Shown one piece after another: positions 1-64,000 of a stretch of DNA of 64,000 nucleotides. The number at the start of each line of letters is the position of its first letter. The first letter of the stretch is position 1. This DNA comes from a virus. The stretch lies in IMG/VR virus record IMGVR_UViG_3300045988_016718. The stretch is one strand, 5' to 3'. The notes below the pieces were generated by a model that was not told where the DNA came from, made no database searches, and saw nothing but the letters and a program-made list of their open reading frames with translations. The position numbers and the translations under genes were made by a program.

Positions 1-10
1 GAAACCTAGT

Positions 11-1621
11 ATGGCTTATAAGCAGTATCTTGCTCCTATTACTGATGATGTTAAATCAACTTCCAGACCATTTGGTCCTAGAGCTATCATGCAACAAAGA
101 GTTGATATTGCTGGTAATGTATTTTCACAGAAAGGTGGAGAACTTGGAGAGTATGATGGTGGATACATTATAGTTGATATGTACAGACCTGTAGTTGAAA
201 ACAGGTTTGGTGGAACAGGAGATGCAGCATATACTAACAATATATGGCATCCTGCTGGTAGCACAGTTAACTTCTATAATGTAGATGGCACTGTCAAACC
301 TAGTGTGAACATTGAATATACAGAGGGGGATACATTCTTCCAGAGGTATGATTGTTTAAAGACTTATCCTTGGAGTAATGATGAGAAGAATCAAATAGTT
401 GATTTGACTTCATTTATGTGTGAGACAAGGGTTAATATAGATGGAAGATATGACAGGAATAGAGGTAATAAGAGTAATCTTACTGCAACACCAGAGAACT
501 TCAATCTATTGAATCCTGTATATAGCCAGAAGAACAACTTCTTCACATATAACTATACATCAAGGGACATATCCTCTATTGACAGATTCCCTAATACAGT
601 AACTTGGACAAGTGAGAAAACTAATGGTTCTGTAGTTGATACTTGGACTAATATCACATTAGCTTCAACACTTGACTTAGATGGTGATAAGGGTGAAGTA
701 ATATCACTTAATACCTTGAACAATGAAATCTTCTGTTTCCAAGAACAGGGATTGAGTAATATTATCTTTAATCCTAGGGTACAGATTCCTGTTAGTGATG
801 GTGTACCTGTTGAGATTGGTAATAACTACAAGGTACAGGGTAAGAGATATGTAAGTAACCTTATAGGTTGTAGCAACAAATGGTCTATATGCCAGACTCC
901 AGCAGGTATATACTTCATAGATAATCTGACTAATGGCTTATATACATTTGATGGTCAATCTATAAGTTCATTGAGTGACAAACTTGGTTTCAGACAGTTC
1001 ATAGGTGCTAACAACACTCTTGATAGATGGAATCCTGTTGACTTCAAGAACTTCAGAACATTCTATGACAAGACTAATGATGATGTATACTTTATCAATG
1101 ATAAGTATTGTCTGGCTTATTCAGAGCTTATAGGTCAATTTACCTCATTCATGAGCTATGAAAAGACTCCTGTAATGTTAAACTATAGGGATAAATTCTA
1201 TGCAGTCAATAAGAATAAGGTATGGGAAATCAATGGTGGTGACTATAATATGTTCTATGGTGAGTTTAAACCATTCTATGTGACTATAGTAGCTAATCAG
1301 GATGAACCTGTTGACAAGATATTCAATACTGTCGAATACAGGGCTGATGTTAAAAGAGATGGTGAACTTATGCCTAATGAAACATTCACTCAATTGGATG
1401 TATGGAATGAGTATCAGCATGGTACTTTAGAACTGGTTAACAGGGTTGGTTATCCTTCTCCACTTAAGAGAAAGTTCAGGATATGGAGAGCTAACATACC
1501 AAGAGATAATGGTAATAGAAATAGGATAAGAAATACATGGGCTTATATTAAATTGCAGATGAATAAAGAGAGCACTGATAGCATGGAGCTTCATGACATT
1601 GGTGTGAGTTTCTTTGAGTAG
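11..1621 (+). CDS. virion structural (tail-module) protein; the frame stays open to the window edge, so the true start may lie upstream
   Basis: 536-aa ORF with only short low-complexity antisense ORFs nested in it. It is followed by a hairpin plus T-tract terminator and lies in the + strand block with Gly-rich and giant virion proteins. No catalytic motif recognised. Confidence 0.5.
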   Translation: MAYKQYLAPITDDVKSTSRPFGPRAIMQQRVDIAGNVFSQKGGELGEYDGGYIIVDMYRPVVENRFGGTGDAAYTNNIWHPAGSTVNFYNVDGTVKPSVNIEYTEGDTFFQRYDCLKTYPWSNDEKNQIVDLTSFMCETRVNIDGRYDRNRGNKSNLTATPENFNLLNPVYSQKNNFFTYNYTSRDISSIDRFPNTVTWTSEKTNGSVVDTWTNITLASTLDLDGDKGEVISLNTLNNEIFCFQEQGLSNIIFNPRVQIPVSDGVPVEIGNNYKVQGKRYVSNLIGCSNKWSICQTPAGIYFIDNLTNGLYTFDGQSISSLSDKLGFRQFIGANNTLDRWNPVDFKNFRTFYDKTNDDVYFINDKYCLAYSELIGQFTSFMSYEKTPVMLNYRDKFYAVNKNKVWEINGGDYNMFYGEFKPFYVTIVANQDEPVDKIFNTVEYRADVKRDGELMPNETFTQLDVWNEYQHGTLELVNRVGYPSPLKRKFRIWRANIPRDNGNRNRIRNTWAYIKLQMNKESTDSMELHDIGVSFFE

Positions 1622-1626
1622 AAATT

Positions 1627-1668
1627 AAGGGTGGCTAAGTCAAATACTTGGCTGCCCTTATTATTTTT
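1627..1668 (+). terminator. intrinsic terminator after the first + strand gene
   Basis: 13-bp stem aagggtggctaag / cttggctgccctt (3 G-U pairs), 7-nt loop, followed by attattttta. Confidence 0.7.
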
Positions 1669-1701
1669 ATAAGGTTTATTGCATATTACAAAGTCTTTAT
1701 G

Positions 1702-1709
1702 TATCTTTG
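1702..1709 (+). promoter_or_regulatory. Bacteroides-type -7 promoter box (TATCTTTG, extended TTTGCACAAAAT)
   Basis: Matches the TAnnTTTG consensus, 18 nt upstream of the ATG at 1727. Nearly identical to the box upstream of the giant RNAP gene (TATATTTGCACATAAT). Confidence 0.55.
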
Positions 1710-1726
1710 CACAAAATGAATTAATT

Positions 1727-3820
1727 ATGGCTAACAAGATAAAGAAGAAAAGGTTTCCTGTTAAACCTAAGGAACAAGGAGTACTTCCTTGGTTGGTTGA
1801 CCATCAAGGCAATATTTATGCTGGTGGTGGTATATTGGGAGCATTGACAGGAGCTAATAAGGCTATGGATGCTTCAAAATTAGGTGGACTAATGGGTGGT
1901 GCCAGTGGTATTAGTGGTATTGCAGGTGGCATAGTAAGTGCTGCATCAAATGCAATATCAGGTGGTATGTCTACTGGTGTAGGTGGAGCTATGCAAACTA
2001 TTGGTGGTATTGCATCTAATATCCCCGGTGTAGGTGGTCTTATTGGAGCAGGTGTTAATGTACTGGGTGGTCTGGTTAATAGAGCATTTGGTAGTCAAAT
2101 TAATGAGGAATTTGTTAATGAGACTAAGGCACAAACAGCAGAAGCAGCTAATACACAATTTGACAATAGTTCTATTGAGTCTGTAATACAACAGCAAATG
2201 GAGCATCAGGACTTAGGTAATGTACAAAAGTCACAGGTTGGTAAAGATGGATGGTTTAGTAGTAAGGCTAAAGACCTGACAGCAAAACTAAATAAGCAAA
2301 GACAAGCTGTTAATTTAGTTAATGATGAGAAGATTAATTTGGCACTTGAAGGAGCAGATGAAATGCAAGACTTGGATTTATTAGCAAACTTTGCTGCCTA
2401 TGGTGGACAACTATTCAAAGATGGTGGCGGTATCCACATAAAGAAAGCAAATAGAGGAAAGTTCACAGAATATTGTGGTGGTAAAGTAACTTCTGAATGT
2501 ATAGCAAGAGGCAAAAGAAGTAGTAGTCCTGCTGTAAGAAAGAGAGCTACATTTGCACAGAATGCAAGAGGCTGGCATCACAGTTTTGGTGGCTGGTTAA
2601 ACACACAAGGTGGGGACTTTAGTAATGGTATTACCATGATTGGCAATGGTGGTACACATGAACAGAATCCATTTGAAGGCGTACAAATGGGACTAGACCC
2701 ACAAGGAGTACCTAACTTAGTTGAAGAAGGTGAAGTAGTATTCAATGACTATGTATTCAGCAATAGACTTAAGGTACCTAAGAAAGACAGAAAGAGACTA
2801 AGATTAAAGGAAGGTACTTTTGCAGATGCAGCAGAAAAGCTACAAAAGGAAAGTGCTGAAAGACCTAATGACCCAATAAGTAGAAGAGGACTTGAAGCAA
2901 GTATGAACAGACTAGCAGGAATACAAGAGGGAGTAAGGGAAAGAAAGAGTGGAAATAAGTTTGCAGATGGTGGTAAGAAGAAAAATTACAGGGATGTTGA
3001 AGTTCCTATGGCTGGTATAAATACTGACTATAGTGGTCAATTGCCAACAAGACTTACTGCACCTAAAGGAGTAATACCTATTGAGGAACAAGTACCTGAT
3101 AGTGAATTAGCTCCTACTTGGATGAGATATGCACCAGCAGTTGGTTCTGCATTAGGAGTATTCAGTGATGCAATTGGTCTTACTAATACACCTGATTATG
3201 CACCAGCAGAGATGATAGGTGGAGTAATAACTCCAGTTAAACCGGTAGGTGCAAGACAGATTAACAACAGACTTACTTATAAGCCACTTGATACAAACTA
3301 TGAACTCAATAAGCTTGATGCTAATCAGGCTGCACAAAGGAGAGCATTAATCAATACTTCTGGTGGTAATAGGGCTACTGCTGCTGCTAACTTGATTGCA
3401 GCTAATGCTAATTATGGCAATCAGATGGGTGATTTACATAGACAGGCTGAACTGTATAATCAACAACAAAGACAGCAAGTTGAAGGATTCAACAGAGGTA
3501 CTAACCAGTTCAATGCAGAGGCACAAATGAGAGCTGATTTAGCTAATGCACAACAAGCTCAACAGATGAATGAACTAAGGTTGAAGCAGAAGTCAGCACA
3601 GGCTCAAATGTATGATACAGCTAATATGAGAAGCTCAATGGGCAGGGCAGCCAACCTTACTAATCTATTTGAGAATATAGGTGGTATTGGACAAGAGAAC
3701 TTCTCAAGGAATATGATAACAAGTAACCCAGCTCTTCTATATGATTTAGATAGTTCAGGTAGAGTACAATATAAGAAGAACAAAAAGAAAAAAGGGGGAA
3801 GATTGACTTATGGCAGGTAA
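1727..3820 (+). CDS. Gly-rich virion/ejection-type structural protein (glycine-zipper N-terminus, Q/N-rich coiled-coil C-terminus)
   Basis: The ORF track starts at a TTG (1679), but the in-frame ATG at 1727 (MANKIKKKRF) lies just downstream of the promoter box. Residues ~30-130 are G/A/S/I repeats (GGLMGGASGISGIAGGIVSAASNAISGG...) typical of membrane-inserting ejection or tape-measure-like proteins. The C-terminus is a Q-rich helix. Confidence 0.5.
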   Translation: MANKIKKKRFPVKPKEQGVLPWLVDHQGNIYAGGGILGALTGANKAMDASKLGGLMGGASGISGIAGGIVSAASNAISGGMSTGVGGAMQTIGGIASNIPGVGGLIGAGVNVLGGLVNRAFGSQINEEFVNETKAQTAEAANTQFDNSSIESVIQQQMEHQDLGNVQKSQVGKDGWFSSKAKDLTAKLNKQRQAVNLVNDEKINLALEGADEMQDLDLLANFAAYGGQLFKDGGGIHIKKANRGKFTEYCGGKVTSECIARGKRSSSPAVRKRATFAQNARGWHHSFGGWLNTQGGDFSNGITMIGNGGTHEQNPFEGVQMGLDPQGVPNLVEEGEVVFNDYVFSNRLKVPKKDRKRLRLKEGTFADAAEKLQKESAERPNDPISRRGLEASMNRLAGIQEGVRERKSGNKFADGGKKKNYRDVEVPMAGINTDYSGQLPTRLTAPKGVIPIEEQVPDSELAPTWMRYAPAVGSALGVFSDAIGLTNTPDYAPAEMIGGVITPVKPVGARQINNRLTYKPLDTNYELNKLDANQAAQRRALINTSGGNRATAAANLIAANANYGNQMGDLHRQAELYNQQQRQQVEGFNRGTNQFNAEAQMRADLANAQQAQQMNELRLKQKSAQAQMYDTANMRSSMGRAANLTNLFENIGGIGQENFSRNMITSNPALLYDLDSSGRVQYKKNKKKKGGRLTYGR

Positions 3821-5417
3821 TATGATAGTAATAGGAAGCAAGTTCAAGCCATTCAGCTATGATGAAATGATTAAACCCATACAGGTAGCTGATGCTGAAC
3901 ATAAAGCTCTTGAAGGTGAAATGGGGGAACTCTCAACCAGAGCAGGAGTATTTGAGAAACTTGCTAATGAACAGACAGACCCCGAAGCTTATGCTATGTA
4001 CAAACAGTATTCAACTGACTTAGCTTCACAGGCTGAATCACTTGCAAAGAGTGGTCTTACACCTGATAGTAGAACTGCACTCTCAAAGATGAGACAAAGG
4101 TATAGTCAGGAGATTACTCCTATTGAACAGGCATATAAGAGAAGAGATGAATTAACTAAGGAACAAAGGGAAGCAATGTTGAAAGACCCTACTCTGATGA
4201 TGAGTCAGGCAGCTTCAACACTTTCTTTGGATGATTTGATTAAGAATCCTAACCTAAGTTATCAGGCTTACAGTGGTAATATGCTTACTCAACAAGCTGC
4301 TCAAGCTGCAAGAGAATTAGCTAAGTATCAACAGGAGAAACCAAGAGAATGGAGAAAAATTCTTGGTGGTCAATACTTTGAAAGCATGATGAATAGGGGG
4401 TATACTCCTGAACAAGTTATCATGGCTGCAATGGATGACCCTAATGCACCTAAGGAACTGAAGAAGATAGCAGATGATGTATATGCTTCATCAGGTATTG
4501 ATACATGGGGTGATGACATAACTAAGCAAAGAGCTAAAGAGTTTATAGGTAGAGGATTATACAGTGCTATTGGTGATACACAATATCAACAGGTGCAGAA
4601 TCAAGAATACCTTGACCCACTGCAAAGGGCTAAACTAGCTGCTGCTCAAGGTGATAATAGTAATCCTAGATTAGGTTACAGACCAGTACCAAGAACTACA
4701 GTAAAGGATGCTGAAACTACTCAATTACAAGATGAAATCAACTTCCTTCAACAGGTAAAAGAGAACCCTGATATATTGAAAGAAGAGGCTGAAAGAGAAG
4801 TAAGAAATGAAGCAAGAGCTTATGGTGCTACTTGGGGTTCTTATGGTACTAAAGAGAAGTATCAACCTAATAGAGAGAAGTTAAAGAGAATCACTGATAA
4901 GTATGGTACAACTGACCCTGACTTTATTATACAAAAGGCAAAAGCTGAAATCAAAGGAGCAGCCATAAGAGACTTTACTTATTCAACTAATTTAGCTGAT
5001 AATAGCTTGTTAAATGATGTGGTAACACAGAACTTAGCTACTATGGCTATTAAGGATAAGATACCAGCTTATGAGTTCAAAGATGGCAAGAAAGGCAAAC
5101 AGCTTGAATCTGATGAACTGGCTGAAATTAAGCCTAACTCTGGTCACTTAGACTTTGACCCTCAAAGTGGTAACTTAGTCTATGTATATAGAGACAAGAA
5201 GGACAAACTTAAAAAGGCTGTACTTGACCCAGAAGTAGTAGATGATAAGAACAGAACCTTAAGGAACACTCAACAGTTAATAGAAGAAGCTAAAGAGAAG
5301 AAAGATTATGCAAGCATGAGCTTATTGATTGACTTCTATATGAGTGAACTTGATGGTAAGTTCAATACCCTTGCTAAGACTCAAGGCAAGACAGACAGTA
5401 AATTGTTTATGGAATAA
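3810..5417 (+). CDS. virion-module coiled-coil protein, function unknown
   Basis: 535-aa ORF overlapping the upstream stop by 11 nt. An alternative ATG at 3822 gives the TAAnATG coupling seen elsewhere in this genome. Charged, helical composition. Confidence 0.5.
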   Translation: MAGNMIVIGSKFKPFSYDEMIKPIQVADAEHKALEGEMGELSTRAGVFEKLANEQTDPEAYAMYKQYSTDLASQAESLAKSGLTPDSRTALSKMRQRYSQEITPIEQAYKRRDELTKEQREAMLKDPTLMMSQAASTLSLDDLIKNPNLSYQAYSGNMLTQQAAQAARELAKYQQEKPREWRKILGGQYFESMMNRGYTPEQVIMAAMDDPNAPKELKKIADDVYASSGIDTWGDDITKQRAKEFIGRGLYSAIGDTQYQQVQNQEYLDPLQRAKLAAAQGDNSNPRLGYRPVPRTTVKDAETTQLQDEINFLQQVKENPDILKEEAEREVRNEARAYGATWGSYGTKEKYQPNREKLKRITDKYGTTDPDFIIQKAKAEIKGAAIRDFTYSTNLADNSLLNDVVTQNLATMAIKDKIPAYEFKDGKKGKQLESDELAEIKPNSGHLDFDPQSGNLVYVYRDKKDKLKKAVLDPEVVDDKNRTLRNTQQLIEEAKEKKDYASMSLLIDFYMSELDGKFNTLAKTQGKTDSKLFME

Positions 5418-5418
5418 T

Positions 5419-8400
5419 ATGGCACAGGATAATTTTAACTATGGTACTCCATTAAAGGGAGTAAATAGAAGACAAGGTATACTTGATGAGTTAAAAAGGA
5501 ATGGATATGATGTATCATTTGCAGACCCTACACCCGGCTATGCTGCAAGACAGCAGGAGATGAATATAAGCACTCCTGCTGTGCAGGAGATTGGTGTAGC
5601 AGGTCTTAATGATAGCATGTATGATAAGGACATTACTTCTGCAACTCAACTTGATGACCTTAATAACACAAGAGGAGAACTTCAACCTTGGTATGCACAA
5701 TTAGGTGCAGGTCTTGGTAAAGGTGTAGTACTTGCTGGTACTACATTTCTTGATGGTACTCTTGGTGTAGTAGTAGGTGCAGCTAATGCTATAGACAAAG
5801 GTGAATGGTCAGGGTTCTGGGATAATGACTTTGCTAAAGGAATGAAGCAAGTAAATGATTGGTCAGAGCAAATGATGCCTAACTATAGAACCAATGAAGA
5901 AATTCAGAATGACCAAAATGGTGAATGGTACAAGAATATATGGACAGCTAACTGGTGGGGTGACAAGTTCATCAAGAACTTAGGTTTTACTGCTGGTGCT
6001 ATGGCTACTGGTAATCTTGTATCAGGTGCACTTAAAGGTGCTCCTGCTATGGTTAGGTCTATAGTTGGTTCTGCTGTATCTGCAATCAATGAAGGTAAGA
6101 TAGAAGCATATAACAATGCTAATGAATGGTATGACTTTGAGAAAGCAAAGGTAGATGATGCTTATCAACAAAGACTTCAAGCTATAGACCAGAACTATAA
6201 GGGTACTGAAATGTATAATGCACTTATGCAAGATGCAAAACAGACTTATGACCAGTCCCTTGCCAAGTTAAATGAGGATAAAGCCAAAGTGGGTAATGTA
6301 GACTTGGCTCTTAATATACCTATTCTTACAGCATCAAACTGGTTTATGTGGGGTAAATTGTATTCTAAGGGTGCTAATACAGCAATCAGAGATACAAAGA
6401 TAGCCATGAAGAATGGTAAATATGCTTCAACTAGAATGCCTGTCAAGGCTGCTGCTGGTTTCTTATCAGAAGGTGCTGAAGAAATGGAACAGAAGATTGC
6501 TGCTACTATCCCCGGACTTAAGTATGGTTCAGAGGTAGAGAACTTCTATATGTCCAAGTGGGACCCAGAAGCTGCACAGCAATCACTTAATTGGTTACAG
6601 GCATCAGCTAAGGGTATTAGTGATACAGTAGGTGACCCAGCTTCATGGGAAGAATTTACTATTGGTGCTATGACTGGTGCTATGGGTATGCCTATGTTCA
6701 GAAGTGCTAAATCAAGTGAAGGTAAATGGAGAAGTCCTGTAACTATTGAAGGTGGTATAGTTGGTGAATTTAGAGATTATCAAGAGGGTAAAGCCAGAGA
6801 TAATGAGATGATTAACTACTTGAATAGTAGAATTGAAGACCCTAATTTTCAGAACTATTATCAAGGATTAGTAAGACACAACTATTATCAGAATCAAATG
6901 GATGCTGCTGCTGCTGAAGGAGATGTTGCAGGATTCAAGGATGCAGAATCATCACAGTTTATATCTGATATTGTCATGTTTGACAATGCAGGTAAACTGA
7001 ATGACCTTACTGAAATGATTAATCAGGCATATGATACTTCTGATGAGAACCTCGATAATATCATTAAGAATACTACTGATGAGAATGGTAATGGTCCTTT
7101 CTCTACCAATGGTAATGCTATGGACAGAGAGGATATGATTCAAAGTCTTACAGAAGATAGAGATGATATTCTAAGGAAAATCAAGGATTACAGAACTACT
7201 AAGGACAAAATCATAAGAGTAGGAAGTCCTGACCTTACAAGTGAACAAGTGTCAGAACTTACTTGGCTTAACATGAAGCATGGTGACTATGTTGAGAGAT
7301 TCAATGAGGTTGCTGATGATATAAGAGAGGCATTGAAGATGAACTTTGCAACTCTTGAAAAGGAAGGTAAAACTATGGATAGAACCATACTTGACCTTAA
7401 TAACCAAGAGCTGCTTGCAGTACTTGCAGACCCTAAGAATGAAAGCTTTGTAGCAATGCAAAGTGCTGTCAGAAAGATTCTGAATGACAGTTACAATATT
7501 GACAAGGTTGATATTGAACAATCTGTTAAAGACCTTAAGAAGTTAGCAGAGAAAGCTGTAGAGTTCAGTAACAGGTTTACTGACTTGCTGACACATCCTG
7601 AAAAGATGCAGGAAGCAACATCAGCAGCTGATGAACAAGTAGCTAATAGGGCACAAGAAGAGCAACTTGCACAAGTAAGAGGACAACTTACTAATGCTCA
7701 ATCATTCAGTGATATAGCAGATATAGTAGGTGAAAACAATGTAGGTGATGAACTGTTAAGCGAGAATACTAATCCACTGGCTAAGGACTTCAAGAAAGCA
7801 ATGTCATTTGGTGCTGAAATGGGTAAGCTTATCAATGAATCTGAACTATCAGATGCAGATAAAGAAGCTCTTAATGCATTACTTGACAAGAGATTCAAGG
7901 AAGAAAAATCACTTGCTGATTTAACTAGTCCTGAACTTATTACAGAACCAGAAGGTGAACTAAGTGAAGCAGCTGCTAATCTATTTCAGAATATGATAGC
8001 AGAAGCTGCAACTAATGCACAGGAAAAGGATGCTATTCCTGATGCAACTCCTACACCCAGTGGTAGAGAAGTTGGTAAGGAAACTACAGGAAGTGATGCT
8101 ACTACAACAATACCTACTGAAACCAAGAATCCCTATAATGACCTTATAGGTGAAGTAAGTCAGACTATTGACAAAGAGTATCTTGATGATTTAAGTCTGG
8201 CTCCAAGAATTAGAACACTTGAAACTTTAGTAGCTAAGGCTGCTTCAACCAAAAGTGAGGAAGATATAAGAAAGGCATCATCAGAATTAAACAATCTTAT
8301 AGATGATATAGGTGGTTTACCTGAAATGTCAAGTGAGGATACTTATAATAAGGTACAGAAACTAATAGGTACTATTGCAAGTAGAATACCTCAAATACCT

Positions 8401-11376
8401 TCTGCTTCTATTACTAATGAACAAGAGCTGAATTACCTTGATAAGGATACTGAATCTGTTACTTCTACAACAGAGAACAGATACTATAGACCTGCAATTA
8501 GTGAATATAATACTCAAAAGCTAGCTCAAGGTATATTTGAACCACTTATTGTAAGTAATCCTAATTATCAAGGTATATATAACTTCTTACAGTCTAAAGG
8601 TGCATTTGATTATGTCAATAATGGAAATGTTCATGAAGGAGATACTCTCACACTTAAGGCAGAAAGAGTAGGAGATTACGATGAAATAGTAATGTATAAG
8701 GGTAACCAAGTAGTTGGTACTTTACCTTCACTTGCTACTGCCAAGAGTAAGAACTATGTGGGACTTGCTAACTTGATTACTAGAGTTGGTAAAGGAGAAC
8801 AGGCTACACTTACTGTTAATAAGGTAATGTTAGGCAGATTCAAGTATGATAGAAACCAGACTCAATCTGTTAAGGATGTAGTTAAAGGTAATGCTGTACT
8901 CGGTGTAATGAAGAATATGAACTTACAGACTAATGGTGATGTAAATGCCGAACCAGTATATGATGAAGTTCACTCTGATGGTAAGGTATATCTATTACTT
9001 AAGAACAGTAGAGGTACATACTCTCCTAAGCTAGTAAGAGTCAAGCATTTTAATGCTGAAGAATTTAATCTTGGACAATTAAGTACATCAGGCAATAAGT
9101 CTGCACAAAAGATTCATGCTGCAATAGATAAGTTGTCTAAGATAAGTAATCCTGACCAAGCATTAACTGCACTTAATGAGTTAGGTAAAGTACTTCATCT
9201 TGATAATACTTTCCATATAAGTCTTGACAACATGGGTAATAACAAAGTACTTACTGTTAGATGGCTTAAAGATGGAGAATATATTAGGAAGAATATACTT
9301 GTTGAAAGAGGTGGAAGTGGAGTAATGACTCTTGACCCTGTTCAAGGTATGCAATATGATGAAGCTGTACATTCAACTCCTGAAGAGATATATGATGGCA
9401 TACTTAATGCTCTATATGAGTATAATCCACCATTTAATATATCAGCAGGTAAAGTTAACACAGGTACTTATAATCAAGATATACTGAATGATGACTTACT
9501 TTACACACACTTGACTGACACTCAAATGACTGGTAGTTGGTTCACTACTAACTATTATGATGATGCAGGTACAGAACAGAAAGCAGTTAACCCAAAGGGT
9601 AGAAGCTTTAACCCTGCAAGTGGTAAAGAAGGTGTTAGTGTAACAGTAGGTGGAAGTAGATTCTATGTAGAGAATGGTAACATCTATGATATTAATGAGA
9701 ACCTAGTTACTCCTTCTAATGCTGGTCTTATCAGAGACTTGGCTTATGCTGAATCATTATATGGCACTAAGACTAATGGTGCTACTATGGATAGAAACAG
9801 AATAGTATTACCTGATGGCAGAGTGCTTAATAGGTCTACTCAATCTTATTTATCTACTAGTGAAGCTGATGATGTCAAGAGAGCTATTGAAGGCAGACAG
9901 AGTAAGGTAGCTATCATTAACTCAACTCTTCAGAGATTACAGGAAGACCAGCAAAAGGTCAAGAGAAATCCTGATGGTACAGCTGATACTTCTTCAGGTT
10001 CTTATATGGTAATGGAAGAAGATGGACAATACCATGAATATAGTAGAGTTCATACTGTTATAGGTAGTAACTGGACAGGAGAATTTAGTGGAAACAATGC
10101 AGCTACAATGGGTAACCTTGTGGATGATATTGCAAGAAGATTCTTTGGTTCTAATGAGAAGATTGAGAAACCTTCAAACATGAGCCAGCCAGCATTTAAT
10201 GCATTGATGAAAGCTCTTAAGCAAATGAGAGTTAATCTTGAAAATGCAGGTGAGAAACTACTTACTAACAGGATAGTTGTATTCCATAAGTATGAAGATG
10301 GTACCAGAGTTGCTGGTGAACTTGATGCTCTTAGTGTTAATGAACTGACAGGTGAATTTAATATATATGACTTCAAGACTAGCAGATACAGCTTCCATCC
10401 TTTTAAGGATAAGTCAGGTGCTGTTATAGATTACTTTAGCTCTGTTGGTAGTAGACAAACTAGAAGTACAAGAGACCAATATACACTACAGCTTAGTGCA
10501 TATAAGAACCTGTTTGACAGTAGTTATGATGGTACTATTAATTCCTTAGCACTTGTACCATTTGTATTGAACTATACAAAGGATGAATTACAAGGAGTTA
10601 CAGCGGAGAAAGGAATTAAGTTAACTTATAATCCACTTGTACCAGTTAAAGCTGCACAAGGGGTTAAGATACCTGAAACTCCACCTGTAGTAGATAAGTC
10701 TAATGAGTTATTACAACCAGAAGTTAAACAGGCTCCAGCTCCTAAGAATGGATTACCTAATGCAGTTGAAGGTTATGTGATACTTAATGGACAAGTCACT
10801 AAGGGCAACATCAGACCTCTTATAGAGGTTGAAGGATTACCTGTATATTACTATAGAGAACCTGTTGTGACTAAGGGACTTGGTCAAGAAGAAACTACAT
10901 TATACAAACACTATGCAGTGTTTAATAATGGTAAAATGCTTCAAATTGTACCAGGTTTACATGGTGAAGATACTATGTCAGAAGAGAAAGCATACAACAT
11001 GATTAAGGATGCTATAAGTAGGAATCCTGCAAGAGTTGTAACAGAATCTCAAGATGTAACGGAACTTAGTGGTAAGCCTATTGTGGTCCAAAAGAAGAAT
11101 AAGTTACTAGAAGCTATGAAGGATTTGCAAGATGTTAATCAGAATAATCCTGAATATACAGAGGGGGGTATACCCAAGGTGGCTGAATCTCCACAAGAGA
11201 ATACAGTTAAACCTGAACCTTATGATTCATTATTCAATGACAGTCATAGGAAGTTTGATGACTTGGATATTGAGACTCAAGAACTGCTTGAATTAGCAGG
11301 TTGGAGTAGTGATTCATGGAATGATGCTTCTGTTGAAGAAAGAGATAAAGGTCTTGAACAATTAGGTTGTTTCTAA
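5419..11376 (+). CDS. giant virion-associated protein (~1985 aa) with a C-terminal RecB-like PD-(D/E)XK nuclease domain
   Basis: The ORF is open from 5344, but the ATG at 5419 (MAQDNFNYG) follows the upstream stop by 1 nt. Nuclease motifs lie near nt 10020-10520: YSRVHTVIG ... GELDALSV ... FNIYDFKTS ... QYTLQLSAYKNL (D, DxK and QxxxY). Confidence 0.6.
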   Translation: MAQDNFNYGTPLKGVNRRQGILDELKRNGYDVSFADPTPGYAARQQEMNISTPAVQEIGVAGLNDSMYDKDITSATQLDDLNNTRGELQPWYAQLGAGLGKGVVLAGTTFLDGTLGVVVGAANAIDKGEWSGFWDNDFAKGMKQVNDWSEQMMPNYRTNEEIQNDQNGEWYKNIWTANWWGDKFIKNLGFTAGAMATGNLVSGALKGAPAMVRSIVGSAVSAINEGKIEAYNNANEWYDFEKAKVDDAYQQRLQAIDQNYKGTEMYNALMQDAKQTYDQSLAKLNEDKAKVGNVDLALNIPILTASNWFMWGKLYSKGANTAIRDTKIAMKNGKYASTRMPVKAAAGFLSEGAEEMEQKIAATIPGLKYGSEVENFYMSKWDPEAAQQSLNWLQASAKGISDTVGDPASWEEFTIGAMTGAMGMPMFRSAKSSEGKWRSPVTIEGGIVGEFRDYQEGKARDNEMINYLNSRIEDPNFQNYYQGLVRHNYYQNQMDAAAAEGDVAGFKDAESSQFISDIVMFDNAGKLNDLTEMINQAYDTSDENLDNIIKNTTDENGNGPFSTNGNAMDREDMIQSLTEDRDDILRKIKDYRTTKDKIIRVGSPDLTSEQVSELTWLNMKHGDYVERFNEVADDIREALKMNFATLEKEGKTMDRTILDLNNQELLAVLADPKNESFVAMQSAVRKILNDSYNIDKVDIEQSVKDLKKLAEKAVEFSNRFTDLLTHPEKMQEATSAADEQVANRAQEEQLAQVRGQLTNAQSFSDIADIVGENNVGDELLSENTNPLAKDFKKAMSFGAEMGKLINESELSDADKEALNALLDKRFKEEKSLADLTSPELITEPEGELSEAAANLFQNMIAEAATNAQEKDAIPDATPTPSGREVGKETTGSDATTTIPTETKNPYNDLIGEVSQTIDKEYLDDLSLAPRIRTLETLVAKAASTKSEEDIRKASSELNNLIDDIGGLPEMSSEDTYNKVQKLIGTIASRIPQIPSASITNEQELNYLDKDTESVTSTTENRYYRPAISEYNTQKLAQGIFEPLIVSNPNYQGIYNFLQSKGAFDYVNNGNVHEGDTLTLKAERVGDYDEIVMYKGNQVVGTLPSLATAKSKNYVGLANLITRVGKGEQATLTVNKVMLGRFKYDRNQTQSVKDVVKGNAVLGVMKNMNLQTNGDVNAEPVYDEVHSDGKVYLLLKNSRGTYSPKLVRVKHFNAEEFNLGQLSTSGNKSAQKIHAAIDKLSKISNPDQALTALNELGKVLHLDNTFHISLDNMGNNKVLTVRWLKDGEYIRKNILVERGGSGVMTLDPVQGMQYDEAVHSTPEEIYDGILNALYEYNPPFNISAGKVNTGTYNQDILNDDLLYTHLTDTQMTGSWFTTNYYDDAGTEQKAVNPKGRSFNPASGKEGVSVTVGGSRFYVENGNIYDINENLVTPSNAGLIRDLAYAESLYGTKTNGATMDRNRIVLPDGRVLNRSTQSYLSTSEADDVKRAIEGRQSKVAIINSTLQRLQEDQQKVKRNPDGTADTSSGSYMVMEEDGQYHEYSRVHTVIGSNWTGEFSGNNAATMGNLVDDIARRFFGSNEKIEKPSNMSQPAFNALMKALKQMRVNLENAGEKLLTNRIVVFHKYEDGTRVAGELDALSVNELTGEFNIYDFKTSRYSFHPFKDKSGAVIDYFSSVGSRQTRSTRDQYTLQLSAYKNLFDSSYDGTINSLALVPFVLNYTKDELQGVTAEKGIKLTYNPLVPVKAAQGVKIPETPPVVDKSNELLQPEVKQAPAPKNGLPNAVEGYVILNGQVTKGNIRPLIEVEGLPVYYYREPVVTKGLGQEETTLYKHYAVFNNGKMLQIVPGLHGEDTMSEEKAYNMIKDAISRNPARVVTESQDVTELSGKPIVVQKKNKLLEAMKDLQDVNQNNPEYTEGGIPKVAESPQENTVKPEPYDSLFNDSHRKFDDLDIETQELLELAGWSSDSWNDASVEERDKGLEQLGCF

Positions 11377-11388
11377 GCAAGAAAAAAT

Positions 11389-11418
11389 AAAGGGAGATAG
11401 AATTAACTATCTCCCTTT
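11389..11418. terminator. bidirectional intrinsic terminator at the convergence of the + and - strand blocks
   Basis: Perfect 12-bp stem aaagggagatag / ctatctcccttt with a 6-nt loop. It is flanked by an A-tract upstream (gaaaaaat) and a T-tract downstream (tctttttat), and lies between stop codons at 11376 (+) and 11424 (-). Confidence 0.8.
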
Positions 11419-11423
11419 TCTTT

Positions 11424-14400
11424 TTATCTAGCATCCATTTTAAACCACCTTGCTGGTTGGTCAGGGTCAAGTGCATTAAGTACTTGTTTCCTGAATGGAA
11501 GTAAATCAAATATGTATTTTTCAGCTTTGGTGTATCCCTTATATGGTCCAGTCTCAATGACTTCATTATAGCTTTCAGGATAGAACAACTTGATTACATT
11601 CCTTAATTTCTTCATTGTAGGAATAATAACAGTTGGGTCATCAAGTAGCTTAAGAGATTCATCAAGCATTGTAGGACTTGGAAGCATAACACCAATATCA
11701 CTCTTTAGCCTTAGAGCTGAATATGCAGCCATTCTAAGTACCCAAGGTTTATCTTCATCATCACCACCTGCTTCTTCAAGCAGACCAAGTAACAATGTAA
11801 GACCAATATAGGTTCCTATCTCCATTAATCCCTTTCTGATATTACCTTTCTCAAGAGGAGTAAGCCCCTTCCATTGACTGATAATATCAAACTCCGATTG
11901 CTTGATGTCCTTATACATTTGCTTCAAGAACCTGTAACCAGTTTGGTAATAACCCTCTGTATAGTCCTGTAAGTCAAAGTTATATTTACCTCTACCAAAT
12001 CTATTTAACCATAATGGTCTCATCCAGTCTCTATACATCATAGCCATTCTACCAACTGCTAGTTGTTTTGCAGCTATTCTGTCCTCACTGTTATATATAC
12101 CATACAGGTTATTTTCAATACCTCTTACTCTATTTGAGAAAGCAAGTATATCATCTTGAGTAAACTGACTTCCATCAGCCTTTGTTACACCTTTCTTAAG
12201 CTGTAATTTAGCACCCATGTTCTTGTTTTTCCCATCAATAGGAACTACTTCAAGTGCATTCCAAAGACTAATGTTATTACCATTTGCATCCTTCAATTTG
12301 AACCTGTCAGCAAGAGCAATAGCAATCCTGTTTTGTGTCCAATGGTCACCGGCTTGAGTAGTGAAGAATATAGCATTTTCTCCTATTAATCTTGTTGCCC
12401 AAGTCTTTTTGTTCCAATTCACATTTCTGACACTTTGCTTGTAGTCCTGTTGAACATTAAACAATTCATCAAATAGTGCAATCTTGCTTGTCTTGATTCT
12501 ATTACCAATCTCTGCAAGATATGCTGGAAGATGAGTACCATATTCCTTATCAGCATAAGCTAATTCCAAGTGATTGAAGAACCTGCCTGATGCAGCTTCA
12601 ATGTTACTTGTTGCAAAGTTCTGTAACATGTTGGCTGTACCTGTGAGTAAGCTAAGAGCTGTAGTACTGTAACTTGTCATCTTCATAAGCAAAGCCACTG
12701 CCTTATTGGTATCAATCTTACTCTCACCAATAGTGCCACTATCCTTCATGTATCTACCATATACTTGCATCTCCATGAATGAATTAAGCTTATCCATGAA
12801 GAAAGAGTTACTGCCTTTCTTAGTTAATAGGTTCTTTACTTCAGCCCCTAATACTTTGAATCCTTCAACTCTTCTTCTATCACCTTCAAGGTCTGCTACT
12901 TTCCTTTCAGCAAGCACAAGTCTGCCTACTTCAAGTGTATCAAGTACTTCATTCATTCTATTGAAATCATTGACCATAGAAGCATAAGCTATCATAGATG
13001 ATGTAGAGTCAAGAGACAAGTCTCTCATATCCTCAAGTTGTCTTGTATAATATATGGGTAACTTATTAACTGGATTACCCTCAAAGTCCATTAGTACAGA
13101 CTTATCATCCTTATATTGTACATCAACATCATCTTCTCTTCTCACTAAGGTATCCTTCATAGTTTCCCAAAAGTATTTGGCTTTGTTACCACTTCCTAGC
13201 ATCCTTTGTAAGAAGTCTCTCCTAATCTGTGGTGCCCTATTTACTTTGGTATATTCCTGTGGCAGGATATTATCTAACTTAGCCTTGAGGTCCATAATGA
13301 ACTTGTAATACTCCTTTTGTGCAGAATTAAGGCTTGCAAATGCCTTGCTCTTGTATTTAGTCATGCTAGGGACAATATTGTTATGTTCGTCCCTGCTACT
13401 GTTTTCTGCATACCATATAGCTATTTCCCTTGACCTTTCAAGTAAGTCCTCACCTTCAGGATTCTCTCCATACTTATTCTTAAGATAATCATTGAACTTT
13501 CTCTTTTCAGCCCTATATGTTGCCCAGTCCACAGGTTGTACAAAGTAACCTGTTGGTACACCATTGGCATCTCTTTCATACATCCAGTCAGTATTCTTGA
13601 TACCAGCTTTCTCAAGTTTCATAGCAGCATATTCAATATCCTTTTGCATATTGATAGTATCCTGTCTAGCTTCAAACTTTTGCTTCTTGACTACTTGGTC
13701 ATAGATTTGTAACATAGGGTCTGAACTGTCAGCCATACTGTCAAGCCATCTGTCAAAGAAAGTAATGTCTCTGTCCATTGAAGTAACAAGTTCTTCTGCT
13801 GTATAAGTCTTTTTGTACTTATCTCTAGCAATAGTGATACTTAATCCTTCACCAACAAATGGTTTAATAAAATCAGTAAATAATGTCTTACTTACATCAT
13901 AGAAGTCAGCACTTAAATCCTGTATGATAACAGTATTCTGGTCAAGAAGATTCCTCAACTTATCCTTGAATCTATTATCACCTTCTGCTGATGCAGCATT
14001 CATATCCTTCCTGATTTCAAGTATGATACTACCATAAGATGACATATAGTTTCTGATGTTCCTTAATGCAGACATCTTCTCATTGAGAGGTGCATCCATA
14101 TCCACTACTGTACTTAATCTGCCTTGTAGCTTCTCAAGTACTCCAAGACTGGTTTGTATATACTTATAAATACCTTCCAGTGCTTGATTTTCTGCAATAG
14201 ATTGATTCAACTCTTCAATATATGCTTGCTGGGATGCATTAAAGTCTTCCTTCTTACCATATATCTTCAACCTCTTAAGCTCTTGTTCTATGATTCTATT
14301 AAGTAGATTGACATCTCTGTCAACCTTAGAAGTAAGACTGTAGAACTGTCTGTTATATTGAGGACTGTTAATCCTTAGATTAAACTTGCCTGTAGTAATA

Positions 14401-15416
14401 TCCTGTGCTATCTGATTAGCCTCATTCTGTGCCTGTTGTACAATAACATCAATATCAGAACCATTGAATCTTGAGAAGAAATTTTTTAGAGAGGTTAGGA
14501 ACCTCTGGAACAAACTGGGACTTGGAGAATAAATGTCATTGTTGACAAGGGCTTTAGCTACCATTTTACCTAGAGCTTCTTCAGCTAACATTCTCAAGTC
14601 TCCATTATACTTGGCTGAATAGTTATCATAGTCAGTACCAAGTATTCTCCTTAGTGCTTCTTCATTAGTTAATGAGTTGATTGCTCTTGTCTTTATAGGA
14701 TTCTCTCCCATAGCTTCAATAGCAAAGTGAGCAAACTCTTCAGGAAGAGCAGCTTGTCCTTCTTCGCCCTTAGCAAGTCTGATTACTTGTCTAAGTCCTG
14801 TAGCAGCATCCATTGCTACACTTAAGTCCATAACACCATTAACACCTAGTCTTTCTTCAAGACTAGTGAGTGCACCAATACCAATACCCCATGAATTAAG
14901 TAAGCCCTCAAGCTTCTTGTTCAGACTATAATTAACAGCAAGTCTTTGTGGCTCACTATTCCTCTTTTCCCTATTAGGTTTAACAATAATAGTAGCACCA
15001 CTGTTCTTGCCATCATAAGCTTCCTCTACTGTGGCAAAGTACTTGTCTCTAAATGGACTGTTGTTATTGAACCTTACAGCCTGTTCCTGCAATGCAGATA
15101 CATGACCATAGTCTTTAGGTTGTAATACCACCTTACCATTTTGTGTATGTCCTATCTCCCTATTAAGCATAGAAAGAGTCTCACTCTCATCTTTCAGCTT
15201 GGATATACCAATCTTGTTAAGTAAGTCATCAAATAGTGGCTCACCATATTTATCATGCCTTACACTAGGGAACTTCTTTTGGAAGTCCACACTCTTAGCT
15301 CTAGTGTACCAGAACATAGCATCTTTCCTGTTGCCAAAGAAATTCTCTAATTGAGAGTAGAGAGGGGATACTATCCCCTCAACTACCTCTGGTCTTAATT
15401 TACATTTTTTTGCCAT
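11424..15416 (-). CDS. large (~1330 aa) virion/ejected protein of unknown function, possibly RNAP-associated
   Basis: The long ORF is open from 15464, but the ATG at 15416 (MAKKCKLRPE) lies 7 nt after the stop of the upstream giant gene. No catalytic motif recognised. The call rests on position directly downstream of the RNAP-like gene, as in crAss-like phages. Confidence 0.45.
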   Translation of the reverse strand: MAKKCKLRPEVVEGIVSPLYSQLENFFGNRKDAMFWYTRAKSVDFQKKFPSVRHDKYGEPLFDDLLNKIGISKLKDESETLSMLNREIGHTQNGKVVLQPKDYGHVSALQEQAVRFNNNSPFRDKYFATVEEAYDGKNSGATIIVKPNREKRNSEPQRLAVNYSLNKKLEGLLNSWGIGIGALTSLEERLGVNGVMDLSVAMDAATGLRQVIRLAKGEEGQAALPEEFAHFAIEAMGENPIKTRAINSLTNEEALRRILGTDYDNYSAKYNGDLRMLAEEALGKMVAKALVNNDIYSPSPSLFQRFLTSLKNFFSRFNGSDIDVIVQQAQNEANQIAQDITTGKFNLRINSPQYNRQFYSLTSKVDRDVNLLNRIIEQELKRLKIYGKKEDFNASQQAYIEELNQSIAENQALEGIYKYIQTSLGVLEKLQGRLSTVVDMDAPLNEKMSALRNIRNYMSSYGSIILEIRKDMNAASAEGDNRFKDKLRNLLDQNTVIIQDLSADFYDVSKTLFTDFIKPFVGEGLSITIARDKYKKTYTAEELVTSMDRDITFFDRWLDSMADSSDPMLQIYDQVVKKQKFEARQDTINMQKDIEYAAMKLEKAGIKNTDWMYERDANGVPTGYFVQPVDWATYRAEKRKFNDYLKNKYGENPEGEDLLERSREIAIWYAENSSRDEHNNIVPSMTKYKSKAFASLNSAQKEYYKFIMDLKAKLDNILPQEYTKVNRAPQIRRDFLQRMLGSGNKAKYFWETMKDTLVRREDDVDVQYKDDKSVLMDFEGNPVNKLPIYYTRQLEDMRDLSLDSTSSMIAYASMVNDFNRMNEVLDTLEVGRLVLAERKVADLEGDRRRVEGFKVLGAEVKNLLTKKGSNSFFMDKLNSFMEMQVYGRYMKDSGTIGESKIDTNKAVALLMKMTSYSTTALSLLTGTANMLQNFATSNIEAASGRFFNHLELAYADKEYGTHLPAYLAEIGNRIKTSKIALFDELFNVQQDYKQSVRNVNWNKKTWATRLIGENAIFFTTQAGDHWTQNRIAIALADRFKLKDANGNNISLWNALEVVPIDGKNKNMGAKLQLKKGVTKADGSQFTQDDILAFSNRVRGIENNLYGIYNSEDRIAAKQLAVGRMAMMYRDWMRPLWLNRFGRGKYNFDLQDYTEGYYQTGYRFLKQMYKDIKQSEFDIISQWKGLTPLEKGNIRKGLMEIGTYIGLTLLLGLLEEAGGDDEDKPWVLRMAAYSALRLKSDIGVMLPSPTMLDESLKLLDDPTVIIPTMKKLRNVIKLFYPESYNEVIETGPYKGYTKAEKYIFDLLPFRKQVLNALDPDQPARWFKMDAR

Positions 15417-15423
15417 AATATTA

Positions 15424-18400
15424 TTATAAACAGAAACTTTCACCACTTGCAGGGTCAAAGTCATTAGGTGTTAAATTAGCAAGTTCATTTATCATATCTT
15501 CTGATACTTCATACCCAAGTACTCTAGCTACATCACTTATAGGATGTGGAACATCTCTAATATCTCTTGTATCTTCTACTGGAGTATAATCATCATATAT
15601 ATCATTGAATGAAGTACTTGGTTCAGCACTTGAAACAACACTTTCCATAGCACTTGCATCCATTCCATATTGATATTCAACATACTGGTTCTTTAAACCC
15701 AAAGGCTTAATCCTGCTGTACTCTGCTGTACCAGCATCAACATTAATCAGTTGGAAATACATGTCCCTACCCTTAACATTGAAGTAAACATATTCATGAT
15801 ATGTGAACTCCTTGTCAGTACTTGGGTCAAATGGCTTAGCCAACTGTTTATCATCAAATGATGAGTACTTATCAAGTTTGATATTGAATCCTTCTGTATC
15901 AACACCAACCTCAATTGAACTCTTACTTACATCAGGTACAAGACTTCTGTTATCCATGTGATTCCTTACATATTGTCTCCAGAAGTTATTGACATCAATT
16001 GGATTGGTCATTACTTCTCTAAGACTTCTGATATAGTCTCTACTGTTTAACTTAACCTGTGTACTTGTCAGATGCCCAAAACCTGAAGGACTGAATCCAA
16101 AACCTTTGAAATAATTATATGTGAACAAGTCTTTAGCCATTTGAGAGGTTTCCTCATTCATATATAACAATGTAGTCCAGTCTCTGATATATTGTTCCTT
16201 TTGCATAGGAGTTATCTTACCTACATTTGTGAACACTATAGAGGGAACAGGATTATATTTAGTCCTACCAATAACCTTAAGTCTATTGATGAATGACAAT
16301 TTACTTAGTTCAGGATGAGCTTCTTTAAACTTAGCAAATTCCTGTGGGAATTGATTGATAAAGTAATCTCTTTTCTCTTGAGCTGTTCTTGTGTCATCTG
16401 CACCAAATTGACTGTATTGACTCATATAATAAGTCAGAATGTCATTGTAGATACTATTTCTGGTCTTTTCATCAAGTCTGCCAAACTTTGTTACATCCTT
16501 AAGCATTGCAATTGCCTTGTTGTAATTGTCATTATAGTAAGGTACATAAGGCTTAAACATATCCTCTGTTCCTTCAATACCATAAGTGAACATTGCTTGA
16601 AGAATAGGAGTAGGACTATTAATGATTGTATTTTCATCCATTCCAAATCCAATGAAGTCTATGCCAGTTAAAGGATAACCTTCTTGCTGTGACTTCTCAA
16701 GTAAATCATCCACTCTTTCAATCTTAACAACATTAGCTGCAATAGATGGACCAGCTGCACCATTCTGTGTATCTGCTCTAGTTGCTTGAGTCAAGTCTCC
16801 TAGGGCAGTTGATAACTTGCTTAACTTGCTGAACATGTATCCAACCATAAGCTGATTACCAAAGAACTGTGCTTCTTCGATGTTTGATGAATTACCTGAA
16901 GGATTATTGGCTGCTGCAATGTTACTTGCAAGCTCACTATCTGTGAAGTTATGAGAATTAATCTTGTCCCTTGTGTTGATGTTTTCACCACCTGCAAGTT
17001 TCTTATATTTCTCAAGTACTTCATTGATAACATCAGTCATTCCTCTTCTAGTATTCTCAATCATTTCAGTTATCTCTCTGACAATAGGCTGACTGATAAT
17101 CAAACCTGTAGTCATAGGAGAATGACCCATTCTTAACAGAGTAAATGCTATATCAGCAGTTACCATGTTGAAGTTCATATCACCTGCAATAGGGTCTTTA
17201 GCATTATCCACAAATGCAGCAAGGAAACCTGATACATTTCTGGTAATAAACTTACCCTCTGCATTCTTTATGTCATGGAATGAGTTATACTGGTGTCCAT
17301 TGATTGTCAGTACATACTCTGGTGCTATACCCAATTGGGTACTCTGCATTAGAGCATGTGAAGCATTATGGTTAGCAGCAATACCAATCAATGATGCTCC
17401 AGACATATTCCTTTGATGTAGATTAACCCATGTATCTGGTGTAAGAGGATTCAATACCTGCTTACTTTCTTTAACAATATTATCCAGTTCATCAAGGCTA
17501 TAGTTAAGTAGTTTATCTACTCCACCATACTTGCTTTTAAGCTGGTCTAATGTGTTATTTTGTAAGATAGTAGCAAGTCTTGCTGTTCTCTTTTGTTCAT
17601 CAAATCCACCTGGGTTAAGGAACTTACCAGCAGTATCACTGTTAGTAAGTACTGACCACATAAGGTCTATCATCTGACTGTCTCTCTGTGGCTTGTTGTT
17701 AGCCTTTGCATTGTTATAGATGTCCATCTTGGAGTCACCACCTACCTTATTATAATTGTACTTATAAGGTACAACTTTAGGTGTATCATGTCTATACATA
17801 TCCTGATTCTCTTTGAACCATTCCTTATATACATCATTCTCCTCAATATCTTCTTCAAGACCAAGCATTTGGTTAATCAAGTCAGCAGTACCAGCATTAG
17901 CCTTTTCAAAGTCCTTTCTGGCTCTTGCTCTGTCAAAGTCCTCAAGATAGAAATCATGGAACATGACATACATCTTATCCACATCAAAGTCAGAACCTGC
18001 AATAGTTGTAATATCCTCTGGTAGAATAATTACTGAACCAACTTGTCTTGGAAGGAATCCAATTACTCTTAATGGAGCCATTGAATACTTATCCTCTGTT
18101 GGAACCCTGTAACCTATTACTTCCCTTAGCTTCTCTGGTACAATGAATTTACCACTCTCATCCTTCTTGTTTATGTCAAGTTCATGTGTATTAGGGTCTA
18201 ACAGTAAGTCATACAGTTTCTCTGATGGACAAGGAAGATAACATTCCATATATTTCAATTTCTTGTTTTCACCCTCTCCCTCAAATACCATTTGAGGCTT
18301 CCTTGCTAAACCATAAGCACTTGCTTGAATAAGAGCACCACCTTTGATTTTCTGTTTGGTAATTCTACTCTTGATAACACTATTCAGCAATGATTGTATT

Positions 18401-21400
18401 CTCAAAGCTTGTGAAGGGTCATCAAGTGGTATTGTAAACTCTCCTTGTTCATTAAGGGATAATGCTTCAAGTAGGTCTGTACCATACCTTGGATTGTTTC
18501 TTACTTCACTTTGAAGAATCTTCTCAACTTCTTTTGGACTACCAAATATCTTCTGTACTTCTTCAAACTTCTCTCTGATATTGGCAACATTAACTGCATT
18601 GAAGTAGTCAAACCATTGGGCTTTAGTCATTGATTTCTTACCATAAGTAAGTATTGCATCATCTGCAATATCAGCACCTATTAACCTTCTAATTTGAGTA
18701 CCTACTAACTGTTCTTTGTCAATACCATGTTCAGGAGTTGCAGTCTGAATACCATAGTCATTATAGTCAAACTCATGCACATAATTAGGATTAGCCATAC
18801 CTGATGCTACACCAGTACTTTGTTCAAGTACTTCCATAACTTCTTCATAGCTTTCAACACCATTTATGTCAATTACACCTTGTTTACCATCCTTGACTGT
18901 GCTCTCAAACTGTATGACATCTATCTCATACTTCTTCATGAAGTCTGACATAGCTTTCATTTTGGGAGAAGCAAGTATTTCACCAAAGATAGCCTGTGTC
19001 AAAAGAATCATCTCCGAGTTCTTATTTTGTGTAGGAACCCTTATCTGACCTTCATCAACCTGATTACTTTGGTTACTTTGAGTATATAAGTAAGGCTTTC
19101 TGGTATTCCACAGTACAGTGAAATCTCTTGCTGACCACTTATTATCCTTGAAGTTATTATATGCATCCTCTTCTTCTTGTGACCACATATCAGCCATGAT
19201 TTGAGTAGCTCTAAAGCTATCAAGACTTCTATATGCTTGAGCATCAGCAACATTCACCTTTTCATACTTACCTAAGATGACAGCTCTATCATAATCAGTA
19301 AGTTCTCCTTTGGCTACCTTTGCATCAACTACTTCCTTAATGTCATCAAAAGATAAGGATTTGTGCTCATCATCCTTCAAGTATATAGTCCTTTCCTTTC
19401 TAGGTTCACCATTAGCATCCCTAGCCAGTACAGGATTTCCATTCCAAGTAGCAAGAGTATTCAGTCTCTCTGATGGAGCATGAACCTGTTTGTTTCTCTT
19501 CTGAAAATCCTCAAGGTCTTTATAATAAGCTAAGTCAGTAGTAAGCATTTGTATCATCTGACTTTGGGCATAAGTACTATTCCAATACCATTCCTTTAAG
19601 TCTGATATTACACCATCTTCACTGTATCTATTGAAGTTTACAAACTTGGCATCTTTGGCATCACTTACTCTGTCAAATACACCAATCTTTCTCCAATTCT
19701 CAACTGCAAGATTAAACCTGTCATTCATGATATCTGTTACAGTATCCTTGATGAACTGATTTACTTCTTCCAATGTGGCATTGTTCTTGATATTGGCTAA
19801 TGCTTCTTCAAAGCTTAAACCATCAAACTTCATTGTATTGAGTTCAGGGAAGAACTTAAATTCAGCACCACCTTTTGACTTCTTGGTAATATCAAAGTTT
19901 CCTATCTCATCAACACCAGATTCAGCTCTTTTCTTGACTAAAGCTATCCTGTCTAGTTCCTGTTTAACAAGTGTAATCATCTTATCACTTATAACATTCT
20001 CATAGTCAGCAATATATCTCTTCTGTCTAATGAACTCTGCACTCTGGCTATCTGACAACATAGGTACTTGATACCAAGCAAAACCTGTATCTTCCTTACT
20101 AGGTTCAGCAAAATATTGGTTAAACAAAGCTAATGTAGCATCAAGTGCACTCCACCTGCTATATTCCTTTCTGTTGAACTCAAGAAGAACCATGTGGTCA
20201 AGTTTATCTCTTACCCTTTGGTCATTCCTTATATCCTCAATCCATTGATTTCTCCATACTCCATTCTTGTTGAACCATTCTACAGCACCATACTCTGCAT
20301 CAATAAACTCTTCAAAACCTTCTCTCCTTAGCTTCTTAAGTAAGGTAGTCAAGTATGAAGGATTCACATGAGCATATCTGGTTTTATCACCTTGTCTTAC
20401 ACTACTTTCAACAGTATCTTCATCAACAAAGTTGAATACTTCTGCAATACTATTGAACTGACTACCATAGATGTTTACCAAGTCTGCTGGTTGTCCATCA
20501 GTTACCTTATCATTGCCTTTATTAAGGTCATAATATATGGTTCTTAATGCCTCAAGTACTTGTCTGATTGCTACTGGATAGGAAGTATTATCTATTGCAT
20601 AATTCAGAGACTCTTGCAATGTTTGTTTTCCAATGGAAATACCCAACATATTAAGTGCTTTCATAAGGTCATCGTTGACCTTAGTGTCATTAGACAATCT
20701 AATCTCATCTTCTCTATCAACTCTTGAGAACTGGCTAAGGATATTGTTAACAAGTTCAAGACCAGTTTTAGCTTTAGATAGATGAATGTCACCATTCTTA
20801 TCATATAAGCTGTCACTATCCAATATGTTACCAAATTCATAGTTGTCTCTCCATTCATCAAAGTAATGAGCTGTACCTTCTGCCTTATTGATAGACATAG
20901 TTTCAGTCTTGAATGAACCATCACCTATTGCTTTTCTTTTCTGAATCCAATAGCTTAAATAATCCTTTCTATATGCTCTGTAGAAGGCAGTGAATACTTG
21001 ATTGTCAGACTCAACTTTCTGCAATATCTGTCTAGCCCAAGGTTTCCTTGATGCAAGTTTATTAAGCATAGGTATCATGTCTCTAGCATCTACCATATCC
21101 CTAAGACCTTGTATCAATTCTGAATGAACATAAGAAGGTTCAAGATACTGTTCATAGCCCAAATCATCATAGTCATAAGTACCTCTTCTGTTAAGTCTTG
21201 GTATCTGTCTTATGATGTTTCTAACTCTGTTACTAAGACTACTGTATGAAGCAACTTCTCTTACATTAGTCATCCAACCATCCTTATAGTTCTCTTCCTT
21301 GTTCTCTGCACTGTCATCAATAGAATTACCCTCTTCATCAACTGCATCAGTATTAGTATCCTCATCAAGATTATAGTCATTCCTTATATCCATAACTACT

Positions 21401-22518
21401 CCTTCTGTAAGACTAAAGTTAGCACTTGCTTCTTCTGCTAATGCCTGAAAGTTATCAAGTATCTTCATGAATGACTTATACTGTCTGTCTGCCTTCATTT
21501 GAGCAGCCTTAAGCTTCTGTTCATCATTAAGTCTTGCAGCCTTAGGGTCAGCATTAATATTAGCAAGTTCTAATTCAACTCTTTCCTCTTGAGTAGCTTC
21601 TGTATATGCACTGAATGTCTGTCTTACTTTCTTGAAGATATTTGAAGGTCCTAATCTTCTTATCACTTGAGGTCTGGTGAGCTTTGTCATATCATCAATA
21701 AGCTCCCTCTGCTGTTCATAACTAGTAGCTGCCTCAATTCTTTTATTGAGGTTACTCTTCATTATTTCCAAAGCTGATGTTACCTTATTGCTGAATAACC
21801 TAGTAATCAGGTTGACTCTGTTCTTCCTTTCAATAGGAGTGAAAGTCTGACTAACCTTAGCTAAATCTTCTCTGAATGAAGTAGTCTCTTTTTCAGAAGC
21901 AAACTTGCCAGAATTAACCCATTTGTCACTGAAATATACATTAGCTGGTATATCACCTGCTTCAAGGAACATATTAATCATTTCCTCACCAGTATATCCA
22001 TTAAGAGACTTTTCATTCAATCCATGTGTATATGCTACCTTGAACTGTTTATCAGGGTTCTCTCTGGCAACTTGGTACATTTTCCTGATGTTCTCAACAA
22101 TTTGTTCTGTAGAGATACTTCTAAGACCATTATTTTCCTTAACTCTAAGGTCTTTTGTTGGTAGAGCATAAGCATTTCCTTGTAAGCCCTCACCTTGACC
22201 ATAGACAGCACCAAATTTCTCTCTTGCTACCTTAGCTGCTCCTGCACCATGTCTGCCTTCTGGATTACTTCCAAATACAAATATAGTATTTTCTTCAGGC
22301 TCTATATAACCTGAATAACTATTAACACCAGTGGTTGACTTTCTTTGTTTAGCCCTGAAATCATTCAGTTCTTTAACTGTAGGAAAAGTATCTATATCCT
22401 TGTTGTTCTTCTCCTGCCATAGTGCAATTAAAGCCTTGACAGAAGCAACAGTTTCACCTTGAAGTTTTCTAGCTAGTTCTTCTACCTCTTTGGTAGTGGG
22501 AATGCATCTTATAGCCAT
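15424..22518 (-). CDS. giant virion-packaged RNA polymerase-like protein (crAss-like phage type)
   Basis: 2364-aa ORF containing AGSDFDVDKMYV, a DxDxD metal-binding motif at nt 17977-17991. This motif is the signature of the phi14:2 gp66-type virion RNAPs of crAss-like phages. The N-terminal ~150 aa carry a separate small-domain signature (FVFGSNPEGRHGAGAAKVA...GNAYALPTKD). Confidence 0.75.
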   Translation of the reverse strand: MAIRCIPTTKEVEELARKLQGETVASVKALIALWQEKNNKDIDTFPTVKELNDFRAKQRKSTTGVNSYSGYIEPEENTIFVFGSNPEGRHGAGAAKVAREKFGAVYGQGEGLQGNAYALPTKDLRVKENNGLRSISTEQIVENIRKMYQVARENPDKQFKVAYTHGLNEKSLNGYTGEEMINMFLEAGDIPANVYFSDKWVNSGKFASEKETTSFREDLAKVSQTFTPIERKNRVNLITRLFSNKVTSALEIMKSNLNKRIEAATSYEQQRELIDDMTKLTRPQVIRRLGPSNIFKKVRQTFSAYTEATQEERVELELANINADPKAARLNDEQKLKAAQMKADRQYKSFMKILDNFQALAEEASANFSLTEGVVMDIRNDYNLDEDTNTDAVDEEGNSIDDSAENKEENYKDGWMTNVREVASYSSLSNRVRNIIRQIPRLNRRGTYDYDDLGYEQYLEPSYVHSELIQGLRDMVDARDMIPMLNKLASRKPWARQILQKVESDNQVFTAFYRAYRKDYLSYWIQKRKAIGDGSFKTETMSINKAEGTAHYFDEWRDNYEFGNILDSDSLYDKNGDIHLSKAKTGLELVNNILSQFSRVDREDEIRLSNDTKVNDDLMKALNMLGISIGKQTLQESLNYAIDNTSYPVAIRQVLEALRTIYYDLNKGNDKVTDGQPADLVNIYGSQFNSIAEVFNFVDEDTVESSVRQGDKTRYAHVNPSYLTTLLKKLRREGFEEFIDAEYGAVEWFNKNGVWRNQWIEDIRNDQRVRDKLDHMVLLEFNRKEYSRWSALDATLALFNQYFAEPSKEDTGFAWYQVPMLSDSQSAEFIRQKRYIADYENVISDKMITLVKQELDRIALVKKRAESGVDEIGNFDITKKSKGGAEFKFFPELNTMKFDGLSFEEALANIKNNATLEEVNQFIKDTVTDIMNDRFNLAVENWRKIGVFDRVSDAKDAKFVNFNRYSEDGVISDLKEWYWNSTYAQSQMIQMLTTDLAYYKDLEDFQKRNKQVHAPSERLNTLATWNGNPVLARDANGEPRKERTIYLKDDEHKSLSFDDIKEVVDAKVAKGELTDYDRAVILGKYEKVNVADAQAYRSLDSFRATQIMADMWSQEEEDAYNNFKDNKWSARDFTVLWNTRKPYLYTQSNQSNQVDEGQIRVPTQNKNSEMILLTQAIFGEILASPKMKAMSDFMKKYEIDVIQFESTVKDGKQGVIDINGVESYEEVMEVLEQSTGVASGMANPNYVHEFDYNDYGIQTATPEHGIDKEQLVGTQIRRLIGADIADDAILTYGKKSMTKAQWFDYFNAVNVANIREKFEEVQKIFGSPKEVEKILQSEVRNNPRYGTDLLEALSLNEQGEFTIPLDDPSQALRIQSLLNSVIKSRITKQKIKGGALIQASAYGLARKPQMVFEGEGENKKLKYMECYLPCPSEKLYDLLLDPNTHELDINKKDESGKFIVPEKLREVIGYRVPTEDKYSMAPLRVIGFLPRQVGSVIILPEDITTIAGSDFDVDKMYVMFHDFYLEDFDRARARKDFEKANAGTADLINQMLGLEEDIEENDVYKEWFKENQDMYRHDTPKVVPYKYNYNKVGGDSKMDIYNNAKANNKPQRDSQMIDLMWSVLTNSDTAGKFLNPGGFDEQKRTARLATILQNNTLDQLKSKYGGVDKLLNYSLDELDNIVKESKQVLNPLTPDTWVNLHQRNMSGASLIGIAANHNASHALMQSTQLGIAPEYVLTINGHQYNSFHDIKNAEGKFITRNVSGFLAAFVDNAKDPIAGDMNFNMVTADIAFTLLRMGHSPMTTGLIISQPIVREITEMIENTRRGMTDVINEVLEKYKKLAGGENINTRDKINSHNFTDSELASNIAAANNPSGNSSNIEEAQFFGNQLMVGYMFSKLSKLSTALGDLTQATRADTQNGAAGPSIAANVVKIERVDDLLEKSQQEGYPLTGIDFIGFGMDENTIINSPTPILQAMFTYGIEGTEDMFKPYVPYYNDNYNKAIAMLKDVTKFGRLDEKTRNSIYNDILTYYMSQYSQFGADDTRTAQEKRDYFINQFPQEFAKFKEAHPELSKLSFINRLKVIGRTKYNPVPSIVFTNVGKITPMQKEQYIRDWTTLLYMNEETSQMAKDLFTYNYFKGFGFSPSGFGHLTSTQVKLNSRDYIRSLREVMTNPIDVNNFWRQYVRNHMDNRSLVPDVSKSSIEVGVDTEGFNIKLDKYSSFDDKQLAKPFDPSTDKEFTYHEYVYFNVKGRDMYFQLINVDAGTAEYSRIKPLGLKNQYVEYQYGMDASAMESVVSSAEPSTSFNDIYDDYTPVEDTRDIRDVPHPISDVARVLGYEVSEDMINELANLTPNDFDPASGESFCL

Positions 22519-22544
22519 ATTGTTTCTTTAATTAAAATTATGTG

Positions 22545-22552
22545 CAAATATA
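22545..22552 (-). promoter_or_regulatory. Bacteroides-type -7 promoter box (TATATTTG, extended TTTGCACATAAT)
   Basis: Minus-sense TATATTTGCACATAATTTT lies 27 nt upstream of the ATG at 22518, downstream of a hairpin terminator. Confidence 0.55.
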
Positions 22553-22632
22553 AGGGTTACTTTGTTAATATGCAAGTTATTAAGGATAAAAGTTCTATTT
22601 GGCATATCAATATACTTAAGGGTTAATAAGTA

Positions 22633-22659
22633 AAGGGCATGATACTATACCATGCCCTT
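22633..22659 (-). terminator. probable intrinsic terminator
   Basis: 9-bp stem AAGGGCATG / CATGCCCTT with a 9-nt loop, directly after the stop at 22670. The downstream T-tract is weak (TACTTATT). Confidence 0.45.
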
Positions 22660-22669
22660 GCTTTATAGA

Positions 22670-23302
22670 TTAATTAACAATCTCAATCAATTCAGGTGGA
22701 ATTCCAACTCCTTTACCTTCTGAAATGTCTTTTAGAGTCAGTTTAACCTTTTTAGGTTTAACCTTATGCACTCTTAGTTCATTGACAGTATGGCTGCTCA
22801 TACCACTAGTAGTTACTTCTAGAGCCATCAACTTTTCAAGAAGGCTATCAGTGACACAGATATATATCTTTTCACCATCACCTTTGTCAATAATGGATAT
22901 AACATTCTTATATCTCACTTCTATCCTTTTTCTTGCTCTGTCACCTCTGTTGGAGAAATCTGCTATTACCTTACTGCCTACTTTGATTTCGTCAGATTGC
23001 TCTTGTTGCTCTACTGGTTTCTCAATAGTTTTTCTTGCCACTTCTTTGGTTACTTCAATCTTTGGTTTAGGGATAGCAATCTCAAACTTGTGACCATTAT
23101 GAATACTACTCCAAAACATAGGTCCTTTTACAGACTTGCCCCAAGTAAAGCCACCTTCAAAGTATCCAGCATCAGCCTTCTTTTGAAATACTGCCACATT
23201 TCTGGGATTACCTTGTCTTTCTTGTTCATCAAGCATAAGCTCAACAACATGAGGTGGGTAACCCTCAATAGCTTCAATACAATCTTTTTCTGTTACCATC
23301 AC
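22670..23302 (-). CDS. hypothetical protein
   Basis: 210-aa ORF with 4-nt overlap coupling to the upstream gene. No motif recognised. Confidence 0.6.
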   Translation of the reverse strand: MMVTEKDCIEAIEGYPPHVVELMLDEQERQGNPRNVAVFQKKADAGYFEGGFTWGKSVKGPMFWSSIHNGHKFEIAIPKPKIEVTKEVARKTIEKPVEQQEQSDEIKVGSKVIADFSNRGDRARKRIEVRYKNVISIIDKGDGEKIYICVTDSLLEKLMALEVTTSGMSSHTVNELRVHKVKPKKVKLTLKDISEGKGVGIPPELIEIVN

Positions 23303-23913
23303 TCAACAATATATTTAGTTCCACCAATCTGTAACCACTTTAATGTGTTGATATTAACAGGTCTGATGTTATCTTCACCATCAATGTCCATATCAATACA
23401 GTTGTATCTTCCATCTCTTGATTCAAATTGAATCTTGAAACCTCTCAATATCCTATCTTCACCTTCTTCATAAGGAAGAATAGGCTCTTTAATTAACTCT
23501 GTAATCAGAGTTTTAGCCCTTTCTGCTACTCCTTTCTTGCTGGATTTAACCTTGTCAATATCAGTACAGAACTGATTCACCAAGTAGTCAATCTCTGCCT
23601 GTAAAGCCTTCTTAGTCTTAGGTTTATCCTGCTTCTTAAAGCATACCGTAAATACTTGAGGAGTGTGAATACCTTCAAAGATAGACCTAATACCTTTAGT
23701 ACCATCTCTTTTATCTTCTTTGGTAACTTTGACTTCCTCAACTACTTCATCAGCACTCTCAATATAGTTGCTGACATACTCCTTTCCAAGCCTTACCATA
23801 TCACCACTTTCAAGGTGTTTGGCTTGTACTACACTTCCAGTTATGGAGTTTACTACATAATGTGATGTTTCACTAAGCACATCACCTACTTTTAATTGTT
23901 TGATTTCTTTCAT
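23299..23913 (-). CDS. hypothetical protein
   Basis: 204-aa ORF in the operon. No motif recognised. Confidence 0.6.
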   Translation of the reverse strand: MKEIKQLKVGDVLSETSHYVVNSITGSVVQAKHLESGDMVRLGKEYVSNYIESADEVVEEVKVTKEDKRDGTKGIRSIFEGIHTPQVFTVCFKKQDKPKTKKALQAEIDYLVNQFCTDIDKVKSSKKGVAERAKTLITELIKEPILPYEEGEDRILRGFKIQFESRDGRYNCIDMDIDGEDNIRPVNINTLKWLQIGGTKYIVE

Positions 23914-23917
23914 AATG

Positions 23918-24310
23918 TTATTCTATTGGTTTGAATTTATAACCATACTGTATACCAGTCCTATCTGACTCCATTTCTGCCATATCAGGTAGAGCATACT
24001 GTTTACACCATTCTTCAGCCCTGAATACTTGCGCCCTTAAGTCAGGTAACCAGAATGAGCTACCATCAGGATTATTTTGAAGAGACCAGTAGTCAGCAAC
24101 TCCGACTAAAATAGTGAAGCATATATGCAAGTCATTTACACCTCTAGGATGTAGCATTATTCCATAGCAATCCCCCAGAATATAAGCTCTAGGGAAGTTA
24201 CTTTGTGTATGACTTACAATATTATTATGTACTACTTCACCTTGAGGATGTCTATTCAAATCAGTTCCAATAAAATCCTCAAGATGCTTCTGTAAGTTAA
24301 AGACTTCCAT
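23918..24310 (-). CDS. hypothetical protein
   Basis: 130-aa ORF sharing 1 nt with the upstream stop. Confidence 0.6.
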   Translation of the reverse strand: MEVFNLQKHLEDFIGTDLNRHPQGEVVHNNIVSHTQSNFPRAYILGDCYGIMLHPRGVNDLHICFTILVGVADYWSLQNNPDGSSFWLPDLRAQVFRAEEWCKQYALPDMAEMESDRTGIQYGYKFKPIE

Positions 24311-24552
24311 TAAATGAACTCTTTAAGTTTACTCATGTAAGTCTCTGTATTCTTCACAAGCTCACTGGTTTCAGCTATCCTAGTCTCAATAGTTTTGATA
24401 GTCTCTCTATCCTTTTCAATATCTTCCAACATTTCTTTTGATAAAGACTCTGCCTCATTATATGCAGAAACAAACATTGATTTTACCTTACCCAATCTGT
24501 CAGCAAATGACAGTTTAGGCTCTACTGCTTTTGTTTTCTTACTTCCAATCAT
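24310..24552 (-). CDS. hypothetical coiled-coil protein
   Basis: 80-aa charged helical ORF, preceded by a -7 box. Confidence 0.55.
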   Translation of the reverse strand: MIGSKKTKAVEPKLSFADRLGKVKSMFVSAYNEAESLSKEMLEDIEKDRETIKTIETRIAETSELVKNTETYMSKLKEFI

Positions 24553-24582
24553 GTTATTTTAAATTAAATAGTTTTACTATTA

Positions 24583-24590
24583 CAAATATA
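24583..24590 (-). promoter_or_regulatory. Bacteroides-type -7 promoter box (TATATTTG)
   Basis: Minus-sense CCTTATATTTGTAATAG lies 31 nt upstream of the ATG at 24552, in the 80-nt gap after thyX. Confidence 0.45.
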
Positions 24591-24632
24591 AGGAACATAA
24601 TAGTTCCTGCTATACCAAGTATTATACCTAAA

Positions 24633-25508
24633 CTAAACAGCAACATATCCTCTTTTAATGAACTCTTCATGCAGAGGATGTGCTAACTCATAAGCTTGAG
24701 GATGTGCACTACCTGCATCTCTTAACTTGAAGAAACCTTCCCATTGTTTGATAGTACCAGTTACAACAAGTTCAGTCTTAAGACTATTAGGTAATACATC
24801 TCTAGCCTGTTGAGCTTTCCAGTTTAATTCCAATAGGTCAAAGTACTCTCTCTCTGCATGACATAGTGCCCTTACAAAGGATGCTTCTTCAGCATTCTTG
24901 CACCTATCAATAATAAGACATTTATCATACTTCTCTTCAACATCTTCAAGAGAGTAAGAACCTTCTTCAAGACCTAACCAGCTAGGTATAATACAAGTAA
25001 GTTGATACCCAAACTTGCCCTTAGAGTAGTTACAATATCTTGTACTTTCTTGAGCAAATGAGAATACTCTATGTCTTACAAACTCATGACTTACACCTCT
25101 GTCACATACAAACTTGACAGTGATTCTCTTCTCATGATACTCTGTAGGTTCACATTGATATTCTAGGTCATTGAGCCAGCCATTCTCTACTAGTACTCTT
25201 AGATTAGTAGTTATATAACTACTGTCCACATCAGATGATATACTAGTGGAATATGGATTACGCATATACTTCTCAAACTTCAACCTTGAGACACCATAGT
25301 CAGGTATTTCAAGATATACAGTACCATGTTCTAACATAGCACCATGACCACTTGCTATCATTCTATCAACAAATGCTTTGGCTGTACCTTCTGCTATCTT
25401 GTCTTCTGACTTATAACATACTCTACCAGCTCGTTCTATTTGTTTATATACTCCTTCAAGACCTGATTCTTGTTCCCAGATTTCAAAACTTGGTTTAATT
25501 AATCTCAT
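24633..25508 (-). CDS. thyX: flavin-dependent thymidylate synthase ThyX
   Basis: FVRHRVFSFAQESTRYC matches the ThyX signature RHRxxSxxxxSxR. The length (291 aa) is typical. Confidence 0.9.
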   Translation of the reverse strand: MRLIKPSFEIWEQESGLEGVYKQIERAGRVCYKSEDKIAEGTAKAFVDRMIASGHGAMLEHGTVYLEIPDYGVSRLKFEKYMRNPYSTSISSDVDSSYITTNLRVLVENGWLNDLEYQCEPTEYHEKRITVKFVCDRGVSHEFVRHRVFSFAQESTRYCNYSKGKFGYQLTCIIPSWLGLEEGSYSLEDVEEKYDKCLIIDRCKNAEEASFVRALCHAEREYFDLLELNWKAQQARDVLPNSLKTELVVTGTIKQWEGFFKLRDAGSAHPQAYELAHPLHEEFIKRGYVAV

Positions 25509-25509
25509 A

Positions 25510-25947
25510 CTACTCTTGTATTATTTCAAATTCATCTATTGTCCATGTACCACCTAATGCTTCATGAGGTCTGAATATAGACTTCTTGGCAAAGGCTTTA
25601 ATCTCTTCCTCTGTTGAACCTTTAGGAACATGAATTGACATACTTTTGCTGTATGTAATACTAGCAAGTACTTCTACTTCCTCATAAGGTTCTTCATTGA
25701 AAGGTGCTCTAGGGTCATCTTTAGCCCCTGCTGGTAAATTATCCATCTTCTTCAATTTCTTTATGTCCAATTCCAAGCTGTTTTCTTTAATTAGTCTTCT
25801 AGCAATAACACTTTCAAGTTTAGCAGGTATACTTATATGCCTTCCTTTATCATTCAAGTAAATAGCATGGTCTCCACTATGTCTGTCATAATGGAAACCA
25901 TTTGCCTTTACTATCTTGACAAACTCTCTATGTGTATATTGTTTCAT
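25510..25947 (-). CDS. HicA-like RNase domain fused to a HicB-like C-terminal region
   Basis: The N-terminus HREFVKIVKANGFHYDRHSGDHAIYLNDKGRHISIPAK...IARRLIKE follows the HicA/YcfA pattern (K..GF...R..GsH......G....iP.H). The C-terminal ~85 aa contain GSTEEEIKAFAKKSI, resembling the HicB N-domain motif GxTxEEAxxxaxEAi. Confidence 0.55.
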   Translation of the reverse strand: MKQYTHREFVKIVKANGFHYDRHSGDHAIYLNDKGRHISIPAKLESVIARRLIKENSLELDIKKLKKMDNLPAGAKDDPRAPFNEEPYEEVEVLASITYSKSMSIHVPKGSTEEEIKAFAKKSIFRPHEALGGTWTIDEFEIIQE

Positions 25948-26258
25948 GCACCTCTTTGAATCTCTACAACTTGTTCAGCCAATAATCCAGCACATGGTGG
26001 TTCAATGATTTCTTCAACCCTTGTAACCTCATATAGATGCTGTCTTCCATTAAACACTCCTTGAGCTTTAAGTAATCCTTCTGCCTGCTTAGCATTGCCA
26101 GCTTTAACAACTGCACAACCTTTGCCTATGCCAATTACATTAAACTCAACTACCCATAACCTCATAGGTACATTGCTAACAGGACAGACTTCTCTGTCTC
26201 TATTAGGTGATGTATCTATTGGTCCACAATATATTCCTGTTTGTCCCATATTAACCAA
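25944..26258 (-). CDS. hypothetical protein
   Basis: 104-aa ORF with 4-nt overlap coupling on both sides. Confidence 0.55.
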   Translation of the reverse strand: MVNMGQTGIYCGPIDTSPNRDREVCPVSNVPMRLWVVEFNVIGIGKGCAVVKAGNAKQAEGLLKAQGVFNGRQHLYEVTRVEEIIEPPCAGLLAEQVVEIQRGA

Positions 26259-26700
26259 TTATATGTTTATATTTTTCATAAGTGGCTCTTATGACTTCTT
26301 CACCTATTGGATTCTCTCTTTTGGAGTCTCTCTCAATACAAACCTCAAGAGGAGTAAAGAAGTCCTTATACTCTATAATATAATGCTTACAAGAATCATC
26401 TTCAAACCTATCATGATGAGCTGCCATATCTCTATAGGCTACATACTCATGGCTACTTAAGTTCATATTATCTATAACTATATCGTAACCATCATCCATA
26501 GCTTTATGTACAAAAGAGTCTCTTAAGAATCTTACAAGACTTTCCCTTGATGTAACCCAATATTTACCAAGCATATTTCTGATGTCATCATTGTTGAATC
26601 TTACTCTATGCTCTGGGTCTTCAAGCACCCATTTTCTAGCCCAAGTAGACTTACCACTACCTTGTATTCCTCTACATAATATAATCTTAGGCATTGTCAC
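26251..26700 (-). CDS. polynucleotide 5'-kinase-like P-loop kinase (T4 Pnk kinase domain only, no phosphatase domain)
   Basis: It is colinear with the T4 Pnk N-terminal kinase domain. [20 protein letters not shown] aligns with [26 protein letters not shown] with NRDDYR, VIDNMNL with ISDTNL, and [15 protein letters not shown] with KRNSKRGTKAVPIDVL. The P-loop is at nt 26641-26670. Confidence 0.7.
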   Translation of the reverse strand: [149 protein letters not shown]

Positions 26701-27049
26701 ACTTCTTTTGATTGTCCATCCACATGACAGTCATCACACAGTAGTTAGCCATATCAAGTAATGTGTCTCTGATAGACTCATCCTTAACTAATGCTTCCTC
26801 ACCTTTGGACAACTTCTTGAATCTTAACCACTTATCACCTAGTCTGATTCTTGCAGCAGCAAGACCTTCCTCATTACATGACCTTTCAAATGAATTACCA
26901 TAATCATGATTCTTCTTCACAAAGGTTTCAATCATACCTTTGACTATCCCTGTAAAGTCATGTGCTGGACTAGCTAATGTTGCAGTGCTTGTTTCCTCTG
27001 CTACCTTTATCATTTCTTCCATTCTTCTTCCATTGTTTATATGTTTCAA
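26687..27049 (-). CDS. MazG-like / DUF1599-type all-alpha nucleotide pyrophosphohydrolase
   Basis: KKNHDYGNSFE ... RIRLGDKWLRFKKL matches the DUF1599 (nucleotide-modification-associated) pattern of the MazG-like fold. The exact start is uncertain because the ORF overlaps the upstream one by 80 nt. Confidence 0.55.
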   Translation of the reverse strand: MKHINNGRRMEEMIKVAEETSTATLASPAHDFTGIVKGMIETFVKKNHDYGNSFERSCNEEGLAAARIRLGDKWLRFKKLSKGEEALVKDESIRDTLLDMANYCVMTVMWMDNQKKCDNA

Positions 27050-27290
27050 ACTTGACTATAAAGTCATTTTCTTCTCTCACAAACAGCTGACCTGACTTAA
27101 GACTTCTATATGAAATACCTTCAACCCATTTCCTAGTTGTAGGGTCTTTAATCAGGCACTTCTCACATAGAAAGTACTGATTACCCTTGTATACATATAC
27201 CTTGGTCTTTTCAAGTTTATCAGCTATAAACCACATAAGGAACAGTAGACCTATTAAGCCTACTGTCACTATAGTTGCTATTATAATCAT
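26970..27290 (-). CDS. small membrane-anchored protein
   Basis: N-terminal TM helix MIIIATIVTVGLIGLLFLMWFI. The ORF starts 1 nt after the polymerase stop. Confidence 0.5.
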   Translation of the reverse strand: MIIIATIVTVGLIGLLFLMWFIADKLEKTKVYVYKGNQYFLCEKCLIKDPTTRKWVEGISYRSLKSGQLFVREENDFIVKFETYKQWKKNGRNDKGSRGNKHCNIS

Positions 27291-27291
27291 A

Positions 27292-29682
27292 TCAATGAAT
27301 CCAAAATTTACCTACTTCTGCTTCAGCAGGAATAGGAAGTTTAGTACAAAATACACCTGCTGCTTCTTCCATAAAGAACTTAAGTTTATCTGCTATTTCT
27401 GGCATAGATTCAGGATACTCAATACATGCTTCATCATGCACTAAATTTACTATCTTAACTATTCCAAGCAGGTTGTTTTCAACAATCCATTTAAAGAAGT
27501 TAGTCATAGCATATTTAAGTATGATAATGCCTGTGCCCTGTGTAGGTGAATTAAGACCTAATCTACCCCATTTACTAACAGCCTTGAAGTGAAGAGATAC
27601 TCTTCTTTTCATCCAAGTCTTATGAAATTCATCACCAAGTTCTTCCTTCTTTCTTCTATATTCATCCCAGAAGTCACTGTCAAATTTAGCACCTTCAATT
27701 AACCAATATGAATGGTCACTCCAGTACACCTTATGTCCAGTTAAAGGATTAATAAGAATATACCCATTCTTCTTTACAGACTCTAAAGCTCTCTTACCAA
27801 AGGCAGTTACCCCCGGAAAACCCTTATCATAAGCATCACCAATCTTGTCAGCTTCCTCTATTGGGATACCTAAAGAATCTGCAATTGAAGAGGAGCCACC
27901 ACCAAACTGTTTAGCAAACTCTGGTGCTTTGGCTTTCTTTCTTAAATCAGGTCTTTTCTTCTTGATATCCTTAACTTCAATACCCTTAAGTTCTTCAGGA
28001 AAACATGCCTTGGCTACCAGAGAATGCATATCACCTGAACCATGAACAAACTCATGAATCATTGACTTCTCATTATAAATGTCAGCCCCTAATCTTGATT
28101 CAAGTGCACTATAGTCACAACTACAGAATAGGTTTCCTTCCTCACATATAAAACAACTTCTTGTTCTATTGTTGCCCGGCAAATTCTGTACTTGAGGATA
28201 AGCACATTTGAGCTTATTGTTCTTGGTATTAAGTGGTAGCTTCTTTAGCCTAGCCAAGTCAGTGTTAACCTTTTGAGAACCACATGACATTCTGCCTGAT
28301 GATGCACCAAGTTGCTTGAATACAGTATGTATCCTTCCTGTCTTAGGATTAATAGCATTAAGGTATGATTGTCCATAAGTAGAACATACCTTATCAGCTT
28401 CCTTATAGTCAAAGTAGACCTTAAGGAAAGCATCATTAATGCCCTTTTGTTTGGATAGTACCTTTTCAAGTGCTGAATCAGCTTCTTCTCCTGTGCTCTT
28501 ACTGATGATTGTAGTGTTGAATCCAAGTGTCTTAAGAATAGGAACAACTTGTCTTGAACTATCCCAGTTAATCACACATATTGGTTCAGTATTAAAGCCT
28601 GAAAACAAGTCACCTTGCCTGTTTATCATAACATATTTACTAGGGAGTCTCTTCTTAATCTTACATTTGTAAGCTTCAAATTGTGCTCCACAAGAATCTG
28701 TTATGTCAAGCTCTGGTGCTCTAAGTTCATTCTTAAATGACTTTCTTTCATCTTCTATATCATCTTCCTCTTTGTCAGACAATGATATATAGGCTGTGAA
28801 ATACTCCTTACCAGTACATGAACTGACTATGAAGTCATTAAGTGAACTAAGAAACACTTTCTGAATCACTTCATCAAATACCATCTTCTTCTTCCACTTG
28901 ACTTCATCAAGTTTAATACCACACCATTCAAGATAAGATATAACAGGCACAAATTCACATTCAAGTCTTGCCCCATTAAGTAAGCCCTTAGCTCTAAGGA
29001 CCTCAACCTGTTTGTTCATTATAGCCCCAAGATACATGACATCTCCTGCTGCATATTTAATGACAGAAGTATCAATACCTCTCCATATAATTTCACCTCT
29101 GACTGTCTTGTCAATATCTATTCCTAGATACCTGTAAGCAATAGCCTTTAAGGATGCTCCTGAATGGTTGTATATAAACTCTGCTACATCAGGTACATTG
29201 TTATACAGTAATGCTTTCTTTGTATCAGAGTCAAGCTTGTCATATCCTTCATAGTTATAGGCAAAGTCACAATATTGGTTCATTGTTTCATTGTCCATAC
29301 CTACTAGAAAGAATGGATAACCAAGATAGATTAACTGTTCCACAATCATAGTATCATAGCATTGAGTAACTATTATACCATAATTAAAGAGAAACTGTAA
29401 GTCAAACTTTAGATTCTGACCTATCATAAAATGAGTCTCAATGTACTCTTTGTATACCAAAGGAGAAATAGTGGTAACATCTACCACTATTTGATTCTCC
29501 CCTTCAATATCTCCAAATTGCATCATCAAAACATCATTAATATGTACATCCCTGCCATTAGTTTCAGTATCAAACTGAAACATATTCCAAGCAGACAGCA
29601 TTCTTAATGATTCCTCTACACTTATCTTGGTATAGGCATCATCAGTGAATAGTTCAGATTGACCACTTACAAAATAAATCAT
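27292..29682 (-). CDS. polA: family A DNA polymerase with N-terminal 3'-5' exonuclease
   Basis: Exo I FDTETNG; motif A DYSALESRLGA; motif B RKKAKAPEFAKQFGGG; motif C NLVHDEACIE. Length 796 aa. Confidence 0.95.
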   Translation of the reverse strand: MIYFVSGQSELFTDDAYTKISVEESLRMLSAWNMFQFDTETNGRDVHINDVLMMQFGDIEGENQIVVDVTTISPLVYKEYIETHFMIGQNLKFDLQFLFNYGIIVTQCYDTMIVEQLIYLGYPFFLVGMDNETMNQYCDFAYNYEGYDKLDSDTKKALLYNNVPDVAEFIYNHSGASLKAIAYRYLGIDIDKTVRGEIIWRGIDTSVIKYAAGDVMYLGAIMNKQVEVLRAKGLLNGARLECEFVPVISYLEWCGIKLDEVKWKKKMVFDEVIQKVFLSSLNDFIVSSCTGKEYFTAYISLSDKEEDDIEDERKSFKNELRAPELDITDSCGAQFEAYKCKIKKRLPSKYVMINRQGDLFSGFNTEPICVINWDSSRQVVPILKTLGFNTTIISKSTGEEADSALEKVLSKQKGINDAFLKVYFDYKEADKVCSTYGQSYLNAINPKTGRIHTVFKQLGASSGRMSCGSQKVNTDLARLKKLPLNTKNNKLKCAYPQVQNLPGNNRTRSCFICEEGNLFCSCDYSALESRLGADIYNEKSMIHEFVHGSGDMHSLVAKACFPEELKGIEVKDIKKKRPDLRKKAKAPEFAKQFGGGSSSIADSLGIPIEEADKIGDAYDKGFPGVTAFGKRALESVKKNGYILINPLTGHKVYWSDHSYWLIEGAKFDSDFWDEYRRKKEELGDEFHKTWMKRRVSLHFKAVSKWGRLGLNSPTQGTGIIILKYAMTNFFKWIVENNLLGIVKIVNLVHDEACIEYPESMPEIADKLKFFMEEAAGVFCTKLPIPAEAEVGKFWIH

Positions 29683-29949
29683 TTATTCAAATGTTACACT
29701 ATAACCCTTCCCCATGATATGAACAATAGACTTGACAACTGCATCAGCTTCTTCAAGTCTCTCACCTTCAACTATCATTGGTCCACCTGATGGGTCTATG
29801 AATTTCTTGCCACCTGCCATGCCAGACCTTATCATTTGGTCACTAGTCTTTAACAGGTAAGTCTTTGATTCTTCTCCATTAGGTTTCTTCAATAGTTTAA
29901 GGGTATTATTCTCACCATACCTTGAGTTAAGTTTGATTAATTCTTTCAT
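29683..29949 (-). CDS. hypothetical protein
   Basis: 88-aa ORF abutting the polymerase start. Confidence 0.55.
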   Translation of the reverse strand: MKELIKLNSRYGENNTLKLLKKPNGEESKTYLLKTSDQMIRSGMAGGKKFIDPSGGPMIVEGERLEEADAVVKSIVHIMGKGYSVTFE

Positions 29950-30455
29950 GTTGTTGAGTAGGCTACCAGTTCATCAAAATCAATCACATATTTGTACTTT
30001 TGAAAGAAGCTATTACCTAATACACCATGCAGGTTTACTCCACTTTCTTCCTTAATCATACCAAAGGTATTACTTAAATCAAGTACTTGGAACATATCAG
30101 CATAATCCACTCCTTTATACTTTAAATCTATACTGACATAACTGACTTCAACTTGTGCACCACCTGCACCATATACAGTACCTTCAAGGTTAAGCTTTGT
30201 ATGTTCAATAGTATCAAGTAAGTTACTATCTATGATACAATAATTAGCACCAGTATCAAGCAAGAAGTTCAACTTCTTACTACCTACTTGAAAGGTAATA
30301 ATTGGCAGGTCTACCAAGTCCATAGTCTCTCTGAAAGAAATCTTTCCTGCTGGGTCAATATTCTTTCTATGTCTAGCTTTTTCAACAATGTATGCAATTG
30401 CTGCAATAGCAAGCACTAACAACACTGTGAATATCAGTTTATAAATAAACTCCAT
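29946..30455 (-). CDS. membrane-anchored retropepsin-like aspartic protease
   Basis: N-terminal TM helix (FTVLLVLAIAAIAYIV) followed by FLLDTGANYCIID (D-T-G at nt 30249-30257) and later VLGNSFF, as in clan AA single-domain retropepsin-like proteases. Confidence 0.6.
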   Translation of the reverse strand: MEFIYKLIFTVLLVLAIAAIAYIVEKARHRKNIDPAGKISFRETMDLVDLPIITFQVGSKKLNFLLDTGANYCIIDSNLLDTIEHTKLNLEGTVYGAGGAQVEVSYVSIDLKYKGVDYADMFQVLDLSNTFGMIKEESGVNLHGVLGNSFFQKYKYVIDFDELVAYSTT

Positions 30456-30476
30456 GTTTTCATTTCTGTTTATAGT

Positions 30477-30941
30477 TTAGTTAGTACTTCCTATACCACC
30501 TCTTGAATTATTGCCAAGATGGTCTACTTGTACTAGCTCTACCTTATTACTAAATACCCATTTAAGCTTCTGCCATGCAGTTGCAAATTGGGAGGGAACA
30601 ATCTCAAATTGACAAATCCTAGTACCTTTGGGTATAGTGGTTGCCTTAATAGCAAGTAATGGAGCCTTCCATTCATCTTCATCACCATTATAAGTATTAT
30701 CAATAATACCTATACTATTGGCAATCTGCACATTCCATTTACTTGGTGTGCTACTCCTACTATATACTTTAGCAATCATACCTTTTGGTAACTCCATTGC
30801 TACACCTAGTTTAGCCACATAAAGTTCACCTTTCTTCAAGGTTACATCTTCTGCTAATACTAAGTCAAAGCAATCTGATTTGTCTCCTTCTACTCGTATG
30901 GGCATACAGCCCAATGTTATCTCTTTAACTTTTACTTTCAT
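30477..30941 (-). CDS. dut: dUTP diphosphatase (trimeric dUTPase)
   Basis: All five dUTPase motifs are present: CFDLVLA, SRSS, GIIDNTYNGDEDEW, RICQF, NSRGGIGSTN. Confidence 0.9.
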   Translation of the reverse strand: MKVKVKEITLGCMPIRVEGDKSDCFDLVLAEDVTLKKGELYVAKLGVAMELPKGMIAKVYSRSSTPSKWNVQIANSIGIIDNTYNGDEDEWKAPLLAIKATTIPKGTRICQFEIVPSQFATAWQKLKWVFSNKVELVQVDHLGNNSRGGIGSTN

Positions 30942-31395
30942 TCCAAAACCTATTTGTTATATCTATTAATTCTCCTTTACTAATCTTGTACATTCTCTGG
31001 TTAGTATTAGGGTTATTAAGTGGTCCATATTCTTCATCATAATGACCCAACTTGATGTAATCAAAATTACTAATGTAAATATGTTCACTTAACTCATCTC
31101 TTCCACTATACCATGCAACCTTCAATGACGGAAAACACTTTCTAACAAATTCTGCTAACCCATCTATCCTAACAGTATCATTATCTCCACCCATAAAAGA
31201 AACACAAGTAATGCCTTGATTCTTCTTAATGAGATATTCCAGAACATCAAGTGTTAGGACTTTTCCAATATCCTCTGCCAAGTAAGAGCTATGACAGCCT
31301 TTGCAGTTATTTTTACACCCTGTAATGTTGATGCAAAGAGTAACTTCATCAGGAACCTCAGCAAATGTCACTTTCGTATCTAAATACTTCAACAT
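30925..31395 (-). CDS. nrdG: anaerobic ribonucleotide reductase activating protein (radical SAM)
   Basis: CKNNCKGCH (CxxxCxxC cluster), FMGGDN, small size (156 aa), and close to nrdD. Confidence 0.85.
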   Translation of the reverse strand: MLKYLDTKVTFAEVPDEVTLCINITGCKNNCKGCHSSYLAEDIGKVLTLDVLEYLIKKNQGITCVSFMGGDNDTVRIDGLAEFVRKCFPSLKVAWYSGRDELSEHIYISNFDYIKLGHYDEEYGPLNNPNTNQRMYKISKGELIDITNRFWNESKS

Positions 31396-32077
31396 ACTTT
31401 TTAATTAATTTGTAATTCTCTATAGACAAGGAACATTCTTTCATTAAGATGTCAAGATACTTCATATCTTCATTTCTCTTATAGTTCCTAGCTTCCTCTA
31501 AGGTTTTGAAGTTCTTATTAATCTTAAGGAACTTCCTTCTTAATCTAACACAATATGTATTACGAGGAGTAAGATATATTCCCTTGCCTATAGTTGAAAT
31601 GAATACATTAGCTTCTGGAGGTAGGAGAATACAAGTATCAGGTGAATAAGTTTTATGAAGTCCTAATATGAGAGACTTGCAATCTTTGTCTAATTCAAGA
31701 CTGTAGTCCCCCATACATTCCTTCTCATACCAGTTTCTAAAGTTTGAATAAACCTTAAAATCATCTGACACTGTAACTCCTTTACCTCCATAAGTATCAT
31801 AGGCAAAACTCTTTGGGTCATAACATCTTCTTGCCATATTTTTCCAAACATTATAGATGTGTCTGTTGATATTAGATTCATCACAAATGAATCCATTCTC
31901 ATCTCTTTTATCTGGATTAGACACAGTACCATATTGAGCACTATCTAATCTAAAATACAGCTTTCTATCATACCCATCAAAGTGTCCTACATAATAATAC
32001 CTATTCCTTACCTTCTTTGTTGATTTGCCTTCTATCACCAAGACATCACCGCAATTTTGTAAAATTTTATTTTCCAT
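31358..32077 (-). CDS. AP2-domain DNA-binding protein with homing-endonuclease-like architecture, inserted between nrdD and nrdG
   Basis: C-terminal GIYLTPRNTYCVRLRRKFLKINKNFKTLEEARNYKRNE resembles the AP2 domain (G..W.a.i....k...lG.F.t.eEAa.aY). The central YNVWKNMARRCYDP...YDTYGGKGVTV motif is common in phage free-standing endonuclease-associated proteins. It has its own -7 box. Confidence 0.4.
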   Translation of the reverse strand: MENKILQNCGDVLVIEGKSTKKVRNRYYYVGHFDGYDRKLYFRLDSAQYGTVSNPDKRDENGFICDESNINRHIYNVWKNMARRCYDPKSFAYDTYGGKGVTVSDDFKVYSNFRNWYEKECMGDYSLELDKDCKSLILGLHKTYSPDTCILLPPEANVFISTIGKGIYLTPRNTYCVRLRRKFLKINKNFKTLEEARNYKRNEDMKYLDILMKECSLSIENYKLIKKYVEVFRYESDIC

Positions 32078-32095
32078 ACTAAATCAATTTTGATG

Positions 32096-32103
32096 CAAAG
32101 TTA
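32096..32103 (-). promoter_or_regulatory. Bacteroides-type -7 promoter box (TAACTTTG, extended TTTGCATCAAAAT)
   Basis: Lies 19 nt upstream of the ATG at 32077, in the 66-nt gap after nrdD. A second TTATTTGCA lies 15 nt further upstream. Confidence 0.45.
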
Positions 32104-32143
32104 CTAAAAATAATGCAAATAACAAAATTATAGGGACAGATTA

Positions 32144-34288
32144 TTATACACTTTTACTATATACTCTTTGAGTAGCATCCCAATACCTTCCCTTATCATA
32201 ACCATCAATAGGTCTTAAGAATCCTACCACTCTAGTCCAAACTCTCATAGGATGTCCACACTTAGGGCAACTGTCCATAGGATATTTGGCTATAAAGTGA
32301 CATTCCTCATTAGTACACTCACTGTTTGGTATGTTATAAGTAAAGTATGAAGTACCTTTCTTGGCAGCATAATCCATTAGTGTAAGATATTGAGACTTAC
32401 TCAAATGTTCCTCAAGATTACAATGTAATCCTACACCACCATCCAATAATTCTGTGAACTCTTTACCATGTAACCTGAACCTGTCAAGTACACTAGTATG
32501 AGGGTTCCAAGCATTATAGAAGTAACTGTTATAAATCTTGGTGTCTTCTGGTACCCAGTATCCATCTTCTTTATCCCAGTTATAGTTCTTGGAGCTTAAG
32601 CCTTCAGCAGGAACCAGTTCAGTATTGAACTTGAACTTCTTGCTATTGTGTAGCTTGTTCTGTTCACTGATAGTACCTGTAATAAGTCTACAGAACTCCT
32701 TATATTCTTCATTGTAACCTACCTCAATTCCAAAGTATCTTGCTGCCTCATTTATACCATTAATACCAATAGTACAGAACAAGTCTTTCATACCAATATA
32801 TCCAGCAGTTGAAGCATTGAACATACCTCTTTCCTCCCATTCATATAGAATAGTCTTATATGCTGTATGATACTTATATACTCTCTCAAGAATACTAACT
32901 AGATAGTCTCTAATGAATGAAGTATTCTCCTTCCATCCTCCATGTAGACCGTATTCTTTTGTACAGTCTTGTACAATTCTGTTTAGGTTGAGGGTAATCA
33001 CATTACAACTACCTGTCTTAACACCAGTAAGACCATTGGTGAAACTGAATACATTCTCTTCAATCTCATTCCTTAATCTACAACATGATGCAAGACCATT
33101 AGGGTTATCACTTATATAGACAAAGAATGAGTGTCCTTCACTGTGCATTTCTGCTGTAAAGTCCTTATATTCTTCATCCAGATAATTACCTTTCTTATCA
33201 GTCAAAAGTGCCATAGTTTCAACAGGGAAAGTAAGCATAGCTTTAGTTCTTTCTCTATTAAACCATTTCATGAACTTCTTCTGTAGATAGGATACTCTTT
33301 CCCATGAAGGCTGTGTGCCATCAGGGAAGTAGAAGTTCTCAAACAGAGCCTTCCAGTACTCCTTATCATAATAAGAAATGTTGGTAAATGGTGACTGCCA
33401 ACCCCTATTCTGTGCAGGTTGATTGATGTAATATACAATAGTCTGAAAGGCAGCTTCAATCTTCTGTCCTATTGTCTTTCTATCTCTTACATGCTCTGAA
33501 TCTGCATATACTTGCTCCTTCAAATGATAGTCTTCACCATAGTCCTTGACACAATAATAGTCAAAGTAATTGAAGAACTCACCAAAGGCTACTGCACCTT
33601 TACATTGTGCTGAAAGAAGGAACACCAGATTGTTAAATTGACCACAGAAGCTAGACAGATGATTGGCTATCTTAGGAGTCACACCATCCATATCCTTGAT
33701 GCCGTTACTTATCAATGGATATAATGAAACAGCTTCACAATAGTTCTTAGGTACTGCTGAACTGGCTTCATCATGAATATAAATGATGTGGTGCTCTATA
33801 TCCTTCTCATACTGTTTGGCTACATCAGGAAACATGACATTGAGTTTCTCCTTCATTCTGGCTCTCTGAATGATTCTATTCTTAACCTTAGGTACTTCAG
33901 ATTCAAGAGTGACTACATTCTTCATGGATATATTGGCATTGGCATCTGTCTCTGATGATGCTGCTGCATTCTCTGTAGACTTGCTATATTTCTCCATATA
34001 ATCCAATCTGTCTTTAATCTCTCTTGCTTCCTTATGTCTTTCCCTATAGATGATATAAGATTTGGCTGCTTCAAAATGATTGTCATTCATCAGAATCTGC
34101 TCAATCTTGTCTTGAATCTCTTCAACATTGATGTTATCTTTGTTTGTAAGACCCAAGATGTTAGGTATCATTAGGTTAAGATATTCAGGCATTAATTGCC
34201 CAACAGAGTTAAATGCCTTAGTTACTGCAATGAGTATCTTGTCAAGGTTAAACTCTTCAATTGTTCCATCTCTTTTTGTTACTAACAT
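32144..34288 (-). CDS. nrdD: anaerobic (class III) ribonucleoside-triphosphate reductase
   Basis: N-terminal ATP-cone (VTKRDGTIEEFNLDKI), C-terminal Zn ribbon CPKCGHPM, and glycyl-radical motif TRVVGFLRP. Length 714 aa. Confidence 0.95.
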   Translation of the reverse strand: MLVTKRDGTIEEFNLDKILIAVTKAFNSVGQLMPEYLNLMIPNILGLTNKDNINVEEIQDKIEQILMNDNHFEAAKSYIIYRERHKEAREIKDRLDYMEKYSKSTENAAASSETDANANISMKNVVTLESEVPKVKNRIIQRARMKEKLNVMFPDVAKQYEKDIEHHIIYIHDEASSAVPKNYCEAVSLYPLISNGIKDMDGVTPKIANHLSSFCGQFNNLVFLLSAQCKGAVAFGEFFNYFDYYCVKDYGEDYHLKEQVYADSEHVRDRKTIGQKIEAAFQTIVYYINQPAQNRGWQSPFTNISYYDKEYWKALFENFYFPDGTQPSWERVSYLQKKFMKWFNRERTKAMLTFPVETMALLTDKKGNYLDEEYKDFTAEMHSEGHSFFVYISDNPNGLASCCRLRNEIEENVFSFTNGLTGVKTGSCNVITLNLNRIVQDCTKEYGLHGGWKENTSFIRDYLVSILERVYKYHTAYKTILYEWEERGMFNASTAGYIGMKDLFCTIGINGINEAARYFGIEVGYNEEYKEFCRLITGTISEQNKLHNSKKFKFNTELVPAEGLSSKNYNWDKEDGYWVPEDTKIYNSYFYNAWNPHTSVLDRFRLHGKEFTELLDGGVGLHCNLEEHLSKSQYLTLMDYAAKKGTSYFTYNIPNSECTNEECHFIAKYPMDSCPKCGHPMRVWTRVVGFLRPIDGYDKGRYWDATQRVYSKSV

Positions 34289-35316
34289 GTCTCTAGTTTA
34301 ATTTTCATTATACAACCATTTGCAAGTGCTTCCTTACTGTACCTAGTGGAATTATTCTGATAATATACAAGGTCTGTGAGTATCTTTCTCCAATCCCTTA
34401 GTATATTACCGTTAGAATCCTTAAGGTCAACTTCACCAAAGTTTCCATCAAATTCCCATATCAATGGAGCCACAGTCCTTCTGTTAATGACTATGAATTG
34501 ATAGTATGCTATCTTGAAGTCCTTGAAGTATTCATCTTGTGCTATTACCTGTGATAATATGTAACTGTACAACTTAGCCTGTATGTCATATCTCCATTGA
34601 CTGAATGAGCCATTAAACTCCTCTTCAGGATGCCCAGTAGTCTTTAGGTCTATGGGATATATAACCTTGTTTCTATGGTCTACAATAAGTTCATCAAACA
34701 TACATCTTACAGGTATACCATTATAGGTAGCCTTAAATTTCAACTGAAAGACCTTCTCAATATCTTTCACAAAGGGATTCATGGTGAAGAATGAACTTGT
34801 GGCAACATTGTTCCTTAGTTCTTCAACACACCTGATAACATCTTGATAGTCATCAGTTGAGAGTACAGTCTTACCTTCTGCAAGTGTAAGTAAGTTGTAA
34901 TACTCATTACAGCTTTCCTTGACATTCTTGACCCTGTATGCTGCATACTTTGGATTAGCATAGTAATTATTAGCCAGAGCCACCATGTCTATATCTGAAT
35001 CAGGTATTGTATCTACCTTCCTATGTGTCTCTTTAAACTTCCTATGCAGTTCCTTTGTAATAGCAATAAGGCTATCAGATAAGCTTGGAAACTCACATAC
35101 TACATAATTCTCATAGAAGGCATCTTCACCATCAGTTAACATGGTATCAACTGCTGAACCAAACTGTAATGATGGAGTATCTATCTTATCATAAAGACTT
35201 GATAACTTCCTGAAACCTTCTCTTTCAAATCTGCTTAATGTAGAGTAACTTATTGCAGGGTCAGCCCTATATTCAGGTTCTGAAACATTCCATGCTATTT
35301 CTTTAATACTCTTCAT
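34282..35316 (-). CDS. RecB/Cas4-like PD-(D/E)XK exonuclease
   Basis: DELIVD ... YPIDLKTTG ... QWRYDIQAKLYSY (D, DxK, QxxxY). The start is set at ATG 35316 (MKSIKEIAW), which overlaps the upstream stop as ATGAAGAGTATTAA. The ORF track start at 35361 is less likely. Confidence 0.75.
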   Translation of the reverse strand: MKSIKEIAWNVSEPEYRADPAISYSTLSRFEREGFRKLSSLYDKIDTPSLQFGSAVDTMLTDGEDAFYENYVVCEFPSLSDSLIAITKELHRKFKETHRKVDTIPDSDIDMVALANNYYANPKYAAYRVKNVKESCNEYYNLLTLAEGKTVLSTDDYQDVIRCVEELRNNVATSSFFTMNPFVKDIEKVFQLKFKATYNGIPVRCMFDELIVDHRNKVIYPIDLKTTGHPEEEFNGSFSQWRYDIQAKLYSYILSQVIAQDEYFKDFKIAYYQFIVINRRTVAPLIWEFDGNFGEVDLKDSNGNILRDWRKILTDLVYYQNNSTRYSKEALANGCIMKIKLETC

Positions 35317-35578
35317 ATTCTTCCTCACTTGGCAGTTGTAGTTGTTCAACATAAACATCAACTTCTGCCTTTAATTTCTTCAACTCCCACAGGTCAACCT
35401 TAAGGTATTCTTCCTTTGGATTATCACCTCTGACATTCTTATTTACTCTAAAGATTGCAGAGTCCACTAGTTCTTGTAAAGACTCAAATTGTCTTTCACT
35501 GATAAACCTTTCTCCCAGAGGTATATCACTCTCTGGCAGATTGTTTATCAACTTCCTCATTCTGTCTACTGCCGCCAT
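35303..35578 (-). CDS. hypothetical acidic protein
   Basis: 91-aa ORF in the operon. Confidence 0.5.
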   Translation of the reverse strand: MAAVDRMRKLINNLPESDIPLGERFISERQFESLQELVDSAIFRVNKNVRGDNPKEEYLKVDLWELKKLKAEVDVYVEQLQLPSEEEYEEY

Positions 35579-36026
35579 AACTTTTAATTACTTTAATTGC
35601 TTCCAACAACTGCCTTTTACCAAATATTTCAAATATGAGATACTTGTCATGGTCAGGAAAGCTTTCAATAAGCTGTCTGAACATCTTGAATTTAACAGGA
35701 AAGACGTCATTGACTTGTCCTTTAGCTTCAATAAATACCTTCATACCTTCATATTCAAGGTAAAAGTCTGGAGTGTAAGTAATATCACGTAACTTAGTAA
35801 GGTCTAGCTTTAGTAGTTCTTTCTTAGACTTTGTATAAAAAGGTACAGTAGGTTTACCTCCACTCCATAACACATACTTATGTGACTCATATTGTGGTTC
35901 AAGTCCATTATCAACTAAGGTCCTATAAACCATAGCCTCAATCTTGGACTTGAACTCAATATTAGCATATTGCGTTGGAGTAGCATTTTTAATCCTTCTG
36001 TTTTCCACTCTTTTTAGGTCTGGCAA
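35526..36026 (-). CDS. small PD-(D/E)XK endonuclease (T7 endonuclease I / resolvase-like)
   Basis: YTPDFYLEYEGMKVFIEAKG gives the PD...ExK core. 166 aa. Confidence 0.55.
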   Translation of the reverse strand: MPDLKRVENRRIKNATPTQYANIEFKSKIEAMVYRTLVDNGLEPQYESHKYVLWSGGKPTVPFYTKSKKELLKLDLTKLRDITYTPDFYLEYEGMKVFIEAKGQVNDVFPVKFKMFRQLIESFPDHDKYLIFEIFGKRQLLEAIKVIKSYGGSRQNEEVDKQSARE

Positions 36027-36549
36027 ATAATTCTTTCATTGGAACCTTCAGGATATGCTTAGCTGCCATGGCATCATCCAATGTTCTGAAGGCAGCAAAG
36101 TTTCTGAAGTTCTTGATGAGATGTCTCTTGTTTTCAGGTACTTTACCGATTTCACCTGTTGCTAGACTGATAATCCAGATTTCCTTACTCCTTTCAATAT
36201 GGTCAGGATACTTCTGGTCAAGCACAATGGCAACTTCTCTCAACAGAATTTGGAATACTGCTGTAGGATAAATCTTATACAGGTTATCCAGATACTTCAC
36301 CAAGTTACTCATCTTCCAGCCAATTCTGTCAGCAAGATGTTCAACATAGAACTCAATGCTAAGATGAGTACCACCTTCAGTGCTGCCAGCAATAGTTAAT
36401 GCACCATCTGCAACAGCTTTATCCAACACTTCTTCTGTAGCAACAACTAATTCTAGTGTTCTTTTACCAGTTTCAGTGTTGAGGATTTTACAAGCAAGAA
36501 GTGCACCTACATGAATCTCATTGCCACGTTTGTCTAAATACTTTTTCAT
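35989..36549 (-). CDS. hypothetical protein
   Basis: 186-aa ORF in the operon. No motif recognised. Confidence 0.55.
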   Translation of the reverse strand: MKKYLDKRGNEIHVGALLACKILNTETGKRTLELVVATEEVLDKAVADGALTIAGSTEGGTHLSIEFYVEHLADRIGWKMSNLVKYLDNLYKIYPTAVFQILLREVAIVLDQKYPDHIERSKEIWIISLATGEIGKVPENKRHLIKNFRNFAAFRTLDDAMAAKHILKVPMKELFARPKKSGKQKD

Positions 36550-36566
36550 GTTACTTTATTTATAAA

Positions 36567-37238
36567 TTAATACTCTTGATACCACTTGATAGTGATACCA
36601 TATTTACTTTTCAATTCCCTGTTAATATCAGTGAACAGTTTAGGGTTCATTTTAGTCTCTGTTCTTGCATTATATGCAGGATGAGGTACTTTAATCACTG
36701 TTCCTGTTTTAATATAAGGCTGAAATGTACCAGCCTGACTTCCAAATAATACATATATCAGACCGGGATTAGTTTCTGATATGTTCTTCAACAAACTGCT
36801 GATAAATGGTCTCCATAACATAGTATGACTACCAACCTTATTCATCTCTACAGTCAATGCTGAATTAATCATCAATATCCCTTGTCTTGCCCAACTTTCT
36901 AAGGTTTGGTCAAAGATAATGCTATTATGTGGAACCTCAAAGTTAACTGCTGCTTCTTTAACAACTTTTAAAGAAGGAGACAACCCATCCTCTGGTACAT
37001 CAGCCCTGTTGCCAAATAATATTCCTGTAGCCACATCCCTTTGTGGATATGGGTCTTGTCCTATAAATACTACTTTCAACTCATTATAAGGACATAAATC
37101 AAAGGCTCTGAATACATTTTCAGCTGCTGGACAGACTTTCTTTGAGCCATAAAGCCTGTTCATTGCATCAATAACTATATTCAGTTCCTTTTGATTTATG
37201 ACTCTTATCCAATCACCAAAGTATTCCTCTAGGCTCAT
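36567..37238 (-). CDS. uracil-DNA glycosylase (family 1-like)
   Basis: VVFIGQDPYPQRDVATGILFG aligns with the UNG motif GQDPYH...GL.FS. ILMINSALTV and VPHPAY (HPSP-like) are also present. Confidence 0.8.
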   Translation of the reverse strand: MSLEEYFGDWIRVINQKELNIVIDAMNRLYGSKKVCPAAENVFRAFDLCPYNELKVVFIGQDPYPQRDVATGILFGNRADVPEDGLSPSLKVVKEAAVNFEVPHNSIIFDQTLESWARQGILMINSALTVEMNKVGSHTMLWRPFISSLLKNISETNPGLIYVLFGSQAGTFQPYIKTGTVIKVPHPAYNARTETKMNPKLFTDINRELKSKYGITIKWYQEY

Positions 37239-38035
37239 ATCTTCATATATTCTCTCATAAGTCCAATGTTATCCTTTAGGAAACTATTGACTTCTTCATC
37301 ATTGAAGTGAGATAAATCAGGCATATCAGGTTTATGAATGAACCTATCACTTACATCAGCTACAATAATTTCAGGCATCTTCTTTACAAATTGAGTTCTT
37401 GGTCCATCAGGAAAGTTGAACTTATTAATCACTGAAGAAGTCATTGCACTAAGAGATGCCCCATGTGTTATTACAGTAGGTATGAGCTTCTTAAGGATAT
37501 TCTTCTCAACTGGTCCATCACCTGTAAACACTTTAGGACTGATATACATAACTGACTTTATGAGTTCAGGATAGTTGTTAGTTAAGTTATACTTGATAGT
37601 ATTTAATAACAGCAACTCCATTTGACTGTTGAATATGACACCAGCACCACCATAATATACAAGATCTGCATTAGTTGTTACTTTACATAACTTATAATGA
37701 GTAGATGTCTCAAGCATGGCTCTTATCATAGAATCTGATGTTCTTTTGGTCTGTTCCATGCCAACAAATAGAGGAGTGATATAACATTCAACAATCTCAT
37801 CTTCATGTCCAGCAGTAATCCTAAGGTCCCTATTACTAACAAGAATATCTTGAACCTCTCTTCTACAGAATACAGGAACTTCAACTTCATCACCTCTCAG
37901 GTCTACCTCAAAGAATCTTTGAAATACATTGTTACCATTGAAGTTAGTGATATCAGTGTCAATAGGTCTTGTGTATGAAGTATTTCTAGTAAAATCAAGA
38001 CTTGCTAGTACTGTTCTTTCATATATTCCTGCCAT
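37235..38035 (-). CDS. hypothetical protein translationally coupled to the E1-like gene
   Basis: 266-aa ORF. Its ATG shares one nucleotide with the E1-like stop (TAATG), and its own stop overlaps the UDG start (ATGA). No motif recognised. Confidence 0.55.
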   Translation of the reverse strand: MAGIYERTVLASLDFTRNTSYTRPIDTDITNFNGNNVFQRFFEVDLRGDEVEVPVFCRREVQDILVSNRDLRITAGHEDEIVECYITPLFVGMEQTKRTSDSMIRAMLETSTHYKLCKVTTNADLVYYGGAGVIFNSQMELLLLNTIKYNLTNNYPELIKSVMYISPKVFTGDGPVEKNILKKLIPTVITHGASLSAMTSSVINKFNFPDGPRTQFVKKMPEIIVADVSDRFIHKPDMPDLSHFNDEEVNSFLKDNIGLMREYMKI

Positions 38036-39363
38036 TACATTTCAACTTTAAAATACATTGTATCAGCTGCAAAGGAAGTGTAGAATGGCACATCTCTTGG
38101 CATAATAGGATTACACTCATTGGCTACAAAATTTACAAAGATGTTGACCATAAGTGATGCAATCATATTAGCCATGAATGTAGTCTGTTTATAACTACAT
38201 ACAGTAGCATCAGCAGCTGCATCACTAAATAACCACTCTCTTTGATACTGTTCCATTGCTCTTGTGTCATTACCTTGAATAGCCAAAACCTGTAACTCTT
38301 CTGCTGCAAGTCTACCATCAATAAGCAAGCATTTACCTCTTTCTTCTTCTGGTTTAGACATTACATGAGCACACCATTTACTAAATACAAGTTTCCTTGC
38401 AGCCATGTTATCAAATCCACAAATCATGATATCATCAACACCACTGGTTTCATCATAAAGCCTATTCATAGCAATAATACTATGATAGTCAGCATAATTA
38501 GCCACCATATCAGCAAGAGCATCAACCTTTGGATTGCCAATGTCACTTCTGCCATATAACTGACCTGACATATTGACAGCTTCAACAACATCATTGTCAT
38601 AGATAATAAGTCTTGCTGGTTTCATTCTAGCTAACAAGAAGCCAATATAACTACCAATACCACCAACACCAGCTAAGATAATGTTCTTAGTCTGTAGTTG
38701 TTCATACCATATTGCACCACTGAACCTTGTAGTGGTTTCATCAACTGCCAAAGACCCTGAGTTAAGAGGAATCTCAATATGATTAGCTAATGCAAAGGCT
38801 CTACCTTTAGCATCTGCTTCATCAAATCTTGTACTCCAATAGTTATTAACCCAAAACTCTTTCATGTTGTTACCTGCACCAGCGTTGTTCTCTTTAAGAA
38901 CAATTCTCCATACACCATTATTAGGTGCACTTGCATCACTTCTTTCACGACGATGAAGTGCTCTGTTTGCTTTTTGGATTATGTACCAAGTACCTGCTTC
39001 AATTCTCTTGATATATGTTTCAAGTTCTGTAGGTCTACCTTGTGGACTATAGCCACAACATACATAATCATTCTCATAACCTAAAGGTGGTTCTGGTTCT
39101 GGTGGAACTGGCAAAGGTTGTTCAGGCACAGCTACAGGTACAGGCTCAAGTTCAATTTCTCCATTAGCAGTCACTTCTTCCATAGCTGCTTGAAGTTGTT
39201 GCATTAACTCTATTGATTCAGGAGTTAATTCCACTTCAATACCATTAGGAGCACTAAGACTCTGTGCTATGGAAGACTCTGTGGATACTACTCCTTCAGT
39301 AATTTCACGAGTTATTATTCTTCTTAGCTGCTCAACAGCAGCATCTCTTATTTCTTCATTCAT
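38035..39363 (-). CDS. E1-like (ThiF/MoeB-fold) adenylyltransferase with a ~220-aa N-terminal extension
   Basis: NIILAGVGGIGSYIGFLLARM...IIYDNDVVEAVNMSGQLY...GNPKVDAL...GFDNMAARK reproduces the GxGxxG, acidic beta2 end, SNLNRQ-like, G.pKa and DN..aR motifs of E1/ThiF enzymes (nt 38641-38679 for GxGxxG). A Pro-rich linker (PVPVAVPEQPLPVPPEPEPP) precedes the domain. Confidence 0.8.
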   Translation of the reverse strand: MNEEIRDAAVEQLRRIITREITEGVVSTESSIAQSLSAPNGIEVELTPESIELMQQLQAAMEEVTANGEIELEPVPVAVPEQPLPVPPEPEPPLGYENDYVCCGYSPQGRPTELETYIKRIEAGTWYIIQKANRALHRRERSDASAPNNGVWRIVLKENNAGAGNNMKEFWVNNYWSTRFDEADAKGRAFALANHIEIPLNSGSLAVDETTTRFSGAIWYEQLQTKNIILAGVGGIGSYIGFLLARMKPARLIIYDNDVVEAVNMSGQLYGRSDIGNPKVDALADMVANYADYHSIIAMNRLYDETSGVDDIMICGFDNMAARKLVFSKWCAHVMSKPEEERGKCLLIDGRLAAEELQVLAIQGNDTRAMEQYQREWLFSDAAADATVCSYKQTTFMANMIASLMVNIFVNFVANECNPIMPRDVPFYTSFAADTMYFKVEM

Positions 39364-39374
39364 GTTTAAATCTC

Positions 39375-40670
39375 CTATAAAATATAATCATCAAGGAGCT
39401 TGATGTATAATTTAAGCCACACATTGGTAGGCAACTCCATAAGAGCATTTCTTACTTCATAAGCAAGAATAGCTATCATCTCTGTATCATCAAGCACATT
39501 AACCAATGTTTCATCTGTTGTATAATTGACAAGGAAATCAACATGATTTGATGCCCAATACTCAAACTCCTTAACAGAATCAAATCTGTCAGAGTAGAAC
39601 TTATCCATGCTGCCTGCCCACTTGTTGATATCTACCTTATTATCAACAGGAAGAATAATACTACCTGTGATAATCTGTTTAACCAGCCAGTCAATGACTT
39701 TAGCATCAGCCCTTACAACATTATAAGGGATAGCATAATCAGAAGCTTCAAATGGAAGCTCCTTTTGAGTTGGAGCAGCAGTTTCTTTAGCTTGTCCTTG
39801 AAAGGGATAACTAGATTTATGTTCTTCAAACTCTTTCTTAGGTTGACCAAACTGACTTGGGGGTACATAAGTTCCACCTGTTGCTGGTTTCCCAGTAGCA
39901 GCACCTACTGTTTGAAGTCCGGGGTATCTACTCTGATATGCACTGGTTCCATAGCTATTGTAACCACCATAAGTAGCACTGGGTGTATATACTTTCTTAG
40001 CTTTCTCTGCATCAATCTCTTTCATGCGAGCAAGCATTTCCTTCTCAACTTCATCAACAGGAACAGTCTCTTTCTGAATCTCAAGAGGGAACCATTCAAG
40101 ATACTCTTCTTCAGCTTCAAATTCATCAGTACCTTTGATTTCTCCTTCTTTCCAAGTAGGGTAAGTAAACTCTTCTTTCACCTGTTGTTTAGCCTTATAC
40201 CTTCTGGTAACTGCTGCACTATAAGTACCAGCATTGTTTACAATCAAAGACACAAAGTGTGCCATATCTTCACCCTCTTGACTTAATGTTCCTGTATCAG
40301 TTCCACTAAAGAAAGTAGCCATATTGTTATGACTATGAATAAGCCCTTGGAACACATCTTCACTAAGCAATTCAGGATGGTCAATCATATAACTTACTAT
40401 GTCAGGTGACACATTAAATTCAGTATAACCACCAGTTCCTTTGTCCATCTGAAAGATGTCCACACACTTGATAGTCAAAGGATTGTCTTTATCATTAAAA
40501 GCACCTTCAACTTGATAGAACAGTACTCCTGACCATTCTACTTGGCTAATGTGAGTACACAATAACCTGATTTTCTTTTCTACCTCTACAGGTATGATTA
40601 TTTTATAGGGTAAATCTGGTTTTCTTTTTATCAATTCCAGACTTGGCTTTTTTGCTGTTTCCATATTCAC
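39375..40670 (-). CDS. JAB/MPN (JAMM) metallopeptidase domain protein with a long C-terminal extension
   Basis: The JAMM motif is complete: SQVEWSG (Glu) followed by HSHNNMATFFSGTD (HxHx7SxxD), at nt 40296-40337. The C-terminal ~230 aa are low-complexity plus helical. Confidence 0.85.
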   Translation of the reverse strand: MNMETAKKPSLELIKRKPDLPYKIIIPVEVEKKIRLLCTHISQVEWSGVLFYQVEGAFNDKDNPLTIKCVDIFQMDKGTGGYTEFNVSPDIVSYMIDHPELLSEDVFQGLIHSHNNMATFFSGTDTGTLSQEGEDMAHFVSLIVNNAGTYSAAVTRRYKAKQQVKEEFTYPTWKEGEIKGTDEFEAEEEYLEWFPLEIQKETVPVDEVEKEMLARMKEIDAEKAKKVYTPSATYGGYNSYGTSAYQSRYPGLQTVGAATGKPATGGTYVPPSQFGQPKKEFEEHKSSYPFQGQAKETAAPTQKELPFEASDYAIPYNVVRADAKVIDWLVKQIITGSIILPVDNKVDINKWAGSMDKFYSDRFDSVKEFEYWASNHVDFLVNYTTDETLVNVLDDTEMIAILAYEVRNALMELPTNVWLKLYIKLLDDYIL

Positions 40671-41895
40671 AATTTAATAATTCTAATATTGCACAAACAT
40701 ACTCTCTTACTATATCTGTATTGAGTATTGTAGATGTATTTCTTACACCAGTTGCTAATCCATTGATTACAAGATTAACATCCTTGCCTTTAAAGGTTAA
40801 TACCTTCCTTCCTACATATTGACTATAGTCCCTACTTGCATTTGAATTAGGGTCAAATATAGCACCATTAGCTATGATAGCCTGTTTAAGCACACCATCA
40901 CCTTGAAGGTCATATAAAGCTGGCATATTTGGTGCTTTTCTATACTCATCATTATACCAGTCAATGAAAGCATTACTTATGGTCAACACAGTATCAGTGA
41001 ATGTATGAGCCAATCCATAGGAACCTTTTCTATAGTTGAACTTAAGTATGTTATTGGTAAACAAATAATCAAGGAACTTACTTGATAATTCCTTTGTGAA
41101 ATACTCCTTCGAGATATGATTGTTCTGTTCTATAGGAAAGTTATCCCTCTTGTTACTACCATTAGCACCAATATTCTCCATTCTTCTATAAGGACCACCA
41201 GTAAGCGATTCTGTACCCATATACCTTTCAAGTTCAAGACAGAATAACTGCCATATAGGTTCATCAAATCCTACTGTAAGACTGCTCATAGTATTATTGA
41301 TAGGACCACTACCAGTACATACACTTCTGAACTTAAATTCAAAGTCAATACCACTTACATGAGAGTGCATATAGTCAGACTGCATATGTACAACATCATA
41401 CTCTGACCTGTTCATTTTGAACCAGCCTTTGCCTTTACCTTCCCATGTTACAGGAACCTTTGCCCACAGATTATCAACTTCTACAGTTCTATCATATTCA
41501 TTCCTGATAGTCACATGAGGAAAATGTATTATAATAGGTATATCTATGAACCACCTATTCCCTATGAACTCTTTCATATAAGGAACAAATCTATCAAATA
41601 TTGCCACACTTTCAGTTACAGGATACCTGTGCATCGTATTCCTAAAATCTGAAATTATATCCTCATTATGATTGCTCCTCATATAAGAGCTGGTTGCAAA
41701 GGTGCTTGCACTGCCTCCTACTAAATCATACATAGAATATTCATTCAAGACACTAATAAAGTCTTCCAAGCTAATAGGCTGTAAATCAACTCTTTCCTCA
41801 CCATAGAAGTCATTGAATATCTCTGTAACTGCTCTTGGTAGTTCAAGCAACTCTCGATAGAGAGTCTCTACTTTCTGTTTTAATTCTTCATTCAT
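40603..41895 (-). CDS. hypothetical protein, first gene of the JAB/E1 sub-operon
   Basis: 430-aa ORF starting after a strong terminator and overlapping the JAB ORF by 68 nt. No motif recognised. Confidence 0.55.
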   Translation of the reverse strand: MNEELKQKVETLYRELLELPRAVTEIFNDFYGEERVDLQPISLEDFISVLNEYSMYDLVGGSASTFATSSYMRSNHNEDIISDFRNTMHRYPVTESVAIFDRFVPYMKEFIGNRWFIDIPIIIHFPHVTIRNEYDRTVEVDNLWAKVPVTWEGKGKGWFKMNRSEYDVVHMQSDYMHSHVSGIDFEFKFRSVCTGSGPINNTMSSLTVGFDEPIWQLFCLELERYMGTESLTGGPYRRMENIGANGSNKRDNFPIEQNNHISKEYFTKELSSKFLDYLFTNNILKFNYRKGSYGLAHTFTDTVLTISNAFIDWYNDEYRKAPNMPALYDLQGDGVLKQAIIANGAIFDPNSNASRDYSQYVGRKVLTFKGKDVNLVINGLATGVRNTSTILNTDIVREYVCAILELLNCEYGNSKKAKSGIDKKKTRFTL

Positions 41896-41911
41896 AACAA
41901 TTTAGTTACAA

Positions 41912-41950
41912 GAAAAAAAGAAGGAGAAGGCTTATACAGCTTTCTCCTTC
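41912..41950 (-). terminator. strong intrinsic terminator
   Basis: 13-bp stem gaaggagaaggct / agctttctccttc with a 5-nt loop. In minus sense it is followed by TTTTTTTCTT. Confidence 0.8.
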
Positions 41951-41957
41951 AAATTGT

Positions 41958-42668
41958 TTAACCTAAAACAAAGTCAAACATCTTATTTACTTCCTCTTTG
42001 GGCATCTTTTCAGATGCAGTGGCTTCTGTTGCACCGCCATTCAGAGTACTCATGACTTTATCATAAGTATCTTCCTCAATGGTGTCATTACCATACAAGT
42101 CCTCAACAAGGATTTTCAAAGCCTGTTCACAGTTACCTGATGCAGGTGCTGCTACTACTGCCGGAGCTTCAGGAGCTTCTTCTTTCTTAGTTTCAGCAAC
42201 TGGCTTCCTTGCAGCTTTCTTTGCTGTAGGAGCAGCTGCCGGAGCTTCAACTTTTGCTTCTTTTTTACCTTGTGATTCAATCAAGTCAATCAGGTCCTGA
42301 GTCTTGCACATAGTGAAGTTCTTGCCAAACTTTGCTACACAAGCAGCCTGCAAGCCATTAGCCTTGATTGCATCATAGGCTTCACTTCTTGTCATGGCAC
42401 CTGACTTGATTTTCTTTTCCGGAGCTGTCAACAGGAATGTCAAATCATTGACAATCTGACCTTTGTAAGGAATATTGGTAGGCAGTGGAGCTGCATCATC
42501 TTTCAATTCAGCTCTCATGTGACCTTCAAAGAAAGTCATACCTTCATAGTTGATGCCAAGTTCCCTCATTTCAGCCTTCAACTCACCAAGGTTAGTTGCA
42601 CTAGATGCCTGAATGATTGATTGTTTCTGAGTCTTGTTATTGATAATTGTTACTTTACGAGTTTCCAT
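41958..42668 (-). CDS. beta-grasp-like N-domain / SAP(HeH)-like / AKP-rich linker protein; probable abundant DNA-associated protein
   Basis: Residues 1-85 (KVTIINNKTQKQSIIQ..NLGELKAEMRELGI..MTFFEG..LTFLLTAP) read as a beta-beta-alpha-beta-beta pattern. They are followed by KIKSG, a helix-extended-helix segment (TRSEAYDAIKANGLQAACVAKFGKNF), and a histone-H1-like linker (KKEAKVEAPAAAPTAKKAARKPVAETKKEEAPEAP). The protein ends in ...FVLG. It is a monocistronic-looking unit with its own terminator. Confidence 0.4.
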   Translation of the reverse strand: METRKVTIINNKTQKQSIIQASSATNLGELKAEMRELGINYEGMTFFEGHMRAELKDDAAPLPTNIPYKGQIVNDLTFLLTAPEKKIKSGAMTRSEAYDAIKANGLQAACVAKFGKNFTMCKTQDLIDLIESQGKKEAKVEAPAAAPTAKKAARKPVAETKKEEAPEAPAVVAAPASGNCEQALKILVEDLYGNDTIEEDTYDKVMSTLNGGATEATASEKMPKEEVNKMFDFVLG

Positions 42669-42689
42669 AATGTTTTCTGTTTTAAAATG

Positions 42690-43688
42690 TTACTTAAATA
42701 GACCTAAAATTATTTCTTTGAACAACTCTTTGTTCTGGAGCTGCTTGTAGAGGTCTGCTACATCTTTTGCCCCATTTATATTAGGTAAGATTAAGTTAGT
42801 GAATCCAGTAGACTCTGATAGTTTCTCTCCATCTTTGAGACCAGCTTCATCATTGTCCAGTAGTATATAGACCTCTCTATATCTCCTTCTTAATTCACTA
42901 ACTGCTGTTTCACTCATGCCATAGCCCTCACCTTGTATAGCTATAGCTGGAATGCCTGTATTAGCCCACAGACAAAGGGCATCCTTCATGCTTGCACAGA
43001 TACAGATTCTTGTACCAAACTCTGGTACTTTAGTCCATAAACTTATAACAGACCTATCATGCCTGTTACTCCATTTATATCCCTTAGTGTTGAATGGTTG
43101 GTATATCTTAAGTGTAATATTGCCTTCTTTTCTTTCAACATAGGCATAGGCATATTTGTCTGCCCCAAACACATACTCTTGACCATTCTTTATCACTATC
43201 TTATGACTTATAGGATATATATCAGCATAATCTAGCCATTCTAAGGTTATTCCAAAGGATTCCCAGAACTCTATATCATGCTTAGCCCAAGGTCTGACCT
43301 TGCACTTCAAGTCTATTGACTTTGGTTGTTTATGAAGTACCTTATCTGAATACTCTGTAGTTTTAACATTGAACACTGGATTGGTACTGGAGAAATTAGG
43401 TAAGTCCTCCCATACTCTGGTTAATACCTGTATGTAACTCACCCCCCAATATAAGCCAAGTAGGTCCCATAGACCCCCTCTATCTCTTGTTGCATAGTCT
43501 ACAAAGTGAACTCTTTTTCCATCAGATGAATATAAACCAAAAGAAGGTTTTCTATCTTGCCTTAATGGAGAGTTTATTATCACAGGTAGTTCACTAACAC
43601 CAAAATAGTGATTGAGTACATCAAATTCACTTACTTTATTGAGCAATTCTTCCAAGGTTACACTTGGCTTACCAGTACCAAAAGCCAT
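42690..43688 (-). CDS. DNA primase (TOPRIM domain)
   Basis: C-terminal AIQGEGYG ... VYILLDNDEAGLKDGEKL gives the TOPRIM Glu and DxD motifs. It sits next to the helicase, ATPase and SSB-like genes. Confidence 0.7.
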   Translation of the reverse strand: MAFGTGKPSVTLEELLNKVSEFDVLNHYFGVSELPVIINSPLRQDRKPSFGLYSSDGKRVHFVDYATRDRGGLWDLLGLYWGVSYIQVLTRVWEDLPNFSSTNPVFNVKTTEYSDKVLHKQPKSIDLKCKVRPWAKHDIEFWESFGITLEWLDYADIYPISHKIVIKNGQEYVFGADKYAYAYVERKEGNITLKIYQPFNTKGYKWSNRHDRSVISLWTKVPEFGTRICICASMKDALCLWANTGIPAIAIQGEGYGMSETAVSELRRRYREVYILLDNDEAGLKDGEKLSESTGFTNLILPNINGAKDVADLYKQLQNKELFKEIILGLFK

Positions 43689-43707
43689 AATTCAATTAGT
43701 TAAAATG

Positions 43708-44637
43708 TTATTTATTCCAAGCAGCCCAAGGTGCATTGGTAGGAGCTGATTTAGCACCAAGAGGGTCATTTGCAGGTGATGAGAAGTCTGTACTCTCAAC
43801 GGCATACTCCTTAATAGGTTCAGCAAGGAACTCTACAGTAGGATATGCACCGGCATTCTTTCTTGCCTGCAAGTCTTCATCAAGTTTTGAATAATCACTG
43901 ATGACATTCTTCAAGAACTTCTTTGTGTAAACTGCCTGATACTGATTGTTATCATCAGTAGTTCTTACACCAAACATAGCTTTCACCCTGTTGTTTGGTT
44001 GTAAGTTGATTACACTCTTAAGTTCACTGATATCACCTCTGAAATAAGACTCAATCTTGTCAAGTCTTGCTTCTGCATCAGCCAAGTTCTTGATGAACAC
44101 TGTTTCATCACCTTTCCTGTATGACTTGTTAGGGATATTCAAGAAAGCCTTGATGAAAGCAGTCAAATCTGATTCACCAATATAGGCAGGTCTCATACCT
44201 GATGTGTCATACCACTTCATGTTGTCAGGAATAGCTTCTGAACCATTGAGACAACCAATAGGTAAATAGGTGGATTCACCATACTTATTGATTACTTCAA
44301 CCTTGCTTCCATCCCTGTTGAAGTTCTGATGTTTGTTCAGGAAGAAAGTGATTTTATCAGTCAGTTCAACACCACATTTCTCTACATCAGTCTTAACAAT
44401 GAAGTCAATCCTAATCTGTGGTACTTTGATTCTGTTACCATCAGGTCCCACTTCACTTTCACCTACATAAACAGGAGCATCATCAAGTGTTCTGTTGAAC
44501 AGTTTCTCATACTCTGCCTTGTTAGGATTAACACCAATCACAAACACTGGTGCTACACCAATATACAGTTTTCTTACTCTGTCTTTGCTTTCTGAACCAG
44601 AAGCAAAAGCCATCATAGCTACACTTTTATTCTTCAT
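43708..44637 (-). CDS. putative ssDNA-binding / replication accessory protein
   Basis: 309-aa ORF between the primase and ATPase genes. The call is by position only; no motif recognised. Confidence 0.3.
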   Translation of the reverse strand: MKNKSVAMMAFASGSESKDRVRKLYIGVAPVFVIGVNPNKAEYEKLFNRTLDDAPVYVGESEVGPDGNRIKVPQIRIDFIVKTDVEKCGVELTDKITFFLNKHQNFNRDGSKVEVINKYGESTYLPIGCLNGSEAIPDNMKWYDTSGMRPAYIGESDLTAFIKAFLNIPNKSYRKGDETVFIKNLADAEARLDKIESYFRGDISELKSVINLQPNNRVKAMFGVRTTDDNNQYQAVYTKKFLKNVISDYSKLDEDLQARKNAGAYPTVEFLAEPIKEYAVESTDFSSPANDPLGAKSAPTNAPWAAWNK

Positions 44638-44660
44638 TTCTTACTATTGTTTAAATGATT

Positions 44661-45032
44661 TTACAAATAAGGAATAGGTTCATCACCTACAGGAGCAAGA
44701 GGTGATTCAACAGCAGGGTCAATAGCAACTGCTTCTTGGGCAGCTACTTCAACTTCTCCAACTGTAGCACCTTCATCTACTGTACCTTCAGGTGCAGCAT
44801 CTGTTGCTTCTGCTACTTCCATGACTCCATTCAGGATTTCTTCTGATGTGAAACCACCAGACATTTTGATAATAGGAGCTTCAAAGCTATCAATCACTGT
44901 GTTCACCATGTCAAGTTCTGCTTGAAGGTCAGCAATCTTGCTTTCAAGTTTTGCTTTCTTTCTCCTTTGCATACTAACATTTTGTGCAGTCCTTTTAACT
45001 GCTGCAAGCTCAAATTTACTTAATTCTTTCAT
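44661..45032 (-). CDS. hypothetical coiled-coil / acidic protein
   Basis: 123-aa ORF. Confidence 0.5.
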   Translation of the reverse strand: MKELSKFELAAVKRTAQNVSMQRRKKAKLESKIADLQAELDMVNTVIDSFEAPIIKMSGGFTSEEILNGVMEVAEATDAAPEGTVDEGATVGEVEVAAQEAVAIDPAVESPLAPVGDEPIPYL

Positions 45033-45037
45033 ATGTT

Positions 45038-45319
45038 TTAAAATATTTGCAGCAACCTTCTGTTACCTTGAGGTTCATACATACTCTCTGCTGCGTAAAG
45101 TTTTGTTATTGAAAATTCCCTTTCAGCCCAATCAAGTGCCTCATAGAACAAGTCTATAAGGATTCCTTTCTTGGATGCTACTGTTACAAACAACTTTGAT
45201 TGTTGAGGGTCTTTGCCCTTATGTACACAATATTGCCATACAAATAGCTGGGCACCATAGTTACTTAAGGTGTTAAAGTTCAATTCCCTTGAAGCTCTAA
45301 CTACATCCTCTCTAGTCAT
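45038..45319 (-). CDS. hypothetical protein
   Basis: 93-aa ORF with a 4-nt overlap with the upstream gene. Confidence 0.5.
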   Translation of the reverse strand: MTREDVVRASRELNFNTLSNYGAQLFVWQYCVHKGKDPQQSKLFVTVASKKGILIDLFYEALDWAEREFSITKLYAAESMYEPQGNRRLLQIF

Positions 45320-46038
45320 TGTATCTTGTAATACTTCCTAACAGCATCATCTACAAGTTTCAAACTGTTAGGTATTTCAAACTTGTCAAACATACCAAGA
45401 GGAGTCTTTGCACTTGAGTGATTAGCTTTAGTCTGAAACCAATACTTGTTGTCACCATTATCACCAAATTCAACCCTAGTCATTATGACTATAGGATAGA
45501 ATCCTTCAGGTGGAGTCTTGGTCAGTTTCTTACCAATTACAGAGAACACAATCTTCTCTGTTCCATCAGGTTGAGTCTGCAACATAGTATGACCCATGAT
45601 ATATACTATCTGGTCTTCCCTAAGCAATGTATTACAGAGCATATTCAGCTCAATAACATCATTTGCAGCATCTCTCCATTGGTCAAAGGTCATCTTCTTC
45701 CTGTCATTGAACTCCTTCATTGCAAGATAGATATTGATAGTATCAATACTGACAGACTTAATGTGTTGCTGCTCTGCAATCCACTTAAGTATCTCTCTTA
45801 TCTCTGCAAATGAAGTAGGTTCAGCATAATTTCCCTTCTCCAACTCCCAAATACCTGCTGGTATTGGCAAATCTTTCCTGTCAAGATTCATAATGAAATG
45901 ACTCTTTGGGTTCATACCTTGATAGTCCTCAAGGTTAAAGCTTCCATCAGGATTGATTACAGTTGAAGTGGTTTTACCATCACCACTTTGTCCTAAAATT
46001 GCTACTATTTTTGCCATTCTTAAATTATTTACCTGCAA
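45316..46038 (-). CDS. RecA-like P-loop ATPase (phage AAA_24/Sak4-type)
   Basis: Walker A VAILGQSGDGKTTS and Walker B-like VYIMGH. Size and position next to the replicative helicase fit this type. Confidence 0.6.
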   Translation of the reverse strand: MQVNNLRMAKIVAILGQSGDGKTTSTVINPDGSFNLEDYQGMNPKSHFIMNLDRKDLPIPAGIWELEKGNYAEPTSFAEIREILKWIAEQQHIKSVSIDTINIYLAMKEFNDRKKMTFDQWRDAANDVIELNMLCNTLLREDQIVYIMGHTMLQTQPDGTEKIVFSVIGKKLTKTPPEGFYPIVIMTRVEFGDNGDNKYWFQTKANHSSAKTPLGMFDKFEIPNSLKLVDDAVRKYYKIQ

Positions 46039-47269
46039 AGGTAAGGAATTTCTTCCACCTGTGCAAACTTACTTTCACTTTTCTAATTCCTCGCTGTCTA
46101 CCAAAGGCTAACATTGCTACACTTGGCTTTCTCCTGACTACAGTGTCAATATACTCCATCACCTGCCTTAGCTGGTCTTTCTGTTCAGGTAAAGGCAATT
46201 CAGCAAATGAACTGACTGCACCATCAAAGAATAATGGACATATTTGACCTGCTGAACCATTATCCCTGTCCTCAATAACATAAAGAAATCTTATATTATT
46301 TCTGAACTTGGTAATATCATACTTCTCATGTTCCTGTAATCCATACTTAAAGGGACTATATAGCCCCAATACTAGGTTTGCATCCCTAGTAGTTGTCTTA
46401 CAGTCAGCTAATCCATCTGATGATGGATACAGCTTGTTCAACTTCTGATTCTCAATACCTTCCTGTGCTTGAGCCTGATGCTGAATAGCAATGAAATTAA
46501 GGTCAAATGTATCTCTTAACTCTATTGCATATTTACTCATCTTTTCAATGGTTTGCATCTTATTCATTCCACTCTCTTGCATAAGATTGGAATAATTATC
46601 AAGCACACAAAGAATGTATTCATTCTCATCCTTGTACTGAAAGTAATCAATTACTTTTCCTGCTTCCATTTCACCTGTAAACTCATTCCTCTTTAGTCCC
46701 ATCTTATACTGAAATGCTCCTCTGGTCAACATGTGATTCCTGATATACTTATATATACCAGTAGGATTCCTTTCAGTATCAATATAGGACACCATTTCCT
46801 TGAACTTATTGATATACTCCTGATACTTATCAGATGCAATCAAGTCAAGTATTTCTTGAGGTACAGGCTTATCAGCTGAAGTACTCTTGAGGTCAGTAGG
46901 AGAGATTCTTATACCATCCAGTCTGAATAACAAGTGACAGAGAAACTCATAGAATTTCTCCTTCTTGCCCATTTCCAGAGTGAAATAAAGAACCTTTAAC
47001 CTTAGTTGGTCAGGATGTTCTATGGCATAAAAGAAAGCCTCATACACAAATGTATAATCCACCAATTTGGATTTACCAACCTTCTGATTGGCTGTTACAA
47101 TTGTGTATCTTCTCTTTTCTATGCCCGGAAGCCAGTTTCTAAGTCTAGGATAACATAATGGTATACAGTTAATTAACCCATGAAGTATCCTGTTCCTTCT
47201 AGTCACTAGTTCTTCTAGTGCTCTGTCAAAACTGTCTCCTGTATCAGTTGATGCTACTTGTCCAGTCAT
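46025..47269 (-). CDS. DnaB-like replicative helicase (RecA-like C-terminal domain)
   Basis: Walker A TANQKVGKSKLV, Walker B ILCVLDNYSNL, and FIAIQHQAQ. 414 aa. Confidence 0.7.
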   Translation of the reverse strand: MTGQVASTDTGDSFDRALEELVTRRNRILHGLINCIPLCYPRLRNWLPGIEKRRYTIVTANQKVGKSKLVDYTFVYEAFFYAIEHPDQLRLKVLYFTLEMGKKEKFYEFLCHLLFRLDGIRISPTDLKSTSADKPVPQEILDLIASDKYQEYINKFKEMVSYIDTERNPTGIYKYIRNHMLTRGAFQYKMGLKRNEFTGEMEAGKVIDYFQYKDENEYILCVLDNYSNLMQESGMNKMQTIEKMSKYAIELRDTFDLNFIAIQHQAQAQEGIENQKLNKLYPSSDGLADCKTTTRDANLVLGLYSPFKYGLQEHEKYDITKFRNNIRFLYVIEDRDNGSAGQICPLFFDGAVSSFAELPLPEQKDQLRQVMEYIDTVVRRKPSVAMLAFGRQRGIRKVKVSLHRWKKFLTFAGK

Positions 47270-47840
47270 AACTATTTGGATTTACTTGGTCAGCATTCTC
47301 TATCCATTCAGCTAATTGAGAGACTTGAACTACTTCACCATCTCTATTTTCATCCTTCCAAATGAAGTACTTAAGTAACCTCAAGTACAGGTAACTACCA
47401 TTGAATGATTCAACATATCTCTTGGTTGCATCCAAGATTTGTTCATCAGTGTAGTTATCACCATATCTTTTGAAGAATGATACCAGCTTCTTCTTGATGT
47501 CAGGGGTATTTCCCCTATAATAATAACTTGTTCCTTGCATCTTGCCTTCAGGATAAATATCCCTTAACTTTGCTGCAAGGTCAGCTATTCTATCCTGTGC
47601 AGACTGTGTAGGTCTGTCACTCTCAAGTACTACATCACTGAATAGACTAATACCTCTATGAGTAATGGTGTATTTCTTGTCAAGTTCAAACATGGAACCA
47701 TTAGCTCTAGTAATGTATCCCTTGTTGATTAGACCTTGATAAACATCATCATTCCCATATTGTATAGCTCCTAATACTAGAACTTCCTCTTTGGTAACAT
47801 TGTGCTTAGAACAGATTTCATCATCAATTCTCACAATCAT
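47244..47840 (-). CDS. hypothetical protein, possible winged-helix replication organiser
   Basis: 198-aa ORF. The N-terminus looks wHTH-like (EEVLVLGAIQYG...GLINKGYI). Weak evidence. Confidence 0.3.
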   Translation of the reverse strand: MIVRIDDEICSKHNVTKEEVLVLGAIQYGNDDVYQGLINKGYITRANGSMFELDKKYTITHRGISLFSDVVLESDRPTQSAQDRIADLAAKLRDIYPEGKMQGTSYYYRGNTPDIKKKLVSFFKRYGDNYTDEQILDATKRYVESFNGSYLYLRLLKYFIWKDENRDGEVVQVSQLAEWIENADQVNPNSYDWTSSIN

Positions 47841-47947
47841 GTATCAAAACCCCCATTTCTTGTGAAATAAAATATGGCTGCTAATACTACAGCAGCTACT
47901 ATATACTGTGCAGTACTATGTTGTGCTGCTAATAATATGATTGCCAT
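47837..47947 (-). CDS. small single-pass membrane peptide (36 aa), missed by the ORF track
   Basis: MAIILLAAQHSTAQYIVAAVVLAAIFYFTRNGGFDT. The ATG lies 1 nt after the helicase stop and the stop overlaps the next start as ATGA, so it fills an otherwise empty 108-nt gap. Confidence 0.5.
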   Translation of the reverse strand: MAIILLAAQHSTAQYIVAAVVLAAIFYFTRNGGFDT

Positions 47948-47948
47948 C

Positions 47949-49199
47949 TTAAAATTCCGTTAGGTTATTTACTACTGTTATATACTCTGGGTCAATACCT
48001 TCAAGTGCCTTATTCAGATATTCTTCATCTCTTGTACCTTTATAGTACATGATGTATATCTCTGGTTCATCAGCTCTCATGGCTCTACCAGATTTCTGAA
48101 CAAAGGCTCTCTCCTGACCATCAAGTTGAATGATAACACCTGCCTCAATATCAGTTAGATTCTGTCCTTCTTGAATCATTCCAACAGCATAAAGGCTATT
48201 TATTTCCTTATTGTTGAACTTATCAATTATAGCTAAGGACTCTTTCTTCTTCTCTGAATGAATGGCATTTTCTCCACCTAGTTCATTTGCTTGCTCTATG
48301 CTGGAACAGAAGCACACATATCTTTTACCGGCTAATTTAGCGAGTAGATAAGCAGCCTGACCTTTCTTTAGTTCTCCAAGGTATCTTTTCCTTTGTGAAC
48401 CATATTGAAGCCATTTGTTCTTGATTGCTGTGCTCCTGTTTCTCATGAACAAGTTTCTCCAGTAATCAATCTTGGCATCAAACCAGTCATATTTCTGCTG
48501 CTCGGTGCATTGAATCTCCAGTCTCAAATTAGGATAATGGAACTTATCTTTAAGATAATTCCACCTGTCCTTCATACTGCATTGAACTCTTCTCTTTAAG
48601 ATGTCTTTGCCCCTCTCTTCAATGATTACCTGATTGGGGTAGGTGTTATCCAACTTCAAAGGAATGAGATAAATCTTTGGTTTAGGAAGTATGCCCCAGT
48701 CAATTGCTTGTTGCATACTGACTTTGAAGCTTACAAACTTGCCAAATATTCTGTTCAATTCAAGGATTGTATTAGTAGGTAATGTAGCTGAAAGTACAAG
48801 AACATTGTCACAGGTTATATCCTCAAGTATATCAAGCCTTAGGTCTGAATTTGAGTGATGTCCTTCATCTAATATGATTAAGTCATAATGTTCATGTCTA
48901 TGATTCTTAAGTGAAGCATAAGTGTCTACTGAAACCATTTTATCCCATATATAATCCTCAACTTTCCACTTAGTGAACTCCTCCTTCCAGTTCTTCTTAT
49001 GTGCTGTTTCAGCTACAATAAGGAGTACTTTGAATGGAGTCCCCTGTCTGGTTTCAAGACTAATATATTCAAGGAATAAGTGCTTCAATATATCAATTGC
49101 TGCCTTACTTTTACCTAAGCCTGTACACCATTGGAGCATGACTCTTCCATGTTCTTTCATTAGTTCTACAGCTTCATTTTGTACATCATCCTTTGTCAT
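47949..49199 (-). CDS. SF2 (SNF2/DEAH-like) helicase
   Basis: Motif I CTGLGKSKAAI, motif II LIILDEGHH, motif VI QKSGRAMR. Confidence 0.8.
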   Translation of the reverse strand: MTKDDVQNEAVELMKEHGRVMLQWCTGLGKSKAAIDILKHLFLEYISLETRQGTPFKVLLIVAETAHKKNWKEEFTKWKVEDYIWDKMVSVDTYASLKNHRHEHYDLIILDEGHHSNSDLRLDILEDITCDNVLVLSATLPTNTILELNRIFGKFVSFKVSMQQAIDWGILPKPKIYLIPLKLDNTYPNQVIIEERGKDILKRRVQCSMKDRWNYLKDKFHYPNLRLEIQCTEQQKYDWFDAKIDYWRNLFMRNRSTAIKNKWLQYGSQRKRYLGELKKGQAAYLLAKLAGKRYVCFCSSIEQANELGGENAIHSEKKKESLAIIDKFNNKEINSLYAVGMIQEGQNLTDIEAGVIIQLDGQERAFVQKSGRAMRADEPEIYIMYYKGTRDEEYLNKALEGIDPEYITVVNNLTEF

Positions 49200-49677
49200 T
49201 GTTTATCCCATTTACCAATGTTTTAACTTTACTAATATAGTTTGGGTCCTCTGCATACCCTATCTCTTCAAGGAATTGATAGTAGTTATTCGGGGGCTTG
49301 TATCTATATTGTATGCAGTTAAGATAGGCAACCACACTCTCTGTCCAATGATTGAACTTAAAGTAGTCCTTATTCTTACTGTCATATAAACCAAACAGGT
49401 TATTATATTCCCTGAACACTTTGGACCTAAAGTGTCCTGTTTCAAGAATAGCCTGTGCTCTCACTATGTCCGGGTACATGACACCATAATAGTTAAGAAC
49501 CTTAGGTAAATCCTTTTCAGGATTATCTGACATTAAGAACTCTGGTTGCTCTAACTTAATGCACTCCACTTTTGGTGGATGCTCCAGCTGTGCTATCTTC
49601 TTGTGTATCACCCATGATGAATAGGCATTAACTGAAAGAAGAATAGCACAAGCCAGACATGTTATAATATGTTTCAT
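49186..49677 (-). CDS. GH73-type N-acetylglucosaminidase (peptidoglycan hydrolase) with N-terminal signal/anchor
   Basis: AQAILETGHFRSKVFREYNNLFGL matches the glucosaminidase/FlgJ motif (aqa.lEsG......a...nNlFGi). The N-terminus is hydrophobic (ITCLACAILLSVNAYS). Confidence 0.75.
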   Translation of the reverse strand: MKHIITCLACAILLSVNAYSSWVIHKKIAQLEHPPKVECIKLEQPEFLMSDNPEKDLPKVLNYYGVMYPDIVRAQAILETGHFRSKVFREYNNLFGLYDSKNKDYFKFNHWTESVVAYLNCIQYRYKPPNNYYQFLEEIGYAEDPNYISKVKTLVNGINNDKG

Positions 49678-50792
49678 CTCACTTGTTTTAAATTAGACTC
49701 TTGGCTGTCATTGTAGAATACTCTGTCATATGACAGGTCTGTATACTCATCAACAGTTGTTGCTATAGTCTCATGTGTTGGTGCAACTACATAGTCAAAT
49801 AAATCTTCTCCCATATAGTCAAATCTTCCACTATCCACTATGACATCAGTATGAGTAACCACAAGGTTGTACTTTAGATTGTACATCAATTTGTAGTTAT
49901 CAAGTCTGTGTCTTTCAGCAGCTCTGCGGAGTAATCCTGTCTCCAAGCATCCTACTTTGAAGTCAAGTTGAAACTCATTAAAGGTATTTGATTCCTTGAA
50001 TTTCTCAAGGTTGGCTTCAAGTTTGTACTTGGGTTCATACCCATTTCCATGTCTGGTAAGGTAACTTCTGGTCACAAGGTACACCTCTGCATCTTTAAGA
50101 TACTTCTTTGGTACACCATTGAGACCAACTCTTGAAGGAGTTACATGAGGATAGAAACCACAGTCCATATCAAGTAGAAGACCTTGTGAGCCTTCAAATA
50201 TGAGAACATCATACAAACTTAAGTTACTTTGATTGAATGAGACACACTTGGCACAGTATATAAACTGTTCTTCAAATGATGTATCTTCTTCAACTTCATA
50301 ATATTCTCTTACCTTCTTAATATGTTCATACTTATCCATAACCCATGCACCATAGCCATTGCCTTCATTGTATCTCTTGAATGTAGGATATATGCCCATA
50401 CCACAAGTACCATCAGATAAGACTTTGTTGTCCTCTCTGCCTGCAAATACATCATAAGGTGTAATGACTCTGTTAAACATTGAAGCATAAACAAGAGTTT
50501 CTTTGATGCCCTTCTTTTGAAGGACTTTCCTCTCATTGTATAATGCAATTGGGTCAATGAATACATCATCAGTATAGTATGTGGGCACACCAAGTAATAC
50601 ACCAGAACCAAAGGATGAACATATATGTTCAATGCCTTCATTAACTACTGTATGTCCTGCTTGTGGTCCACCACTGAATCTCACAACTGCAACACTTTTT
50701 CCTTCTTCAATGGCTTTCTTACATAGCCATTGAACAGTTACACCTTTACCTTCATCTCCAAAGGCATAACCCAGTACAATCTTTACTTCCAT
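49674..50792 (-). CDS. short, divergent adenylosuccinate synthetase-family (PurA/PurZ-like) enzyme
   Basis: GYAFGDEGKGVTV (P-loop, nt 50737-50760), SGGPQAGHTV, GTCGMGIYPT and FEGSQGLLLDMDCGFYPHVTPS are colinear with PurA motifs. It is only 372 aa, the TTGRxRR Asp/IMP-binding segment is not recognisable, and the guanine-specificity TKLD reads THTD. Confidence 0.75.
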   Translation of the reverse strand: MEVKIVLGYAFGDEGKGVTVQWLCKKAIEEGKSVAVVRFSGGPQAGHTVVNEGIEHICSSFGSGVLLGVPTYYTDDVFIDPIALYNERKVLQKKGIKETLVYASMFNRVITPYDVFAGREDNKVLSDGTCGMGIYPTFKRYNEGNGYGAWVMDKYEHIKKVREYYEVEEDTSFEEQFIYCAKCVSFNQSNLSLYDVLIFEGSQGLLLDMDCGFYPHVTPSRVGLNGVPKKYLKDAEVYLVTRSYLTRHGNGYEPKYKLEANLEKFKESNTFNEFQLDFKVGCLETGLLRRAAERHRLDNYKLMYNLKYNLVVTHTDVIVDSGRFDYMGEDLFDYVVAPTHETIATTVDEYTDLSYDRVFYNDSQESNLKQVR

Positions 50793-50793
50793 T

Positions 50794-51654
50794 CTATCTC
50801 AAATGAGTTATAGTTTCACTTTCACTTTTGGTACCTTCTTGCACCGCAGGCTTAGCCTTTGTAGCATAGTAGGACTTTAGTACAATACCTGATATGATTT
50901 CAGGTATTTCTTTTCCAGTACTGTCTTCTGTATGAATTACATGGTCTCCCAAGTAATCCTCAAGACCTTCTTTCACGGATGGTCTGCCACCACTATGGTC
51001 ATTCAAGTTGATGTGATATACATCCCATGATTCCTTTGCAGCTTCAAGTAAACTTGAACTTGTTACATCAGCTTCTGGGGTTTCACCAAACAATTGTTTG
51101 ATACTTGATGCACCAATTGTACCATGAATAGGCTCATCACCAATAGTAATAAGTACTCCCTTTTTGCCTCTCTTCAAGGAATCAATGGCAGTATGGAAGG
51201 CACCAAAGTACCATGCAAGTGAATATGATTCACCATTATTTCCACCACCTCTTCCTTCAAGCCAGATGAGCTTAAGCCACTTGTCAAGCAGTTCATCTGA
51301 TGATTCAAATTGTCCTACTTGAATAGGTGCTCTATCAGTATAATGGTCACCAATACCAACAAAGCATACTTGAAGGTCTTGTACACCTTCATCCATAATC
51401 TTCTTCATCAGTTTAGGGAAACCTTCTGAAATAAGCTCATAAGGGATTCTACCCATACTACCTGTGACATCAAGAGCAATGATAACAGGGAAACTGTTAG
51501 GATGTTCTTCACTATCCCTTGCTTCCCTTACCTTGTCTTTGATACTCATTTCCACACTCATGTATCTTTGGGAGAATACTTCCTCTCTGTCCTGTTTGCT
51601 ATAGTCCTGTGCCATTGACATAGACCTAGCATAGCTGTAATTTCCGCCACCCAT
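50794..51654 (-). CDS. vWA-domain protein
   Basis: MIDAS motif VIIALDVTGSMG, followed by the typical ...ITIGDE... strand pattern. Confidence 0.7.
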   Translation of the reverse strand: MGGGNYSYARSMSMAQDYSKQDREEVFSQRYMSVEMSIKDKVREARDSEEHPNSFPVIIALDVTGSMGRIPYELISEGFPKLMKKIMDEGVQDLQVCFVGIGDHYTDRAPIQVGQFESSDELLDKWLKLIWLEGRGGGNNGESYSLAWYFGAFHTAIDSLKRGKKGVLITIGDEPIHGTIGASSIKQLFGETPEADVTSSSLLEAAKESWDVYHINLNDHSGGRPSVKEGLEDYLGDHVIHTEDSTGKEIPEIISGIVLKSYYATKAKPAVQEGTKSESETITHLR

Positions 51655-52058
51655 TATTCGATAGTTGATTTCCAGTTAGGTAATACCTTGAGGATAATGC
51701 TCTTGTCAGCAATAGCACCAAAAAGGTACTCATATCTGGCAATAACAATCTCAAGTTTGATAATAGCATCTCTCTTATTCAGACCAATCTCTATATCCTT
51801 TCTCATGAAAGCAACAGGGTCAAAGTCTGATGGCACAACAGCACCATTGCCGGCACTCATAGGAGATAAATCCAGCAACAGATTCTCTCTGTCTCTGTCA
51901 AAGTTACGAATCTTATGACATAAGTCTTCAATTTCTCTCTTGTAGATGATTTCTACATCTTCTGATACACTTTCAGCTCTACTCTCTTTGAGTTGTCTGA
52001 ATGTTCTCATCAAGTCTTGTTTAAAGACTCCATGCTTGTTTTCTTCCAATTCTGCCAT
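51654..52058 (-). CDS. hypothetical protein
   Basis: 134-aa ORF with 1-nt overlaps on both sides. Confidence 0.55.
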   Translation of the reverse strand: MAELEENKHGVFKQDLMRTFRQLKESRAESVSEDVEIIYKREIEDLCHKIRNFDRDRENLLLDLSPMSAGNGAVVPSDFDPVAFMRKDIEIGLNKRDAIIKLEIVIARYEYLFGAIADKSIILKVLPNWKSTIE

Positions 52059-52408
52059 TATACTTTTCTATTTAACCATTTAATCCATCTTAAATAAGGT
52101 GCTCTTAACTCAAATCTTCTGTCAATTAGCTCATATCCATCCATTCCATCTTTACCACTATATTGTAGGCAGTATGCAAGTACTGTTATTACTGAACATA
52201 CAAGGTTTACGATGGGAATAACAGACACAGTACATGCTATAATAATCATCCAAACAGGTACAGGAACTCTTTTATCATCTTCATCTACCCAAGGACTTTT
52301 GTTCCAACAGGTATATTCATCCTCTCTTTCTCTCTTCTGTGGATAAGAAAAGAACATCAGTGTACCTAATATAAGTACACTGATTAAGAAACTAATTAAC
52401 CAAAACAT
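52058..52408 (-). CDS. membrane protein (2 TM helices)
   Basis: Hydrophobic segments FWLISFLISVLILGTLMFF and WMIIIACTVSVIPIVNLVCSVITVLAY. Confidence 0.55.
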   Translation of the reverse strand: MFWLISFLISVLILGTLMFFSYPQKREREDEYTCWNKSPWVDEDDKRVPVPVWMIIIACTVSVIPIVNLVCSVITVLAYCLQYSGKDGMDGYELIDRRFELRAPYLRWIKWLNRKV

Positions 52409-52410
52409 AA

Positions 52411-53202
52411 TTACTGTCCTATATTCTTAAATAAGGTAGGAACTTGACCATAAATAGGAAGTTTTCCATCCCATTTATCAATCCACATCTGCTCAAGAAT
52501 AGCAGGAGTAAGAGCTTTAGTCTTAAGCTCATTAGCTTTATATTCAGCTTCAGCAGCTACAATAAGTTTCTTGGCTTGTGCTTCTGCTACCCTGATTTCA
52601 TTCTCTACTTTCATTGCATCCTGTACAGCCTTGTTCTTGGCATTTACAGCCTCTACAATAGTTTGAGGATATTTGAGTCCAGAAGTTAGTTGCTCAAGTT
52701 GGAAGTTTTCTTTAAGTAATGCTGCTGACAAATGAGTCTCAATTGCTCTTTCTATACTATCCCTATTACTTACAATATAATCAGTGGTGAAGTTATTCAA
52801 TTGTATCCTAAAGGCATCCCTTACATAGTTGAATAGAGTTCCTTCAATAACTTCATTCAGTTCCTTTCTATACTTCTTGAATACTTCAGGAGACTTTCCA
52901 TCAACTAATTTCAATGATATAGTAGGGTCTACAGTGAACTCTGAACCATCTTTGGCATTAATTGTAAATGCTGGATAATCTACAGTCTTCACATAAGTTT
53001 CATACTCATAGATAGCTGTAGTAACAGGATTGTAAAATACTCTACCTGTAACCAAAGCAATATCACCAACACCCTTGTCATTACCATAAAGGTTTACCTT
53101 GATACCTTCACAACCAGCATCAATTCTCTCACAAGATGATAGCAACACTGTTGTCATCACCATAAAGGCTGCAAGCAACCCTTTTACAAATTTACTTTTC
53201 AT
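52411..53202 (-). CDS. SPFH/Band-7 (prohibitin/stomatin-like) lipoprotein
   Basis: Lipobox VLLSSC after a signal peptide. SPFH-like core and a C-terminal Ala/Glu-rich helix (IRVAEAQAKKLIVAAEAEYKANELK). Confidence 0.7.
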   Translation of the reverse strand: MKSKFVKGLLAAFMVMTTVLLSSCERIDAGCEGIKVNLYGNDKGVGDIALVTGRVFYNPVTTAIYEYETYVKTVDYPAFTINAKDGSEFTVDPTISLKLVDGKSPEVFKKYRKELNEVIEGTLFNYVRDAFRIQLNNFTTDYIVSNRDSIERAIETHLSAALLKENFQLEQLTSGLKYPQTIVEAVNAKNKAVQDAMKVENEIRVAEAQAKKLIVAAEAEYKANELKTKALTPAILEQMWIDKWDGKLPIYGQVPTLFKNIGQ

Positions 53203-53383
53203 GTTTTCTTTTAAATCTAATTGTTGTTAAACATTTTGTTTTGATGGACATAGCCACAGTGTATATAAGGATAATAACTCCTAATATATTCTCCACTGTG
53301 TTTGCTGCACTCATCATGTTGAAACTTAATGTAATCAGGCTCATAAACATTATGAACCAGACTACTACTTTTGTTAAAATCAT
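53192..53383 (-). CDS. small membrane protein
   Basis: 63-aa ORF with two hydrophobic helices. Confidence 0.5.
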   Translation of the reverse strand: MILTKVVVWFIMFMSLITLSFNMMSAANTVENILGVIILIYTVAMSIKTKCLTTIRFKRKHEK

Positions 53384-53384
53384 A

Positions 53385-54128
53385 TCAACTCTTCTTAGTT
53401 ATGAATAAATAGTTACTTCTTGAGTCTTCCAAGGCACCAGCAAACCATGAATAATGAAGACTGTATGCAATAGCATTAGGCTTATTCAGCCTACTATATA
53501 CACTTTTGATTACTGAATCTCCAATACCAGAAATGGTACATAGTTTGTACTTTAATGAGTCCTTATTGTCAATATCAAGCCAGTCCTCTTTTTTTATAAG
53601 ATATACTGGCTTTGGTCCTCTATTATAATTATAGTATAATGTACCCACTAGTTGCTTCTTGTGTGTTTCATCAGCAAGTTCACATATAGGTTTCAATACA
53701 GGCATATTATTCCTGTTATATTCCTCTGTGTTGATGTATCCTGATAGTGGTTCACAAGACTTAGGTCTTGAGGTTCTCTTCTTGTAGTTGAGTATTCCAT
53801 TTGTCACATAGAATCCACCATACCAAGTGATGTCTTCCTTCTCTTTTATGTGGTCATAGAATATCTTCTTCAAGTTATAAGACTTTGTTGATTTATCACA
53901 TCTCTCAAGGAACTCTGAAAAAACTTTGTTTACAGGTCTGCCAATGTTGACCTTAAGGAATCTTTCAATACCATTAAATGCCCATTTAGCCCTGTCATCT
54001 TCCCAGTTATTCTTGAACCAATTAGCCTCTTTGTATGCCACTCTGTCACCACCTAGTCTATTAATTCTAGCTCTAGGGGTTCTGTGATGCCATTTAGTGC
54101 CTCTACCTCTTTCTTTGAACTCTATCAT
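53385..54128 (-). CDS. hypothetical basic protein
   Basis: 247-aa ORF. No motif recognised. Confidence 0.55.
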   Translation of the reverse strand: MIEFKERGRGTKWHHRTPRARINRLGGDRVAYKEANWFKNNWEDDRAKWAFNGIERFLKVNIGRPVNKVFSEFLERCDKSTKSYNLKKIFYDHIKEKEDITWYGGFYVTNGILNYKKRTSRPKSCEPLSGYINTEEYNRNNMPVLKPICELADETHKKQLVGTLYYNYNRGPKPVYLIKKEDWLDIDNKDSLKYKLCTISGIGDSVIKSVYSRLNKPNAIAYSLHYSWFAGALEDSRSNYLFITKKS

Positions 54129-54322
54129 ATGCTGAATAATTTAATGTACACTCTTTCTTGGAATGTATTATCCCAATGGTACTTATTATACCATAACAAT
54201 ACTAAGTATCTATTGTATGATTTAACAATACTGATACTGGGGTGATACCTGATGTAGGTGATGATTAGCCATATAATGACTAACACACCTACTATAGCTC
54301 TAATATATAATGTACTTAGCAT
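54125..54322 (-). CDS. small membrane protein
   Basis: 65-aa ORF with TM helix AIVGVLVIIWLIITYI. Confidence 0.5.
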   Translation of the reverse strand: MLSTLYIRAIVGVLVIIWLIITYIRYHPSISIVKSYNRYLVLLWYNKYHWDNTFQERVYIKLFSI

Positions 54323-54338
54323 AACACAACTGATTTAG

Positions 54339-54698
54339 TTAGTCCTCTAATACATTATAAGTAAAGCCTTGACCACCAAGGTGTTCTGTGATTCTCCTTA
54401 AATGAGCTTCAAGTCTCATTTTGGCATTCATTGCCTTCCATTGACTGCCTCTAACCTTTACATCAACATTGCTTCTGTCATCTATCATCCATAGATAAGC
54501 ATCCTTTGTAAGGTTAATAGACTGTTTGATGTTCTGCATTTGCCTGACACTCACAGTGACTACCTCTTTGTTTTTGCCTTTTGCATCAGATACCTCAACA
54601 TTGAAGTTATCATATGCATTTTGAGCCTTGGCATCCTGCTCACTAAGCATTACTCTACCCTTGAGAATAATGCTGAGGTTCACCTTTATTTCACTCAT
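54339..54698 (-). CDS. hypothetical protein
   Basis: 119-aa ORF. Confidence 0.55.
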   Translation of the reverse strand: MSEIKVNLSIILKGRVMLSEQDAKAQNAYDNFNVEVSDAKGKNKEVVTVSVRQMQNIKQSINLTKDAYLWMIDDRSNVDVKVRGSQWKAMNAKMRLEAHLRRITEHLGGQGFTYNVLED

Positions 54699-55081
54699 AG
54701 TTTTAATTTACCACTTCCTGCCTTAAGAGCTATCATAGTCAGTTTGGCAATAGGATTATCACTCTTTGAAAGTTTATCAAGGGTGTACATTGTCATGAAC
54801 TCCTTCTCCTGCTCAATGATTTGAGGAACTTCATCAACATGAAGACACTTGTGCATCAAGGCAATGAGGATTACTCCTTGTGCTTCTTGAGGTGCTTTCA
54901 TGATTTCAATCAAGGTATTGGTGTATGCTTCCTTAACACCTTTGAATTTAGAGTCACTCTCTTCCATGATGTCAAGAGACTTTTCAAAGGCATCAATGAC
55001 TTCATCTTCAAAGTGTTTACCAACTCCTAGTGTGTCCTTCATCTCTCTAAAGATATCCAGACCATCATCTTTCTTTTCCAT
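54695..55081 (-). CDS. hypothetical protein
   Basis: 128-aa ORF, first gene after the RNA-island terminator. Confidence 0.55.
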   Translation of the reverse strand: MEKKDDGLDIFREMKDTLGVGKHFEDEVIDAFEKSLDIMEESDSKFKGVKEAYTNTLIEIMKAPQEAQGVILIALMHKCLHVDEVPQIIEQEKEFMTMYTLDKLSKSDNPIAKLTMIALKAGSGKLKL

Positions 55082-55112
55082 TACTATTTATATTAAGTTA
55101 AACAATGTGTAC

Positions 55113-55147
55113 AAAAAAAGGCTACCACTCATTGCTGAATGATAGCC
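55113..55147 (-). terminator. strong intrinsic terminator closing the Ro60 / structured-RNA transcription unit
   Basis: Minus sense GGCTATCATTCA-GCAA-TGAGTGGTAGCC forms a 12-bp stem (2 G-U pairs) with a GNRA-like loop, followed by TTTTTTTGT. Confidence 0.85.
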
Positions 55148-55275
55148 TTATAGAAGTAGAACAGTTATAGTGGGTATTAACCTGTCAGTCAGTCTGTTAA
55201 TCCGACAGGCACAAATTAAATATATAGGCATTTTCATTTTATGAAGTAACCACTATATACACTAACTTCCATTTG

Positions 55276-64000: not shown

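Follow-up and report, generated by a model that had tools for sequence, protein, structure and literature searches.

A probable ubiquitin-like processing and activation module in the replication block of crAss-like phages

Here we describe a gene cassette of crAss-like phages which is probably a phage-encoded module for processing and activating a ubiquitin-like (Ubl) protein within the replication block, the Ubl being probably conjugated to proteins. The cassette was analyzed in a window of 64,000 nucleotides (IMG/VR virus record IMGVR_UViG_3300045988_016718) and comprises P1 (Ubl domain and tail), P2, a JAB/JAMM metallopeptidase, an E1-like adenylating enzyme and P5. Kits of Ubl, E1 and JAB are so far known mainly from bacteria, some of them as anti-phage defences; a large group of crAss-like phages carries its own Ubl, activating enzyme and trimming protease amid the genes of DNA replication.

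The order P1-P2-JAB-E1(-P5), placed between primase and UDG, is kept in 153 of 169 sources (the window and 168 loci from gut, marine, freshwater and fish-pathogen phages), and the remaining arrangements are truncated or split loci. The cassette is present in crAss001 (gp79-gp75) and in Flavobacterium phage FpV4, and its hosts and habitats include Bacteroides, Flavobacterium, marine and freshwater. It is a core block, conserved in Steigviridae and in further crAss-like phages, and the E1-JAB pair is no oddity of this one genome. The literature search found no paper treating these genes as one Ubl system. In GenBank, gp76 of crAss001 is named 'thiamine biosynthesis protein ThiF' and gp77 'metalloprotease', and the ThiF name is given also to FpV4 gp50 and many others. 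A role in thiamine biosynthesis, as these product names and the generic ThiF Pfam match would have it, is hardly credible: the E1 scores under every ThiF equivalog cut-off, no Gly-Gly ThiS and no thiG, thiH, thiC or thiE lies nearby, and the label repeats the name of the Pfam family and reflects no tested function.

The positions of the features are collected in Table 1. The five ORFs, the overlaps and the terminator described in the earlier note are all borne out by the ORF coordinates and by the junctions, which were read directly. The genes of P2 and JAB overlap by 68 nt, a gap of 11 nt separates JAB from E1 (TAG GAGATTTAAAC ATG), TAATG is common to E1 and P5, and ATGA to P5 and UDG; the genes are thereby coupled in translation. 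Directly 3′ of the P1 gene, on the coding strand, the terminator consists of a G+C-rich hairpin of 13 bp followed by TTTTTTT; an equivalent hairpin and T-run was found after P1 in 7 of 9 diverse phages.

Table 1. Features of the cassette and its context genes (positions in the 64,000-nucleotide window)
Feature	Position	Strand	Remark
UDG, family-1 uracil-DNA glycosylase	36567..37238	-	context gene; translationally coupled to P5
P5 (266 aa)	37235..38035	-	fast-evolving; always next after E1
E1-like adenylating enzyme (442 aa)	38035..39363	-	residues 205-442 conserved adenylation domain; 1-204 lineage-specific extension
E1 Cys389	38197..38199	-	motif C-[ST]-[YM]-K-Q-T; candidate thioester/persulfide cysteine; translation checked
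JAB/JAMM metallopeptidase (431 aa)	39375..40670	-	MPN+ domain about 35-170, then low-complexity linker and conserved C-terminal domain
JAMM zinc motif H112-S-H114-NNMATFF-S122-GT-D125	40296..40337	-	translation checked
P2 (430 aa)	40603..41895	-	conserved family without recognised fold; candidate partner for the post-E1 step
P2 motif M176-H-S-H179 ... C193-T	41314..41370	-	conserved; translation checked
Intrinsic terminator	41909..41950	-	13-bp hairpin and T7, between P1 and P2
P1 (236 aa), whole ORF	41958..42668	-	Ubl domain and tail
P1 residues 1-90, ubiquitin-like beta-grasp ending K85-K-I-K-S89-G90	42399..42668	-	AlphaFold2 model, Foldseek
P1 S89-G90/A91, predicted JAB cut site and future E1-activated C-terminus	42396..42404	-	translation checked; conservation
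P1 residues 91-236, variable dispensable tail	41958..42398	-	AlphaFold2 model, comparison among phages
DnaG/Toprim-type primase	42690..43688	-	context gene immediately upstream of P1

The first 85 residues of P1, which had been read from the letters as a beta-grasp, were checked by structure prediction and do model as one. In the AlphaFold2 model, strands lie at 4-10, 15-22, 45-48, 66-68, 71-73 and 76-81 and a helix at 27-36, with pLDDT of 82-91 over the beta-grasp region; the model was built on an alignment of little diversity (38 sequences with 39-89% identity to the query). The best 50 Foldseek matches in the PDB are almost all ubiquitin, SUMO, ISG15, UBX and DIX (probability about 1.0, E 1.5e-3 to 1e-2, TM (target) 0.5-0.7), and in BFVD the orthologues come first, followed by giant-virus and baculovirus ubiquitins. 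The Foldseek E-values of this beta-grasp are modest, 1.5e-3 and weaker. The N-terminal profile of P1 reaches 5526 clusters at E <= 1e-3.

The sequence KKIKSGA and the C-terminal FVLG are both present in P1 as the earlier note had it, and they fared differently as candidate ends of the Ubl. KIKSG is supported as the functional end of the domain: G90 is kept in 138 and S89 in 135 of the 142 unique homologues, and in four divergent phages (L115, L117, L126 and L127) the P1 ORF holds only the Ubl and stops 1-5 residues past the Gly, ending KSGK, KSGE, KSGNKN and KSGNEKKH respectively, with the P2 gene directly after it. A pLDDT below 50 at residues 87-89 indicates a flexible linker exactly at KSG. 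In cr106_1 (L016) and L084 a free-standing HNH homing-endonuclease gene splits P1 exactly at SG/A, and since no group I intron is detectable at these insertion sites, Ubl and tail function there as two polypeptides. Precursors of Ubl proteins such as UFM1 (VG-SC) or SUMO likewise carry an extension past the terminal Gly. The C-terminal Gly of P1 itself is coincidental; the last residue is not conserved among 239 homologues (K in 82, H in 68, I in 27, G in 20, N in 19, others in the rest).

The tail consists, in the AlphaFold2 model, of a three-helix domain (94-135), a disordered K/E/A/P linker (136-178) and a helical hairpin (180-209), and finishes in an acidic-hydrophobic E-[IV]-[DN]-x-M-F. 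It is missing in the four Ubl-only phages, is K/A-rich in L121, and forms its own ORF in L016 and L084.

The 431-aa protein is a JAB/JAMM peptidase, as its intact motif (E45 ... H112-S-H114-x7-S122-x2-D125) had suggested. Taken alone, the window protein scores 16.4 bits on Prok-JAB, for which Pfam requires 25, but all 8 of 8 diverse homologues match Prok-JAB (best E 5.4e-5). Among 142 unique relatives, gathered via the E1 gene and not via JAB, 141-142 retain the five catalytic residues.

The identity of the 442-aa protein as an E1/ThiF enzyme stands (Pfam ThiF PF00899, 66.2 bits against a cut-off of 28.1, E 3e-18, residues 220-417), while the earlier claim that it has all the nucleotide-site motifs does not: the Arg of N-x-x-R-Q is Gly in 148 of 150 homologues, so that the ATP chemistry could differ from that of canonical E1 enzymes. 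R213, G232/234/235, D256, D258, N264, Q268, K279, D318, R323 and C389 are kept in at least 147 of the 150. Cys389 is found in all 150, an invariance which is partly by construction, as the loci were retrieved with either of two patterns, one of which was the motif around this Cys. The N-terminal extension is absent from FpV4 and Dulem41 and variable in others, and the smallest phage E1s have 228 aa. Profile comparison with the PDB gives UBA5 as the best match (2.5e-12), with MccB (5e-12), PaaA (1.2e-11) and TcdA (5e-10 to 4e-9) near it and also MoeB and ThiF. If the E1 were of the MccB/PaaA/TcdA kind, its substrate would be a peptide, a nucleotide or a tRNA base, and P1 would be a replication protein in which the beta-grasp has no more than a structural or adaptor role; the missing Arg and the tail of P1, which with its K/A-rich linker and acidic-hydrophobic end resembles a DNA or replisome binder, are in keeping with this reading. 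We consider such non-Ubl adenylation very improbable, because these matches span the shared Rossmann half only, the minimal phage E1s have no peptide-clamp or RRE domain, and it would leave unexplained why the Gly that closes the domain is near-invariant, why standalone Ubl genes end there and why the linkage to a JAMM peptidase is strict.

The two remaining proteins are conserved and match no known family. H179, C193 and G195 of P2 do not vary among 145 unique relatives; S178 occurs in 144 of these, R163 and Y175 each in 143. The family comprises 2276 clusters at 50% identity (E <= 1e-3). No match to P2 was obtained in Pfam, NCBIfam, PADLOC or PDB profile searches, nor by Foldseek with an AlphaFold2 model that is poor (pLDDT below 50 over the conserved core 155-262), and hhalign gave it a probability of 0.1% for the UBC E2 family and 0.2% for the JAB family. 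The P5 profile detects P5 in 120 of 169 sources, and iterative search links 125 of the 151 unique ORFs downstream of E1, a position always occupied by some ORF; searches including Pfam, NCBIfam, PDB profile and hhalign returned no family for it. That no E2 was recognised in the 430-aa and 266-aa proteins agrees with our family (Pfam, NCBIfam, PADLOC), PDB profile and hhalign searches, which detected no E2/UBC-like protein either.

The undetectable E2, together with one invariant Cys each in P2 and E1, would also suit a sulfur-carrier pathway of the ThiS/MoaD/TtuB/QbsE type, which we regard as unlikely. The JAB would trim the Ubl, the E1 would adenylate Gly90, a persulfide on E1 Cys389 or P2 Cys193, fed by a host cysteine desulfurase, would give the thiocarboxylate, and P2 would use this to thiolate some nucleotide, tRNA or cofactor that is required while replication is under way. 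There are precedents for a JAB that trims a sulfur carrier (QbsD/QbsE) and for one that removes a C-terminal adduct (Mec+/CysO), and the cassette lies among the nucleotide-metabolism genes UDG and RNR. Cassettes of JAB, E1 and ThiS/MoaD-like proteins for sulfur assimilation have been described (PMC1779556). The top NCBIfam scores of the E1 are for ThiS-adenylyltransferase ThiF models (62.5 and 55.4 bits), but these are far under the family cut-offs (159 and 152 bits), and no rhodanese, cysteine desulfurase or PP-loop thiolase domain was found in the cassette. Moreover, known sulfur carriers end in Gly-Gly whereas the phage Ubl ends in Ser-Gly, its top structural neighbours in the PDB are ubiquitin, SUMO and ISG15 and not ThiS or MoaD, and no report of a thiolated base in the DNA of crAss-like phages is known to us.

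Conjugation of the Ubl to proteins, which we prefer, may proceed as follows. P1 would be a precursor produced in excess, with the terminator behind it attenuating read-through into the enzyme genes. The JAMM peptidase is predicted to cut P1 after Gly90 (KKIKSG/A), giving a Ubl of about 90 residues with a free C-terminal Gly, and the variable tail. The minimal E1, probably a homodimer, would bind the beta-grasp and adenylate Gly90 with ATP, and the activated Ubl would probably pass to E1 Cys389, as a thioester, and/or to P2 with its invariant His179 and Cys193. Covalent attachment to phage or host target proteins during DNA replication would be the end result; the JAB may also take the Ubl off again. 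Against this reading speak the E2 that no search recovered, the Gly in place of the canonical E1 Arg, and the end of the Ubl in Ser-Gly instead of Gly-Gly.

Relations to PRTRC, CBASS, Bil or Bub, which the earlier note had brought in, did not hold at any membership threshold tested. PRTRC_A scores 14.2 bits (cut-off 101.8) and PRTRC_ThiF 31.3 bits (cut-off 144.75), PRTRC B to F gave no matches and no ParB lies nearby; CBASS, Bil, Bub and ThiF/ThiS failed every threshold likewise, and the PADLOC and NCBIfam matches to CBASS and Bil are limited to the Rossmann segment of the E1. Bacterial systems of Ubl, E1 and JAB act as anti-phage defences (PMC11601596), and the phage JAB might strip the conjugates (Ubl or CD-NTase) of host Bil, Bub or type II CBASS, or Ubl and E1 might act as decoys which jam the host machinery. 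Counter-defence of this kind would fit the fast evolution of P5, like that of arms-race genes, and the matches of PADLOC E1-E2 (Cap2) models to the E1 (up to 37 bits), but the latter are confined to its generic nucleotide-binding segment. It is quite improbable, as a simple deconjugase has no need of its own Ubl precursor and E1, and the four-gene core keeps its place in the replication module in phages whose hosts and habitats differ widely, which is not typical of accessory anti-defence genes.

Among known systems, PRTRC (ParB-related, ThiF-related) resembles the cassette in combining a JAB (PRTRC_A), a ThiF-like E1 and a small Ubl on a mobile element. Type II CBASS (Cap2/Cap3) and Bil (BilA-D) share an E1 and a JAB acting on the C-terminal Gly/Ala of a substrate or Ubl, but the phage E1 has no fused or adjacent E2 domain, the cassette has no CD-NTase, and in place of the tandem IAD-AAD-CYS arrangement of BilD the phage E1 has just one adenylation domain, about 230 aa long. 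Archaeal SAMP/UbaA/HvJAMM1 and Thermus TtuB/TtuC combine, like the phage cassette, a Ubl and a JAMM peptidase with just one minimal E1, no E2 (or, in those systems, E3) being recognisable, and they achieve protein conjugation as well as sulfur transfer. The phage E1, however, reaches 29 bits on the UbaA model (cut-off 450), SAMPs carry no fused tail and have Gly-Gly as their end, and P2 and P5 are extra in the phage cassette. UFM1 is like the phage Ubl in its single C-terminal Gly, exposed by removal of a short extension (VG-SC), and UBA5, a minimal E1 that works as a homodimer, is the best solved-structure match of the phage E1; the alignment is limited to the nucleotide-binding half, no homologue of UFC1 (E2) or UFL1 is detectable in the cassette, and the processing enzyme is a JAMM metallopeptidase whereas that of UFM1 is the cysteine protease UfSP.

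A phage-encoded Ubl, fused through a linker to a C-terminal domain, is found also in tail-assembly protein I of lambda/T1, where the JAB domain of the adjacent tail protein K is predicted to cut at the last Gly of the Ubl and so set it free (Iyer, Burroughs, Aravind 2006, PMC1779556); an E1 is absent from that pair, which belongs to the tail-assembly module, whereas the cassette of the podovirus-like crAss phages includes one and is part of the replication module. Type I Bub (6E.1; BubAB, BubCD, BubE; Ye et al. 2024, PMC11601596) differs in being encoded in a defence island and not in a phage replication module, in joining JAB and E1 in one polypeptide (BubCD) instead of two genes, in fusing its Ubl to an E2 and not to a helical and disordered tail, and in having a DUF6527 serine protease, which is not present in the phage cassette. 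BubCD has no invariant Cys like that of the phage E1, which matches it at only E 1e-4 in the Rossmann part. What the two systems share is a Ubl at the N-terminus of a fusion protein, adjacent JAB and E1 functions, and a minimal, ThiF/UBA5-like E1 which is homodimeric (probably so in the phage). Experimentally, the JAB domain of BubCD cuts the Ubl-E2 fusion BubAB just past a conserved Gly, which the E1 domain then uses (PMC11601596), and the same cut and use are predicted for the phage Ubl.

The window belongs to a crAss-like phage whose closest cultured relatives are Kehishuvirus/crAss001 (~50-69% amino acid identity) and DAC15, both members of the Steigviridae. We rate the five-gene cassette studied here as a phage-borne, replication-linked system made of a ubiquitin-like protein (Ubl), a JAB metallopeptidase and an E1-like enzyme, with a predicted cleavable Ubl-tail precursor (P1) and two uncharacterised conserved partners (P2 and P5). 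The cassette is flanked by genes for primase, UDG and nucleases. All five ORFs lie on the minus strand with exactly the coordinates which the earlier note gave, and the same is true of the gene junctions, i.e. the 68-nt overlap of P2 and JAB, the 11-nt gap between JAB and E1 and the TAATG common to E1 and P5; an ATGA common to P5 and UDG was read directly. The terminator reported next to P1 was also recovered as a 13-bp hairpin followed by T7, lying 3' of P1 on the coding strand. It is present in 7 of the 9 phages compared and fits a substrate which is produced in excess of its enzymes.

Positions of the cassette genes, their neighbours and other features in the window and in related loci (L-numbers)
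Feature	Source	Position	Strand	Remark
P1	window	41958-42668	-	236 aa
P2	window	40603-41895	-	430 aa
JAB	window	39375-40670	-	431 aa
E1	window	38035-39363	-	442 aa
P5	window	37235-38035	-	266 aa
Toprim primase	window	42690-43688	-	upstream of P1
Family-1 UDG	window	36567-37238	-	downstream of P5
P1 C-terminus	window	41961-42020		acidic-hydrophobic motif
JAB C-terminal domain	window	39375-39770		residues ~300-431
E1 N-terminal extension	window	38752-39363		residues 1-204
E1 Gly267 codon	window	38563-38565
Protein without family match	window	43708-44637		309 aa, upstream of primase
Positional counterpart of the 309-aa protein	L127	1644-2453
tRNA-Arg(CCT)	window	60575-60647	-	sole tRNA gene
HNH endonuclease gene within P1	L016 (cr106_1)	2026-2541
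HNH endonuclease gene within P1	L084	2254-2766
Split UDG gene	L084	7478-9240		63 aa + 164 aa
Group I intron in UDG insert	L084	8469-8712		85 bits
JAB-interrupting insert	L126	3636-5951
JAB-interrupting insert	L134
JAB-interrupting insert	L154	4752-5054		group I intron, 87 bits
JAB-interrupting insert	L162	1727-1939		group I intron, 70 bits
JAB-interrupting insert	L163

For the survey of gene linkage 160 related viral loci were fetched, the five families were called with profile HMMs, and the count was made over 169 sources (the window and 168 loci). The order P1-P2-JAB-E1 is retained in 153 of the 169, with P5 detected in 110 of those 153, and the sources without this order are truncated or split loci. 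The location is the replication module in every case. In crAss001 the block is gp79-gp75, flanked by primase gp80 and UDG gp74, and the same placement is seen in DAC15, bajarodcaudo virus 1, Dulem virus 41, the cr-phages and Flavobacterium phage FpV4. A counter-defence role of the cassette fits poorly with such deep conservation in a replication module, and we regard it as highly improbable. The search in cells, done with two exact peptide patterns which distant cellular relatives would escape, found the E1 clade in only 6 MAG contigs (L169-L174) among 185,579 species genomes; judged by these sequences the clade appears essentially phage-restricted. A cellular origin, or cellular copies, of the cassette was rejected, as in this exact-pattern search the six contigs are probably mis-binned phage. 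Their taxon labels are Acholeplasmatales, Clostridium, Bacilli, Alistipes and Spirochaetia, and one contig of 94,451 bp has the size of a crAss genome.

Some other features of the window were recorded. It carries a single tRNA gene, and the sign of its GC skew flips near 12 kb, at the change-over between its two gene blocks of divergent orientation. For the 309-aa protein encoded upstream of the primase no family was matched; the protein at the corresponding position in a divergent phage ends in AEDDIPF, the classic C-terminal tip of SSB, and the window protein is therefore probably the single-stranded-DNA-binding protein of the phage.

The beta-grasp fold of the P1 N-terminus, on which the conjugation proposal had been made to depend, was obtained from AlphaFold2 and Foldseek. 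The AlphaFold2 model of P1 has a mean pLDDT of 72, and its residues 1-82 form a confident beta-beta-alpha-beta...beta domain (pLDDT 82-91), with a low-confidence hinge falling exactly at K-S-G (87-89); in the tail a domain of three helices (94-135) precedes a disordered K/E/A/P linker, after which come a helical hairpin and a last helix. The Foldseek matches in PDB are almost all ubiquitin, SUMO, ISG15, UBX and DIX (probability ~1.0, E from 1.5e-3, target TM 0.5-0.7), and in BFVD the ubiquitins of giant viruses and baculoviruses rank next after the orthologues. Residues K85, S89 and G90 are invariant across nine phages with identity down to 24%, KKI[KR]SGA is present in 234 of 239 database homologues, and of the 142 unique homologues encoded in the retrieved loci 138 retain G90. 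The KIKSG following the beta-grasp, which had been singled out in the earlier note, is thus a conserved element. The glycine at the very C-terminus of P1 (...FVLG), also pointed out there, is not conserved among the homologues, and it was discarded as a substrate of E1, the final residue varying freely.

Comparison of the loci indicates that it is the Ubl up to its final Gly which is conserved as a unit and that the part downstream of it is dispensable, because the Ubl occurs as a standalone ORF, P1 is split by an HNH gene and the tail is replaced elsewhere. In four divergent phages (L115, L117, L126 and L127) the beta-grasp is alone in an ORF of 77-83 aa with P2 directly after it, and these ORFs end in KSGK, KSGE, KSGNKN and KSGNEKKH, i.e. 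with the stop 1-5 residues past the Gly; they show the anatomy of a Ubl precursor having a short C-terminal extension. In other loci the tail is exchanged for unrelated sequence, which in L121, for example, is K/A-rich. In cr106_1 and L084 a free-standing HNH homing-endonuclease gene (NUMOD4 + HNH_3 + NUMOD1) sits exactly between SG and A, so that the Ubl (ending SGKF or SGIC before the stop) and the tail have an ORF each. A group I intron, whose splicing would rejoin the two parts, was rejected as the cause of this split, as Rfam gave no hit with the cut-off relaxed to E <= 1; the endonuclease ORF is flanked by just 1 nt and ~20 nt, which leaves no room for an intron core, and at other places in these loci Rfam readily finds group I introns. 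The UDG gene beside the cassette is itself split in L084, by an insert with a 284-aa ORF and a group I intron. The C-terminus of P1 carries a conserved acidic-hydrophobic motif, E-[IV]-[DN]-x-M-F-(D-F), preceded by the disordered K/E/A/P linker. It resembles the C-terminal interaction tips of replication proteins such as SSB, and by this analogy the end of the tail may tether the precursor to the replisome.

The metallopeptidase JAB keeps its zinc/catalytic residues E45, H112, H114, S122 and D125 (E ... H-x-H-x7-S-x2-D) in 141-142 of 142 unique relatives, which were collected via the E1 gene and not via JAB. The window protein scores 16.4 bits against Pfam Prok-JAB (PF14464), below the gathering threshold of 25; Prok-JAB is matched by all of 8 diverse homologues, with a best E of 5.4e-5. 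The top PDB profile matches are CSN5, archaeal JAMM1 and Rpn11-like proteins at E 0.06-1.3, aligned on the zinc motif. At its C-terminal end JAB has a conserved domain of ~110 residues (IPY ... GS ... Y..RF ... LP.N ... YI), which is preceded by a low-complexity Y/G/P-rich linker and for which no matching family was found. Several related phages have an insert of ~1 kb in the JAB gene that parts H-x-H from x7-S-x2-D of the JAMM motif, and Rfam recognised group I introns in two of these inserts. The most conserved active-site codons of the gene are a target of mobile introns.

The E1-like enzyme matches Pfam ThiF (PF00899) over residues 220-417 with 66.2 bits (gathering threshold 28.1), and its relatives score 58-76 bits. 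Against the specific NCBIfam models (ThiF, MoeB, PRTRC ThiF, UbaA, TcdA and Cap2-like) it stays far under each cut-off. When a profile of nine diverse homologues was searched against solved structures, UBA5 was best (E 2.5e-12), followed by MccB, PaaA, TcdA, MoeB, ThiF and Uba1 and then by Cap2 and BubCD, all matches being confined to the nucleotide-binding half. Because of these sub-cut-off scores and half-length matches, its sequence places E1 in a distinct clade of minimal E1-like enzymes. The conserved core is one domain of ~230 aa (228 aa in FpV4, 235 aa in Dulem41). The earlier note had credited E1 with all the ThiF/E1 nucleotide-site motifs. This holds for G232/234/235, D256, D258, N264, Q268, K279, D318 and R323, kept in at least 149 of 150 homologues, and fails for the Arg of N-x-x-R-Q: the motif reads N-[ML]-[SGA]-G-Q, with Gly267 in place of Arg in 148 of 150. 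The replaced residue is the phosphate-binding Arg of UBA5 and MoeB, and presumably either another group must supply the phosphate contact or the chemistry differs. Adenylation chemistry not acting on the Ubl at all would leave the conserved terminal Gly unexplained, and we give it very little weight. Cys389 lies in C-[ST]-[YM]-K-Q-T and is invariant, partly by construction, as this motif helped to pick the loci. The N-terminal extension of E1 is proline-rich and lineage-specific; it is missing in FpV4 and Dulem41, and both its length (0 to ~250 aa) and its sequence vary among genera. The N-terminal 205 residues were rejected as a Cap2-like fused E2, since homologues, near and remote alike, either lack the extension or have an unrelated one.

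The P2 family comprises 2276 clusters at 50% identity. All of the 145 relatives compared have H179, C193 and G195, and S178, R163, Y175 and P235 are almost invariant. No match to P2 was found in Pfam, NCBIfam, PADLOC or the PDB sequences, and PHROGs gave only a family of 'unknown function'. The AlphaFold2 core of P2 has a pLDDT <50 exactly over the conserved region, and because the model is unreliable there the Foldseek outcome is meaningless. The earlier note had recognised no E2-like motif in P2 or P5, in agreement with the present searches: Pfam, NCBIfam and PADLOC gave no E2 match for either, and hhalign against UBC E2 gave probabilities of 0.1% (P2) and 0.03% (P5). P2 as a UBC-type E2, with YMHSH ... 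C resembling HPN ... C, found no support from Pfam, PDB profile search or hhalign. The idea that P2 is a degenerate second MPN domain with the H-S-H of JAB was put to hhalign, which aligned only 9 columns (probability 0.2%), and P5 as an E2 or as a relative of P2 gave no signal. Some ORF is always present 3' of E1, and iterative search ties 125 of 151 such ORFs to P5. In one environmental clade (L128-L131, L139, L140 and L147) P2 is 570-695 aa long instead of ~400 aa; no Pfam family matches the added stretch, and no additional domains were found in the unusually long variants of P2, E1 and P5.

Conjugation by the archaeal SAMP/UbaA system is independent of an E2. E2-less systems of the ThiS/MoaD type are known, as is JAB trimming of sulfur carriers, and the cassette could be read as a sulfur carrier of this kind; we consider this unlikely, since it is without a sulfur-transfer domain and its Ubl ends in Ser-Gly, not in the Gly-Gly of ThiS. 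The reading that we favour, and hold to be reasonably probable, is a module for processing and activation of the Ubl. JAB would cleave P1 after Gly90 (KKIKSG/A, the slash marking the cut), E1 would adenylate this Gly90, and the Ubl would be handed on, possibly via Cys389 of E1 and Cys193 of P2, most likely to proteins. More tentatively, crAss-like phages may run their own complete Ubl-conjugation pathway, in which P2 would be a new non-UBC carrier/ligase (His179, Cys193) passing the activated Ubl from the minimal E1 to proteins of the replisome or the host while the phage DNA is being replicated.

In GenBank the two recognisable genes are labelled 'thiamine biosynthesis protein ThiF' and 'metalloprotease domain containing protein', or recently 'E1 enzyme family protein', and the Ubl, P2 and P5 are 'hypothetical'. 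The thiamine name is merely transferred, and thiamine synthesis has practically no chance of being the function. Within an incomplete coverage of the literature, no paper was found which treats these genes as a Ubl system, and none in which ThiF, PRTRC or more than a passing reference to ubiquitin goes together with crAss, crAss001 or Crassvirales; the genes do not appear in the main text of either Shkoporov 2018 or Yutin 2021. The proposed pathway merges five 'hypothetical', 'thiamine biosynthesis' and 'metalloprotease' annotations into one testable scheme with a defined predicted cleavage site, an activated residue and catalytic residues to mutate, and its predictions are directly testable because crAss001 and its host are culturable. 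The cassette is strictly conserved in a clade to which two gut phages in culture, crAss001 and DAC15, belong along with phages of fish pathogens and numerous environmental relatives, and P2, with no known relative, is a candidate for a new enzyme class acting after an E1. Prokaryotic Ubl conjugation has recently emerged as an anti-phage weapon (Bil, Bub, CBASS Cap2/Cap3), and here the toolkit is that of the phage. A full conjugation pathway, if true, would within the searches made give bacterial viruses their first Ubl conjugation system, a mirror image of these bacterial defences.

The kinship with PRTRC, CBASS, Bil and Bub systems which had been suggested did not hold, and the cassette falls outside each of them as well as outside ThiF/ThiS. 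For PRTRC the scores are 14.2 against 101.8 bits (PRTRC_A) and 31.3 against 144.75 bits (PRTRC_ThiF), the other PRTRC models (B-F) gave no match, and no ParB homologue was found among the neighbours. The ThiF equivalog models give E1 62.5 against 159, 55.4 against 152.2 and 43.1 against 275 bits, and no thi genes lie nearby. A type II CBASS consists of an E2-E1 fusion with a CD-NTase and an effector, whereas the phage cassette stands among replication and repair genes, and the PADLOC E1-E2 models cover only residues ~210-350 of E1 with at most 37 bits. The cassette does not qualify as Bil; PADLOC gave no hits for the proteins besides E1, and the phage E1 core is a single domain. Type I Bub has a Ubl-E2 fusion and a JAB-E1 fusion, whereas the tail of P1 is helical and disordered and not UBC-like, and JAB and E1 of the phage are separate ORFs; the DUF6527 protease of Type I Bub has no match in the cassette, and the match between BubCD and E1 (E 1e-4) is confined to the Rossmann part. 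A predicted precedent for processing is also given by the Ubl and JAB pair of lambda tail assembly (PMC1779556). In Type I Bub the JAB domain of BubCD has been shown by experiment to cut the Ubl-E2 fusion BubAB directly behind a conserved Gly, which the E1 domain subsequently binds for adenylation (PMC11601596). Since Type I Bub does both, the cleavage and adenylation steps proposed for the phage cassette have a direct experimental precedent, and the processing logic of the two systems is alike.
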